A stretch of 63,204 nt of DNA, filler included, from Octopus bimaculoides (Eukaryota), in the NCBI RefSeq assembly GCF_001194135.2. It is 6 parts of 4 records of this genome, joined end to end, with 100 filler letters (N's around TTAATTAATTAA, not from the genome) between each part and the next. Parts side by side here need not be neighbours in the genome. Positions count along the whole stretch, not along the records: positions 56,203 to 63,204 come from NC_068993.1; 5 more parts are not named here. One strand, 5' to 3'. Of this stretch, positions 1-63,204 are shown piece after piece. Made by a program: the position numbers and the translations under genes. The notes under the pieces are model-generated. The model did not search any database. It was not told the origin of the DNA and saw nothing but the letters and a program-made list of their open reading frames with translations. Each line of letters begins with the position of its first letter. Position 1 is the stretch's first letter.

Positions 1-236
1 TATACATAATATTATGTTATATTATATATCATATATATTATACATATATATAATATGTATATAACATAATATTATATATATATATTATATAATATAAATT
101 AGATATAATATATATAATGTAGACTGTACTCTACACGAACGCGTATGTATATACATACACACACATGCATAGTACAAACATACATTCATAGTTACATACG
201 TTTACATGTACTGACATACATACATACAAGCATACA

Positions 237-670
237 TACGGTGAGGTACCCAAATGTAACCGGAAATGTACTCTGCGGAACAAGCCCATTTTTATTCAGG
301 CTTCCATCCTCGGCATCAGTATGCCGACCGACATCGGTGAGAGAAGTTGTACACGATGGCTGATAAGAAATAACAGACTATGTACGTGAAATGTTGTTTT
401 CTTCTGGTGAAAATGGTGGCCGAAACAGTTGTCATGCTTCAGACAGCATACAAAGAGGTTGCCATGATCAAAACACAAGTTCACGATTGGTTTTCACGCT
501 TTAGGAATGGACACTTAAAGCATGAACACTTACTTCATTCAGGGTGTCCGCCAACCTCCGGAACGAATGAAAACATTAAAATTCACGAAGTGATCTTAGA
601 GGACAACCACCGAAAAATTGACGAACTTGTTGATATGAATGGTGTCTGTGTTAGAGACTTCATTTTGTAA
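237..670 (+). mobile_element. Mariner 5' fragment: TIR-like start plus N-terminal HTH of transposase (pseudogenised, truncated)
   Basis: ATG at 356 reads MADKK*QTMYVKCCFLLVKMVAETVVMLQTAYKEVAMIKTQVHDWFSRFRNG...ENIKIHEVILEDNHRKIDELVD, matching the mariner HTH pattern (KFCFLLGK..ET..ML..AY...VYEWF.RF). TA + CGGTGAGGTACCCAAATGTAACCGGAA at 237 resembles a mariner TIR. Confidence 0.8.
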
Positions 671-911
671 TAAAACAAATTTTGATGCAATGTCTGTTTG
701 TCTTCCATCTTTCTATAATTCTTTATGGTATTTTTATACCTATAACGATATTTTTCAACTACTATACTTATGTTCTTGTTACTTGCTCTTGTCTATGAAT
801 ATGATGAATCTGTTTTAGAAATCATTCTTTCTCTCTTTGTGGACCTCTCAAAAAGTTTGAACTATTCTTTTTGGAACTTATTTTTTCCCATATAAATAAA
901 TAAATAAATAA

Positions 912-914
<3 letters not shown>

Positions 915-949
<35 letters not shown>

Positions 950-954
950 GTGTT

Positions 955-990
<36 letters not shown>
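915..990. repeat. (TG)n microsatellite
   Basis: Seen directly. Confidence 0.95.
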
Positions 991-992
<2 letters not shown>

Positions 993-1205
993 GGTTTATA
1001 ATTTTAGCAAATTGCAACAATTTCAGGGCATGGATTAAGACGACAAACATCGACCCCAGCCTTCAACACGTTCTTATCACACCGATTCGGAAAGGATGAC
1101 AGTAGAAATCGACTTCGGTGGAATTAGAACTAAAAACGTTATGACGGACGAAACGCCGTTAAACATTTTGTCCGGTTTGTTAATGGTTCTGCCAGTCCGC
1201 CACCT
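993..1205 (-). mobile_element. SINE family A (tRNA-type head GGCGGCGAGCTGGCAGAA), diverged copy
   Basis: Reverse complement aligns by eye with the copies at 4511 and 22196 (CTGGCAGAA..TTAGC/AC..GAGTTCAAATTCC..GTCGAC..CATCCTTT..GGGGTCGAT). Confidence 0.75.
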
Positions 1206-1824
1206 ACAAGTTTCTTGATCTTCCCCCAGCAGATATTTATCAAATTTATCCCACTGTTTGTGCTTCATAAAATGAAGACTGTGCAGTCGAGAATATGTGT
1301 CAATAAGTGTGCCTCATGCAGTTAGCGATCCCCATTCCATAACTGTTATTATATTTGCCATCGCCCAACTGATACGTGTCCAATATTCCTGTATAGGCAT
1401 GGACTCTAGGTACTTCTTTTGCTCACACTTCCGTAAGTGTTTTGAAATCACACCAACCGTTATGATGTTCCTCTGAAATCTGAAATATAGCCCGACATAT
1501 CATCGGAGTGTTATATACGATGTATGTCTTTATATATATATTGATAACTACATAGATAGATAGACAGACAGACATATTTAAACAGATGGATAGTGAGAGA
1601 GAGAGAGGGGGAGCGAGAAGAATAGAGAAACAAACAGACACAGTCAGACACGAGGACAGTTAGAGATGTGCATATATAAATGCAAACAGCCATTTATATT
1701 AGAGCTTATTATTGTTTACTGCATTAGATTTCTAAATTTACATATATGAATATTTATCCATGTATTTTTTCTTACTTTTTCTTTATATGTATGTAAGTGT
1801 TTGTGTGTGTGTTGATGTGTGAAC

Positions 1825-1880
<56 letters not shown>

Positions 1881-2732
1881 GTGTGTTTATGTTTATGCGT
1901 AAGTGTATATGTAGCGTAAAACAAGCCGTCTCACTAAAAGAATGTTATTCTAAAAAAATTATATGCAATTTTATACACACACAACACCAAATTTTCCAGT
2001 ACACAAGTATACTGAAGCTAGCTTTTTAATGACTGTTGTCATGTTGAAGAGTAGCATTTGCATATGTGCACGCAAACAAATTCACGCGAGGCAATATAAG
2101 CGTCCATAAACCAGAACGAACCCGGTATGAGCACACGCGCGCAAAATAAGAAAATATGTCTACTGAGCTGTCTACTTCTTATCATAAAATAGCCATTGCT
2201 TTGGCAAACCGTCCTTCATTCCTTTTCTCATTTTGTTTCTGTCATACTCTCATTCAATTTCTTTCTGTCTCTTCTCTCCTTCTCTCTCTTTCCCCTTTCC
2301 CTCTCGTAATTTGATTAAACATTTTATCAAGATTGTCATCAACGTTTCGCATAGTTCAGACGATTTTGTCATCCACGAAGCCCAATCTTTTTTCTTCCTT
2401 TTTCTCTACCTAATGCATATCACTTTTCCCGCTCTCTTTATATTTGTATGAATGTGTATATGCGTGTGTGTGAGTGTATGCGTGTGTGTACCATATTTCA
2501 TTACATTGCGTAGACATAACATGCCTGATGGCCCCTGGACAACCAGGCACATTTCCAGAATAAGAAGAGACTATTTCGGCATAAATAAAAATATTTATCT
2601 CTTCCAAGGTATTGAGTTCTCTATTCTTCTGAGAGTAAACGCAAAATGTATTTGCTTGATGTGTGTGTGTGTGCATGTGCATGTGTGTGTGAGAGAGAGA
2701 GAGAGAGAGATGGGGGGAAGAAGAGGGATAAA

Positions 2733-2741
2733 TAGATAGAC

Positions 2742-2784
<43 letters not shown>

Positions 2785-2785
2785 C
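2733..2785. repeat. (GATA)n microsatellite preceded by (GA)n
   Basis: Seen directly. Confidence 0.95.
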
Positions 2786-2914
2786 AATACATTTGTGTTA
2801 TCTGATTAAATATGACATATCAGATCCGATAGTCTTCAAGACTCTGCGCATGCGCGATGTTGTATGTGCGATGCTGTTTTTCAATCAATTTAAAAGTAAT
2901 ATTATATCTGCTAG

Positions 2915-3110
2915 TTTTTCTATTTTACTTGTTTTAGTCATGGGAATGTGGTCACGCTGGGGCACTGCATTGAGGGGTTTCGTTGGAAATAATTACCACA
3001 GTGCTTCTTCTGGAATGTTGATCGATTTTGCGAAATTGCTACTTTACGGGGAAAGAAGCAGGGCAACACCGTTTGTCAAGCGGGAGTGAGTGACAAATAC
3101 AAGCACAAGG
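2915..3110 (-). mobile_element. SINE family B, 3' half
   Basis: Reverse complement matches the tail of copies at 36780 and 46476 (CTTGACAA..GGTGT..CCCCGTAA..CCCCAGCGTGACC..TGACTAAAACAAGTAAAA). Confidence 0.65.
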
Positions 3111-4510
3111 ACACACACTTATACACAAACACACTCACATATAGACACACACATATACGTATATATACACAAATATATATGTGTGTGTGTGTTTGTATGT
3201 GTGTGTTTTTGTATGTGTGTGTTTGTATGTGCGTGTTTGTGTGTGTGTGTAGTAATAATAGGAATTTGAAAATTCAAACATATCTTATGTTAAGCTCACC
3301 TGTCAAGTGCATGGCTAACAAGAATGCTTGTGGCTGAGTTTAGGATTAACCTTTGCATCATTCTGAAAATCAAGGCGATACGATGGTGGAGAGGAATTTT
3401 ATAAATAGAACATATAAGACAAGTATGGTGAGAGACTAGATCTTTATTCCCTTCGTGTACAGCTGTTTGACGATGTTTTTAGAGCTTACTGATCCTAGTT
3501 ACCTGGATAATCGTACATAGCGATACGTGTACTTCTGAAATTATGCGGGTGAGATACTTCCATAACAAGTTCCTTGTGGACAGTAATACCATTTGTTGAT
3601 TTTTTTTTTCAGTAAGGTTAACTGCTAATGTGTATCATTAATTCTATTATTATTTCTGTGGTAGGTATGAATATAATTTCCATGTTGTGTAGTAGTCATT
3701 AATGCTGTTGTTGTCATGTTCTAACTAGGAATTATCAGTGCAAAATACTTTAAAATGCTTACCAAAACAGAAATGATGGATTGATAGATTTTTTTTATAT
3801 AGTAAATTTAGGAAAGCTGAGCTGAATATTGTTGGTATGGAAACCATTTGAGAAGTCTTATTAGAATTAGATGGTTGTGTCTTTGTTTGTGTGTGTCTGT
3901 GTGAGATAGAGAGAGAGAAGGGGAGCGAGAGAGAGTGAGAGAAAGCGAGGTAGGAGAGAGAGGGAGATAAAGAGAGGATGTTAACGTCAAGAGGGCGAAG
4001 ATATTAACGTGGGTGTATACATTGAGTACAAGAGGAGAGAATAGCAAATGATGAAAGAATATTATAATCTGCTTTAAAAAAAAGTTTGCAAGAGAATGAA
4101 AAGAATATCAAAGTATAAAATAGAGAAGAACTAGTAGAGAATTGCAAAGAAATTTAAAAGATTTATGAAGATAAAACGAAAACAATAAAGAGCACAACAT
4201 AGTGAACTAAAACACCAATAGAAATGGATATATATCCACAAAAACAACTAATCTGATCAAATATTACAATGAAACAAAGACACAAATGTGAAAATGGAAA
4301 AGATGTAATGGTAAGAAGAAATCACGAGATGTCATCAATAAAACTAATACATCGATTTGTTATAACAAAAGGACATTTTTTAAAGACATTCAAAATGGAG
4401 CGGAGAATACAGTCTAGGAGCTATAACATATGATTTGTGAATTCTGAAACTCCATCCATAAGGGACGTCTATGGAAATATTACAGTTGTTGGCATAAACT
4501 AATACAAAAG

Positions 4511-4742
4511 GCGTTGAGCTGGCAGAAACATTAGCACGCCGGGCGAAATGCTTGGCGATATTTCGTCTGTCTTTACGTTCTGAGTTCAAGTTCCACCGAG
4601 GTCGACTTTGCCGTTGATCTCTTCGGTATCGATAAATTAAGTGCCAGTTGCACACTGGAGTCGATGTCATCGACTTAATCCCTTTGTCTGTCCTTGTTTG
4701 TCCACCCTCTATATTTAGCGCCTTGTGGGTAACAAAGAAATA
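4511..4742 (+). mobile_element. SINE family A, full length with TSD
   Basis: A-box-like TGGCAGAAACATTAG, B-box-like GAGTTCAAGTTCC; flanked by direct repeat ATAAACTAATACAAAAG at 4494-4510 and 4743-4759. Confidence 0.9.
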
Positions 4743-5278
4743 ATAAACTAATACAAAAGAACGAGCAGACATACAGTTTTTTCAAGGTTATACATTCACC
4801 GACTACAAAACTACGTTATTCATTCATTGCAAACAACGTAAAAAGGGGAATCACACACACACACATGCAACCAAAAACATATACGCATACATTATATATA
4901 AAGACATTTCATATTAAGTACATACCAGTGTTCTGTTTCTTTCGCTGTTTTTTGAAATGAAGTATTTTTCGATATTTTCATTTGACTGATTGATTATTCC
5001 TTTAAGTAATAAAATTATTAACCAAACACTGACGTTTCTGATACAAAAGACTCCCATCTTGGCAAAGATTTGCTAACGATGATATTCGTTGTCTCTTACT
5101 ATCAGACACTATCAGTATCATTTCATTTGTGACAAGTGAAGATGTATGTTATTTGTTTTTTAGTTGCGTGATTCCAACCGGATAATGTTTATTCTTATAA
5201 ATGCGTTGAGCAATGTTTCAATCGCCATTCTCATTTAGTTTTCTTCCACTCAGGTCCTCTGGCCGTAAACACATCGGC

Positions 5279-5328
5279 ATTTGGATGCTAAGGATTTGGA
5301 TGCTAAGCATTTGGATGCTAAGGATTTG
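5279..5328. repeat. 15-bp tandem repeat x3.3 (ATTTGGATGCTAAGS)
   Basis: Seen directly. Confidence 0.9.
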
Positions 5329-5449
5329 TAATGTTAAAAGATTTCGATTTTTAATCGCGTTCATAAATGTCATGCTTCCAACGCTATTAATTAGAAGTTG
5401 CTTGGCAGTCATTTTCAAATTTATTATTTATGATAAGTGATAGAAAGTA

Positions 5450-6330
5450 GTCATGTAGTTTGTGTTGGTTAAAGAAGAGTTTCCGATAAATATTTTATAA
5501 AGTGGTTTGTGCTGATGTAATATTAATGGGGTCTGTGTCTGAAATATTTTTTGCTTTGTCTGTGTTTCTGGGTCATCGATTAATTTATTACGATACTCCA
5601 TACTGATTCTCATTTATTCTGCGAATTTCTTTATCTAGATTTTATTTATTGAGTTATTTAGTTTTGCAATGAAATTTAAAAGTTCTGCTAAGTAGAAATG
5701 TTAATAGTGACATTTTTATATCTGAATGTGTAATCACTGCATCTTTTGATTTTTGTGTTTCGTGTATATGAGACTGACATATCGTTTGTCTTCTGTTTGA
5801 ATATTTTTGTGGAAAAACTCATCTTCTTGCTTGTAGTTTTATTTGTATTGATGTTTATGTTAAATTTTAATCTACATTTGTGAAGTATGATTTTCCTAAA
5901 TTCATCAGCTCTTCTGATAGTTTCATTACTGAAGAAGTATAGATAACATATCCGATGTTTATCATGTGTTTATGAATTACTATCGATTTGTTCATAGATT
6001 GTGTCGATCATGATTTTCGAAGAGAAACCCATAGTAGGTACAATTTCTCTCTTTGAATGTGTACATAGCAATTTACCATTTGTCATTTGCTTCGAACTCT
6101 TATAAGTATAATGTTTACCCAATCAACGAGATACCTTTATGACGCAAAGAAAATGGTGGAAAGCATTACATTGCTTAAAATCTGGTCGAGATGGAGGGTT
6201 CATATAGAAGATTGATCGATGTCACCGTCCGGAATATGGTTTAAAGTTAAATTATTAATATCCGGTTGTCAGTTATTACACCAAGAGTAGTTATGATTGC
6301 AGAAAAATTAATAACAACAGCTGAAAAGAA
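5450..6330 (-). mobile_element. Highly degraded Penelope-like RT relic
   Basis: Frameshifted minus-strand remnants GDIDQ/YEPSIS (cf. FDIxxFYPSIS), VPTMG (cf. FDVTMG), LKFNININTN (cf. LKITIDTN) in the same order as the better-preserved relic at 17.6-18.7 kb. Confidence 0.45.
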
Positions 6331-6591
6331 AGAATTCACTTCAATACTATTTCGCTGCCTCACCTAGAATTGTTTTCTACAGTTGGTTACATTTGAAAAG
6401 ACAAAAATACAAGAAGTTGAAATAATAATTTGGCAAAAACTTTTGATCTCTTAGCCCTAGAATATTATGGCTGAAATTTAATTCAGACTTGCAATAGATA
6501 AGTGTAGGACATTTGCTCCACCGGCAACGAAACCAATGTTTCGAATGCAGTAGAGCGTGATTAAAATGTTAAACTATTTGTTCATATTATT

Positions 6592-8150
6592 GTAGTAGGT
6601 AGACTAGAAATTAATTGGACTTTGAAGGCCAAGTTTTAAAATGAACACAAAACAGTTGATAGCGAGTTTAATCTAAGTAATTTCCAAATGACAGAATGCA
6701 CCTTTGCCGCCATATAATATGGTCATTTATCTCCTCACAGTAAAAATTAGAACCTCTAGACTCAATAAATTTCTTATTAGTTTCTTTTACACCTGCCTGG
6801 TTTTGGAACCATTTATTTGTTATGAAGCTGCTAAGGCATTTGCAAACAGAAATCAGTTGGGGACATGTTAGGAAAATAAGATGAATGAAGCAAAACGTCG
6901 ATGTCCAAATCAATTAAGTTTGTAAGTGTCAATCTTGACATATGTGAACAGGGGTTTCATAATGAAGAATCAGGGCTTTTGCGAATGAATAACTCTGGCT
7001 GCATTTCATACACCTTGCTTTATGCATTTCATATAATTATTGGTCCTCTTTCTCAACTGTGATTGCTTATCCTGCATTGATGAAGTTACATTGGACAACT
7101 CCCGATGCAGACCACCATACTTTACCCATGAATTTTTTTGAAGGAACTCAGTCTTTTGTAAATGCTACGGTGATTTGTGTTTGTCAAGTCACTGTGCACA
7201 TCTTTTCTTATTGTTGATCTGTTCCAGAAATGGAGCATATCAATTTCTCAGCAACAGGACTAAACAGATTTCGTAGTAACGACGATATTTCTGGTCAACC
7301 ATCAGTTCATGCGGAACGGATATATCCATATTTTTTTTCCTAAATTTTTACAATTCCAAACGAGTAAGGATATTTGATTTGCTTGTTCCCATTTCTTTTA
7401 CGATCTTATGAACAAGTATTCGAGTGTTTACTTCTCTTAGCAGGTAATCCTTAACGATTTTTAAGAATCTCTTCTCTCAGCCGAAACTTCAGAAACCAAC
7501 ACAGTACTGAGCAAATAGTAACCAAGCCTTGAACAAATGCTTGGTGGATGCATAGGGCAGAAGCATCCCTCCCTATTTTGTACACATAAAGAAAACTCAG
7601 ACGAAAGCCATGTGTGCCCATGCTCTGGCTATGACAGATTAGGAGCACTACATCGTTTACGACGACGAGGATCCCAGCTGATACTATCATCGGAACAGCT
7701 TGCTCATAAAATTAATGTGCAAGTGGCTGAGCACTCCACAGACACGTGTACCCTTAAGGTAGTCCTCGGGGAGATTCAGTGTAACAGAGAATGTAACAAG
7801 GCTGGCCCTTTGAAATACAGGTACTACTCATTTTCAACAGCTGTGTGGACTGGATCAGCGTGAAATAAAGTGTCTTGCTCAAGAACACAACGCGTCGCCG
7901 GGAATTGAACTCACGATGTTACGATCGTGAGCCGAAAGCCCTAACCAAGAAGCCACGTGCCTTCACATGACAGATTACTATGAACTGTAATGAAGAAGAA
8001 TGCGATTTGTAAGACCTTGACAGCATTTAAGTAAATATATGCTCAGTATAAAATGCCATGGTACACTTTTTCTATACCAGGGGAAGGTTCTCCTTTGTTG
8101 ACGAGTGTGAGCACTCGAAAAGATGTCGTTTCTCTCAGGACATCCTAATA
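6592..8150 (-). mobile_element. Near full-length mariner (Hsmar1/cecropia-like) relic; transposase pseudogene 7621-6668
   Basis: Minus-strand remnants in correct order: MGTHGFRLSFLYVYKIGR..WFLKFR; SVPHEL (WVPHEL); GKVWWSASGVVQ; HSSYFPNMSPTDF (HPPYSPDLAPSD); FY..IIWRQRCILSFGNYLD*. TIR-like TAGTAGGTAG..AATTAATTG near 6592 and TATTAGGATGTCC (reverse strand) near 8150. Confidence 0.85.
7642..7966 (-). mobile_element. SINE family C (tRNA head + CORE-like centre + RTE-like tail) nested in the mariner 5' UTR
   Basis: Head GTGAAGGCACGTGGCTTCTTGGTTAGGG...GAGTTCAATTCCC; centre GTTGTGTTCTTGAGCAAGACACTTTATTTCAC; 11-bp TSD ATGACAGATTA at 7631-7641 and 7967-7977. Confidence 0.9.
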
Positions 8151-9464
8151 CTATTTTATATTTGCATAGACACACGCGAAAATACACACACACACATACA
8201 CACATACAGTTTTACAATTAGTACAAAACATAACAATGTATAATGATAAACAACAAGCATTGAAAGAAATCTACTATAATTGTGACGTTATGAGAATGAA
8301 AATGGGAGCAACAAACACTGAACAACAAACAACGAAAACAACTCATGAATAATAAATTGAAGCTAAAAGACAAAACAGATTTTCTTGAAGTAAATCAGTA
8401 AGTGTGAATGAAATATAACAATATTATGTCTGATATGATGGAAAGCAGATATTGTAAAGAAATATATTATTGATAAGAACAATTGTAATAGCAGGATAAA
8501 ACAGAGGGAGTAAAACGACAGCAATGATAGCTATAATAATACAATTATTATGATATGTTTTTTAATGGGTATAATCATTGAAATAACGATGATGATCTTG
8601 ATATAAATATGATTATATATGACAATAATTTATGTTATTTATGAAAAAAAAAATTATATCTTAAGGTAATTTTCTTAAAAAACAAACAAATATCAACAGT
8701 AAAAGCAAGCAAAGCAACAATAGAGCAATAGACAGTTGTTTTCAAGAGGTTTGTGAAGAGATGCATTGAATATACTTCACCGGCAGATATAGAATTAGAA
8801 GCGAAATGAGGTAAAACGAAGATTTATAAATAAAGTTTGTACAAAATTTATATAATACGTGAATTAGAGTTACCTTCATGCATTTCGTATTATTTGTGCA
8901 TTGTGGTATGATTTTAATATTTCTCTTAGAGTATGAAATTTATGATTAAACTTCCTTTTAAAATGTTAAATGGATTGCAGTTGCTAACAGAATAGGTTCT
9001 TTTACAGGTGTATGCATTCCTTGTGCAAAAATCAACATGTAACGTCAACCAAATCGTCTACGATCTGCCACTGTCACACCGGTTACTGATGTTGTAAGCA
9101 TCAGCAATTGGTTTATTGTATATATAGGCAATGTATTTTAGCCTTACTAATATATATATCTATAATCACAACAATCTATCTCACTCCGCATCATCGGTTC
9201 GTTTAGACAGAATATCCCTATCGTTGTGATTTTCACCGTCATCCCCAGTAAAGACACAGACAGAGACGAAATTTCAGAAATTCGCAGTTATGATATAAAC
9301 GATTGAATAATGTGCCTCGTATTAAACTTCAGCAGATGAATTACAATGGGACGAATAATTTTTAATCCTTTCTCCTTATCTTCCTATACATAAAGTTATT
9401 TATGCATGTGTGTGTATTTTATACACACACATAGACATGTATGTATATATATGTATATTTCGGT

Positions 9465-9508
9465 GCGTAATTTTCTGCCATATTTGGCGTAATTTTCTGC
9501 CATATTTG
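9465..9508. repeat. 22-bp exact tandem duplication (GCGTAATTTTCTGCCATATTTG x2)
   Basis: Seen directly. Confidence 0.85.
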
Positions 9509-11435
9509 GCCAGAAAATGATACCATTGATACTTATAAGAAAAAAAAAACATACTTGGGGTCAGCTCTTTTTCTATGGCTTAATCATAGTTAAGTTCGTA
9601 TTGCAACTTTAAAGTAATATGACGACATCTCTGTAGTATTTATCCAATCACAGCTAACTACAAATTAGAAACTATAGTTTCTTCGAAACAATTGCTTGGT
9701 AGGATAATATTTCTTTAACATTATCTGAATCTTTACCTCTAATAAGAATCAAGTTGATTTCTAGATTTCTTATACTACCACTAATTTTTAGAGAACGATA
9801 TATTTCTGACGATAGAGGATGTCAGTATTTTTACTAGTTGTTATGAGACGCTGTTTCGATAAATCATAAAAGCAAAAAATAATATTAATTTGTCACAGAG
9901 TGTATCATACTTGAAAATATGGCCAAGGCCATATTTGAAAATGTTGAAAAAATATAAAGTTATTCCTTATTCAAAATCGGAATGTTAAAATACACGGTAG
10001 GCATGGCTGGATATTGAACTTGGAAAAGCGCACGTATGTAATAAAAAGAAAGCGAGATATATCTATCGGCAAGCAGAGGGCATCGGACAAAAGTTCTCAA
10101 ATATATTAAAAATACGTCAAACAAAACATTGCATATACTTGGTGCTTGATTCTGTTTTCAATAGTATTCGAGGAATGAATGACAAACTAATCCGTGGATT
10201 GCGTTCTTTGTTCTTGTAGGAAATAAATCTCGTGTCTATTTTTTAAAAGTTTATCATTAACTTAATCAAAATCCCTCTCCCCCAAAGAAATGCAGCAACG
10301 GTTCTCAACTGATAATCTAACAAATGTACCCTTTATCCTCTGAAAAGAGTTAAAAACTAGTGTCACATGTTGATTGCATTGTTTCCTTTTAGTATTCGAC
10401 CGAGTCTACTATTTTTTAACAAGCAACAATTTCAATATATCCCAAGTACAGACACACATCATGTGTGTGAGTATATNNNNNNNNNNNNNNNNNNNNNNNN
10501 NNNNNNNNNNNNNNNNNNNNNNNNNNNNNNNNNNNNNNNNNNNNNNNNNNNNNNNNNNNNNNNNNNNNNNNNNNNNNNNNNNNNNNNNNNNNNNNNNNAT
10601 ATATGTATATATATGTATATATATATGTATGTATATATGTATGTATGTATGATGTATGTATAATAGTCACCTCATTTTCAATATATTTCCACTCTAGTAA
10701 ACTGTGGCTGTGCGATAAGAAAATCGATTTGGTGAGATCGGTAACTTATACCAAATTTATATTTCTAACATCGCAATAATGATTTTCGTCGCGTCGGAAG
10801 AAAGTTGATAATATATACATAACTGCACTATAATATTGATTCATTCAACTAACTACACAACAAACTGTGCTTGCAATATGTCTAGAGGGTATCTTGTGAC
10901 GCTCATTATGAATATTAACGATAAGTTCGAGGCAAAGTTGCTAAAGGGAGTGTTCTGCATGCTAAATATTGATACGGTCGTGTCTGATATATGAAATATT
11001 GGGTGATGAAAAAAAATTCGATTAATTGAAATTATCTGTGCAATTAGGAGAAAAAAATTCCCTCTAGAAGTGTTAATATTCTCGAATGCAAACAAGAGTG
11101 TCACAACAGTGTTAATTAATTGGAATTTCCGCAAGCTAGAGAAGCAAGACCGATGAGAACGGATGTGTCATTGAAGCACTAGTGGCGAAAGCTACATCTT
11201 TCCTCCTGGAGCTTCACAGAGAAGCATATTTTACCCATTTCTCAATAATACGAATCAACAATCTATCTATCTATCTATCTATCTATCACCCCCTCACTGT
11301 GCGTGGTTATATATATTTATACACAAACATATATTTATAAATACATACATATGTATAAATTATATATAAATATATGCACATATACATACATATATGTACA
11401 TACCTACATATATATGTATATATACATGCATATAT

Positions 11436-11600
11436 GGGTACAGGACATCAAGAAAACGTCAACAAACTGAGAAACAAGTATATAAAAAAGAAAAACAGAA
11501 AACGAACAACGAAAGAAAAAATAGAGAATCGAGACAGGCAACATAAAGAACATTCCCTTCATCAGTTGTCCCCTTTTTTATCTACTGTGCATTTTGAAGG
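11436..11600 (+). repeat. Dispersed repeat (second diverged copy at 31494-31620), possibly a Penelope-type terminal repeat
   Basis: Both copies start GGGTACAGGACAT right after a TA/CA microsatellite and share ACATTCC(C)TTCATCAG about 100-130 bp downstream. Confidence 0.5.
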
Positions 11601-12339
11601 TAGGGACAAGACACGACTTTGATAGAACAGTCCTTCCCGCAAAGCAAATTTTAAAAAAATTGAGATTTTGTGCGAAGGGATAAAGTGGTAACAAAAACAG
11701 GACAGTAAGAACAAAACAGTAAAAACAAACCGCGAGGACTGTTAAGTCAAGACGATGTGAAGTGACGAACGCTGGACAACGAACTTTAAGAAGAGACAGG
11801 CAAAAGCTTGTCTTGTCTTTAGGAAGGAAGTGGAGGAAAGAAAGATGGATGGCCGTTGGTCACGTGTAAGCAACGAGGGAGTCAAGGAGGAAGTGTGAGA
11901 GAGGGCGAACGGTGAAGGTGAGAGGAGTAAAACAGGGAAATGGTGGGAGAGAAAAACAGAAAGGAAGAAGAACAAGAGAGGTAGATACATTGAAAGAATA
12001 AAGAGGGATAGAGTGAGCATCGGAATTATTACGATGTGTATATGAAATCGTTAGATTCACTTTATCATTTGAATTTAATTTGTGTCAAAATATTTTCGTC
12101 GTTTTGAAACCGCGAGCCGCTCAATGATAAAATTTCGTGATGCAGCACGAAATTTTGTCAGTGAACAGGTGTGTGTGTTCATCTTTGTGTATTCTTTTAT
12201 TCGTGTATGCGTTTCATCCTGAAGACTGTGGTCAGGCTGTAGCACTGCCACCATCATTTCCATTCCTTTTGTTAGCTGAAATGAGGGAATTTCATATTAC
12301 CAACCTTGCTTCAGTTTCTGCCATGATAATCTGATTCGA

Positions 12340-12900
12340 AACCTAAAGGTCAAATTGGCTCTTGAAAGCATCTCCCCCAACTCTATGTAGTTCTCTCAGG
12401 TATTTTGGCAACATATTAACTAGCTGTGTGCCTTTGAATTCCAAGCTAATGCAGTAACTGTTTTGTTTTGGTGGACTAGTATAAATGGTTGGTTAGGCCT
12501 GGCACCCGTCCCTCCACATCTCTCCCATATTCGCTTCAGGCAGTTGAGACGAAATTCTTTCAGAGTCTCTTGAAGTTGTTCATGTGTTCCATTGGTTCGG
12601 TTTTCTCAGAATGGAACCGCCGTGAGTTCCGCTATCAAGTTGACGCTGTGAGATGAAAATATTTATTAGTCGCTAGGCAGACAACTGATTCCAAATGTCC
12701 CCCATAATACCATAATATTTTCTGATCGCTTGATCTGGAGGTTGTCGGAATCCATCAGGCCATTCACTTTCATACTTCAAATATCTTGGTGATAGGTACT
12801 CGAAATGATGCAAATTAATTCCCAGGTCCTGAACGTATTTCACTATGTGCTTGCCGCACCTTTTTTGTAGAATATCCTCGTTGCGGCGTGTTTGTATAAG
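12340..12900 (-). mobile_element. Degraded CR1/L2-like LINE, RT C-terminus and 3' end
   Basis: Frameshifted motifs VQDLGINL, WIPTTSRS (WILRTFRT), MVLWGTF, SHSVNLIAEL, EGRVPG, NMLPKYLRELH..DAFKSQFDL; same family as 55518-56013. Confidence 0.7.
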
Positions 12901-14107
12901 CAAGCTGACAATGAATTAAACATTTACGGTAGAGTATGATAATGAATCGAATATTTTAATTCAATGAAACTTTTTTGCAGATAGACTGGTATTTTCGATT
13001 AGAGTTGCTAATGGGAAACCAGCAAGCACAACATGTAATCGTAATAGTGTCAGTTAAGAAACAACTCGGAATGAGAGATAATTTGGGTTTTAATGCTAAT
13101 GGTTAATGTATAAGACGTGATTCTATCTAATTAGTCTGTAACAATACTTATTCTACACGTGCGTTAAGAAAATGAATGTATTACATATACATAAATATAT
13201 ATACCTGCACTTTTTGCAGTGTTTGGTTTATGTAAATTTGTTTATAGATGTAAACATAATTTGAAGTCTCTCAACACTTTTCTAGAAAATAGAATATTTA
13301 CTAAAATATTGTTATTTACCAGCCAATAAATTTATGCAAGGACAATGATTCAACATTTCTTTGTGGTTGACCTCGCCATTAGGTGATACGTATTGTTTTT
13401 CTAGCCCTATATATTTTCATGAAATGTCCCTCGGTTATCATTCATCTCCTCATCTAACCATACATTTCTCTGTGTTACGTACACAGAAGGTAACAAGAAA
13501 CCGTATTGTAAATTTTGGAATTCTTTTTGTTCGAGTAAGACCAGAGAACACGACACGAAAAGAATGTAAAACAATTAAGCGCATGACCGTGTATATTGTT
13601 GGAAAGAAAGGCGTGTTTTTGTTTTGTTGTTTCTGTACTTGTTTTCCTTGATATGTTTTGCTGATGAAAAGCATCTGAAAAAAGATAAAAGACCAAATAA
13701 GAAGTGTCGTTGATCAATTTGTAGAAACTACTCATTAATGTGTGTAGTCTCCCAATGATGACAAAATAACAAGATATATATTGCGATTGATCTTTGAAAG
13801 GGAACTGAACATATATGGTATATTCATGCACAATTACACACATGCGTGTAACACAAGCACGCACAAACGTATATGTACGTGTATACAGACTACCAATCAA
13901 CAAAGGCACGCACACACATACATACACATATATACGTATGAAAGTCTTTGTTCACATAGATACAGAGATCACATTTTTTTCTTCCTTTACGAGTATATTT
14001 ACACATCAAACGAACACATTTTTATTGCGATTTGAAAACATGTTTATATATACATTGTACACGTGCCTCTATCTATCTATCTATCTATCTATCTGTGTGT
14101 GTGTTTG

Positions 14108-14138
<31 letters not shown>

Positions 14139-14884
14139 GTTCACACATATAAACACACTCACACACTGCACATACACACACATATANNNNNNNNNNNNNN
14201 NNNNNNNNNNNNNNNNNNNNNNNNNNNNNNNNNNNNNNNNNNNNNNNNNNNNNNNNNNNNNNNNNNNNNNNNNNNNNNNNNNNNNNNNNNNNNNNNNNNN
14301 NNNNNNNNNNNNNNNNNNNNNNNNTATATATAAATATATATATATATACACATATATATATATAAACGTATATATGCTTATATGATATGTGAGAGAATGT
14401 GTCTGCGTGAGTGTGTATAAGTGTGTATGTGCATGTATCCAGGTATATGTGTAAGCATATATGGATTATGTGAGTGTGTGCGCGCGTATGTGTTTTGAGT
14501 GTCAATATGTATGCTTTTCTCGGAAAGGGAAATACACATCGTATGTAATACACCATGTCCAAAATACTTACGTAATAAAGTTTTATTTCAAGAATGGAGT
14601 AAACAACATCGTTACTCTATTGATACATCACGACGATATTAGAGTATAAATATTAACAGATTTTTATCCGTAAATGCATTTGCAAATAACGAACGTCTAA
14701 AAATAAGTTTTATTTATTGCTATCATAAAATCGTCCAATTCTATCATTTCTAATAGAAAACATTCAACATATTTCTTAAACCAATTAGTAAATTCTAACA
14801 AATTTAAGTCTCAAATTCGATACCACTCACCAATTTTTCCACATCTTTATTTCGTCCGTCTTTCCATTCTCTGTTCAAATTTTG

Positions 14885-15220
14885 CTGCGGTCGATTTTGC
14901 TTTCCATTATTTCGGGGTCGATGAATTCAGCACCAGTAGAGGACAGGGTTCGGCGTAATCGGAACTCAAAATTCTTGTAACATTTGTAACCAAAATTGTT
15001 TGTTTAATTAAGGCAACAAGCTGGCAGAATTTTCAAACACCGGCTAAAATGTTTAGCATCGTTTCGGCCGTTGTTACATTCTGAGTTCGAATTCGGTCGA
15101 AGTCAACTTTGCCTTTCATTTATTCGGGTTCAATGAGATAAGTACCGGTTGAGCAGTTAAGTCGATATAATCGACATACCTCCTCTTCTAAAATTGCTGG
15201 CCTTATGCCAAAATATGAAA
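14885..15220 (+). mobile_element. SINE family A: 3' fragment (14885-14995) followed by a full copy (15010-15220)
   Basis: Family A head, B-box-like GAGTTCGAATTC and central GCCTTTCAT..GGGTC/TTC..AAGTACC motif. Confidence 0.75.
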
Positions 15221-15989
15221 TGAATACTGTTTGGCTATTTGCTTCGGTTTTGGTTTTGGTTTCTTTCCTTCCTCAACCATATTACATGGAATCCTGCAGA
15301 AACCATCAATGTAAAAATGTCTATTGTAACCAACACTGTATGCCCCGCAGAAAAAAACTGACTTGGCTTACATTATCAAATGTTTATCTTTCATTTGAAA
15401 ATCTTGAGAATGTGTAGAGAGACAGCGTTGCGTAATATTTCAGAGAGGGTACAATAACCTGTGGAAGGTACCTAAGCGACCCTCAAGCTATGTCTTCTCA
15501 TATAATTGCTTAATAGATTGTGATTCATCAAGTTTTATTCTGCTTCTCTTTGAAGAAATCTTTCTGTCTCCCAGATGCTAAAATACAGAAATACTCCCTC
15601 TGTAATCCTTACCCGAGGTATTACAAAGAATACATGTATGATTATATTAACATTTCTCACCTTGTAGCAATTACGATTCATTAATTTTATTTGCTGAACG
15701 AAACGACCAGATCGCCTTCTTAATGATTAGTAACAATTATGTTAACTACTGTTTATATATTGAATTATAGCACAAATCATAGAATTATTGTTAGAGGAAA
15801 GACGGCTTGGGATTACCACCGATAGATTCTCTTCCAAAATATGCAATTATGCATACGTCTTCTTCATAATAGTTATCTCCATACATTCATATATTAATCA
15901 ATCATTTAATGAACCTATATATGTGCACATACATGTATATGTGTGTGTGTGACTACACAGACAGACCGACACACACATATACATATGTA

Positions 15990-15992
<3 letters not shown>

Positions 15993-16084
<92 letters not shown>
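15993..16084. repeat. (AG)n microsatellite
   Basis: Seen directly. Confidence 0.95.
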
Positions 16085-16086
<2 letters not shown>

Positions 16087-16699
16087 ACCTTGTTAGGTAC
16101 GCGTACGGTAAACCCAATACATGTCTACTACATATAACAAAACATCGACTGTAGTGTATTGAAAATCTAAGATAAAGCCAGTGGAGTTTCACGACAGAAT
16201 AACGGAAATCAATTCAGGCCCGAAAGCGGAATGGTGTCTTGGATTTCTTGAAATGTCTTTACTGTAAGAAGAATATACCCGCAAAGAAACGTCTGCTTTC
16301 GGAGAGGTGAATGCGTTCATCAAAATTTCTTTGCTGTAAAATTGATTCCGTTGTGAAGGACAGCCGATTGACCCCGGTAGGGAAACTTGTCTTTGGCATT
16401 AGAAAATATAAGCCAAAAATCAAAAGTTGTATAAATCAAACTGATTTTACTATAACAACTGGATTGAGTCGAAGAATAATCATTATATCAGATGAAAAAA
16501 GAGAATCTCACTATTCATATAAGACTTTTAACCGAAAGTATTTCTTTCTGAAGGTAGACTGGAGATTCGTTCCTAGCGTTCATGTTCTAATGCACTGTGG
16601 GACGCTAAGTTTCCTCATTTAACATGATGAACGGATGAGAAAATATGTGAAAGTCTAAAAATAAAGAGAACACTAAAATTAGCCTGTTTCTTTCTCAAG

Positions 16700-16960
16700 A
16701 ACGTGGTTTTGGTCCTACAGCGTGGAGGCTTGGGCAACTGTTTTACTATAGCCTTGGGTCGAACCAAGCCATTGTTAGTGGATTAGTAAGGCGGAAACTG
16801 AAAAAGCCCCTCATATATATATATGTGTGTGTGTGTGCGTGTCTTTGTGACAAGCGGTATTGGTGTGCTTAAATCACCGTAAACTGGTGGTTCGGTAAAA
16901 AGGCTCATTGAATAAGCAGTGTGATTAAAAGATAGGTACTTAGCTTGGACTCAGTCTACT
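16700..16960 (+). mobile_element. SINE family B, diverged, with internal (TA)(TG) tract
   Basis: CTTGGGCAA..TTTACTATAGCCTTGGGTCGA..GCGGAAACTGAAAAAGCCC, then microsatellite, then GACAAGCGG..GGTGTG..GGTTCGG tail. Confidence 0.6.
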
Positions 16961-17619
16961 CTCCTGTGATGGAAAATTCAACTAAAAGTGTACTCCGTCG
17001 AGTGAGAGATAAATATTATTTATTTAAAGGACACAATGCATGTTTTGTTTTAAGTAGTACTAATAGTTTCATATGTTCAGAAATATCTCAGGCATAATTC
17101 ATCAGGCACAAACTACATATCATAACGAAGTAAAAAAAAAAAAATGAACGGTATAGGAAACGCGAAAAAAAAAATGTGAAAGTTGCATTTAGAAAACACG
17201 GAAGCTTTAAAAAAACGGAAAACGAAAATACAAACGCTAAAATGTTAAAAGTAAAATGTAAAAAAGGTAAAAGAGTTATCCCCCTTAAACCTTAAATTTT
17301 AAGGCTGGAAAGATATCAACAAATTAGAAAGGGATTTTCCAATTCTTCAAAATATATTTATGCATATTCTTGCAACCGCAAAATTCACACCTAGTGTTCA
17401 GTTGAAGTTTTGGAACGTTAAAAATGAACAGAATATGCGCTCTTTCAACTAAACAATTCCTACATTTATTCGATCCATTAACATAAGGTATGTATTTCTC
17501 AATAATTTCCCACGTGGTGTTTCGTTATCTTTCAAACTCCATACGTAGCTAGCAAACGTGGTAGCTATGCTTTTATCGTTATGGCGAATGAGGCTATGTG
17601 AATAGCATAGCGATTTTTA

Positions 17620-18344
17620 AATTCTCCTTCACATAATCCAATATATGTCTTATATGTTGTATTATAATTTAGAGTTGCAGTAACTTCTATTATAGATTTA
17701 ATCATACATCATTGGTGAATTGGACAGAATCCTAGGTCGCGACAGTTACAGCTCTTAGTATTGACCACGTGTTGTGATACACTTCGTATTACGGCAGCAA
17801 CTATATCATAATTTCACAGATCACCTATTAAATAGCTTCCTGTTTCCTGTCAGTTACTAGAAAGTGTTTGATTAAGAGAGACAGGAATATTTTACCTATG
17901 TTAGTTTCTTCTTTATATTAAGGGAAAAGGAGAAGGCAAACCAAATAGTTTTCCTTGGCCTATTTTAGGTCTCTTATTATTATTCTGATTAATATTACAG
18001 GGGTTATGTATTTCTTTATCTTTTAAACCATTATTGGTATAGCCATTGTTATAGTTAGGGTTTGCATTCTCGAAAATTTCTTTAGAGGAAGAGAGGTTAG
18101 ACACTGTTACGAATATTAGCGATCAGGTTCTTAAATGTTGCAATAGCGTGAGAAGACTGTGTATATGCAAGTTTCTCATTAGGCTTATAAAAAGTTTCAT
18201 AGGAGGAGGAGTTGAGAGGTCTACGGAAACATCTGAACAATCAACTATCGACACATTAGTAGCAACTATAATTTTAAGGCCTAATTGTTTAAGGATAGAA
18301 ATATGTTGCTTTCTAAATTTAATACGGGTGAGAACATCACACTC

Positions 18345-18385
<41 letters not shown>

Positions 18386-18720
18386 GATATACTAATATAA
18401 TAATACGATGAAAGTAAACAAAGTTTGTCTTTAGAAACATTGAGATGTATTGTAAGAAACAGAAATAAATTTATTTCTCGAATAAAGATCTGTAGGGAAA
18501 CAACAATTAAACCGGTCTGTTTCCAAAACATATTCTATCCCTGAAGAAATGAACTCCATTATTGCTTACAGCTGATTTGGTAATTTCATCACGTGATATT
18601 TTATGAATGCTTTAGTTTTAGTGCAGACATCCTATTAATTCATAGTAATCTAATTCTGTTTGCCTGTTTGTTTTTCTGGACTGCTTTGATTTCGCGGTTA
18701 ATTACCGCGACATTTGTTTC
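17620..18720 (-). mobile_element. Penelope-like RT relic interrupted by a (TA)(TG) microsatellite
   Basis: Minus-strand KQHISILKQLGLKIIVATNVSIVDCSDVSVDLST (cf. LGLKITIxTNLxxVNFLDVTLDL), SNLSSSKEIFENANPNYNN, FGLPSPF (cf. IWFNPPF). Confidence 0.75.
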
Positions 18721-20269
18721 TCTTTGATTTCGCTTAAAACATGTTGACATATCTATGATATACTGCAATAGAGAATGTTTCGAGAAATTTATTAACAATT
18801 ACACCATAATCAACAATAATTATAGGATTATTAAATGATTTCAGTTAATTTCATGGAATATACTAGAATTGCCAAAAAATATTTCTAAGAGTTAGTAGTT
18901 GGAACTCATCTTAAAACTTGAATAAAATCATTCGTCATTTGATTTTTACATGAAATGGTTAAATGCACAACTTGTAATTACAAAACACTAATTACTTTCC
19001 AATCACATAGTGAACATCAAGACATATACACAGGATGGAACCACAGTATAGTGACTCACCATTTATGCTCGATTCCCTTCTATGTTTAGTTAAGTGTGTA
19101 TACATTTGATTGCGCTCAGGTTAATTTCTGAAATGCATTTACGTAATTTTTGCTTTCAGTTATGCAAGATGCCTTTTATAGTATAGATTCAGCAATATCA
19201 CCTCTAGGTACGTATTTTTCTGATTAAGTATTTGCAATAAAGCACCCAGGCAATATATACCTGTTTTGACAGGATGGTCATATAAGTTGGTTCATTATAT
19301 GATTTGGGGAGTTTCTGATAGGTAGATTTAGACGACGGGGCGAAAGAAAACTGATCTTATATCTCCGCTAGACAGTCAGTAATGAGCTTCTCTTTATTTT
19401 CCCGATTTTATATTATTTTTTCTCATTTCGTCTCTTATCTGAGACCATGTTTTATAAGATTTGGCTTCCTTGTGTTCTATATACAATCAAATTTCATGGT
19501 TCTTAATCTTCACTTGGTAACACAGCATCCATTTGAAATTAATGTAACTACATCATTTGAAGATTTACTAAAATAGAAGAGCTAAAGTAGTGATGCATAC
19601 CAACTCGTTTGTGGTGTTGCGTTAAGTTTCAATGTTTAGCTCGCCTTTAATAAAATCATTTTGGATTTGCGTCGATATCTTTCCTTTCAAAATGGAATTA
19701 TTTCTTCTTTGATAACAACGTAATATTTACGATGAGTTCTCTTCCAATATTTCTTTAGTTTCAATTATAACTTCTTTCACGTCCTATAATTCTGTAGTAA
19801 AGTAAGGATGTAAAACGATCATAGAAATAGAAATGTTTATCTTTTATGTCCATTTCTATATTTCGGTTATCTTTGTAGGATTTGAGAATTATGCTCCTGA
19901 TTGATAAATACATTATCATCCGATCCGGCAGATAAAGGTTTATATCTTACATGTGACGACAGGTATTTCAGTTTCTATCTTGACATATTGTTTGCACCAA
20001 ATAAAGAGCACTATTTCTCTTTTTAATCTGGAGAAAACAATTGTGGTTGGTATTGTTTCACATGTTTTGATGTGTCTCAACCTGACCAGTGAAGCAATGG
20101 TTATTTGCTTCAGCACTGCCTTTACACGTTGAGGTCGAGTTGTAAGTTGTAAGTGCGAGCATTTTCAATATATTACTTATTTGATGAAAAATAAAACAAA
20201 TACGTTACAAGAAGCAAACTCAATTACACACAGCCGCGACATTCAGATTATTTGTCATTGTTCTAAACA

Positions 20270-20445
20270 TGACCATCACCATCACTACGACGATGATGAT
20301 CACCATCATCATCGTCATCACTATAATCATTGCAATTATCATCATCATCATCATCATCGTCGTCGTCGTCGTCGTTGTCGTCATCATCATCATCTTCATC
20401 ATCATCTTCAGCAGCAGCAACAGCAGTAGCGTTATCGTTATCATT
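20270..20445. repeat. Compound trinucleotide microsatellite (CAT/CAC/CGT/CAG)
   Basis: Seen directly; source of poly-His/Asp/Ser pseudo-ORFs. Confidence 0.95.
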
Positions 20446-20479
20446 AAAGACGTCGCAAATGTCCAATATCATAATGTTG

Positions 20480-21025
20480 CGAGTTGAAGATATTGTATCT
20501 ACTGGGGATTTATACTGTCTGTCAAGTCACAACAACGAGCTGAGACAGACAAAGTCCTGCTGGTTTTATTATATGTTTGTTTGAATATGTTTTTACCATA
20601 CCTAAGGCACCTACTATGATAGGAATTGTTCCTGTTTTGGCTCCACATTCGAGTTACGACTATTTCCAGATCTTTGTATTTTGAAAGTCTCTCCATTTCT
20701 TTTGGAGAAATGTTGTGACCTGTATCAATACATTCATTTGAAAGCAGTTTTTTCTAGATGAACTCTGACAATTATATCCGGCCTATTAGCCTTAATTTTT
20801 CATATATGTGCGTATTGGTATATCACAAACGATGGTTGCATTCTTATTTACTCTAACCTTTTCGGTGGGGGGGGGATACCACAATTTCTCTGTTGTTATT
20901 CCAGAGTTTATTATTATTATTATTATTATTTTATGTTTGACTTTTGTTTTGCATTTGTACAAGGTAGCTTTTGCACATTTATCAAGGCCCAATAGCATCC
21001 TGATGTCATCACTGAATTGTTTAAC
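20480..21025 (-). mobile_element. R4/Dong-like (RLE-endonuclease) non-LTR retrotransposon relic, internally deleted
   Basis: QFSDDIRMLLGLDKCAKAT (RT), then after a short (TAA)n: PTEKVRVNKNATIVCDIPI, and KEMERLSKYKDLEIVVTRMW (RLE C-terminus). Confidence 0.8.
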
Positions 21026-21026
21026 A

Positions 21027-21124
<98 letters not shown>
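21027..21124. repeat. (ATT)n microsatellite running into a gap
   Basis: Seen directly. Confidence 0.95.
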
Positions 21125-21224
21125 NNNNNNNNNNNNNNNNNNNNNNNNNNNNNNNNNNNNNNNNNNNNTTAATTAATTAANNNNNNNNNNNNNNNNNNNN
21201 NNNNNNNNNNNNNNNNNNNNNNNN
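21125..21224. other. Assembly gap marker 44N-TTAATTAATTAA-44N (also at 23927, 26006, 37900, 56147)
   Basis: Identical 12-mer embedded in N runs totalling 100 bp at five sites; artificial. Confidence 0.95.
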
Positions 21225-21739
21225 TTTAAAGGTACCTCTTGTATTTAACAGGAATCTTACTAAGGCAAGGATTTAAAATATTCTTCATAAATTTTCCGTT
21301 CAGTTCAAAAAGATCTTTATTTTTGCCTAGTTTATTGTATATATTCATATTCTTTTGCTTTAAAATTCAGGCCCTGTGGTTTAGCATAATGACTGAAAAA
21401 GGTGGGGATAGCATGTTGTTTTAATTAAATAAATAAAAAACTTAACCCAAAACTATAATTTCCCTTTAAAAAAAAGGATCCAATTCTTTCTTCAAAAAGT
21501 TCATGTACATACATATATACATACATACATACACACATACATACATATGTTTGTAAGTATGCATTTGTGTGATTGAGTAATGCCTATAGTCAGTACACAT
21601 TTCAAACACATAACTGCCAAAAATGCTAACAAATTGTATGGTTTCTTCGAAATGATTTGTGATAGTTTTTATATAATTTTATTGTTAGAGCAGTGGATCA
21701 TCACAATCATTAGACTATTGGATAAAATACTTTGTAATA

Positions 21740-22113
21740 TTTGTTCCAATTCTTTAAGTTCTGAGTTCAAGTCCTACTAAGTTCAGCTTTAATTTCATAA
21801 AGTAATAAAATAATTACTGGAAAAAATTATTGTTTGGTTAAATCAATAGGCAAACTCTTAGTCCTAAATTTGTGGAGCTTATATTTCAGTTAGGAATTAT
21901 TATAATTATTATATTTGTTACATTTAATCAGATGATTGGTAAAATCACTGGAACCTGGAACAAAATTCTTTACAGCATTCAATTAAGTCCATTTACATTT
22001 TGAGTTCAAATCCAACTGCGGTTAATTTGTCTTTCATTGTTCCAGGGATGGTAAAATAAAGTACAAGTCAAGTACTGGTGCCCTGCTGGCTTTGTGCCTA
22101 AAACAGAAATTAC

Positions 22114-22191
<78 letters not shown>

Positions 22192-22645
22192 CATCAAGGT
22201 GGCGAGCTGGCAGAAACATTAGCATGCCAGGTGAAATGCTTAGTGGTATTTCATCTGTATTTACGTTCTGAGTTCAAATTCCGCCGAAGTCGACTTTGCC
22301 TTTCATCTTTTCGGGGTTGATAAATTAAGTACCAGTTGCTTACTGGAGTCGATCTAATCGACTGGCCCCCTCCCCAAAAATTTCAGGCCTTGTGCCTAGA
22401 GTAGAAAAGAATTATTATTATTGTTATTATTAGACAGCAAGCTAGCAGAAATGTTAACATGCCAGACCTAATGCTTAGCAGCATTTCATCTGTCTTTGTG
22501 TTCTGAGTTCAAATTCTACTGAGGTCAACTTTGCCTTTCATCCTTCCATAGTCAATAAGATAAGTACTCGTCAAGTACTGGAGTTGATGAAATTGATTCC
22601 CCTCTCCATTCATAACTGCTGGCCTAGTGCCAAATTTAGGAATTA
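21740..22645 (+). mobile_element. Head-to-tail cluster of four SINE family A copies of different ages
   Basis: GAGTTCAA core recurs near 21763, 22004, 22271 and 22505; copies separated by (ATT)n tails; 22196-22410 is near-consensus. Confidence 0.85.
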
Positions 22646-23844
22646 TTATTATTATCTTTATTATTATTATCATTATCATTATTATCATCATCATCATCTT
22701 TATTATTATTATACATTTTTATATTATTATTATCATTATTAACATCATCATTACTGTTATTATTATTAATATCATTGTTGTTGTTATTGGATTTATGGTT
22801 ACTTAGAAAATTGTTTGGTGGAAACAGTATATTTTTTAGATATAATTAAAAGAAATATTCCTAAAAAAATGTACATTAAACTAAGAGAATTCTTGCCTTT
22901 CCTGCCAATTACTTAGAAAACAATATTATAGAATTATTTTGCTTTAAACATATCAATCTCTCATCAAAAAATCATATTATCAAATGGATTAGCTTTGATC
23001 TCAAAAATATTCTTCAAAGATAAATTTTCATACTGCAAAGTGATATCATTTTCTAACATCGTCTTTCATCTCAATTATCATTACTATAATGTAGATGTTC
23101 CTTAATTTCAAGTTGGCCTAATTTAAACTCAAAATTAAAAGTTGTTATCTTCAGTGAATACATTACAACATTACTTTTATAAACATTACAAATTTTCATT
23201 ACTATTAAGGTGACAGCATGCATGAGACTTATTGCTAAGCACTGTTAGCTAACAAGGGCCAGTACACACAGAATTACAATATAAATTCTATTCAGAATAT
23301 CTTTGATTTCTATAATCAATATGCAATGTACTTATGTCTTATTTGAACATAAAACAAGAGCCTGAACAGTACATCATATGCTTGGTGTTTTTATTGTGCC
23401 ACCAAACATTGAATGCTACGGAATGCCATGTACCAGATCAGACAGAAGAATGCCAAGTTTTAGATTTGGTTTCTGTCTCTTAAGTCTCAGGTTCTTTGAC
23501 TCTGTCAATTAAAACCAAGTGATATAACTTTCCTAGAATAAGAATACCCAACCACATTATAAAAACCAATATTTTTCTATATGTTATTTAATTGATGCGT
23601 ACATTATTCAAATGGATGGCTGAATAACTCCTTTCCAGTTTAAAGTGTCCAGAATTACATTTTTATCCCAAGTTTTTCAGTAGTTATGACTTTCTTTAAA
23701 TCTCACCTAAAATTTATGAGAAAATATTGCAGCACTTCAATAAATATTATGAATCAATCTTACCTTTGCTCACAGGGCTACATTTATGTGTGAGTTTAGA
23801 TGTAGAAGGCTTTCTTACAAATTCTCAAAACCTGTTTCTTCATA

Positions 23845-23882
<38 letters not shown>

Positions 23883-24011
23883 NNNNNNNNNNNNNNNNNN
23901 NNNNNNNNNNNNNNNNNNNNNNNNNNTTAATTAATTAANNNNNNNNNNNNNNNNNNNNNNNNNNNNNNNNNNNNNNNNNNNNATATATGTATAATGTATG
24001 TATATATATAT

Positions 24012-24310
24012 ATCATCATCATCATCGTTTAACGTCCGCTTTCCATGCTAGCATGGGTTGGATGATTTGACTGAGGACTGGTGAACCAGATGGCTACACC
24101 AGGCTCCAATCTGATTTAGCAGAGTTTCTACAGCTGGATGCCCTTCCTAACACCAACCACTCCGAGAGTGTAGTGGGTGCTTTTACGTGCCACCAGCACA
24201 AAGCCAGCCAGGCGGTACTGGCAACAGCCACGCTCAAAATGATGTATTTTATGTGACACCTCCACAGGAGCCAGTCCAGCGGCACTGGCAACGATCTCAC
24301 TTGGATGTCC
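24012..24310 (-). mobile_element. SINE family D with (GAT)n tail
   Basis: GC-rich island; reverse strand has GGTTGGTGTTAGGAAGGGCATCCAGCTGTAGAAAC and ends GCGGACGTTAAACGATGATGATGAT. Confidence 0.7.
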
Positions 24311-24329
24311 TTACACGTGCCAACACATA

Positions 24330-24733
24330 AAACAAATTGATGTAGTTGTATGCTCAACATACCATCCACCAAATACCACAAAGCAGGAGGGTATATTTGA
24401 GGATAGCCTCAGATGCATAGAAGAGGTCTTGACAAATCTGAACCAACACATCAATATACTTTTCCTTGGCAACTTTAACCGCCCAAATGTTAAATGGCCT
24501 GAAGGTCACATCCTCTCTGAGATGTCACTGCATGAACAAAGCCAGGCAAAATCTTTGTTAGAACTCTCCAACATGCTGTTCATGGAACAAGTGATACTCC
24601 AACCAGCCAGGGGAAGCAATATTTTAGATCTCTGCTTCACAAACAATGTGAGCCTAATCCATAATGTGAAAGTAACACCTACATCTCTCTCAGATCATAA
24701 CATTATAGAATTAACAATGTATGGTCCTAGACA
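24330..24733 (+). mobile_element. CR1/L2-like LINE, APE endonuclease C-terminal part
   Basis: Open frame KQIDVVVCSTYHPP...LGNFNRP...QPARGSNILDLCFTN...TSLSDHNII (Y.PP, G[D]FN, LDL, SDH motifs); runs into gap. Confidence 0.9.
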
Positions 24734-25582
24734 NNNNNNNNNNNNNNNNNNNNNNNNNNNNNNNNNNNNNNNNNNNNNNNNNNNNNNNNNNNNNNNNNNN
24801 NNNNNNNNNNNNNNNNNNNNNNNNNNNNNNNNNNNNNNNNNNNNNNNNNNNNNNNNNNNNNNNNNNNNNNNNNNNNNNNNNNNNNNNNNNNNNNNNNNNN
24901 NNNNNNNNNNNNNNNNNNNNNNNNNNNNNNNNNNNNNNNNNNNNNNNNNNNNNNNNNNNNNNNNNNNNNNNNNNNNNNNNNNNNNNNNNNNNNNNNNNNN
25001 NNNNNNNNNNNNNNNNNNNNNNNNNNNNNNNNNNNNNNNNNNNNNNNNNNNNNNNNNNNNNNNNNNNNNNNNNNNNNNNNNNNNNNNNNNNNNNNNNNNN
25101 NNNNNNNNNNNNNNNNNNNNNNNNNNNNNNNNNNNNNNNNNNNNNNNNNNNNNNNNNNNNNNNNNNNNNNNNNNNNNNNNNNNNNNNNNNNNNNNNNNNN
25201 NNNNNNNNNNNNNNNNNNNNNNNNNNNNNNNNNNNNNNNNNNNNNNNNNNNNNNNNNNNNNNNNNNNNNNNNNNNNNNNNNNNNNNNNNNNNNNNNNNNN
25301 NNNNNNNNNNNNNNNNNNNNNNNNNNNNNNNNNNNNNNNNNNNNNNNNNNNNNNNNNNNNNNNNNNNNNNNNNNNNNNNNNNNNNNNNNNNNNNNNNNNN
25401 NNNNNNNNNNNNNNNNNNNNNNNNNNNNNNNNNNNNNNNNNNNNNNNNNNNNNNNNNNNNNNNNNNNNNNNNNNNNNNNNNNNNNNNNNNNNNNNNNNNN
25501 NNNNNNNNNNNNNNNNNNNNNNNNNNNNNNNNNNNNNNNNNNNNNNNNNNNNNNNNNNNNNNNNNNNNNNNNNNNNNNNNNN

Positions 25583-25961
25583 CTGAAGGAAGGCATCATA
25601 TGTCCTATCCATAAAGGTGCAAGCAGAGCAGAGGCTGGGAACTACAGGCCCATCTCTCTGACTTCACATATTAGCAAAGTCATGGAACGAATTGTCAGAA
25701 GGAGGTTGATTGTGTTCCTAGAAGAAAATGACTTGTTGAATGAGACCCAGCATGGTTTCCGTCCAGGTAGAAGATGCCTCATGCAGCTCTTGCAGCAATA
25801 TGACTGGGTCCTGAAGCAGCTACTTGACCATTCAAATGTTGATGTGATATATCTCGACTTTGCAAAATCCTTTGACAAAGTTGATCATGGCGTGATATGT
25901 CACAAGCTGCAAAACCTTGGCATAGCTGGTAAATTAGAAGAGTGGCTGCATGACTTCCTGA
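25583..25961 (+). mobile_element. CR1/L2-like LINE, reverse transcriptase subdomains 0-3
   Basis: Open 126-codon frame PIHKG..NYRPISLTSHISKVMERIV..QHGFRPGR..VDVIYLDFAKSFDKVDH..LHDFL between gaps; likely the same copy as 24330-24733. Confidence 0.95.
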
Positions 25962-26061
25962 NNNNNNNNNNNNNNNNNNNNNNNNNNNNNNNNNNNNNNN
26001 NNNNNTTAATTAATTAANNNNNNNNNNNNNNNNNNNNNNNNNNNNNNNNNNNNNNNNNNNN

Positions 26062-26335
26062 GATGTAATCGACTTATCCCCTACCTCGAAATTGCTGGCC
26101 TTGTACCAAAATTTGAAATCAATACATTACAGTGGTGGATTGGGAGAATCGTTTGAATGTCGGACAAAATACTTCGCAGTATTTGTTCCTGATTTTTCTT
26201 TCTTTTTTTTTGTTTTTGTTTTTTTTGTTTTTACATTCTGAGTTCCATTCCTACTGAGGTCGACTTTGCCTTTCATCCTTCCGGAGTCGATAAAATAAAG
26301 TACCAGTCTAGTACAAGGGTCGATGTAATCTCGGT
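26062..26335 (+). mobile_element. SINE family A: 3' fragment plus second copy
   Basis: TTCTGAGTTCCATTC..GGTCGACTTTGCCTTTCATCCTTCCGGAGTCGATAAAATAAAGTACCAG. Confidence 0.75.
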
Positions 26336-26399
26336 CGTGGGCCGAAAATCAAACAATTATTTACATGCGTCGAAATAATCTTTAGAGAAAATATATCTC

Positions 26400-26880
26400 C
26401 ATTACACTTGTACATCAACCGTAATTTCTACGTATATACATTATTATAATTTCTTTCATATATCTATGAAATTATGACATACATAGACGTATATATACTA
26501 TCATAATTCCTGACGCACACACACTTTTATAATTTCTGTCATATGTTTATGATTATGACATACATATACTGTCATAATTTGTCATATATTTATGACTCTA
26601 TAATACACATAGACTATCATAGTTTCTAACGTACATACACTTTCATAACTTCTGTCATATGTTTACGATTATGACACATATACTGTCATAATTTCTGTCA
26701 TATATTTATGACTCTATAATACACATAGACTATCATGATTTCTAACATACATGCACTTTCATAACTTCTGTCATATATTTATGATTCTATGGCACACATA
26801 GACACACAATCGTGATTTCTGTAAGATATCGGTAACTATGACATACAGACGATCATACACAGTCGTGATTTCTGTGTGAT
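26400..26880. repeat. Minisatellite, ~116-bp higher-order period built from shorter CTGTCATA..TATGA subunits
   Basis: TTCTGTCATAT anchor after CACTTT..ATAA recurs at 26536, 26652 and 26768 (spacing 116). Confidence 0.8.
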
Positions 26881-27904
26881 GTTAGTGACCACAACTGTCA
26901 GTAGTGCAAAATACTTTCACATATTGACTATATATGTGCAATTGAAGAATTTCTTTTTTACTCATTGGTTAATATTGGGTTAAATGAGTTTTGTTGTTCT
27001 GTTGTTTTATTTGTTGTTATTCTTTTTTTCTAATTACATTACCAAATGGAATCAGATGCACACTAAACACAGACTTGTTTGTCTCCTTTTAAAATAAATG
27101 GAGTTGTAAAATGAGTGATATTTTAGACTCGAATTATTTTCTATTCGGCTTTAATAAATGTTTAAACAAGGCAAGTTCTTTATTAATATGTTGTTTTCGT
27201 TGTTGGTAATTAACTCCGGGTTAACCCTGATTGAGTAGTCACGACCCAAGGCACTTCAACCGTGACCATCCGTCTTCTTCTTGGCACACTAGAAGCAAGG
27301 TGTGCTTTGGGGTAAATTTGACTGCTATTTCTACCAGGTCAAGTATTCGCGTAGCCGATCGCTTTTTTGACCCGTAAAAACTTTATTCAAANNNNNNNNN
27401 NNNNNNNNNNNNNNNNNNNNNNNNNNNNNNNNNNNNNNNNNNNNNNNNNNNNNNNNNNNNNNNNNNNNNNNNNNNNNNNNNNNNNNNNNNNNNNNNNNNN
27501 NNNNNNNNNNNNNNNNNNNNNNNNNNNNNNNNNNNNNNNNNNNNNNNNNNNNNNNNNNNNNNNNNNNNNNNNNNNNNNNNNNNNNNNNNNNNNNNNNNNN
27601 NNNNNNNNNNNNNNNNNNNNNNNNNNNNNNNNNNNNNNNNNNNNNNNNNNNNNNNNNNNNNNNNNNNNNNNNNNNNNNNNNNNNNNNNNNNNNNNNNNNN
27701 NNNNNNNNNNNNNNNNNNNNNNNNNNNNNNNNNNNNNNNNNNNNNNNNNNNNNNNNNNNNNNNNNNNNNNNNNNNNNNNNNNNNNNNNNNNNNNNNNNNN
27801 NNNNNNNNNNNNNNNNNNNNNNNNNNNNNNNNNNNNNNNNNNNNNNNNNNNNNNNNAAAGTGGACAAAAGCCCCATGCTTATATTTTACGGTTGTTTTTC
27901 TTTT

Positions 27905-28034
27905 TTCGTTCTGAAAATCGAGATCGAGCGAGCTTTTGCCTTTTTGCTCGACGTGTGGTTTCCGTCCACGCTGAGCTCGCCTTGGGACACCTGCGTTGCC
28001 CTTTGACAGACGTACCGCCCCAGTCAAACTCCCC
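27905..28034 (-). rRNA. 28S (LSU) rRNA fragment, dispersed copy / pseudogene
   Basis: Reverse strand GGGGAGTTTGACTGGGGCGGTACGTCTGTCAAA..AACGCAGGTGTCC.AAGGCGAGCTCAG..GGCAAAAGCTCGCT.GATCT.GATTTTCAG is the conserved eukaryotic LSU domain V sequence; flanked by non-rDNA on the right and a gap near the left. Confidence 0.92.
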
Positions 28035-29037
28035 GGTTCTCGACCAAGGAGTAAGAAAAATTATTCAGTGAAAGTGCTCACTTGAAAAATACTTTCTGAA
28101 TGTATATTTTGGGAAATTTCAAAAATTTTCTTTCCTTTTTCGCGAATAATAATCCTCTCTGATTAGTAGAAATAATATGACTTTTTAATGTCCGTCTCTG
28201 TTCATATAGATACGTGTGTAGTGATGCGTTTACTACCATAAATCTTTAACTACAGCAATAATTCTTCACATACTTTTCAACAGCAACAAGGACAATCATC
28301 AGCACCGCCGTCGCCACCACGAGCACCACCACCATCACAACAACAACAAAAACAACAACTGACCCAGCGTCAGCCACTCCTTAATTCAACCCACCGTTGA
28401 TGACCGGGTCAGCAGCCAATTCTGTGACAACAATTACAGCTACAACAAACACTTTGACCAGCTCTAATTTACCCACGTTTTCGTATCACTAACTACTAAA
28501 TCAAAAGAAATTCAATTTATTGCATCTTTAACGACTTCAGATATTGCTTATGAGAAAAAAGAAGGCGGCGACAATGTATTATTTCAAAAGTGGATAAAAC
28601 AAATTCTCATACTGGGTGGGGCTGAGATTCTAACTAAGGGTGCTAAGCACCTCATAGCCACCCCCCTTCCACCCATGACTACGTGCCTGGATAACCAAGC
28701 TATGCATGTTATCCAAGGCTGGATGAAGATGAAGCGAGGCCCTAGACCATTCCACAAGTGATGTCCCTCCCAAAACGCCTTTGATAGTGTCAAAAATATT
28801 ATACAACTCAGCCGAAAGCCTCCGAGATTATGAAGCTCAGACTTCAGCCTGGCAAGTCTACAAATAAATTCAACAGCCCTCTAGATTTTGTAGCTCTAGG
28901 TTTCAGCTTGTTTAGATTGGCATTTGCCCTGTCTACGACAGACATGTAGTTCAACCCCCGTACGTGATTATGTCCACAATTTTTATCCATCTCAGTGGTA
29001 TATTTACTTGATATTTTAGGAGTTATTAAACGTTTAT

Positions 29038-29188
29038 AGGCGCTTGGCCTTGCGGTAAGAGTATTGGCGTCATGGTCACAAGATCGTGGGTTCGATTCTT
29101 GGACCAGGCGTTGTGTTGTGACTTGTCTTTGGGCAAGACATTTCATTTCAAGTTACTCCAGTCTAGTCAATTGAAAATAAGTACCAGC
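29038..29188 (+). mobile_element. SINE family C (tRNA head + CORE-like centre), 3' truncated
   Basis: GGCGCTTGGCCTTGCGGTAAG..GGGTTCGATTCTTGG..GTCTTTGGGCAAGACATTTCATTTCA. Confidence 0.75.
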
Positions 29189-29408
29189 TTTAGTGCTAGT
29201 ACCTCTCTCTCTCTCTATCTTCCGATTGTCACATTCTCGATGATCAGCAAGGAATCGAGCGCTGGAGAATCAAGAGGTTGTCTATGTCTGCTCACGATTA
29301 AATAAGCGTCTAAAACAACTAGCGAAAGTATGGTACTTATTACTAAGTCAAATTCGCTCATGTGTGACGGCCATAACTGCATGCGTCCACATTGTTATGC
29401 TTATGCTT

Positions 29409-29793
29409 GTTGTTGGCACTCCGTCGCTTACGACGTCGAGGGTTCCAGTTGATCCGATCAACGGAACAACCTGCTCGTGAAATTAACGTGCAAGTGGCTG
29501 AGCACTCCACAGACACGTGTACCCTTAACGTAGTTCTCGGGGATATTCAGCGTGACACAGTGTGACAAGGCTGGCCCTTTTGAATTACAGGTACAACAGA
29601 AACAGGAAGGAAGAGTGAGACAAAGTCGTGGTGAAAGAGTACAGCAGGGTTCGCCACCATCCCCTGGCGGAGCCTCGTGGAGCTTTAGATGTTTTCGCTC
29701 AATAAACACTCACAACGCCCGGTCTGGGAATCGAAACCGCGATCCTATGAACGTGAGTCCGCTGCCCTAAGCACTAGGCCATTGCGCCTTCAC
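29409..29793 (-). mobile_element. SINE family C variant (same head and tail, different centre), full length with TSD
   Basis: Head GTGAAGGCGCAATGGCCTAGTGCTTAGGG..GGTTTCGATTCCC; tail near-identical to 7642-7815; 12-bp TSD ATGCTTATGCTT at 29397-29408 and 29794-29805. Confidence 0.92.
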
Positions 29794-30634
29794 ATGCTTA
29801 TGCTTATCCAGTGTTTACAAGCATGGTTTATAAATTATAGAGTATCGATGTTTCTAATTTTTTAAAATGTTGTTTAACTGTATATGTTTGTGTAAATTAA
29901 TATTTTTAGTGCATGGGAATACAACATAAGTCTGTTTATGCATGTGTATGTATGAACGTATGTTACATATGCGTATATGCCTATGTGTCTTAATACTTAT
30001 ATATATATATGTGTATGTAACTATCTGTGTGTATATGTATGTAAATAAATTGTGCAGAAGAGTTTCTAAGAAACAACTGCTGTTATTTATTCGAGAAACA
30101 CTTATCTTTTTAACTGTACAAATTTAAGTATATGTATGTCAGAGTAAGTGTGTGTGTGTGTGTGTGTGTATGTACGTACATGTGTGTGCGTACGTATGAG
30201 TGCATATAAATACATCAATTTTCTCAAGCAGACGACACTTAACCAAAGCTAACTGGCTCAAAACGCTGTGAAGTCGGTAATTAGGGTAAACAGTCTTAAA
30301 AAAAGTGGATGGCATTGTTCAGTTCACATGGTATGAAATGTGTATGAGAGTCTATCACCTCGCCTCTCTCTTTCTCTCACTCTCTCTCTCTCTCACTCTC
30401 GCTTGCTCTGTCTCTCTTCCTCTTTCTCGGCTGTTGACCACAGTAACAACTCAATGCCTTCCTGTTTTATTGTTTGTTTATTGGGTATTTTGCTTACATT
30501 TTGTTTTGTTTTTTTTTCCTATCTTTACTTTTGATTATAGTTCAACAGCTTTCGAGTACGTACTTACCTGTAATTGTATATATGCATATGCGCGCGTGTG
30601 TGAGTGCGTGTTTGTGTGTGTGTGTGTGTGTGGA

Positions 30635-30671
30635 TAGATTGATAGACAGACAGACAGACAGACAGATAGAC

Positions 30672-30734
<63 letters not shown>

Positions 30735-30740
30735 CAGATA
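30635..30740. repeat. (GACA)n(GATA)n microsatellite
   Basis: Seen directly. Confidence 0.95.
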
Positions 30741-30900
30741 GATATGTAGGTATACAAATATATATGTATGACTGTATTCACACACACACACACACATACA
30801 CACACAAATATACGTGAATAAACACGCACACGCACAAACACATATTTCCATTTTTGCGTACACACAGCTATATATATAAATGTATGTACACATGATGTGT

Positions 30901-30956
<56 letters not shown>

Positions 30957-31136
30957 TAAATACAATTGGAATTTACTCATAAGGAACTGGAATCTTATAT
31001 GTATACCATTATGCCTAAATTATGGCTCTACAAATGGAATATCCCTACATATCTCATATCTATTTTCATTCCTCCACTTCACTCTCTATTTCATATCTTA
31101 TCTATAATAACTATTGCATAACCATTTTCTCACTCC

Positions 31137-31184
31137 GTCTCCGATGAAAGGATATATAAAATATCCCGGAAACAGCTGTAAGAC
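31137..31184 (+). ncRNA. Decayed minimal type-I hammerhead ribozyme motif
   Basis: GTCT-CCGATGA-aa-GGATAT(ATAAA)ATATCC-cg-GAAA-C-AGCT-G-TA-AGAC: stem I GTCT/AGAC, stem II 6 bp, palindromic stem III, GUA site; core has U4C and the base of stem II is mismatched. Confidence 0.6.
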
Positions 31185-31493
31185 CTTCTATTTATAAATG
31201 TTCTAAAATCTTTCACAGCCTTGGATTTTTATCTCATTCTGAAAATTTTTATATATACACATGCTGATATATGACCTACGTTGGACTCCTCATTCGCATA
31301 ATCACCGAACCTGGAGCTTAACTATAGTCTATCCATAGCACTTACTCAGCATTACCTAACTCCTTTGGGTCTTCTTGACACCATTACACCTCATAACTTA
31401 TATATATATAAAACAAATAATAAATGAGTATATGCATATATACGTACAGGTATGTGCATACCTACGTCTACCTGTATATATAGGTGCATATCT

Positions 31494-31620
31494 GGGTACA
31501 GGACATTGCAAACAAAACGTAGACACAAAAATAATAATAACCAGTGTACAGAACACACACAGGCCACATAGAGAACACATTCCTTCATCAGCTACCCCCA
31601 TTCTAACACAAGCGTTTATA
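31494..31620 (+). repeat. Dispersed repeat, second copy of 11436-11600 family
   Basis: GGGTACAGGACAT...ACATTCCTTCATCAG shared with 11436. Confidence 0.5.
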
Positions 31621-32037
31621 TGTATACATACATACATACAATGTGTGTGTGTGTACTAGCAGTAGGAGAAATAATAATATATACACACTCCTTTACTTTT
31701 GATGTGCGAAAAAAACAAGGATGGAGTCTTCTGACGAACAGTTTCTCAGTTTGTTGACCAGTCCCCCATATAAGTAGTATACAGTCTCCTTTCTCACTCA
31801 GTAGCATAAACCGTTCAACCACTGAGTAATGCAGTCATACATGAGGCAATCGTCGAGGTAGTGAACTTGGTTTACATATTTGTATTTTTGATGGTTCGTC
31901 ATAATTTAGCAATATCTAGTTAATGCACAGCTCTGCATGAATCACAAGGACCGAAAAAAATTTAAATATAAGAATGCCTAGTTGTGATTGAAATGAAAAT
32001 GTAAACACAATCTTTCTATGCTTTTCGTATTGGGAAA

Positions 32038-32183
32038 GTGGAGGCGCGTGGTTTAGTGGTTAGGGTGTGGAACTCATGATCGTAAGATTGAGGTTTCGAT
32101 TATTGGAGCGGGCGACGTGTTGTGTTCTTAAGCAAAACACTTCATTTTACATTGCTCAAGTCTACTCAGTTGGCAAAAATGAG
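32038..32183 (+). mobile_element. SINE family C (tRNA head + CORE-like centre), 3' truncated
   Basis: GTGGAGGCGCGTGGTTTAGTGGTTAGGG..GGTTTCGAT..GTTGTGTTCTTAAGCAAAACACTTCATTTTACATTGCTC..GGCAAAAATGAG. Confidence 0.85.
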
Positions 32184-32184
32184 G

Positions 32185-33400
32185 GATCTAGTTTTTTCGT
32201 TTGCAAAATATGCATTTTTTAAAAGACAGTGAAAAATCTGAAAATAGGTTATAATAATGTAGCATTCCAGTCTCATTGCTTTGAAGGTTTGATGTTGCGG
32301 AGAAAAAAATTGGAGAAAAAAGTTACAGAGGTTTAAAACTCGAAAAAACTGTATATTTTTAGCCAATAGCGAGACAGAAATTTCCCACGATATCCCTCTC
32401 AGTTCCTGTTACGTGGGCTAAATTTCAGTTAAGCTGTTGAAATGTGAAGCTAACGGTTTAAGAAATACTCCTAATTCAAAATTTTATGAACAGAATTAAC
32501 CTAGTGAAATCATAAATCCAGCTGAGCCAATGAGTCCCAAAAATATATGAAATTAAAAATACGTGAAAATACCAACACACAGAAAAATATGTAATGCACT
32601 AACACACAGAAAAATTAAAACAAAACACGCGGATGAAATGAAGCACGGAAGCTAACGTAGTATCTTGTTCCAGAAGTTAGTTCCAGAAGTTGCTTGGTGA
32701 ATATTTTCCACTAAGGAATTCTTTGTCTTGAACATAACTTTGTTGTAAAGCAAGAAAAGCTTTGTTTAGCCCATTGATTATTGGGTCACTTCCATCCTCA
32801 GCACTTAATTTTGATGTACAACCGCGTGTATCAAATTAGTTTTGAAGAGAGCGTTGCAAGTGTTAACTTTCTAGCCGTGGATTTGTCACATCGTCGTGTT
32901 CACTATCTGGAATCTCCATATCCTCACTGTCAGCTCTGTCATTTTCATTTTTCTGATCGTTCGACTCCATGCAGTCGTCGTCACGATCAGCACAATGAGA
33001 TTCATCTTTTGTGTTGTTGAATACAAGATTCACATGGCAATCGGAGGTCGCCATTTTCAATGCCAACCTTTGTTAACTTGACAACAAGGTCAAGGCGAGC
33101 TCCGATTGGCTGTATGCAAATGAGTTCATTACTGGGATCCGGAACTCTCGCGAGAAAAAATTTCGCATCCTGTCCAGGTGGGGAATATATACGCCACAGA
33201 ACTCGGGAAACTGGCACTACGAATCTGTATGACTCTGACACGATCTTTATCCTATCAAATGTGGGAAAACTATGAGTCTCCTGCCTGACCGTTTCGCGGT
33301 TTGTCGACTACTTCCAGTCAATAGCAGAGAATATTCAGCTTTTATATTAAGAAGACATAAATTAGACCCACAGTGGTTACAGATTCTCACATAGTGTATG
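32185..33400 (-). mobile_element. Possible non-autonomous DNA transposon with short acidic ORF (33054-32863)
   Basis: Higher-complexity island; CCAAT at 33109-33105 and AAAATGGCG at 33057-33049 precede a 63-aa ORF with 20 D/E, resembling acidic N-termini of piggyBac-type transposases. No TIR/TSD identified. Confidence 0.3.
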
Positions 33401-33431
33401 AGTAGGAGAGTTTTTTAATTGCAGATAAATC

Positions 33432-33472
<41 letters not shown>

Positions 33473-34980
33473 GAGATACACATATTATCAGCCACTAAGG
33501 GACATGCTCAACAAAAACAAAACATCCAATTATCCTTTCAATGCACCCACACGTTCTATCTCCGTCACCACCATTAATGCCATCACAGTAAACTGAAAAC
33601 ACGACACCTTCCAAATCTAGCGTTGGCCGGTTCGCTGACCATGGCCTGCCAAAAAGAAGAAATTTTATCTTTGAAAGAATTAAAAAGGCGAAAAACATTC
33701 TTACGAGGCCTGAAAGCAGCGTTGCGATCAATATCCTGGAATCCAGCCGGCATCGAACCAGCCTCAGAATTGTGGTATATAAAACCTTAGCAACAAAAAG
33801 TAGGAATACAACACGCGACACAGCAATAGATTGAAAGTACCTCAGACCAATCTGGGATAGGAAAACATACGTCACCAGAGGGGAAAATTACAGCACAGTA
33901 GAGGTGAGATTCCCTATAGGGGATGAAGTCAAGAAGCACTCAATAGCAACCCTTAGGAGTGACGAACTGGTTCTCATATCAACCTACCTTTGCTGCAGAG
34001 TAGTTAAAATTATGATATTCAACATGCCGCCAGAAATAAACAGCTGGTTGGCAGCAGTTGTCTTTTTGACATAGAGAACAAAACCAATTTCTGCTGGTCT
34101 AAAGACTGCAGAAACAAAATTGGTTGGGCCAAAGGATAGAGCTATTATCCAAATGGATCACCAAAGCATGGAATCCATCACAAACTTCATCAATCTGCCA
34201 GACGTTACAAAATTATACGTAACTGTTGAGAATAGAAAGCTGAGATGTCATTTATGTGAAGAGACAAAACATCTCAAAGCTTTCTGTCCATAGCAAAAGG
34301 AAAAACGAACGACCATCATTTCTGCCGTCACCAACAACTCAACAGTAACAACACCAACAGCGAAAACTGTAGCAGCACTTACAGTGAAACCGGTCACAAT
34401 AGTAAAAACAGCATCAAAGATAGCAAGAGTAAAACCAATAGTTGCGAAAACAGCAGTAATAGTTGCGACAGTGACTACAGCACCTACAGCAACAACAGCA
34501 AGGGAAGCAAAAGCAACAAAAACAACAGAAAATACACCACCATCAAGAGCCGCATTGTCACAGACTGCAGGAGCAACAACGGCAACAGAAACCCCTGAAA
34601 CTGCAACAACAGAACAAAACCACAAGCCTCCTCAAAACTTGCCCTTCCACGGAGACATGTGTGGCGAAGGTGACGGAGAGGATACTAAATGGCAAACGAT
34701 AACAAACGGGAAAATAAAAAGAAACAAAAATACGCTAGCCACAAAACTGGGAGATACGATCAAATGGGAAAGGTCCCTCTAAGCAACGATGCAACAACAC
34801 TACCCCTTTTAAAAGCGGATTTCAAAATTTTGGCCAAGGTGTTATCTAAGAGGTTGGCGTTTGTCATCGATGATTGGTGATGCACAAACATGCACCATCA
34901 CGAACATATCTATCCACAGCAACTTTCTCCTCGTGCAATACATCATAGAGAGGGTAGATAAGGAACCTGGCTGGATCTTC
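33473..34980 (+). mobile_element. Tx1/L1-like LINE deletion derivative: ORF1 (zinc knuckle) joined to start of RT
   Basis: One frame (few stops) KYLRPIWDRKTYVTRGENYSTVEVRFP..IFNMPPEI..VTVENRKLR-CHLCEETKHLKAFC (CX2CX4HX4C, 34246-34287), Thr/Ala-rich linker, WQTITNGK; then PLLKADFKILAKVLSKRL and AQTC..IHSNFLLVQYIIERV (L1-clade RT start). Confidence 0.85.
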
Positions 34981-35141
34981 TTATTCACATCGCAACATAG
35001 ACAATTCCAGAAGTGAAAGAGATAGAAAGAAAGAGAAGAATCGATTGCAATACTAGAATGGTAACAGAGTCTCCGAGAGAAATTTGGGAGGTTTCTATAG
35101 TTTCCCTCAATTAAATTCATTCACAAGACATTGGTTGATCC

Positions 35142-35232
35142 GAGTAGAAGACACTTGCCCAAGATGTCACGCAGCTGGACTAAACTCGAAACCACGTTCT
35201 TGGTAGGCGAACTTCTTAACAACATAGCCATG
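35142..35232 (-). mobile_element. SINE family B head fragment
   Basis: Reverse strand GGCTATGTTGTTAAGAAGTTCGC..GGTTTCGAGTTTAGTCC..CTTGGGCAAGTGTCTTCTAC. Confidence 0.7.
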
Positions 35233-36779
35233 TCTGTACCTAAAGAAGTTAAAACATCGCCTCGCAGAATCGGACCTAGTGCCTAATATAATGCAATAGC
35301 CGTGCTAACCATTACACCAAATGATAATCGTTTCTAAGTCAAGTACAAGACAGTGGATTATTAGTGGTAAATATTTGCCCCAGTTAAATTCAGTAAAACG
35401 ATGATCTACAGACTTTACGGGAACTTTCTTTTTTATTTATCGACGCTGGAAGAAAAATGAATTGGTAAAGTTGAACATTGTAATCGAACTTGGAACATAA
35501 AGGGCCGTAACTAAGTATTAACTCCGACGTATTACCGAATCATATCAGCCCAAAAGCGAGCCTCTGAGTTATTGCACAGCCTAGGAGATATTAGAAACCG
35601 AATCTCCCGCAAACCACTACCTACTATTCAGGGAAAAAAAGGTCGCACAGTCGTCTATACTTCTAAAGCATAGGAAATGGTCACAGTCGGAATGGTTTGA
35701 TCATTGGTCTGCTCAAAGAAGGGCAATATGAGGCGAAACGGCAAAAAGTATTTCTTCAATATTACTTNNNNNNNNNNNNNNNNNNNNNNNNNNNNNNNNN
35801 NNNNNNNNNNNNNNNNNNNNNNNNNNNNNNNNNNNNNNNNNNNNNNNNNNNNNNNNNNNNNNNNNNNNNNNNNNNNNNNNNNNNNNNNNNNNNNNNNNNN
35901 NNNNNNNNNNNNNNNNNNNNNNNNNNNNNNNNNNNNNNNNNNNNNNNNNNNNNNNNNNNNNNNNNNNNNNNNNNNNNNNNNNNNNNNNNNNNNNNNNNNN
36001 NNNNNNNNNNNNNNNNNNNNNNNNNNNNNNNNNNNNNNNNNNNNNNNNNNNNNNNNNNNNNNNNNNNNNNNNNNNNNNNNNNNNNNNNNNNNNNNNNNNN
36101 NNNNNNNNNNNNNNNNNNNNNNNNNNNNNNNNNNNNNNNNNNNNNNNNNNNNNNNNNNNNNNNNNNNNNNNNNNNNNNNNNNNNNNNNNNNNNNNNNNNN
36201 NNNNNNNNNNNNNNNNNNNNNNNNNNNNNNNNNNNNNNNNNNNNNNNNNNNNNNNNNNNNNNNNNNNNNNNNNNNNNNNNNNNNNNNNNNNNNNNNNNNN
36301 NNNNNNNNNNNNNNNNNNNNNNNNNNNNNNNNNNNNNNNNNNNNNNNNNNNNNNNNNNNNNNNNNNNNNNNNNNNNNNNNNNNNNNNNNNNNNNNNNNNN
36401 NNNNNNNNNNNNNNNNNNNNNNNNNNNNNNNNNNNNNNNNNNNNNNNNNNNNNNNNNNNNNNNNNNNNNNNNNNNNNNNNNNNNNNNNNNNNNNNNNNNN
36501 NNNNNNNNNNNNNNNNNNNNNNNNNNNNNNNNNNNNNNNNNNNNNNNNNNNNNNNNNNNNNNNNNNNNNNNNNNNNNNNNNNNNNNNNNNNNNNNNNNNN
36601 NNNNNNNNNNNNNNNNNNNNNNNNNNNNNNNNNNNNNNNNNNNNNNNNNNNNNNNNNNNNNNNNNNNNNNNNNNNNNNNNNNNNNNNNNNNNNNNNNNNN
36701 NNNNNNNNNNNNNNNNNNNNNNNNNNNNNNNNNNNNNNNNNNNNNNNNNNNNNNNATATATGTATATATATATGTATGT

Positions 36780-37000
36780 GTGTTTGTGTGTCTGTGTTTG
36801 TCTCCCCACCATTGCTTGACAACCGATGCTGGTGTGTTTATGTCCCCCGTAACTTAGCGGTTCGGCAATACAGCCTGATAGAATAAGTACTAGGCTTCCA
36901 AAGAATAAGTCCTGGGGTCGATTTGCTCGACTAAAGGCGGTGCTCCAGCATGGCCACAGTCAAAAGCCTGAAACAAGTAAAAGAGTAAAAGAGTAAAGAG
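36780..37000 (+). mobile_element. SINE family B 3' half, near consensus (5' half lost in gap)
   Basis: GCTTGACAACCGATGCTGGTGTGTTTATGTCCCCGTAACTTAGCGGTTCGGC..GGCGGTGCTCCAGCATGGCC..GAAACAAGTAAAAGAGTAAAAGAG. Confidence 0.9.
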
Positions 37001-37955
37001 AGATAGAAAGACGCTAGAGGGCGAAGAGAAAACGTAAAGAAAGCAATGAATTTAGAAAACATTTATTATTGTAAGTGGAAAGATTAAAATACTTTGGAGT
37101 TACAAAGTATAAAGACCTAAGGCGATAGTAGAGCTTACATCACTTTTACAACGATAAAAGTATATTAATTTTATCATGCCAAATCCTTATCAAGATCGTG
37201 TTTTACTTCTTTTTTTTAATAAAAGTTTCACTTATTGAAGGGCGATTACTTAGTTTCACCCCATTTTTTTTTTTTTTGAGGCGAGGGTATTTTACAAAAC
37301 CATAACAAAAGATATCCTCGTTCTCCAAACATTATTATTTAAAGTTATCTCCCTTGTTAACTCTCTCTTTATTCATTTAAATATTTTCAAATGTGATTAT
37401 TGTTTAACCTTTATTTTCCTTTATTTGTCCCCTTCTGAGACCAGACGGAAATAAATTGTAAGTTACTTCATTTTTACATCTTCTGTGACTTTTATGCTTT
37501 AAATAAAACTTTCGTTATTGTATTAATAATGATTGTAAGTAACCGTGCGACGACTGTTTGTTTTTTCTAGTTACGAATATATTGTTCTCTTTTTGTTTAT
37601 TTCCTTAACAGAATTTTCATCTTGTATTTACATTTTTTTCTGTTTTTGCTGGTAATTTCACTTAGATACCTGCACCAATATGGAAATCTTGTACCAAAAC
37701 TGCTCATCTTTGGGTTCTTGTTTCTTGGAATGGTGGCTTTCTGTCAGATTTTCCCATCATGTTTAACTCGGAAGACAACAGCTGCTAACCCCTTATTCAG
37801 TAAACAACACATGATGTCCCTTAATTCCGTAGGCAACAGCTGGGGGGGGGGGGGGNNNNNNNNNNNNNNNNNNNNNNNNNNNNNNNNNNNNNNNNNNNNT
37901 TAATTAATTAANNNNNNNNNNNNNNNNNNNNNNNNNNNNNNNNNNNNNNNNNNNN

Positions 37956-37987
<32 letters not shown>

Positions 37988-38137
37988 CTACGACGGGCTT
38001 TTTTCGGTTTCCGTCTACCAAATCTACTCACAAGGCTGGAGTACGCCCGTGGCTATAGTAGAAGACACTTGCCCAGGATGCCATAGACTGAACCCGTAAC
38101 CATGTATTCTGGAAGCAAGCTTCTTACCACAGGGCCT
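37988..38137 (-). mobile_element. SINE family B 5' half ending in internal (TA)n and gap
   Basis: Reverse strand GTGGTAAGAAGCTTGCTTCC..GGGTTCAGTC..CTGGGCAAGTGTCTTCTACTATAGCC..GGTAGACGGAAACCGAAAAAGCCCGTCGTA. Confidence 0.85.
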
Positions 38138-39289
38138 ACACATATCACATTTTATTTCAGGAAATATGATATTAACATTTCTAAACATTCTCTTCTTCGT
38201 TTCTACCATGATGCATCTGCAGTCTTTTACATTAATACTCTTCGTGAATCGCAGTTTTATCTTTTCATTTCCGTTGAGTATTATGTGACGCATATTAATT
38301 GTCATTTTTTTTTCATTTATGTCTTTATTTATTTGTCTTTTGTAAAGAAAATCCCACGATTGTGTATCTATATCATTTGACTTATACATATTGCTTGCAT
38401 TCTCAGCGCAATTGGCTGTCTTCCGTTTGTAGTATTTTTTTTCAAAGAATATTTTTTAAGAAATCTAGTAAACGAATTTTTTGTCTCTATTTCCTATGAG
38501 TACCAATTTGAATGTGATGTGTATGGATGTGTCTTAGGTAGTTATGGTTACATATGTCTGCATCATTTTAATAACTCCCAAAAAGCGACTGTAGTTGAGA
38601 TTGTCGTTCTTTTCCGTCTAAACATCCTCGTTGTCATTCTTTCCATTTCTGTATATTTGTATTGTATGACAGATTATATCTCACTTCATTGAGGCATCCA
38701 TTTCTTGTTACTGGTAATGTTAATGAATCATTAAATACTTTTGCAAGCACTTAGTGCTTTGCTGTTTAATATTTCATCAAGTAGTTTGTAATTCTAGCAT
38801 TTGTATTGTTAGCGTGGTTTTTTTCATGTTTAGTAGCAGCGTGTGAGCAAATTTTAAGTGTTATCATTGCCTGACACACTTCTTGAAGTGTCACTTTTCT
38901 TGTTTTAACATTTTTACCGTATTGATTCATTGCTTGTCCATGCTTTTCAAACTGTGTTTACTTGTCTTGGCGTCGTCGCGTCATTGATTTTTGTAATTTC
39001 TCTTTATATCTTCGTAAATCAATTGCGACGTATTGTTACCAGTGAATTAACGGCACCTTATTTCATTGACGTAAATTTGTTTATTAAATTTACTGTTGTA
39101 TTGTATTCCAGTTGAAAAATTCTGAACCCACCACCACCAACACCCCTTCCTTTTTTACTCTTTCTACACTTCTCTCTGCGTAAAAATCTCCGAGCAATTT
39201 TTGTTAATTCCAATTTTTCAGTATATTTTTTTTTTTTTTCAAATTGCTTGAGTACAGCCGTTCCAGGTTAACTATATTTGAAATTCCCA

Positions 39290-40110
39290 CGTTCCACCAT
39301 CTCAAGTGCGGTTGTTGCGTGGCATGTAGAATAATTCATTGATGTTCGGATTTAGCCAGTTCTCAATTATGTTTCTTGTTACTATTTACAATACAACTTT
39401 TATTTGTGTTTGTATGACTTTGCTATTCTGCTCCTCCATTCCTTAGATGCACATTTACCTACGCCAAATATGCGCCATGCCTATATATTTACTATCGAGT
39501 CTTACAGTTTCTATCAAGGAATCTATCTCTTTTCCATTCTTACTAAAAAGATTCAGATGATCCGTGTACAGCAAATGGTTAATTGTTCCCTTACTATTTC
39601 TGTATTGATACCCTGATTTTACCTTCCTTAATATTAAACTGAGGGTGATCAAACATAAGACACACATTAAAGGAGAAAACGAGTCTCCCTGGAAAATTCC
39701 TCTTTTGATATTAACTTTCCCCAAAAGTGTGTCACCTGTGTAGAGAACTATTTTCCATTTCTTTATGCTAAAGCTAATTAATTCTCTTACGTTGTCTGTT
39801 ATACTGAATATACGCAAACATTAACTTATCGATGATTGTTGGATCATATCATATGCTTTCCTATAATCTATCCATGCTATTGTTAGATTTTTTTCTTTCT
39901 AGCTTTTACTTCATTTAGAAATGTTTTGTCGATATATAATACAGCATGCGTTCCTCTAATCTTCTTCCTACAACCTTTCTGTTTTTTTATGGCAGTAAAT
40001 TCTGGTTGTCATGGTGCTCGCAAATGCTTTCTGAAAGAATTCCTGTTAACAGTTTTCACGCTAATGGTAAGCAAGTTATCGGTCTATAGTTGCTAGCAAT
40101 ATTGTATTGT
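39290..40110 (-). mobile_element. R4/Dong-like RT relic
   Basis: NYRPITCLPL; AWIDYRKAYD; KRGIFQGDSFSPLMCVLCLITLSLIL; INHLLYTDHLNLFSKN (YMDD decayed); LIETVRLDSKYIGM. Confidence 0.9.
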
Positions 40111-40159
40111 ATTAGCATGTTTTGGTGTGGGGTTTGGTTTCTGTTTTCTGTTGTATTAT

Positions 40160-40169
40160 TATAATAATA

Positions 40170-40241
<72 letters not shown>
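40160..40241. repeat. (TTA)n microsatellite
   Basis: Seen directly. Confidence 0.95.
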
Positions 40242-41441
40242 GAGTGAGAGAACAGTGCATGCCATGAAAGTGACACCGGGGTTCAATATACGAAACCCAG
40301 TATACCCATCATGACTACCCTTCAGCGCAGGTTGTGTTCTATATCAGCCTTCTATAGCGCACATGGGTTTTATTCATTTTGTTGTGTATTTACGGTATGG
40401 GTTAATTCCTGTATGCTTTTGGAGGAGTTTTGCATAGAAGTGTGTGTAATTCATAAATTATTATTATTGTTGTTGTTGATGTTATCCTCATCGTTATCAT
40501 CATCGTCTTCATCATTATTACTATTATCACTATTGTTGTTGTGCTTGGTTTTAAAACGGCGGGCTAGAATAATAGGTAGAGTGCCAGGCAGAGTATTTTC
40601 TCTTCTTATAACTCATTACGTATGAGTTCAAGTACAGCCAGGATCAATTTTGCCATTCATTGCTTATTGCTTCATATATTTAAATAGCAAATAAAAGGAG
40701 TCCACTGTCAACGTAAGAGAGTAATGTAATCACTTGCTTCAAACTGCGCGTCTTACGCCCCAAAAGAGAAAGAATTGTTATTAATATAAACAATCAATCA
40801 ATCAATTAGTTAATCAATAATAACAACAACAACAACCACAGTTGCAATAATAATAGCATGATTGTTATTATCATTATTATAAATTCCTTCAGGTAATTGT
40901 TTTCTATAATTAACACATTTTAAACTTTTAGCTTTTCAAGTAATTATTTAAAAAAAAAAGACTATTCCGGAACATTAACATGTAAATGCAAAACATGATA
41001 AAAACAAAATATTAATGTGTGTGCCCCGTTGCATGTTTGTCTGTGTGTTGTGTGTTGTGTATTTTTTTTTATATTAGCGTGTGTATATAAATCGGCTGCT
41101 TTTGCATAGTCTTGAAATACCTGCCGCTCAATCAGGAGTCGGAAGAACAAATTGGAAAAGCCTCGGTTTAAAACACACACCATAATTTAATATCCCGTCA
41201 GAAAACTTGAGAAGCCCACATGGGGTGGGCATAAATGTATTCCCAAAACAGCACGATATCCTGCTTCCTTCGATTCCAGGAGATCCTATATCATTGTCAT
41301 AAACTGAACCGAAGGCGGCGATCTAAAATTTTATCATTCACCTAAAAGTATTGTTGAACATACATGTGCGATAGGTGTTGCTCCAGCATTGCCACCGCCT
41401 TAGGACTAGTAATAACGAATGTGATTGAAAAGGAAGAACAA

Positions 41442-41518
<77 letters not shown>
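41442..41518. repeat. (TG)n microsatellite
   Basis: Seen directly. Confidence 0.95.
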
Positions 41519-41521
<3 letters not shown>

Positions 41522-44254
41522 CGTGATGGTAAACGTCATTTCGACGGCCAGTAACAACTGAAAAATCTGAAGGTATTTATATTTTCTTTCTCGTTCTCTT
41601 CCTCGCAATATATACAAAAGATAAAGTAACAAAGATTTAGTACCCCTTGATAACTGGAAAATATTCAATACGTTTGGAAACATGCATTTATAATTTTCTT
41701 TAGAACATACATTTTCAGTTTCTTCTTCTATCCTCGACTATTGGATAAAATGAAATGACACTGTGAATATATTTTATGACATTCTGTAAAATCAACTTGT
41801 AGTCTGTTATACTTCTCGTGAGGGACACGTGTACTNNNNNNNNNNNNNNNNNNNNNNNNNNNNNNNNNNNNNNNNNNNNNNNNNNNNNNNNNNNNNNNNN
41901 NNNNNNNNNNNNNNTATAGTATGATTTATTTATTTTACCAGAGAAAGAAGAAACTATTTTTGTTTTACGTTTTATTTATTTTTTAATGCAAGAGTCATCA
42001 TTTTCCTTGAATTTTCGTTGGTTTTTTTAATTTTCTTATTGTAATATTGATAAAATTTTTCCCGTAAGCTACACAATAAAGAGAACATTGAATTATATGT
42101 CCTGTTTACATTTATGGAAGTTGTTCCTATCTTGTGTTTTGTTTTGCTTTGTATTGTGTTCTAGATATGTTTTGAATTTATCATTTTCACTACTGCCTTG
42201 AGGATTATTTTTATAGAAGAAGCACTTTTGTAACACTAGAGTTTTCGATTCAAAATTCTGTTACTTGTAGACGGAAAAGGGTTTGTAATTATTGAAGTAG
42301 ATAAATTGAAAGGTGAGAGGTAAAAGGTTAACATATACCAATGAAAAATATCTTATTATTTTACCCTGAAGCCGCAGGAATCATAAATTTGTATCTAGAA
42401 ATTTTATTTTTTTATATTTAATACACAGTATATAAGTAACGACTAACTTCAAATAGTAGAATAGTATTAGTATTCGTGAGTATAAACAAGGTCATTATCT
42501 CTGGTAGCAAAGAATTTGTAGTTGAAGTTAATTTAAACTGATTAAAAAAAAGTAAGAGTAAAATACATGTAATTATGTTTAATCATGTGATGGAATTTAA
42601 ATCCAGGTAACAATGACACAATAGTTTAATCTTATAGTTTACGAGTTCACTCATTAGCAGGTGGTTACGCAGTTTTAAGCATGGCGAATTTTCGATAGAA
42701 AATGCAGAATAACCAAATAATTTTGATCTTATAAGTTGAAAAGTTCCTAAGTAAATCACATACGTGCGGTTTCATCCGCTGTACATTTTTTTTTCCTCTA
42801 AAATGTTTAAGATGAAACGAAAATTATTAGGTCTTCTTTATGAAGAAATTTTCACATAAATTAATTACTTGCTTTATAATAAGAGCAGTGATTAAATAAT
42901 AAAATTGATAATAATAAAATGCTTGTATAACGTGCTCAGGTGTAATACAAAAGTAAATGGCATTAGGTGTAGTGTTGGCGAATTTCAGGAAGCATGGACA
43001 TTTTTAAGAATGTAGTGTCTCGACAGCGAAAATTTAATGCAGGTAGTTTATTCGATGCATCAGTAATTTCTGGCGTGAAAAAATGCTTCGGAAAATCACG
43101 GGTTCTGTGTTGTTATTTTTCATATTGTAAGTATATCTCAAGTGTTTGACACATGAATTCAATATTATCACACCAGTTCATGTATCCTGCGCCAAACAAT
43201 GTTTGTCATGAGAGTTTCCTTATTCATCCTGTCATACCTACTAAGGTATTTACAATGAAACCGTTGTTTAGTTGAGTGTGGCATAATAGATTAGTTGCTT
43301 ACTGACTGCTCACTTACTTTGTACTTGCCGAGATATTAGCCCATACTGTTAGCAACTGCCTAAATCTGTGTCCCCTTGTCCACTGTGTTCTTATTGTACC
43401 TTTTCTTTATCAGCTCACCTCACGTATATTTTAGGGATCTTCAATATTACTCACCCCTTTAAACATCTTAACACAACTAAAACAAAAAAAAATTTATACT
43501 CAGCTTAAAATCAATTCTAGACCGTAATATATCAGCGTCATGTGATGTTTGCATAAAACATGGCGCTGCCCATATCTGATATCTTTCAGCGAGAAGTCCC
43601 TTTATATCCCGATTTATAATTTCCTCTTAAAAAGTGTATCTAGGGCACAATATCTATAACACTATCTATATGGAGTAGATTATATTTAATTCATAATAAA
43701 ATAAGTCCCGGTAATATAATGTAATACTATAATGCTCGTATCTTATACAGCTATAACATTTTGAACTATACTTTTCGTAATGTATGCGTTCAAGAGGCTC
43801 TGTTATATTAGATATTTGATAGTTATCATTAAAATAATACTAAGAAAATTATACGCACATAACATATTTTCTGACAAAATATGTAGCATTAAAATTGCTA
43901 TTGAAGAGAAGTGCCTATATTTTATCGACTAGAATTCCTACGTTCATAAACGGTGTGTAGAATAGCGAAAGATGAAAGCAAAACGGATATGTCTCTATAG
44001 CTAGTGTTAACCCACATTACTCAGCAAGTGATATGCAAATAAAAGAATGTTAAAAGAAAAACATAAAAAAGAGAAATTAACTGAAATGGTGAGGTGGTAG
44101 GAAAAGCTGAGAAGAAGAACATAAAGGAGTTTGAAATGGATTTATGGAATAATCGAATATTTCAGAATGAATAGCGAAAATCAGAAATAGAAACAGGAAC
44201 CAGTTTCCAGAAATGAAGAAAACAGCACGTAATCTGACACACCCACACGCAAAT

Positions 44255-44257
<3 letters not shown>

Positions 44258-44336
<79 letters not shown>
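44258..44336. repeat. (TA)n microsatellite
   Basis: Seen directly. Confidence 0.95.
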
Positions 44337-45252
44337 TGAGAGAGAGAGAGAATCAGATACATACATATATACGTACACACCCAAACATGCACAGATCATC
44401 CGTTCTTTTGTTAAGGGAAATTTTAAGGCTGACGTTGATTTTTCGAATTATTCAGTACCACCCAAGTCTTCACAATACATTTAATGGAACTAAGAGCACT
44501 CGTCATAACTTTTACTCCCACAGCAAGATATCACATCAAATTATTGATTAACGAATCGGCCTTATGCACTCTTTCTGGCGGAATTATATTTAACATAATC
44601 CGAACCTTTTTCACATTTTCATTCACCTTTCCTGACATTTTCTTTGTTTATGGTTCTTTCGTTCCTTCATTCATTTATTCTGTCCTTCTTTATTCTTTTA
44701 TCCTAAAACTGAATGCCATTTCAATCCACCTCCTCCTATATAAACTTCTTTCCCTTCAGCCTGATTTTAATCATACTTTTTTTCCAATTACATTGTTAAT
44801 TGATATGTTTTACTTTCCAAACGCGTTCATTCTTACACAAAGCGTTCCTCATCATTCCATTTCATTCAATTTCGAGAATTCTTCTGTCACTCTATTTCCG
44901 GTTTATATTCGTTTTCATTCCATATTTCACATGTTCATTGTACCCTTATCAGTAGTTTATTATTCTATACCGACATCCGGTATATTGCACAGTACCTCTT
45001 GAGGTTCCCGCCTATACAGCTGCTGCCGTTAATGTTAAATGAAACAAAAAATTATCTAGTAAAGATCTCCATCCCAGGAAATGGGTGTTGCATCATTTTA
45101 GAGCGCGATCCTACTGATATATTTTAAAATTTCTATCTGAAATGTATTGTCAACAAGTAGGTATACACGGTGTGTTAGAAGAGCATGAATTTACGATTCC
45201 TAATATCGTATACATGGATAAATCTGTCACAGTAATGTATCTACCAATTTTA

Positions 45253-45620
45253 AGAAGGCGAACTGACAGATACGTTAGCACACTTTGCGTTTCATCCTTT
45301 CGGGGTCGATAAATTTAATACCAGTTGCGTACCGTGGTCTAATCGACTGGCCCCCTCCCAAAAAAATTCTGGCGTTGTGCCTAGAATAGAAAACAGTAAA
45401 AGCGGCGATCTGGCAAAAACATTAGCACACAGGGCGAAATGCTTAGCGGTATTTTGTCGGCCGTTAAGTTCTGAGTTCAAATTCCGCCGAGGTCGACTTT
45501 GCATTTCATCTTTTCGGGGTCGAAAAATTAAGGTCCTGTTGCGTACTGGGGTCGATCTAATCCCCTCCCCCCCCCTACTCACAAAAAATGTCGGGCCTTG
45601 TGCCTAGAGTAGAAAAGAAT
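45253..45620 (+). mobile_element. Tandem pair of SINE family A (first internally deleted, second full)
   Basis: First copy jumps from GTTAGCAC to ACTTTGCGTTTCATCC (B-box segment missing); second (45400-45620) is near-consensus. Confidence 0.88.
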
Positions 45621-46475
45621 ATATCTCCTAAATTTAATTAAAATAACAACTATTCTCGTTTTATAGTTGTTATAAACTGCATGTCCTGTGCAACGCTATT
45701 ACAGTTGGCATCATCAATAAGGTCGGGTAATCGTGGAGTTAAAACATTTTGGAAGGCCTTTCTTTTTTCTTGAATGCCAAATCTAGAATACCAAATCTTG
45801 CTTCTTTCATTGTTGTTTCATATGTTTCTTCCCTTAACGTGCGGCCACGCTGGAGCATTTCTCTGAAGAGTTTAGTCAGACAAAGCAACACCTGTATATA
45901 TCTATCTTTATGTATGGTGTGTATTCTAACCGTCTCTTTTGCCAAACCACTATCTTACGGGGATGCGAACAGACACAAACCGGTTGCCAAGTGCTGGTTG
46001 GGGGAACCAAACACAAAGACAGTTAGCACACCCTCCCCCACACTCATACACATCCGCACACAAACACTTCACAGACACACACCTACTCACACACACATAT
46101 ATCCATACATACACACATGATGAACTTCCGGAGTTTTCGTTTCCAAAATCCAATGACAGGGCGTTGGTCGGCTGGAAGCTATAATAGTGGATACTGTCCC
46201 AAGGTGCCGTTCAATGGTTCTGAACGCAATATGACATGACCTCAAATTAACCTTCTTAACCATACATCCATGCTTGCGTCTATATAGGAGGTAATTAAAA
46301 TATGTATACATTTTTGTTTATAAGCCGCAAAAGCTTGCGTATTTAGCACCTTCCTAATATTCCACATAATATAAATACCTATTAAAATAAAATTTACACG
46401 AAATGCATTTGACTAACTCACAGGTTCAGAGTTGAACAAACCCAGAAATATTTTCAAAAGTAAGTAGAACTATAA

Positions 46476-46860
46476 GCGCATGCGTGGTTGTGTTCTAACA
46501 AGCTTGTTCTCCAACTACATGGCATCTTGGTCAAGTGTTTTCTACTATAACCTGGGGCCGATCAAAGATTTGTATATATACGTGTGTGCATATATGTGTG
46601 AGTGTGGGTGTGTCTGTGTGTTTTTGTGCATATATGTGTGTGTGGTCTTTGTGTCAGTGTTTGTTCCCCACCAATAGTTGACAACTGGAGTTGGTGTGTT
46701 TACATCCCTGTAACTTAGCGGTTCGGAAAAAGAAGCCGATAGAATCAGTATGAGATATGAAAATAAATCCTGGGGTGAATTCGTTCGACTAAAAGACTTC
46801 AATGTGGTGCCCCAGCATGGCCGCAGTCTATTGACTGAAACAAGTAAAACATAAAAGATA
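46476..46860 (+). mobile_element. SINE family B, full span with internal TA/TG microsatellite
   Basis: Head AAGCTTGTTCTCCAACTACATGG..CTTGGTCAAGTGTTTTCTACTATA; microsatellite about 46555-46650; tail GTAACTTAGCGGTTCGG..CCCCAGCATGGCCGCAGTC..GAAACAAGTAAAA. Confidence 0.85.
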
Positions 46861-47869
46861 ATGTGTTGGCTCCGTGCTGGGAATAATAGCAAATTACATT
46901 CAAAATCCCGTTCTAAATTTCCACTGAAAAGCAATACAAACTTTAGACAGAATAATATACACATGCCTTGCCAACATAGATAATCAAGAACAGGTGGAGA
47001 CACTTTTTATTTGTTTGTCTTTGGAAATGAATTTGCGCAATATCAGATCAAAATAATCAAAATATAATTTCATTTGTATTACAGAATAGAAGGGTGCCGT
47101 TGTTGAACCATACATTAGTTTTTCCTATTTACGAGGAAGTTAATAAGATGTATTTGATGTGACTTAATCCAAATTGAGTTTGAATGTAATCTCACATATG
47201 AGATTTCTCGCTAGAATTTGTAAAGTATTATATTGGAATTAACGGCATCAGAAGCTATAATTGTCTTTTTGTAAATAGAGATGGGCATTAGCATTTAGTA
47301 ATTTCTATGCTTCTAGTAGGTAACACTGTGAAACAGGTGAAATATAGCTGATATGATACTAATGTACTTCAGGTATTAATTCATTCTGCATGTAAGATTT
47401 CATTTATAGGTACTTGTTGAGTCGATGCCTCTAAGCGAAGAAGTAGGATGGCCCAAGACGTATAAATAGAGGTAGTCTAGCCGTTGTAGAAGTGTTGAGT
47501 GACTGTTGAGAAACCGTCGTGTAGCGGTTGAGTAGAGATAATCCGAAGGTGCTAGATAGCAGTAGGTTGAGACGTAACAGTACTGTTTTCACTATAAGGA
47601 AAAGCTCTTGGTTTGTTAGGTAGACACTGCAAGAAAAAAAAAACCCAACATTACAACTGCCAATATCGCCTTCTTAAATGCTGCAAATCGCTTTCTAAAA
47701 TATGAGGCTTTGTGTAGCAGGGTAAACTCTTCTAACACACGTCTATTTAATATACAATTAGCACCTCTTTGTCTCTACTAACGCATTCGCTGTAGAAATT
47801 CAGGCCCGTGTGAATACGAAACCTTATTTTGTGTCAATGGAGAAAAGTGTTTACACATATACATGATAG

Positions 47870-48041
47870 ATCGCTAACCACAAAACACATTTTTTCTCTC
47901 CTTGTTTCTGTGTTCCTTACTGTGGAAGAGCCTAGGCTCGAAACGTTAAAGACTTTTTCAATTCCCGAGCGTTATACCAATACATCTGTTTGTTTTCCAC
48001 ACCACCTGTCTTCTTCTTTTGTTTTGTTTTTGTGAATTCTC

Positions 48042-48045
<4 letters not shown>
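47870..48045 (+). repeat. Dispersed repeat (Penelope-LTR-like) containing a decayed hammerhead motif at 47916-47951
   Basis: CTTA-CTGTGGA-A-GAGC(CTAG)GCTC-GAAA-CGT-T-AAAG; homologous to the reverse complement of 53690-53830. Confidence 0.65.
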
Positions 48046-48115
<70 letters not shown>

Positions 48116-48130
48116 CGTATGTGTATATGT

Positions 48131-48174
<44 letters not shown>

Positions 48175-50048
48175 TCACTCAAATTGTATGAGAAAACAGT
48201 TACAGTTGACAACTACCTATCTTGCTTACTAGATTAATAAACTAATAAATAAATAGTCACGGGAATTTTAATGCAACTCTTACCTTAACTGTTCTGAAAT
48301 GAACTGAAAATATAAGAATGATTACAAGTAAACTCTCAGGTGTCGTTGATGCTCTTGTTGCTATTGCTTTTTGTTGCTTCTTTTTCCGAAGCAGGAACCG
48401 TCCGATCGGTCGTATCTTCAGTGCAGAAAAAATGTAACAGGTGTTACTTTTTCAGGCATAGTACATCTAGAATTATATTACACAGTATGTAATACCTCGG
48501 TTTATGACTTCTCTAAATGATCTGATGACGAACTTCTACCACCTTTCACATTTGGACTGCCTACTTAGAATATCGCACGTTCCCTCTCCCAGAAGAATGA
48601 TACTTTTTTTTCATATTGACACACGATCAAATGTCACAATATGACCCGGGCAGAGAATTTCACCAAAATATATGTTAATCAATTATTTTATCAGTATTTT
48701 CTAAAGTGTTTATCAGGTTGTATAGTTAGATGGTCAGGAAATGAATTTGGTCCGCCTCTTTATACTGTCTGTTTATTCAGCAATTGTGCATATATGTAAC
48801 ACATTGAATTATATTCAATATGTTCATTACATTCTGAGCAAATTTATCTTTGACCTCATCAGATGAAATCAATTACAAGTCAAGGTGTGATCTACAATCA
48901 TCTTCCCCAGAATCGATAGCGTTGGGTTTCAGTTTTGAACAATTATTATCGCTATTCCTTCGGAGGTGGTTTCTTCGAAAAAATTCCTCTGGCCGCAGCG
49001 TATCAAGAGAAATACTTTTATTTTTTTAATTTGCTGAGAATTGTCTTTTACTGTCGTAGCAGACAAAATACAAAGTTTTAATAAGAAGCTCAGAGTTTTG
49101 AAATTTCTTAAAATTAAATTAATTATCAAACTTCTCAAGAGATAAAACAATAATTGTATTGTTTATATGTTTTTACATTTCTTCTTCTTGTTTTTTCTCC
49201 ATCGGTTGCATTGAATCATAACCAATGACTGGATATTTATCCTTCCCTGATGACGTCTTCTTACCGGTGCATTAGTTAGATTAAATATTCTGACCTAAGT
49301 AGTAAGTCCACTCAAATATATATAACAGTTTGTTGGTTTACAATGTCAAGAACACTTATAATACGAAGTGTTATAATGTCAAGTAGGATGTAAAACCGGA
49401 TCACTTTAATTTTCTTCATCAATAATCAATGGAGGTCTGCATAAAATATCTACGTACAAACCTGCAGGCTACGAAATGTGATAAATATTTAAAGATAAAC
49501 TCGGAAATGAAAATTCAACTCCATTTTATACAAAACGAAGAAGACATTTTGATGGTCAACACAAGAGGTCTACAGCTTCTAGCACCAATCAAAACTAATT
49601 AAATGGTAGGCACTTTGCTTTAAAGTAAATCTTGTTTATTAATCAATTACTAATTTACTAAGGTTATAGCAGATCATTTTAAAAGTAGATTTCCTTCAAC
49701 ATTAAATAGACAATTTTAGACCTAGACATACACCTCAATCAACACCTCTCCACAGTTGTAGTATGTTCCAATTATAAATAGCGTTAAAGACGTAACATCT
49801 CGCAATTAGTTTCGTTTGAATTTAGCTCAAAGCAAATAACCCTCCTGCTACACACCCTCTCCCTCCTCCACATATCTTCTGCCTCATTTACTCTACACTT
49901 CATCAATGTCATCAGCCTCGTTCCAACACCCACTTAATGCTATTTCTCTTCTCACGGCCCACATTTCTTCTTCTTCTTCTTCTTCTTCTTCTTCTTCTCC
50001 GCCACCTCCTCCTCGTCGTTGTTGTTATTGTTGTAATTATTATTATTA

Positions 50049-50535
50049 AAGTCGACGAGCTGCCAGATTCGTTAATAAACGGGGTGAAAGCATCGCGGCA
50101 TTTCATCTGTCTCTATATCCTGAGTTCAAATTCCGCCAATATCGTCTTCGCTTTTAATCTTTCTGGTACTCGATAAAATGAGTATAAGGAAAGAACTGAT
50201 GTCAATCTAATCAACTTCCCTCCCTTCCGGATTTGATGGCGTTCTGCCAAAATTGGAGACTAATTTTACAAAATGTTTGATTCAATTTAGTATTTAGGTA
50301 TATTGCAAACATCTACCTCATATTCAAAGGCGGCGAGCTGGCAGATTCGTTAGAACGCCGAACCGAATGCTTGGGAGTATTCTGTCTGTCTTTGAGTTCA
50401 AAATCTGCGGTGGTCGTTCTTGCCTGTTATCGTTTTGGAGTCGATAAATAAAGTACCAGTTGAGCATCAGAGTCAATATAATCGATTAGCACCCTTTTCC
50501 AGCAAATTTCAGACCTTGTGCTTATAATAGAAAGG
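50049..50535 (+). mobile_element. Tandem pair of SINE family A (50049-50265, 50327-50535)
   Basis: Both have GAGCTG[CG]CAGATTCGTTA head, GAGTTCAAAT B-box and TCGATAAA..AGTA centre. Confidence 0.8.
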
Positions 50536-50849
50536 ATCATCATCATCGTCGTCGTCGTTGTCATCATATTTTTTGAACGAGAAATCAGAGTTTTGCAAGA
50601 TTGACAATCAATGATCAAGCATAAACGGAGGATAAAACACATCTCCCACTATTCTACAAGAAGAACATTGATAAAAGATTACGTTTTTCAAGAATTGTTG
50701 TAAATACTCTTCACAAAATGTTTCTTTTTATGAAAAGCTAGGTTCTTTTTAAATGAGTAGAGGTACCTCAAAAACCATCTGCGAGATAAATAAAGGAGGT
50801 ATATAGTGGGAATAGTTTTAATACGCTTTTCCCAAATGATGCGAGTGAT

Positions 50850-51170
50850 ATGGAAACAGTAGTGAATATTTACAGTGATCAGAGTTACACAATAATTAAT
50901 ACCAATTGAGACAAAATATTCTACATCACTGTCATTGGAGATTTCAATTAGTCTATGTCATTTCCATTTATGGCATTTTATATTGTATTCCAAACATAAC
51001 GTTCACAGAATGAAATCGCTTCATCACTGCATAGAAGTCGTTAAAATCTTAGCTTTCGATTTGGTCAAATTTAGCATTTTGCAACGAGGACTACTCAAAT
51101 TGCCCCTACAAAAATATCTGAAGAGTTGGGCCTGGAACACTTTGTAAATGTGAGGAATGATGATTTGTAA
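50850..51170 (+). mobile_element. Possible old LINE APE endonuclease relic
   Basis: YITVIGDFN followed by LGLEHFVN; otherwise heavily degraded. Confidence 0.3.
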
Positions 51171-53220
51171 TTGGCGACTCTCAATTCAATGTTTAAGATA
51201 ATTTGGTTTCGAAGGAGTATTTTCGATGACTACTATCGGCTTCATACATAGCAAATGCCAGAATTTCTTACTGACTCAGCTTCGGATGTATGTCTTACAG
51301 AAGACCAGTTATTGCACGAGAAGCCGACTGCCAACCATCCTATAACACCAAACAAGACAGTAAAATAAAGAGGAAGAAAGCAAAAATGATAAAACAGTTA
51401 GAGGGAAAAACCTCAATCGAAATAAATACAAAAGAAGTTAAACTGACCATTCTAATATATGCAAAACGAACAAATTGAAAAGGAAAAATTAAAATTAAGA
51501 GGAAATATTGGCACAGAAGCAACAAGGTCATGAAATAGTAGCAACATAGAAGAAAATCCATAGAACTGGAAACACCAAAAAGAAGAACAGCAAAAGAACA
51601 CAGAAGAGAGTTAACAGCAGAAGGAACAACAGTAACTCTGACAACGAAACACCCAATTGTCTTTTTCCAATTTGTGCTGATGTATCAAAGAATATATGAA
51701 CTGTAGTCAGGTCATAAATTATGAAATTTTCTCAGAGTCAATATAAAACAAGAGTAAAAGGAGTATATTTTGGATGTTATACTTTGAAAACAATTCATTA
51801 TAATCTACAGCAGATATTACTCTTGTATAAATATCATCAGATTCCAACATGGATTTAGGGAGGAAAATCTTAATAAGAAATTAATTACGAATTAATAAAT
51901 ATTTGAAAACAATTTAAGGATCACCATTCCTTCAGGAAGTTTTTTTTAATCATTCACCGTTACAGACGTATGTAATGGCAGGAAATATGTTGGAGAAGTT
52001 TGTTGGCAATACGTTTTTGTTTTGTTTTGCATTCAGATATTTTGTTAGAATCCATGGTTATCTATCTTTAACCTGAAATCCCTTTCATTATTGGACGACG
52101 TTTTATTAATCTATACATAGAGGGATCCGAATTTCAACCAAATCAGCATCGGGATGCATCTCTGCCACTTTTGTAATGAAATTTGTCCCGTGAACCAAAT
52201 TTCAATTTTACATGCAACCTTGACAAAAGATTTACAACAATTATAACTTCCTGTACTTTTCCAACGGTTTTTCTGGGCACAAATTCAAGTCAATATTCAT
52301 GATAACACATTGCGATTTATTTACATGCGTTGTAACTATTTTTCTTTCTTTTAAATTTCCGACAACATGTTACAACAATGTTCTTGAATTCAATTTTGAG
52401 CAAAATATTTTTAACGAAATAACGTTCTAAATTGCTGCAGACATATAAGAAGAGAAAACAAAAATTATATTTATAGAAATAAGCAACTAGAAAAAAAGAT
52501 ATACGATATGTTTTTTTCCACTCAGGTGATTCAGAAGATTCAAAACCTATAGCTCAGAAAAATTAAGAATAGACATGACATCGTTCATGAATTAATGAAG
52601 ATAAGCAATTAATTTAATCGTAAGAATACTTATGTATCTTTCCTTATTTCAAATACCAACGACAGTAATAATTCGGTAAATTATTATTATTATATCATAC
52701 GAAATGTAATGAAGATATAGATGTGGCAATAACAGTGTAAATTCCACCATAACCGTCATTGTCATGTTCATCATTAAGAAAATCGCCCACATCGCTATCA
52801 TAGTTACAACAACGACAACAAATGCAATAGCAAAAATAAAAATAAACAACGTAATCATCGCACTGCATATTGCTGTTGTTCTCAGAAATACTCATAGAAA
52901 ATTATGTGGGTACATATATAATCACACTTTTCATAGACATAGATTGCCAATTAGCAATCGATATATTTAAGTATGAATTAATGCCAATAAATCTTCAATT
53001 CCGTTTGGACACATCAAGGTTCCCAAAGCAGACACATCTAAACTCATATCATGATTACAGCTAAATATAATTATGATTAAATGCTATTAAATCCTGTATG
53101 TTTGTATGCAGGTATGTACATGCGATTGTATATCAGCACGAACACCCACAAATATATAAGTACACACCCACACCCACATACACACACATATACACACACA
53201 CATACACACATACACACACT

Positions 53221-53272
<52 letters not shown>

Positions 53273-53689
53273 NNNNNNNNNNNNNNNNNNNNNNNNNNNN
53301 NNNNNNNNNNNNNNNNNNNNNNNNNNNNNNNNNNNNNNNNNNNNNNNNNNNNNNNNNNNNNNNNNNNNNNNNNNNNNNNNNNNNNNNNNNNNNNNNNNNN
53401 NNNNNNNNNNNNNNNNNNNNNNNNNNNNNNNNNNNNNNNNNNNNNNNNNNNNNNNNNNNNNNNNNNNNNNNNNNNNNNNNNNNNNNNNNNNNNNNNNNNN
53501 NNNNNNNNNNNNNNNNNNNNNNNNNNNNNNNNNNNNNNNNNNNNNNNNNNNNNNNNNNNNNNNNNNNNNNNNNNNNNNNNNNNNNNNNNNNNNNNNNNNN
53601 NNNNTGACCATCCCCAAGTACAACAACATCTGTTTCAACACACGATTTCACATAAAAAATCTTGCAAAACAAATATATATATATATATA

Positions 53690-53830
53690 TATACAATAAT
53701 AATTTACAGAAATTTACACAAGGCGAAGATAGGTGAATAAACAACAAACAAGTGTATTAGTTTAACACTCAGGAAGGAGAGAAAGTCTTTCACGTTTCGA
53801 GCCTACGCTCTTCAATAGAAATGTACACGG
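53690..53830 (-). repeat. Dispersed repeat (second copy of 47870 family) with decayed hammerhead motif at 53822-53787
   Basis: Reverse strand ATTT-CTATTGA-A-GAGC(GTAG)GCTC-GAAA-CGT-G-AAAGACTTTCTC..GAGTGTTAAACTAATACA..TGTTTGTTGTT. Confidence 0.65.
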
Positions 53831-54197
53831 CTAGCGTTTAATCGTAGCGGCTGGCTCGACGGAGGTGGTTCGACAGGAGAGCTAGGAAGAAGGGGAGACA
53901 ATAAAGTATTGGCGGTCCCAAAACGAAGGTGCGCGTGCGTGTTTCTGTGAGAGTGTGTGTGTGTGTGTGCGTCTGTAATGTGTGGGTGTGTGGATGCCGG
54001 GTAGTGGTCAGTGCTAGTGTGTGCGGGGTGGTGTGATGTGGTGTGATGTGGCGCGGTTTGGTGTGCTGTGGTATGATGTGGTGTGGTGGCGTGTGGTGTT
54101 GTGTGTGTGCTGGGAAGTGGTCAGTGGTAGTGTGGGCGACACACACACACACTCACTCACACGCACACACACATATATATATACATACCTTAATATA

Positions 54198-54445
54198 CTG
54201 AGTGCGATGAATAAATTGGTAGTAGCAATCGCATCTCATTTTAGCAGATATGTTTACCAAAATTACACAAGAGATCCTTGTATTCTTGAAATATTAAAGA
54301 GTAATTGTATTCAATAAAATCGCCAATTGTTTCAGCCACAACCTTCAGACGACGTCTGAATCTCATGTGCCACTCTTCTGAACGGTCTCCCATTTTAAGT
54401 TGGTGAATTTTACCACAATCCTTGATTTCACTTCAAACAAGATGA
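54198..54445 (-). mobile_element. Tc1/mariner (DD37D/maT-like) 3' end
   Basis: Reverse strand NLKWETVQK/RFRRRLKVVAETIGDFIE (cf. KETVxKACxRFRxRLEAVVEAxGxFxE), then 3' UTR ending AATTTATTCATCGCACTCAG-TA. Confidence 0.65.
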
Positions 54446-54822
54446 GGACAAATATCCGTCGAATGTAAATAACATACATATGCTACGGTGCTAATTTGAT
54501 TATCATGTGATAACTTTGGGCGATATCAATAAAAGGCAACCGATTCTCCTGTAATTGGTGTTGAGATATGTATGCCTCTGTTTAGCTAATTTACATGTTC
54601 CCTCTTTTCTAATTAAATCCCTTATTCTTCAGGGACCACCAAAGTTCAGAACATGCAATTACGGTATTTCTTTAAAGCAGCTAACGCCCTCTGGTGTTTC
54701 GAGTACAAAAGTCCCCAGTTTGATATCATGACAGTGGTGGTATGAAATTAATGGTAAATCCAGTAAACCAAATTCTGTAGAGAAACACACAAGACATGTA
54801 CAGTCGTCGAGCACGATATATA

Positions 54823-54949
54823 AAGGGTGTCCACAAAGTCTGGGTACATGGGGATTAACACATAGTTTAAGAAATAATTATTTCTTATATTTAATTGTTT
54901 ATGTTATGATTTTATTTACTCCATGTACCAAGACTTTGTGGACACCATG
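54823..54949. mobile_element. 127-bp Tc1/mariner-type MITE
   Basis: 29-bp TIRs, 26/29 identical (AAGGGTGTCCACAAAGTCTGGGTACATGG / CCATGTACCAAGACTTTGTGGACACCATG), TA on both sides (54821-54822, 54950-54951). Confidence 0.92.
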
Positions 54950-55136
54950 TAGATATTTAGAATGCACTTTCGTTAATAGAAGTATCATTTATCTTAAATA
55001 ATTGCGGATGACATGGAAGAATATTGTTTAGATTTATAATCATTATATTATACTGATTCAAACTGACCTTTTGCAAGTCAGGATGAGCATATTTGAACAC
55101 GTAATTAATTTCATCTCCACAATATTTATATTACTA

Positions 55137-55246
55137 AGGCGGTGAGCTGGCAGAATCGTTAACACACCGGCTGAAATGCTTAGTGTTCTGTCAGCCCTCA
55201 CGTTCTGAGTTCAAATTTCGCCCAGGTCGACTTTACATTTCATCCT
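55137..55246 (+). mobile_element. SINE family A 5' half
   Basis: AGGCGGTGAGCTGGCAGAATCGTTAACAC..GTTCTGAGTTCAAATTTCGCCCAGGTCGACTTTACATTTCATCCT. Confidence 0.85.
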
Positions 55247-55338
55247 GGACACAGATTTAGAGGCGATGGCCTATTGGAGCTATTCAACGGCAGCATTAGT
55301 CCTATTTATCTGGACTGCCATGTTAGACTGACGATGAC

Positions 55339-55374
<36 letters not shown>

Positions 55375-55517
55375 CGTTCGTGTGTGTGTATGTATGTGTG
55401 TGTGTATACATATCTATCTATATCGAAGCAAGCATATTTATTTATTTATTTATTTATGGGTTTCAGCCAAGTGGCTGTGGTCATGCTGGAGCACCACCGT
55501 GATTTTCTGTCTTTATG

Positions 55518-56013
55518 CATTGCTCTCTTGACGTTCCTTGCATGGCTCTTCTCCTGCACCTGATATAGTCCAATCAAGAGTTTTGATGGCACATCTGGTG
55601 TATAAGAGAATTTGACATCGCTGCCCTAAACTGTCGGGTATCGTGGAGAGGAAAGCGTCGAGTTTTGTCTTGAAGACCTCCACATCCGTGTCTTGCAGGT
55701 CTCTCAAATGTTTTGGCAGGGCATTGAAGAGCTGAGGTCCTCAGCACTATCTTGTTCATATGTGAGATGCAGTGGACGGCACCATTGGCACCATGCACTG
55801 GCGACCCGTGCGTGCATTCCTGTAGTACTTGATGCCAAAGTTCGGCACCAGTCCTTCCGGTATTTTCCATATGTATATTATTACATATCTCTCCCGCCTG
55901 CGTTCCAGGGAGTAGAGACCTAGTGCCTGCAGTCGCTCCCTGTATTTCATCTGCTGGACTGTGACGATCTTTTTTGTATAGTGCCGCTGAATTGCCTCGA
56001 GTTCTGCTGTCCG
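55518..56013 (-). mobile_element. CR1/L2-like LINE 3' end (ORF2 C-terminus)
   Basis: TAELEAIQRHYTKKI..MKYRERLQALGLYSLERRRERYVIIYIWKIPEGLVPN..(stops)..GPQLFNALPKHLRDL..FKTKLDAFLSTIPD. Confidence 0.92.
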
Positions 56014-56538
56014 TTATTTAACTATATGTAAATATGGTTGGCTAAATACAATTTTCGTGTGCGTGAGTGTGGCTATGTGTATGTAATTGAATGGACGCTT
56101 ATNNNNNNNNNNNNNNNNNNNNNNNNNNNNNNNNNNNNNNNNNNNNTTAATTAATTAANNNNNNNNNNNNNNNNNNNNNNNNNNNNNNNNNNNNNNNNNN
56201 NNTATATGTATGTATATATATATATGCGTATATACATACCAACGCTAACGATGGATTTGAAATTTGAAATGATACCGACGGAGCACATGTTGAAAATTTT
56301 GAATCAAGATTCCACGTAAATTTTTGACGTACGATTCCTAAATCTATTAGTTTTAGTTTCATAGTTAAGTAACAGACACAGAATTCTGTCAAAATTTGAA
56401 AAAAATTTGCTCGATTTCGTTGAAATAGTTGGTTTATTCTGGCACACGCTGTATATTTATTGAACAAGATAATAACAGCCTCTCCTCATTAAATTAACGT
56501 CGTATTATTATGGTTAACGTTACTGTGGTTAAACTTAC

Positions 56539-56646
56539 CTCACTGTTTCCTTCGTCGTAACGGAGTACTCTCCGCCTAGTTCTTTCGTTGTCATTTCCAT
56601 TTCGTTAGTTAAAGATTCATTCCGATCACTACTCTGAGAATCTTCG
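56539..56646 (-). CDS. Internal exon, repeat copy 1: (S)EDSQSSDRNESLTNEMEMTTKELGGEYSVTTKETV
   Basis: TTCGTTTCAG|C...AG|GTAAGT; 108 nt, phase 2-2, no stop. Confidence 0.72.
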
Positions 56647-58065
56647 CTGAAACGAATAGATATATACATGTTTGAATGAAAGTCCACGTGTGTATGCATA
56701 CAGGTATGTATGTATGTATGCATGCATGCATGTATGTATGTATGTAGGTTTGTATGTACGTATGTATGTATGTATGTATGTTTGTATGTATACATGCACT
56801 CATGTGTGTATGTATCTATGTATGTATGTACGTATGTATGTATGTATGTATGTATGTATGCATGTATGTACGTATGTATGTATGTATATATGCATCTATT
56901 TGTGTATGTATGTCTGTATGTATATTTGTATGCACGTATGCATTTATGTACGAATGCATACACAACTTATACCTTTTACTTGTTGCAGTCATTTGAATGC
57001 GGCTGCGGAGGAGGGCAGTCCTGAAGCGTTTTTTTAATAAAAAAAATTGGAACTCAGGACTTATTTTTCACCTATTATTCGAACGGTGTATTTTACCGAA
57101 CTTCTAAGATAAGAAACAGGAAACTCACCAACAGGAATTGCCAAGCAATGGTAGTGAAGGTACAAAAACAGACAGAAAGACAAATACACACACACACACA
57201 CACACACACACGCACGCACTCAGACACAGACACACTCATACCCACACACTCAGTGGGAGTGATATAATCGTAGAAAGGGTGACAAAGTGACAGTGAGGTA
57301 AACACATATTGGGTATGGAAGGGTTTGCCATGAGGAAATCGAAAAATCACAGATGTACAGAAATTGAAAGATCTTTTCTGTTGATTTCACAGATTATGAA
57401 ACTTTAAAATTAAGTCAAAATTTTCAAATTTGGTATATTGATGTACTTTTCCACGCTGAATCATTTATTCCTGAGTGGTGAATAATAGACATTGGTTGAT
57501 GGTGACAGAGAGAAAGGGATTTGTAGATGTAAGTGTTGAGTTACTCGTAGAAAATAAGAATCATTAATGCCTAGTTGAGGATGACATTGCCTATGGAAAG
57601 CAGATTACGAAAATTAAATTTGTTTTTCACACAAAGGCACTGCTTCGCTGCTTTTCGGGGCAAAACACACATGCATAACTATATGCTACGTATTTCTATT
57701 GTACACACACACACACATATAAATAAATGATATTTATGTATAATATACATGTGAGTATATACATAGGAATGCTAACGATGGATTTGAAATTTGAAATGAT
57801 ACCGACGGAGCATATGTTGAAAACTTTGAATCAAGATTTCACGTAAATTTTTGACGTACGATTTATAAATCTATTAGTTTTACTTTCATACTTAAGTAAC
57901 AGACACACAATTCTGTCAGATTTCAAAGAAAATTTGCCCGACTTCATTGAAATAGATGGTTAATTCTGGCACACCCTGTATATTTATTGAACAAGATAAT
58001 AACAACCTCTCCTCATTAAATTAACGTCGTATTATTATGGTTAACGTTACTGTAGTTAAACTTAC

Positions 58066-58173
58066 CTCACTGTTTCCTTCGTCGTAACGGAGTACTCTCC
58101 GCCTAGTTCTTCCGTTGTCATTTCCATTTCGTTAGTTAAAGATTCATTCCGATCACTACTCTGAGAATCTTCG
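58066..58173 (-). CDS. Internal exon, repeat copy 2: (S)EDSQSSDRNESLTNEMEMTTEELGGEYSVTTKETV
   Basis: TTCGTTTCAG|...AG|GTAAGT; 108 nt, phase 2-2, no stop. Confidence 0.72.
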
Positions 58174-59125
58174 CTGAAACGAATAGATATATACATGTTT
58201 GAATGAAAGCCCACGTGTGTATGCATACAGGTATGTATGTATGTGTGTATGTATGTATGTATGTATGTATGTATTTATGTATCTATGTATGTGTGTATGC
58301 CAGTTTCGAAATATATGTGTATGTGAGTGTTTGTGAGTGTTTATGTGAGTATTTGAAAGTGTGTCTATTTCTGAACGTGTGTGTGTATATATATTCACAT
58401 ACACACACATGTCCTCCACATGTTTGTGAGTGTGTATGTGAGTATTTGAAAGTGTGTGTCTATTTCTGAACGTGTGTGTGTATATATATTCACATACACA
58501 CACATGTCCACCAGAACGCACACACTCACATGCAGAGTAATATACACACACACACAACACGTAAACACCCACACACACAAACAGCCACACACAAACACAC
58601 ACACACAAACACACACACATAGACACACTCACATCTATATAGGTATATACATATAAATAGATGATATTTGTGCATATTATACATGTTCGTATATACATGG
58701 CAGCGCTAACGGTAGATTTCAAAATTTGCAGTAATATAGACGGAGTACATGTTGAATGTTTGACGTAAGATTTCACGTATAAATAGATTATACTTTTGTA
58801 TAATATACATGTGCGTATATACATACGAATGCTAACGATGGATTTGAAATTTGAAATGATACAGGCGGAGCACATGTTGAGAATTTTGAAACAAGATTTC
58901 ACGTAAATTTTTGACGTACGATTTATAAATCTATTAGTGTTAGTTTTATAGTTAAGTAACAGACACATAATTCTGTCGGAACTGGAAAAAAATTTGCCCG
59001 ATTTCATTGAAATAGATGGTTAATTCTGGCACACCCTGTATATTTATTGAACAAGATAATAACGGCGTAGTCTCATTAAATTAACGTCGTATTATTATGG
59101 TTAACGTTACTGTGGTTAAACTTAC

Positions 59126-59233
59126 CTCACTGTTTTCTTCGTCGTAACGGGGTCCTCTTTGCTTAAATCTTTCGTTGTCATTTCCATTTCGTTAGTTAAA
59201 GATTCATTCCGTTCACTACTCTGAGAATCTTCG
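59126..59233 (-). CDS. Internal exon, repeat copy 3: (S)EDSQSSERNESLTNEMEMTTKDLSKEDPVTTKKTV
   Basis: TTCGTTTCAG|...AG|GTAAGT; 108 nt, phase 2-2, no stop. Confidence 0.72.
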
Positions 59234-59413
59234 CTGAAACGAATAGATATATACATGTTTGAATGAAAGCCTACGTGTGTATGCACACAGGTATGTATGT
59301 TATCAATCAGTTTCATTTCTGTATTTATTGTCAATAGAGAAAGAGCCGGACTCTAACATAGATTCAAGGCTCCTTCATTGGAGCTTTTATGAACATCATC
59401 TAGGTATTTGTGC

Positions 59414-59449
<36 letters not shown>

Positions 59450-59453
<4 letters not shown>

Positions 59454-61287
59454 TTTGGTGTTAGTGTATGCGCAGATTTGTATGTTTGATTTATGGATGC
59501 ATTTTTATGTATATATTTTCATATCTAGATGCATGCGTATGTATTTATGTGCTAATTTTTTGGAAAGTTTTACATATCTTTACTTTTCTATTGATGGCTT
59601 GAATCTGTAGTCTTCTAATCAGGCTTTTTCTTTCAGGTTTTGAGAACCCTAGTTTTTCCAGGATTTTGTTGAGGCAGTTCGTTACATATCCCAATGCCTC
59701 AACAACCACGGGTATGAATCTGAACTTGTAGTCTGTGTGGAGTATCTGCAAATTTCTCAGTATCTTGGCGTAGTTGTTCTCCTTTTCTCTAATCTTTAGT
59801 GTGATGTTGACATCCGCGGGACAGCTGATTTCTACTACTGTACAAAGTTTCTCTTCTCTGTCCCAGATTACTATATCCGGTCTATTATGTCTGCATTTTA
59901 TAGAGGTTTTTGTTGGGACATTCCACCAATACTCTTTCATATTGTGAGTGGTAATGGCCTCTACCTCATTAAGGGTTTTCATCTCCTTAGCCTCGGGGTT
60001 ACCCTGTCGGCGGATTTCATTGTACAGTGTTTTGGCCACAACATCATGTCTCATAGGTAGGTAATACCGTGATGACATTTTTGGACAGCTGCTGATGATG
60101 TGGGTGATATCTTCGATACTGATGCCACAGAGTCTGAATAGGTTATTACATTGTGGCGCTTTGCCCGCCTCTCTGTCCCGTTTGTTTATTAGGAATTTGG
60201 TTGCTATTTCTTGTTCTTGAATAGCAAAGGCATACCCTTCAAAGTGAGAGCTGGTGACCCGATTGTTTGTCCACGATAGACTGCTCTGGTTGTCAATGTT
60301 GTTATCACTCTGGAGCTTNNNNNNNNNNNNNNNNNNNNNNNNNNNNNNNNNNNNNNNNNNNNNNNNNNNNNNNNNNNNNNNNNNNNNNNNNNNNNNNNNN
60401 NNNNNNNNNNNNNNNNNNNNNNNNNNNNNNNNNNNNNNNNNNNNNNNNNNNNNNNNNNNNNNNNNNNNNNNNNNNNNNNNNNNNNNNNNNNNNNNNNNNN
60501 NNNNNNNNNNNNNNNNNNNNNNNNNNNNNNNNNNNNNNNNNNNNNNNNNNNNNNNNNNNNNNNNNNNNNNNNNNNNNNNNNNNNNNNNNNNNNNNNNNNN
60601 NNNNNNNNNNNNNNNNNNNNNNNNNNNNNNNNNNNNNNNNNNNNNNNNNNNNNNNNNNNNNNNNNNNNNNNNNNNNNNNNNNNNNNNNNNNNNNNNNNNN
60701 NNNNNNNNNNNNNNNNNNNNNNNNNNNNNNNNNNNNNNNNNNNNNNNNNNNNNNNNNNNNNNNNNNNNNNNNNNNNNNNNNNNNNNNNNNNNNNNNNNNN
60801 NNNNNNNNNNNNNNNNNNNNNNNNNNNNNNNNNNNNNNNNNNNNNNNNNNNNNNNNNNNNNNNNNNNNNNNNNNNNNNNNNNNNNNNNNNNNNNNNNNNN
60901 NNNNNNNNNNNNNNNNNNNNNNNNNNNNNNNNNNNNNNNNNNNNNNNNNNNNNNNNNNNNNNNNNNNNNNNNNNNNNNNNNNNNNNNNNNNNNNNNNNNN
61001 NNNNNNNNNNNNNNNNNNNNNNNNNNNNNNNNNNNNNNNNNNNNNNNNNNNNNNNNNNNNNNNNNNNNNNNNNNNNNNNNNNNNNNNNNNNNNNNNNNNN
61101 NNNNNNNNNNNNNNNNNNNNNNNNNNNNNNNNNNNNNNNNNNNNNNNNNNNNNNNNNNNNNNNNNNNNNNNNNNNNNNNNNNNNNNNNNNNNNNNNNNNN
61201 NNNNNNNNNNNNNNNNNNNNNNNNNNNNNNNNTGGTGTTTCTGTTTGCCTGCGCTCCAATTAGATACCCTTCATACTTCTTCAGCAT
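59450..61287 (-). mobile_element. Young 5'-truncated R4/Dong-like non-LTR retrotransposon in an intron of the array
   Basis: 257 open codons (60318-59548): FEGYAFAIQEQEIATK, FRLC..EDITHIISSC (zinc knuckle), RHDVVAK, WWNVP, RHNRPDIVIWD..VVEISCP..REKENNY, IPVVVEALG (RLE). Across the gap, LKKYEGYLIGAQANRNT (61286-61232) resembles the linker before the RT LF(V/M)DD motif. Confidence 0.92.
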
Positions 61288-62334
61288 GTGTGTATGTATG
61301 TATGTATGTATGCATGTATGTATGTATGTATGTATGTATGTATGTATGTATGTATATATGTATGTATGCATCTATTTGTGTATATATATGTGTGTATGTA
61401 TATTTGTATGAACGTATGCATTATTTTCGAATGCATACAAAACTTATACCTTTTACTTGATGCAGTCATTTGAATGCCGCTGCGGAGGAGGACAGGCTTG
61501 AAGCGTTTTTTATTTGGAAAAAAATCGAACTCAGGACTTATTTTTCTCTTATTATTCGAACAGTGTATTTTACCGAACCTCTAAGATAAGAGAAAGGAAA
61601 CTCACCAACAGCAATTGTCAAGCAATGGTAGTGAAGGGACAACACACACAGAAAGACACACACACACGCACAAACACACACACTCACACACACACACACG
61701 CGCACACACACACACACACACACTCACACACTCACACACACATGTACATACTACACTTTATCGTGCAGTTACTGTTAATACTTCATTTAGAGAATTAACA
61801 TTGCTTGTTTTCACCTTTTCAATATCAGTGAAGAATTTCACTGGAAAAGAAGATATAAGTTTGCCAGGTTTTTGTCTCTCTCACCAAAACTACGTCAAAA
61901 GTACTGAACGGATCTTTATNNNNNNNNNNNNNNNNNNNNNNNNNNNNNNNNNNNNNNNNNNNNNNNNNNNNNNNNNNNNNNNNNNNNNNNNNNNNNNNNN
62001 NNNNNNNNNNNNNNNNNNNNNNNNNNNNNNNNNNNNNNNNNNNNNNNNNNNNNNNNNNNNNNNNNNNNNNNNNNNNNNNNNNNNNNNNNNNNNNNNNNNN
62101 NNNNNNNNNNNNNNNNNNNNNNNNNNNNNNNNNNNNNNNNNNNNNNNNNNNNNNNNNNNNNNNNNNNNNNNNNNNNNNNNNNNNNNNNNNNNNNNNNNNN
62201 NNNNNNNNNNNNNNNNNNNNNNNNNNNNNNNNNNNNNNNNNNNNNNNNNNNNNNNNNNNNNNNNNNNNNNNNNNNNNNNNNNNNNNNNNNNNNNNNNNNN
62301 NNNNNNNNNNNNNNNNNTATGTATATATATATAT

Positions 62335-62365
<31 letters not shown>

Positions 62366-62721
62366 CATACACATATAAATAGATGATATTTGTGTATAAT
62401 ATACATGTGCGTATATACATACCAACGCTGACAATGGATTTGAAAATTGAAATGATACAGACGGAGCAGATGTTGAAAATTCTGACGCCAGATTTCACGT
62501 AAACTTTTGACGTACGATTTATAAATCTATTAGTTTTAGCTTCATAGTTAAGTAACAAATAGAAAATTCTGTCAGAATTGGAAAAAAAGTTGCCCGATTT
62601 CATTGAAATAGATGATTAATTCTGGCACACCCTGTATATTCATTGAACAAGATAATAACGGCGTTGTCTCACTAAATTAACGTCGTACTAATATGGTTAA
62701 CGTTACTGTGGTTAAAATTAC

Positions 62722-62829
62722 CTCACGGTTTCCTTTGTCGTAACGGAGTCCTCTCTGCTTAAATCTTTCGTTGTCATTTCCATTTCGTTAGTTAAAGATT
62801 CATTCCGTTCACTACTCTGAGAATCTTCG
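62722..62829 (-). CDS. Internal exon, repeat copy 4: (S)EDSQSSERNESLTNEMEMTTKDLSREDSVTTKETV
   Basis: TTCGTTTCAG|...AG|GTAATT; 108 nt, phase 2-2, no stop. Confidence 0.7.
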
Positions 62830-63153
62830 CTGAAACGAATAGATATATACATGTTTGAATGAAAGCCTACGTGTGTATGCACACAGGTATGTATGTTATC
62901 AATCAGTTTCATTTCTGTATTTATTGTCAATAGAGAAAGAGCCGGACTCTAACATAGATTCAAGGCTCCTTCATTGGAACTTTTATGAACATCATCTAGG
63001 TATTTGTGCACATGTGTGTGTGTGTGTGTACAGGACTTATTTTTCATCTATTATTCGAACGGTGTATTTTACCGAACTTCTAAGATCAGAGACAGGAATC
63101 TCACCAACAGCAATTGTGAAGCAATAGTAGTGAAGGGACAACCGCATAGAGAA

Positions 63154-63204
<51 letters not shown>

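What the first reader, a model, noticed from the sequence alone, without database searches (positions are those of the whole stretch)
56539..62829. Repeat protein assembled from tandemly duplicated 108-nt symmetric exons
Four minus-strand copies (62829-62722, 59233-59126, 58173-58066, 56646-56539) each sit between TTTCAG and GTAA(G/T)T, are exactly 108 nt, phase 2-2, and have no indels or stops, while the flanking intron copies contain indels and microsatellite changes. Spliced together (AG|C = Ser) they give 36-aa Ser/Thr/Glu/Asp-rich repeats, each with an N-E-S glycosylation sequon and S-x-E / S-x-S motifs of the type used by FAM20C. Inference: an extracellular mucin-like stalk or acidic phospho/glycoprotein whose length can change by exon skipping or unit copy number without frameshift. 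I do not recognise the gene. An ORF finder or annotation pipeline would see only microsatellite-padded ORFs here.
Basis: partly seen in the sequence, partly recalled or inferred. Interest (0 to 1): 0.8.

Follow-up and report, generated by a model that had tools for sequence, protein, structure and literature searches.

The report
Tandem exon-like 108-nt cassettes, orphan peptide
A 1–1.5 kb stretch carrying one exon-like 108-base cassette has been duplicated in tandem at least four times; the copies look like in-frame cassette exons for an acidic Ser/Thr/Glu-rich repeat, but no related protein exists in any database searched and no selection on the protein can be shown, so this is a plausible, fairly ordinary and unproven unannotated repeat gene.

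Summary
Four minus-strand copies lie at the stated coordinates. Each is 108 nt, bounded by tttcag| and |gtaa(g/t)t, and open only in the phase 2-2 frame.

- **For exons:** three donors are the three best of 869 GT sites in the piece. A random 500-nt core gives an equally good symmetric open exon in about 3 of 10,000 trials. The cassette is a purine- and GC-rich island with purines enriched at codon position 1.
56 nt upstream and 336 nt downstream are also free of indels. About 10 nonsynonymous and 3 synonymous changes fit neutrality. Staying stop-free is uninformative (P = 0.56). Conservation is a mosaic that ignores the exon borders, which points to gene conversion.
- **Peptide:** it has no relative in 1.84 billion representative or 5.8 billion clustered proteins, Pfam, PDB or metagenome contigs. 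With 0.7% Pro it is not mucin-like, and S-x-E occurs in only two of four units.
- **Gaps:** both lie in putative introns between copies 1 and 2. One cuts a retrotransposon fragment.

Verdict: a probable (about 0.55) tandem exon duplication in an unannotated gene. The mucin, extracellular and FAM20C readings are unsupported. Interest is low to moderate.

The parts
62722..62829 (-). E1: 108-nt exon-like cassette (SEDSQSSERNESLTNEMEMTTKDLSREDSVTTKETV). The donor is weakened (gtaatt).
   Evidence: (acceptor 7.25 bits, donor 6.85 bits)
59126..59233 (-). E2: 108-nt exon-like cassette (…KDLSKEDPVTTKKTV). The donor is GAG|gtaagt.
   Evidence: (donor 11.78 bits, joint best in the piece)
58066..58173 (-). 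E3: 108-nt exon-like cassette (…SSDRNES…TTEELGGEYSVTTKETV).
56539..56646 (-). E4: 108-nt exon-like cassette. It differs from E3 at one base (K/E).
56647..56713 (-). Conserved 67-nt acceptor-side flank, with possible branch site and polypyrimidine tract. Its counterparts are 58174-58240, 59234-59300 and 62830-62896, at 95-97% identity. Together with the first 60 nt of the cassette it is the most conserved tract of the unit.
   Evidence: (4 variable columns in 116 against 63 in 337 in the intron, p=1.5e-5)
57714..58065 (-). Conserved donor-side intron block of about 350 nt. Its counterparts are 62370-62721, 58774-59125 and 56203-56538, at 87.5-91% identity with no indels.
   Evidence: (families D4, D6)
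62757..63029 (-). Near-identical tract shared by E1 and E2 (counterpart 59161-59433). It has 1 difference in about 200 nt upstream and 0 in the first 73 nt of the cassette, and it ends inside the cassette. Read as a gene-conversion or recent-recombination tract.
   Evidence: 99.5% over 200 nt
56810..57252 (-). Second shared block of the unit: (GT)n, a 230-nt element (family D8) and (CATA)n. Its counterparts are 61286-61734 (87%) and, in part, 63031-63204 (87-88%). It may be an old SINE-like insertion that was duplicated along with the unit.
   Evidence: (D8)
59545..60318 (-). 3' fragment of a retroelement ORF inserted between E1 and E2, cut by the gap. Its relatives carry RVT_1 or zf-RVT domains. 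It is not part of the repeat gene.
   Evidence: no Pfam or PDB hit for the fragment itself
60319..61232 (.). Assembly gap inside the retroelement insertion. By analogy with the E4 unit, a further cassette could lie hidden here.
61920..62317 (.). Assembly gap in the intron downstream of E1, starting in a (TA)n run. The sequence beyond it (61919-61735) has no counterpart in the other units.
58652..58905 (.). 126-nt tandem duplication inside the E2 intron block. This is one of the real 'intron indels'.

Best explanation
The locus is a local tandem duplication array with at least four units, spaced 1.06, 1.53 and 3.6 kb apart. The unit consists of a (GT)n run, a 230-nt element, a (CATA)n or (CA)n run, a 67-nt acceptor flank, the 108-nt cassette and a 350-nt intron block.

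SHOWN: the array exists. Its copies fall into two subtypes, E1/E2 and E3/E4. Identity is mosaic, the clearest case being a 273-nt near-identical E1/E2 tract that ends inside the cassette.

INFERRED (mechanism of origin): the array grew by unequal crossing-over between microsatellite-rich flanks and is being partly homogenised by gene conversion.

INFERRED (most likely function): the 108-nt cassettes are, or recently were, internal phase 2-2 cassette exons of an unannotated, lineage-restricted gene on the minus strand. Spliced in series, each adds a 36-aa acidic Ser/Thr/Glu-rich module. The product has pI about 4.1 and is probably a charged, largely disordered, phosphorylatable spacer. Because the exons are symmetric, skipping one or changing copy number changes the length without a frameshift.

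NOT SHOWN: transcription, splicing, selection at the protein level, and the location or function of the product.
For: - Coordinates, length, borders and frame.
- Donors: those of E2-E4 score 11.8 bits and are the only three sites at or above 10 bits among 869 GT sites on both strands. The acceptor scores 7.25 bits, which places it among the 15 of 261 minus-strand AG sites at or above 6 bits. A scan for symmetric open candidate exons in the piece returns only these three (E1's donor falls below the threshold) plus one inside the retroelement.
- Chance: an equally good configuration arose in 0.03% of 20,000 random 500-nt cores.
- Composition: the cassette is a sharp island, with purines at 0.63-0.70 against 0.37-0.57 in the flanks and GC at 0.41-0.44 against about 0.30. 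Purines are enriched at codon position 1 (29/35 against 42/70, p=0.026).
- Constraint: the acceptor flank plus the first 60 nt of the cassette is significantly more conserved than the intron (4/116 against 63/337 variable columns, p=1.5e-5).
- Unit map and mosaic identity.
- Transposon features: no terminal inverted repeats and no transposon ORF inside the unit.
- Precedent: internal tandem duplication of symmetric exons that encode disordered segments is a documented, common route to repeat proteins (PMC3632108).
Against: - No protein anywhere resembles the peptide. There were 0 hits at E<=10 among 5.8 billion clusters, 0 at E<=0.001 among 1.84 billion representatives, and none in Pfam, PDB or the metagenome scans.
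- No codon-level constraint is visible. Pairwise pN/pS runs from 0.36 to 2.25. Seven of the 12 variable sites are at codon position 1 and four at position 3. The last 48 nt vary as fast as the intron (23% against 19% variable columns).
- An open frame and an absence of indels are both expected by chance at this divergence.
- The conserved tract straddles the intron/exon border, so it is not specific to coding sequence.
- The E1 donor has lost the +5 G.
- My splice matrices use vertebrate-like frequencies recalled from memory, not this organism's own.
- The four copies amount to one independent observation.
Confidence: 0.55

Rival explanations
1. The array is a non-coding tandem repeat (a macrosatellite of 1-1.5 kb units), perhaps lying in an intron or intergenic DNA. 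Its ancestral unit happened to carry an open 36-codon stretch between an AG and a GTAAGT, or its cassettes are exons of a non-coding RNA. No protein is made.
For: - Substitutions fit neutrality, and codon position 1 varies most.
- No homologue exists in any protein collection.
- The near flanks are as free of indels as the cassette.
- The in-frame stop right after the cassette is simply the TAA of gTAAgt, and the frame upstream stays open only because (CATA)n has no stops.
- The four copies are one independent event.
Against: - The chance of so good a symmetric open exon is about 3e-4 per 500-nt core.
- The donors are the best three sites in the piece.
- The cassette is a purine/GC island with period-3 purine bias.
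- The acceptor flank plus the 5' half of the cassette is conserved well above the intron level.
Confidence: 0.22
2. The ancestral cassette is a real exon, but the copies are not all used in series. Either they are alternative (mutually exclusive or individually skipped) versions of one exon, or some are young duplicates drifting towards pseudo-exons.
For: - The E1 donor is degraded from gtaagt to gtaatt (6.9 against 11.8 bits).
- The 3' half of the cassette diverges at the neutral rate, mostly by amino-acid changes.
- Tandemly duplicated exons are often used as mutually exclusive alternatives (abstracts of PMC9013439 and PMC9741552).
Against: - A length divisible by three gives no frame-based exclusivity.
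- Introns of at least 950 nt rule out steric exclusion.
- Three of the four copies keep perfect signals.
- Splicing cannot be tested here.
Confidence: 0.15
3. The cassette with its flanks is part of a dispersed transposable element that landed or amplified here.
For: - The neighbourhood is rich in repeats: a retroelement fragment, a possibly SINE-like 230-nt element present in three copies and many microsatellites.
Against: - The copies are head-to-tail on one strand and carry the same long flanks, which is the pattern of segmental tandem duplication.
- There are no terminal inverted repeats.
- No element-type ORF lies in the unit.
- The peptide matches no transposon protein.
- The source genome could not be searched, so dispersal is untested.
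Confidence: 0.05

Closest known systems
Internal tandem duplication of symmetric exons encoding disordered repeat regions (general class; Schad et al. 2013, PMC3632108)
   Same: The cassettes are adjacent, homologous exon-like segments of one phase class, with a length divisible by three. They encode a low-hydrophobicity charged sequence, and duplicated intron sequence travels with the exon.
   Different: Here splicing and expression are unproven. The phase is 2-2. The copies are very young (87-99% identical including introns) and show no measurable protein-level constraint.
Treacle (TCOF1) and Nopp140 (NOLC1) central repeats: acidic Ser/Glu/Asp clusters, with roughly one exon per repeat in TCOF1 (from my own knowledge, not tested here)
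   Same: The repeats are acidic and Ser-rich, with many [ST]-x-x-[DE] casein-kinase-2-type sites (12 in 144 aa). They are modular, with one exon per repeat.
   Different: There is no sequence similarity. The treacle and Nopp140 repeats alternate acidic and basic blocks and are longer. Nothing indicates a nucleolar location here.
Secretory calcium-binding phosphoproteins / SIBLINGs (FAM20C substrates; PMC3632108)
   Same: They are acidic, disordered and built from duplicated symmetric exons. S-x-E motifs occur in E1 and E2.
   Different: That family is built from class 0,0 modules (PMC3632108), whereas this array is phase 2-2. S-x-E is absent from E3 and E4. No signal peptide is known, and there is no homology.
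Mucin PTS (Pro/Thr/Ser) tandem-repeat domains
   Same: Both are rich in Ser and Thr (34%) and are tandem repeats whose number could vary.
   Different: Pro is 0.7% and Glu+Asp 26%. From my own knowledge, mucin repeats are usually encoded in one large exon rather than one exon per repeat. There is no evidence of secretion.
Titin PEVK and nebulin repeat exons (from my own knowledge)
   Same: These also have many short symmetric exons, each encoding one roughly 28-36-aa module, amplified by tandem duplication and differentially skipped.
   Different: There is no sequence similarity and the composition differs (no PEVK or SDxxYK motifs). Only four copies are seen here.

Membership tests
Tandemly duplicated symmetric cassette exons | Two or more adjacent homologous segments on one strand, duplicated together with flanking intron | tested here: met
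   There are four copies. The flanks are 87.5-97% identical over 67 nt upstream and about 350 nt downstream.
Tandemly duplicated symmetric cassette exons | Canonical AG...GT borders with a credible polypyrimidine tract and donor consensus | tested here: met
   The acceptor scores 7.25 bits in all four copies. The donor scores 11.8 bits in E2-E4 (the best three of 869 GT sites) and 6.9 bits in E1. The matrices are vertebrate-like and recalled from memory.
Tandemly duplicated symmetric cassette exons | Length divisible by 3, same phase at both ends, frame open through the joined copies | tested here: met
   Each copy is 108 nt and phase 2-2. The junction codon is AGC, and the 144 joined codons contain no stop.
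Tandemly duplicated symmetric cassette exons | Evidence of selection on the encoded protein (synonymous excess, third-position bias) | tested here: not met
   There are about 10 nonsynonymous and 3 synonymous changes against a 240:60 expectation. Pairwise pN/pS is 0.36-2.25, and position 1 varies most. The numbers are small, so this fails to show constraint without proving its absence. The first 20 codons are nearly invariant, but so is the adjoining intron.
Tandemly duplicated symmetric cassette exons | Spliced transcripts containing the cassettes | not testable with these tools
   No transcriptome or source genome is available. The protein collections, some of which derive from public sequencing runs, hold nothing similar.
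Mucin (PTS domain) | Pro/Thr/Ser-dominated repeats | tested here: not met
   Pro 0.7%, Pro+Thr+Ser 35%, Glu 19%, Asp 7%, net charge -24 in 144 aa.
Mucin (PTS domain) | Signal peptide or secretory context | not testable with these tools
   The piece contains no other exon of the gene.
FAM20C-substrate secreted acidic phosphoproteins (SCPP/SIBLING) | S-x-E motifs recurring in the repeats | tested here: not met
   S-x-E is present in E1 and E2 only, at 4 sites. E3 and E4 have none.
FAM20C-substrate secreted acidic phosphoproteins (SCPP/SIBLING) | Gene built from phase 0,0 modules (as described in PMC3632108) | tested here: not met
   The cassettes are phase 2-2.
Mutually exclusive exon cluster | A mechanism that enforces one-of-N choice (frame incompatibility, very short intron, competing RNA pairing) | tested here: inconclusive
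   Frame incompatibility is excluded (108 = 3 x 36), and so is steric exclusion (introns of at least 950 nt). Competing RNA structures were not examined.
Dispersed transposable element | Terminal repeats, element-encoded ORF, copies at unrelated loci | tested here: inconclusive
   The unit has no inverted terminal repeats and no element ORF. Copies at unrelated loci could not be tested without the source genome, and the two metagenome scans found nothing.
Reverse-transcriptase-encoding retroelement (applies only to 59545-60318) | Homology to ORFs that carry reverse-transcriptase domains | tested here: met
   There are 49 relatives with E down to 5e-97. Some carry PF00078 (RVT_1) or PF13966 (zf-RVT), and they include Octopus bimaculoides LOC106878562 at 62% identity. 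The window holds only the part C-terminal to the RT and is cut by the gap.

The most novel reading that the evidence does not exclude
This may be a lineage-restricted orphan gene caught while it is being built. A single 108-nt cassette exon would be amplifying in situ by unequal recombination between microsatellite-rich introns, with gene conversion holding the acceptor and the N-terminal half of each 36-aa module constant while the C-terminal half diversifies. The product would be an acidic repeat protein of variable length. The AlphaFold single-sequence model suggests two beta-strands per module, but no control could be run.
Probability: 0.3. Interest if true: 0.4.

Novelty: new member of a known kind. 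Interest (0 to 1): 0.25.

Why it matters
If the cassettes are expressed, this is an unannotated gene that ORF finders and homology-based annotation would miss. It would also be a clean, very young example of how a repeat protein grows one exon at a time, with the recombination substrate (microsatellites) and a conversion tract still visible. That would be useful as an illustration and for improving gene models, but the mechanism is already well documented. It opens no long-standing question, and the protein's role is unknown.

Tried and rejected
1. Protein homology. The word-indexed search of 5.8 billion clusters at E<=0.01 and again at E<=10 found nothing (one search was a parameter error). 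The exhaustive HMMER search of 1.84 billion representatives and the PDB sequence search also found nothing. Pfam gave seven matches, E 0.014-0.81, all below their gathering cut-offs.
2. JGI metagenome contigs. Back-translated peptide patterns and a 25-nt exact DNA word found nothing. No collection on hand holds the source animal genome, so these are weak negatives.
3. Rfam at a permissive threshold returned only sub-threshold miRNA, scaRNA, snoRNA and viral cis-element models, nearly all lying on microsatellites, and no tRNA was found. These were rejected as artefacts.
4. AlphaFold2 single-sequence model. Mean pLDDT was 70 with eight beta-strands. Foldseek against PDB gave no significant match; the best was the FapC amyloid at E=0.01 and TM 0.14. 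Perfect repeats are prone to over-confident beta predictions.
5. Continuity across the gaps. Retroelement homology stops at the gap edge and is absent on the far side. The 185 nt beyond the other gap has no counterpart in other units. This is unresolved.
6. From memory, the retroelement C-terminus (C-x2-C...H-x4-C, RHD, PD...E) resembled R2-type restriction-like endonuclease domains. The fragment itself gave no Pfam or PDB sequence support, so I do not claim it.
7. MITE-like inverted termini: none were found.
8. The literature search for a cephalopod acidic repeat protein returned nothing relevant.
Full report
**Scope and gaps.** Only 56203-63204 is real sequence. Everything before it is N apart from a 12-base linker. 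The two N runs, 60319-61232 and 61920-62317, do not touch any of the four claimed copies. Both lie between copy 1 and copy 2, in what would be intron. The long reading frames that the ORF lister reports across them are artefacts of N being read as X. I could not show continuity across either gap. Homology to retroelement proteins runs up to the edge of the first gap (59551-60318) and is absent on its far side. The 185 nt beyond the second gap (61919-61735) has no counterpart in the other units. Copy number is therefore 'at least four', and the E1-E2 adjacency is assumed.

**Observation.** The four minus-strand segments are exactly where stated: 62829-62722, 59233-59126, 58173-58066 and 56646-56539. 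Each is 108 nt, preceded by ...ctattcgtttcag and followed by gtaagt (gtaatt in E1). Each is open only in the frame starting at base 2; the other two frames hold 4-5 stops each. Joined in series the junction codon is AGC (Ser), and 144 codons read through. A 60-nt core pattern finds these four sites and no others, with 0 expected by chance.

**Structure of the locus.** The copies are the centre of a duplicated unit.
- Upstream, 67 nt are 95-97% identical in all copies.
- Downstream, about 350 nt are 87.5-91% identical with no indels.
- Further upstream, three units share a block made of (GT)n, a 230-nt element and a (CATA)n run, at about 87% identity.
- Spacing between copies is 3596, 1060 and 1527 nt. 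The differences come from microsatellites, a 126-nt and a 95-nt internal tandem duplication, about 420 nt of unique sequence in one unit, and a retroelement fragment plus the two gaps in another.
- There are two subtypes, E1/E2 and E3/E4.

This is a head-to-tail segmental array, not a set of independent insertions. No terminal inverted repeats bound the unit.

**Are the cassettes exons?** I scored every GT and AG in the piece with simple donor and acceptor matrices. The frequencies are vertebrate-like and come from my own memory, which is a caveat.
- The donors of E2-E4 (GAG|gtaagt, 11.8 bits) are the only three sites at or above 10 bits among 869 GT dinucleotides on both strands.
- The acceptor (7.25 bits) is among the 15 of 261 minus-strand AG sites that score 6 bits or more.
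- A scan for symmetric, open candidate exons returns only E2-E4 plus one inside the retroelement. E1's donor, at 6.9 bits, falls below the threshold.
- In 20,000 random 500-nt sequences with the unit's dinucleotide make-up, an equally good symmetric open exon on either strand arose in 0.03%.
- The cassette is a sharp compositional island. Purines are 0.63-0.70 against 0.37-0.57 in the flanks, and GC is 0.41-0.44 against about 0.30.
- Purines are enriched at codon position 1 (29/35 against 42/70 at the other positions, p=0.026).

These are the features expected of a real exon with purine-rich enhancers, and they are the main positive evidence. Because the four copies share one ancestor, they count as one observation.

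- The near flanks are as free of indels as the cassette.
- Among the copies, 12 columns vary: seven at codon position 1, one at position 2 and four at position 3.
- On a parsimony count there are about 10 nonsynonymous and 3 synonymous changes, against a neutral spectrum of 240:60.
- Pairwise pN/pS scatters from 0.36 to 2.25.
- Thirteen random substitutions would leave the frame open 56% of the time.

Conservation is mosaic and ignores the exon borders. The 56 nt upstream plus the first 60 nt of the cassette have 4 variable columns in 116, against 63 in 337 for the intron (p=1.5e-5). The last 48 nt of the cassette vary at the intron rate (11 in 48). E1 and E2 differ at one base in about 200 nt upstream and at none in the first 73 nt of the cassette. 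They then differ at 5 of the next 35 nt and at 9.5% in the intron. A breakpoint inside the cassette is the mark of gene conversion or recent unequal exchange.

The conserved tract could also reflect constraint on the acceptor, on splicing enhancers and on the N-terminal half of the module (SEDSQSS[ED]RNESLTNEMEMTT). The data cannot separate these explanations.

**The peptide.** Its composition is 19% Glu, 17% Ser, 17% Thr, 7% Asp and 0.7% Pro. The pI is 4.1, the net charge is -24 and GRAVY is -1.36. That describes a highly charged acidic sequence, not a Pro/Thr/Ser mucin domain.
- N-E-S is present in all four units, but it lies in the tract where almost every base is conserved.
- S-x-E is present only in E1 and E2.
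- There are twelve [ST]-x-x-[DE] sites.
- Nothing in the piece bears on secretion.

The peptide has no relative anywhere: Pfam, 5.8 billion clustered proteins at E<=0.01 and at E<=10, an exhaustive HMMER pass over 1.84 billion representatives, PDB sequences and metagenome contigs. The retroelement fragment in the same piece finds its best relatives at only about 61% identity. This suggests that the source genome's own ORFs are not in these collections, so the silence is weaker evidence than it looks. It still means that no annotated protein of any sampled species carries this repeat.

A single-sequence AlphaFold model gave two beta-strands per module at pLDDT 70, but Foldseek found nothing significant.

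**Mechanism.**
- *Shown:* a tandem array of units, each carrying one exon-like cassette, with mosaic identity.
- *Inferred:* growth by unequal crossing-over between microsatellite-rich flanks, with homogenisation by gene conversion.
- *Inferred, about 0.55:* the cassettes are internal phase 2-2 exons of an unannotated minus-strand gene, each adding a 36-aa acidic module. The symmetry means that skipping a copy or changing copy number keeps the frame.
- *Rivals:* a non-coding macrosatellite or non-coding-RNA exons (0.22); real ancestry but alternative use or decaying copies, in line with E1's weakened donor (0.15); a dispersed element (0.05).

**Comparison with known systems.** Internal tandem duplication of symmetric exons that encode disordered segments is a documented, frequent route to repeat proteins (PMC3632108). 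Duplicated exons are also often used as alternatives (PMC9013439 and PMC9741552). By function, the nearest analogues I can name are the treacle and Nopp140 acidic Ser clusters, the SCPP/SIBLING proteins, and the titin PEVK or nebulin exon arrays. None shares sequence with this peptide. The SCPP hallmark of phase 0,0 modules and the mucin hallmark of Pro/Thr/Ser composition were both tested and not met.

**Verdict.** The claimed evidence of selection and the mucin/FAM20C/extracellular reading are unsupported. This is a probable new member of a well-known kind, and it needs transcript data and the source genome to settle. Interest 0.25.

Noticed in passing
window 59545-60318 (-): A 257-codon open frame ends at a stop and is cut at its 5' side by the gap. 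It is the C-terminal part of a retroelement ORF. It has 49 relatives (E down to 5e-97, at most 61-64% identity over most of its length), some of which carry RVT_1 or zf-RVT domains. They include Octopus bimaculoides LOC106878562 and a Hydractinia protein. The fragment itself matches no Pfam family and no PDB sequence. It contains C-x2-C...H-x4-C, RHD and PD...E motifs that reminded me of R2-type endonuclease domains, but this is not verified.
   Followed up: partly
protein P0026: A relative of this animal-type retroelement ORF (46% identity, full coverage, zf-RVT domain) is deposited as a hypothetical protein of a 'Pseudomonadota bacterium' MAG on an 1132-nt contig. It is probably eukaryotic contamination in that bin.
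   Followed up: no
window 56944-57165, 61421-61642, 63040-63141: A 230-nt element (family D8, 87-89% identity) is flanked by (GT/CA)n on one side and (CATA)n on the other. Read on the + strand it ends in a (CA)n run and could be an old SINE-like insertion that was duplicated with the unit. The copy upstream of E1 is truncated at ...aaataagtcctg. ARAGORN and Rfam find no tRNA-like part.
   Followed up: partly
window 58328-58513 and 58652-58905: Two local tandem duplications (95 nt x2 at 95% identity, 126 nt x2 at 79%) lie inside the E2-E3 interval. They show that the region is prone to small-scale as well as unit-scale duplication.
   Followed up: no
window 56694-56962, 58233-58301, 61306-61374: Rfam models mir-297, mir-466, mir-3149 and others hit the (GTAT/CATA)n microsatellites with E down to 2e-9, but far below their gathering scores (60 against 90 bits). 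These are repeat-driven artefacts, not miRNA genes.
   Followed up: yes
window 61233-61285 (-): The 53 nt just before the large gap (gctgaagaagtatgaagggtatctaattggagcgcaggcaaacagaaacacca) interrupt the (CATA)n run at the point where, in the E4 unit, the acceptor flank and cassette follow. This may be the 5' junction of the insertion, but it shows no retroelement homology with the relatives available.
   Followed up: partly
spliced peptide, model mb88304d1c701: AlphaFold2 without an alignment predicts two long beta-strands per 36-aa module (pLDDT 70, pTM 0.58). The first strand (SLTNEMEMTTK) alternates Leu/Asn/Met/Met/Thr with polar or charged residues. No control could be run, so this may be an artefact of the repeat.
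   Followed up: partly
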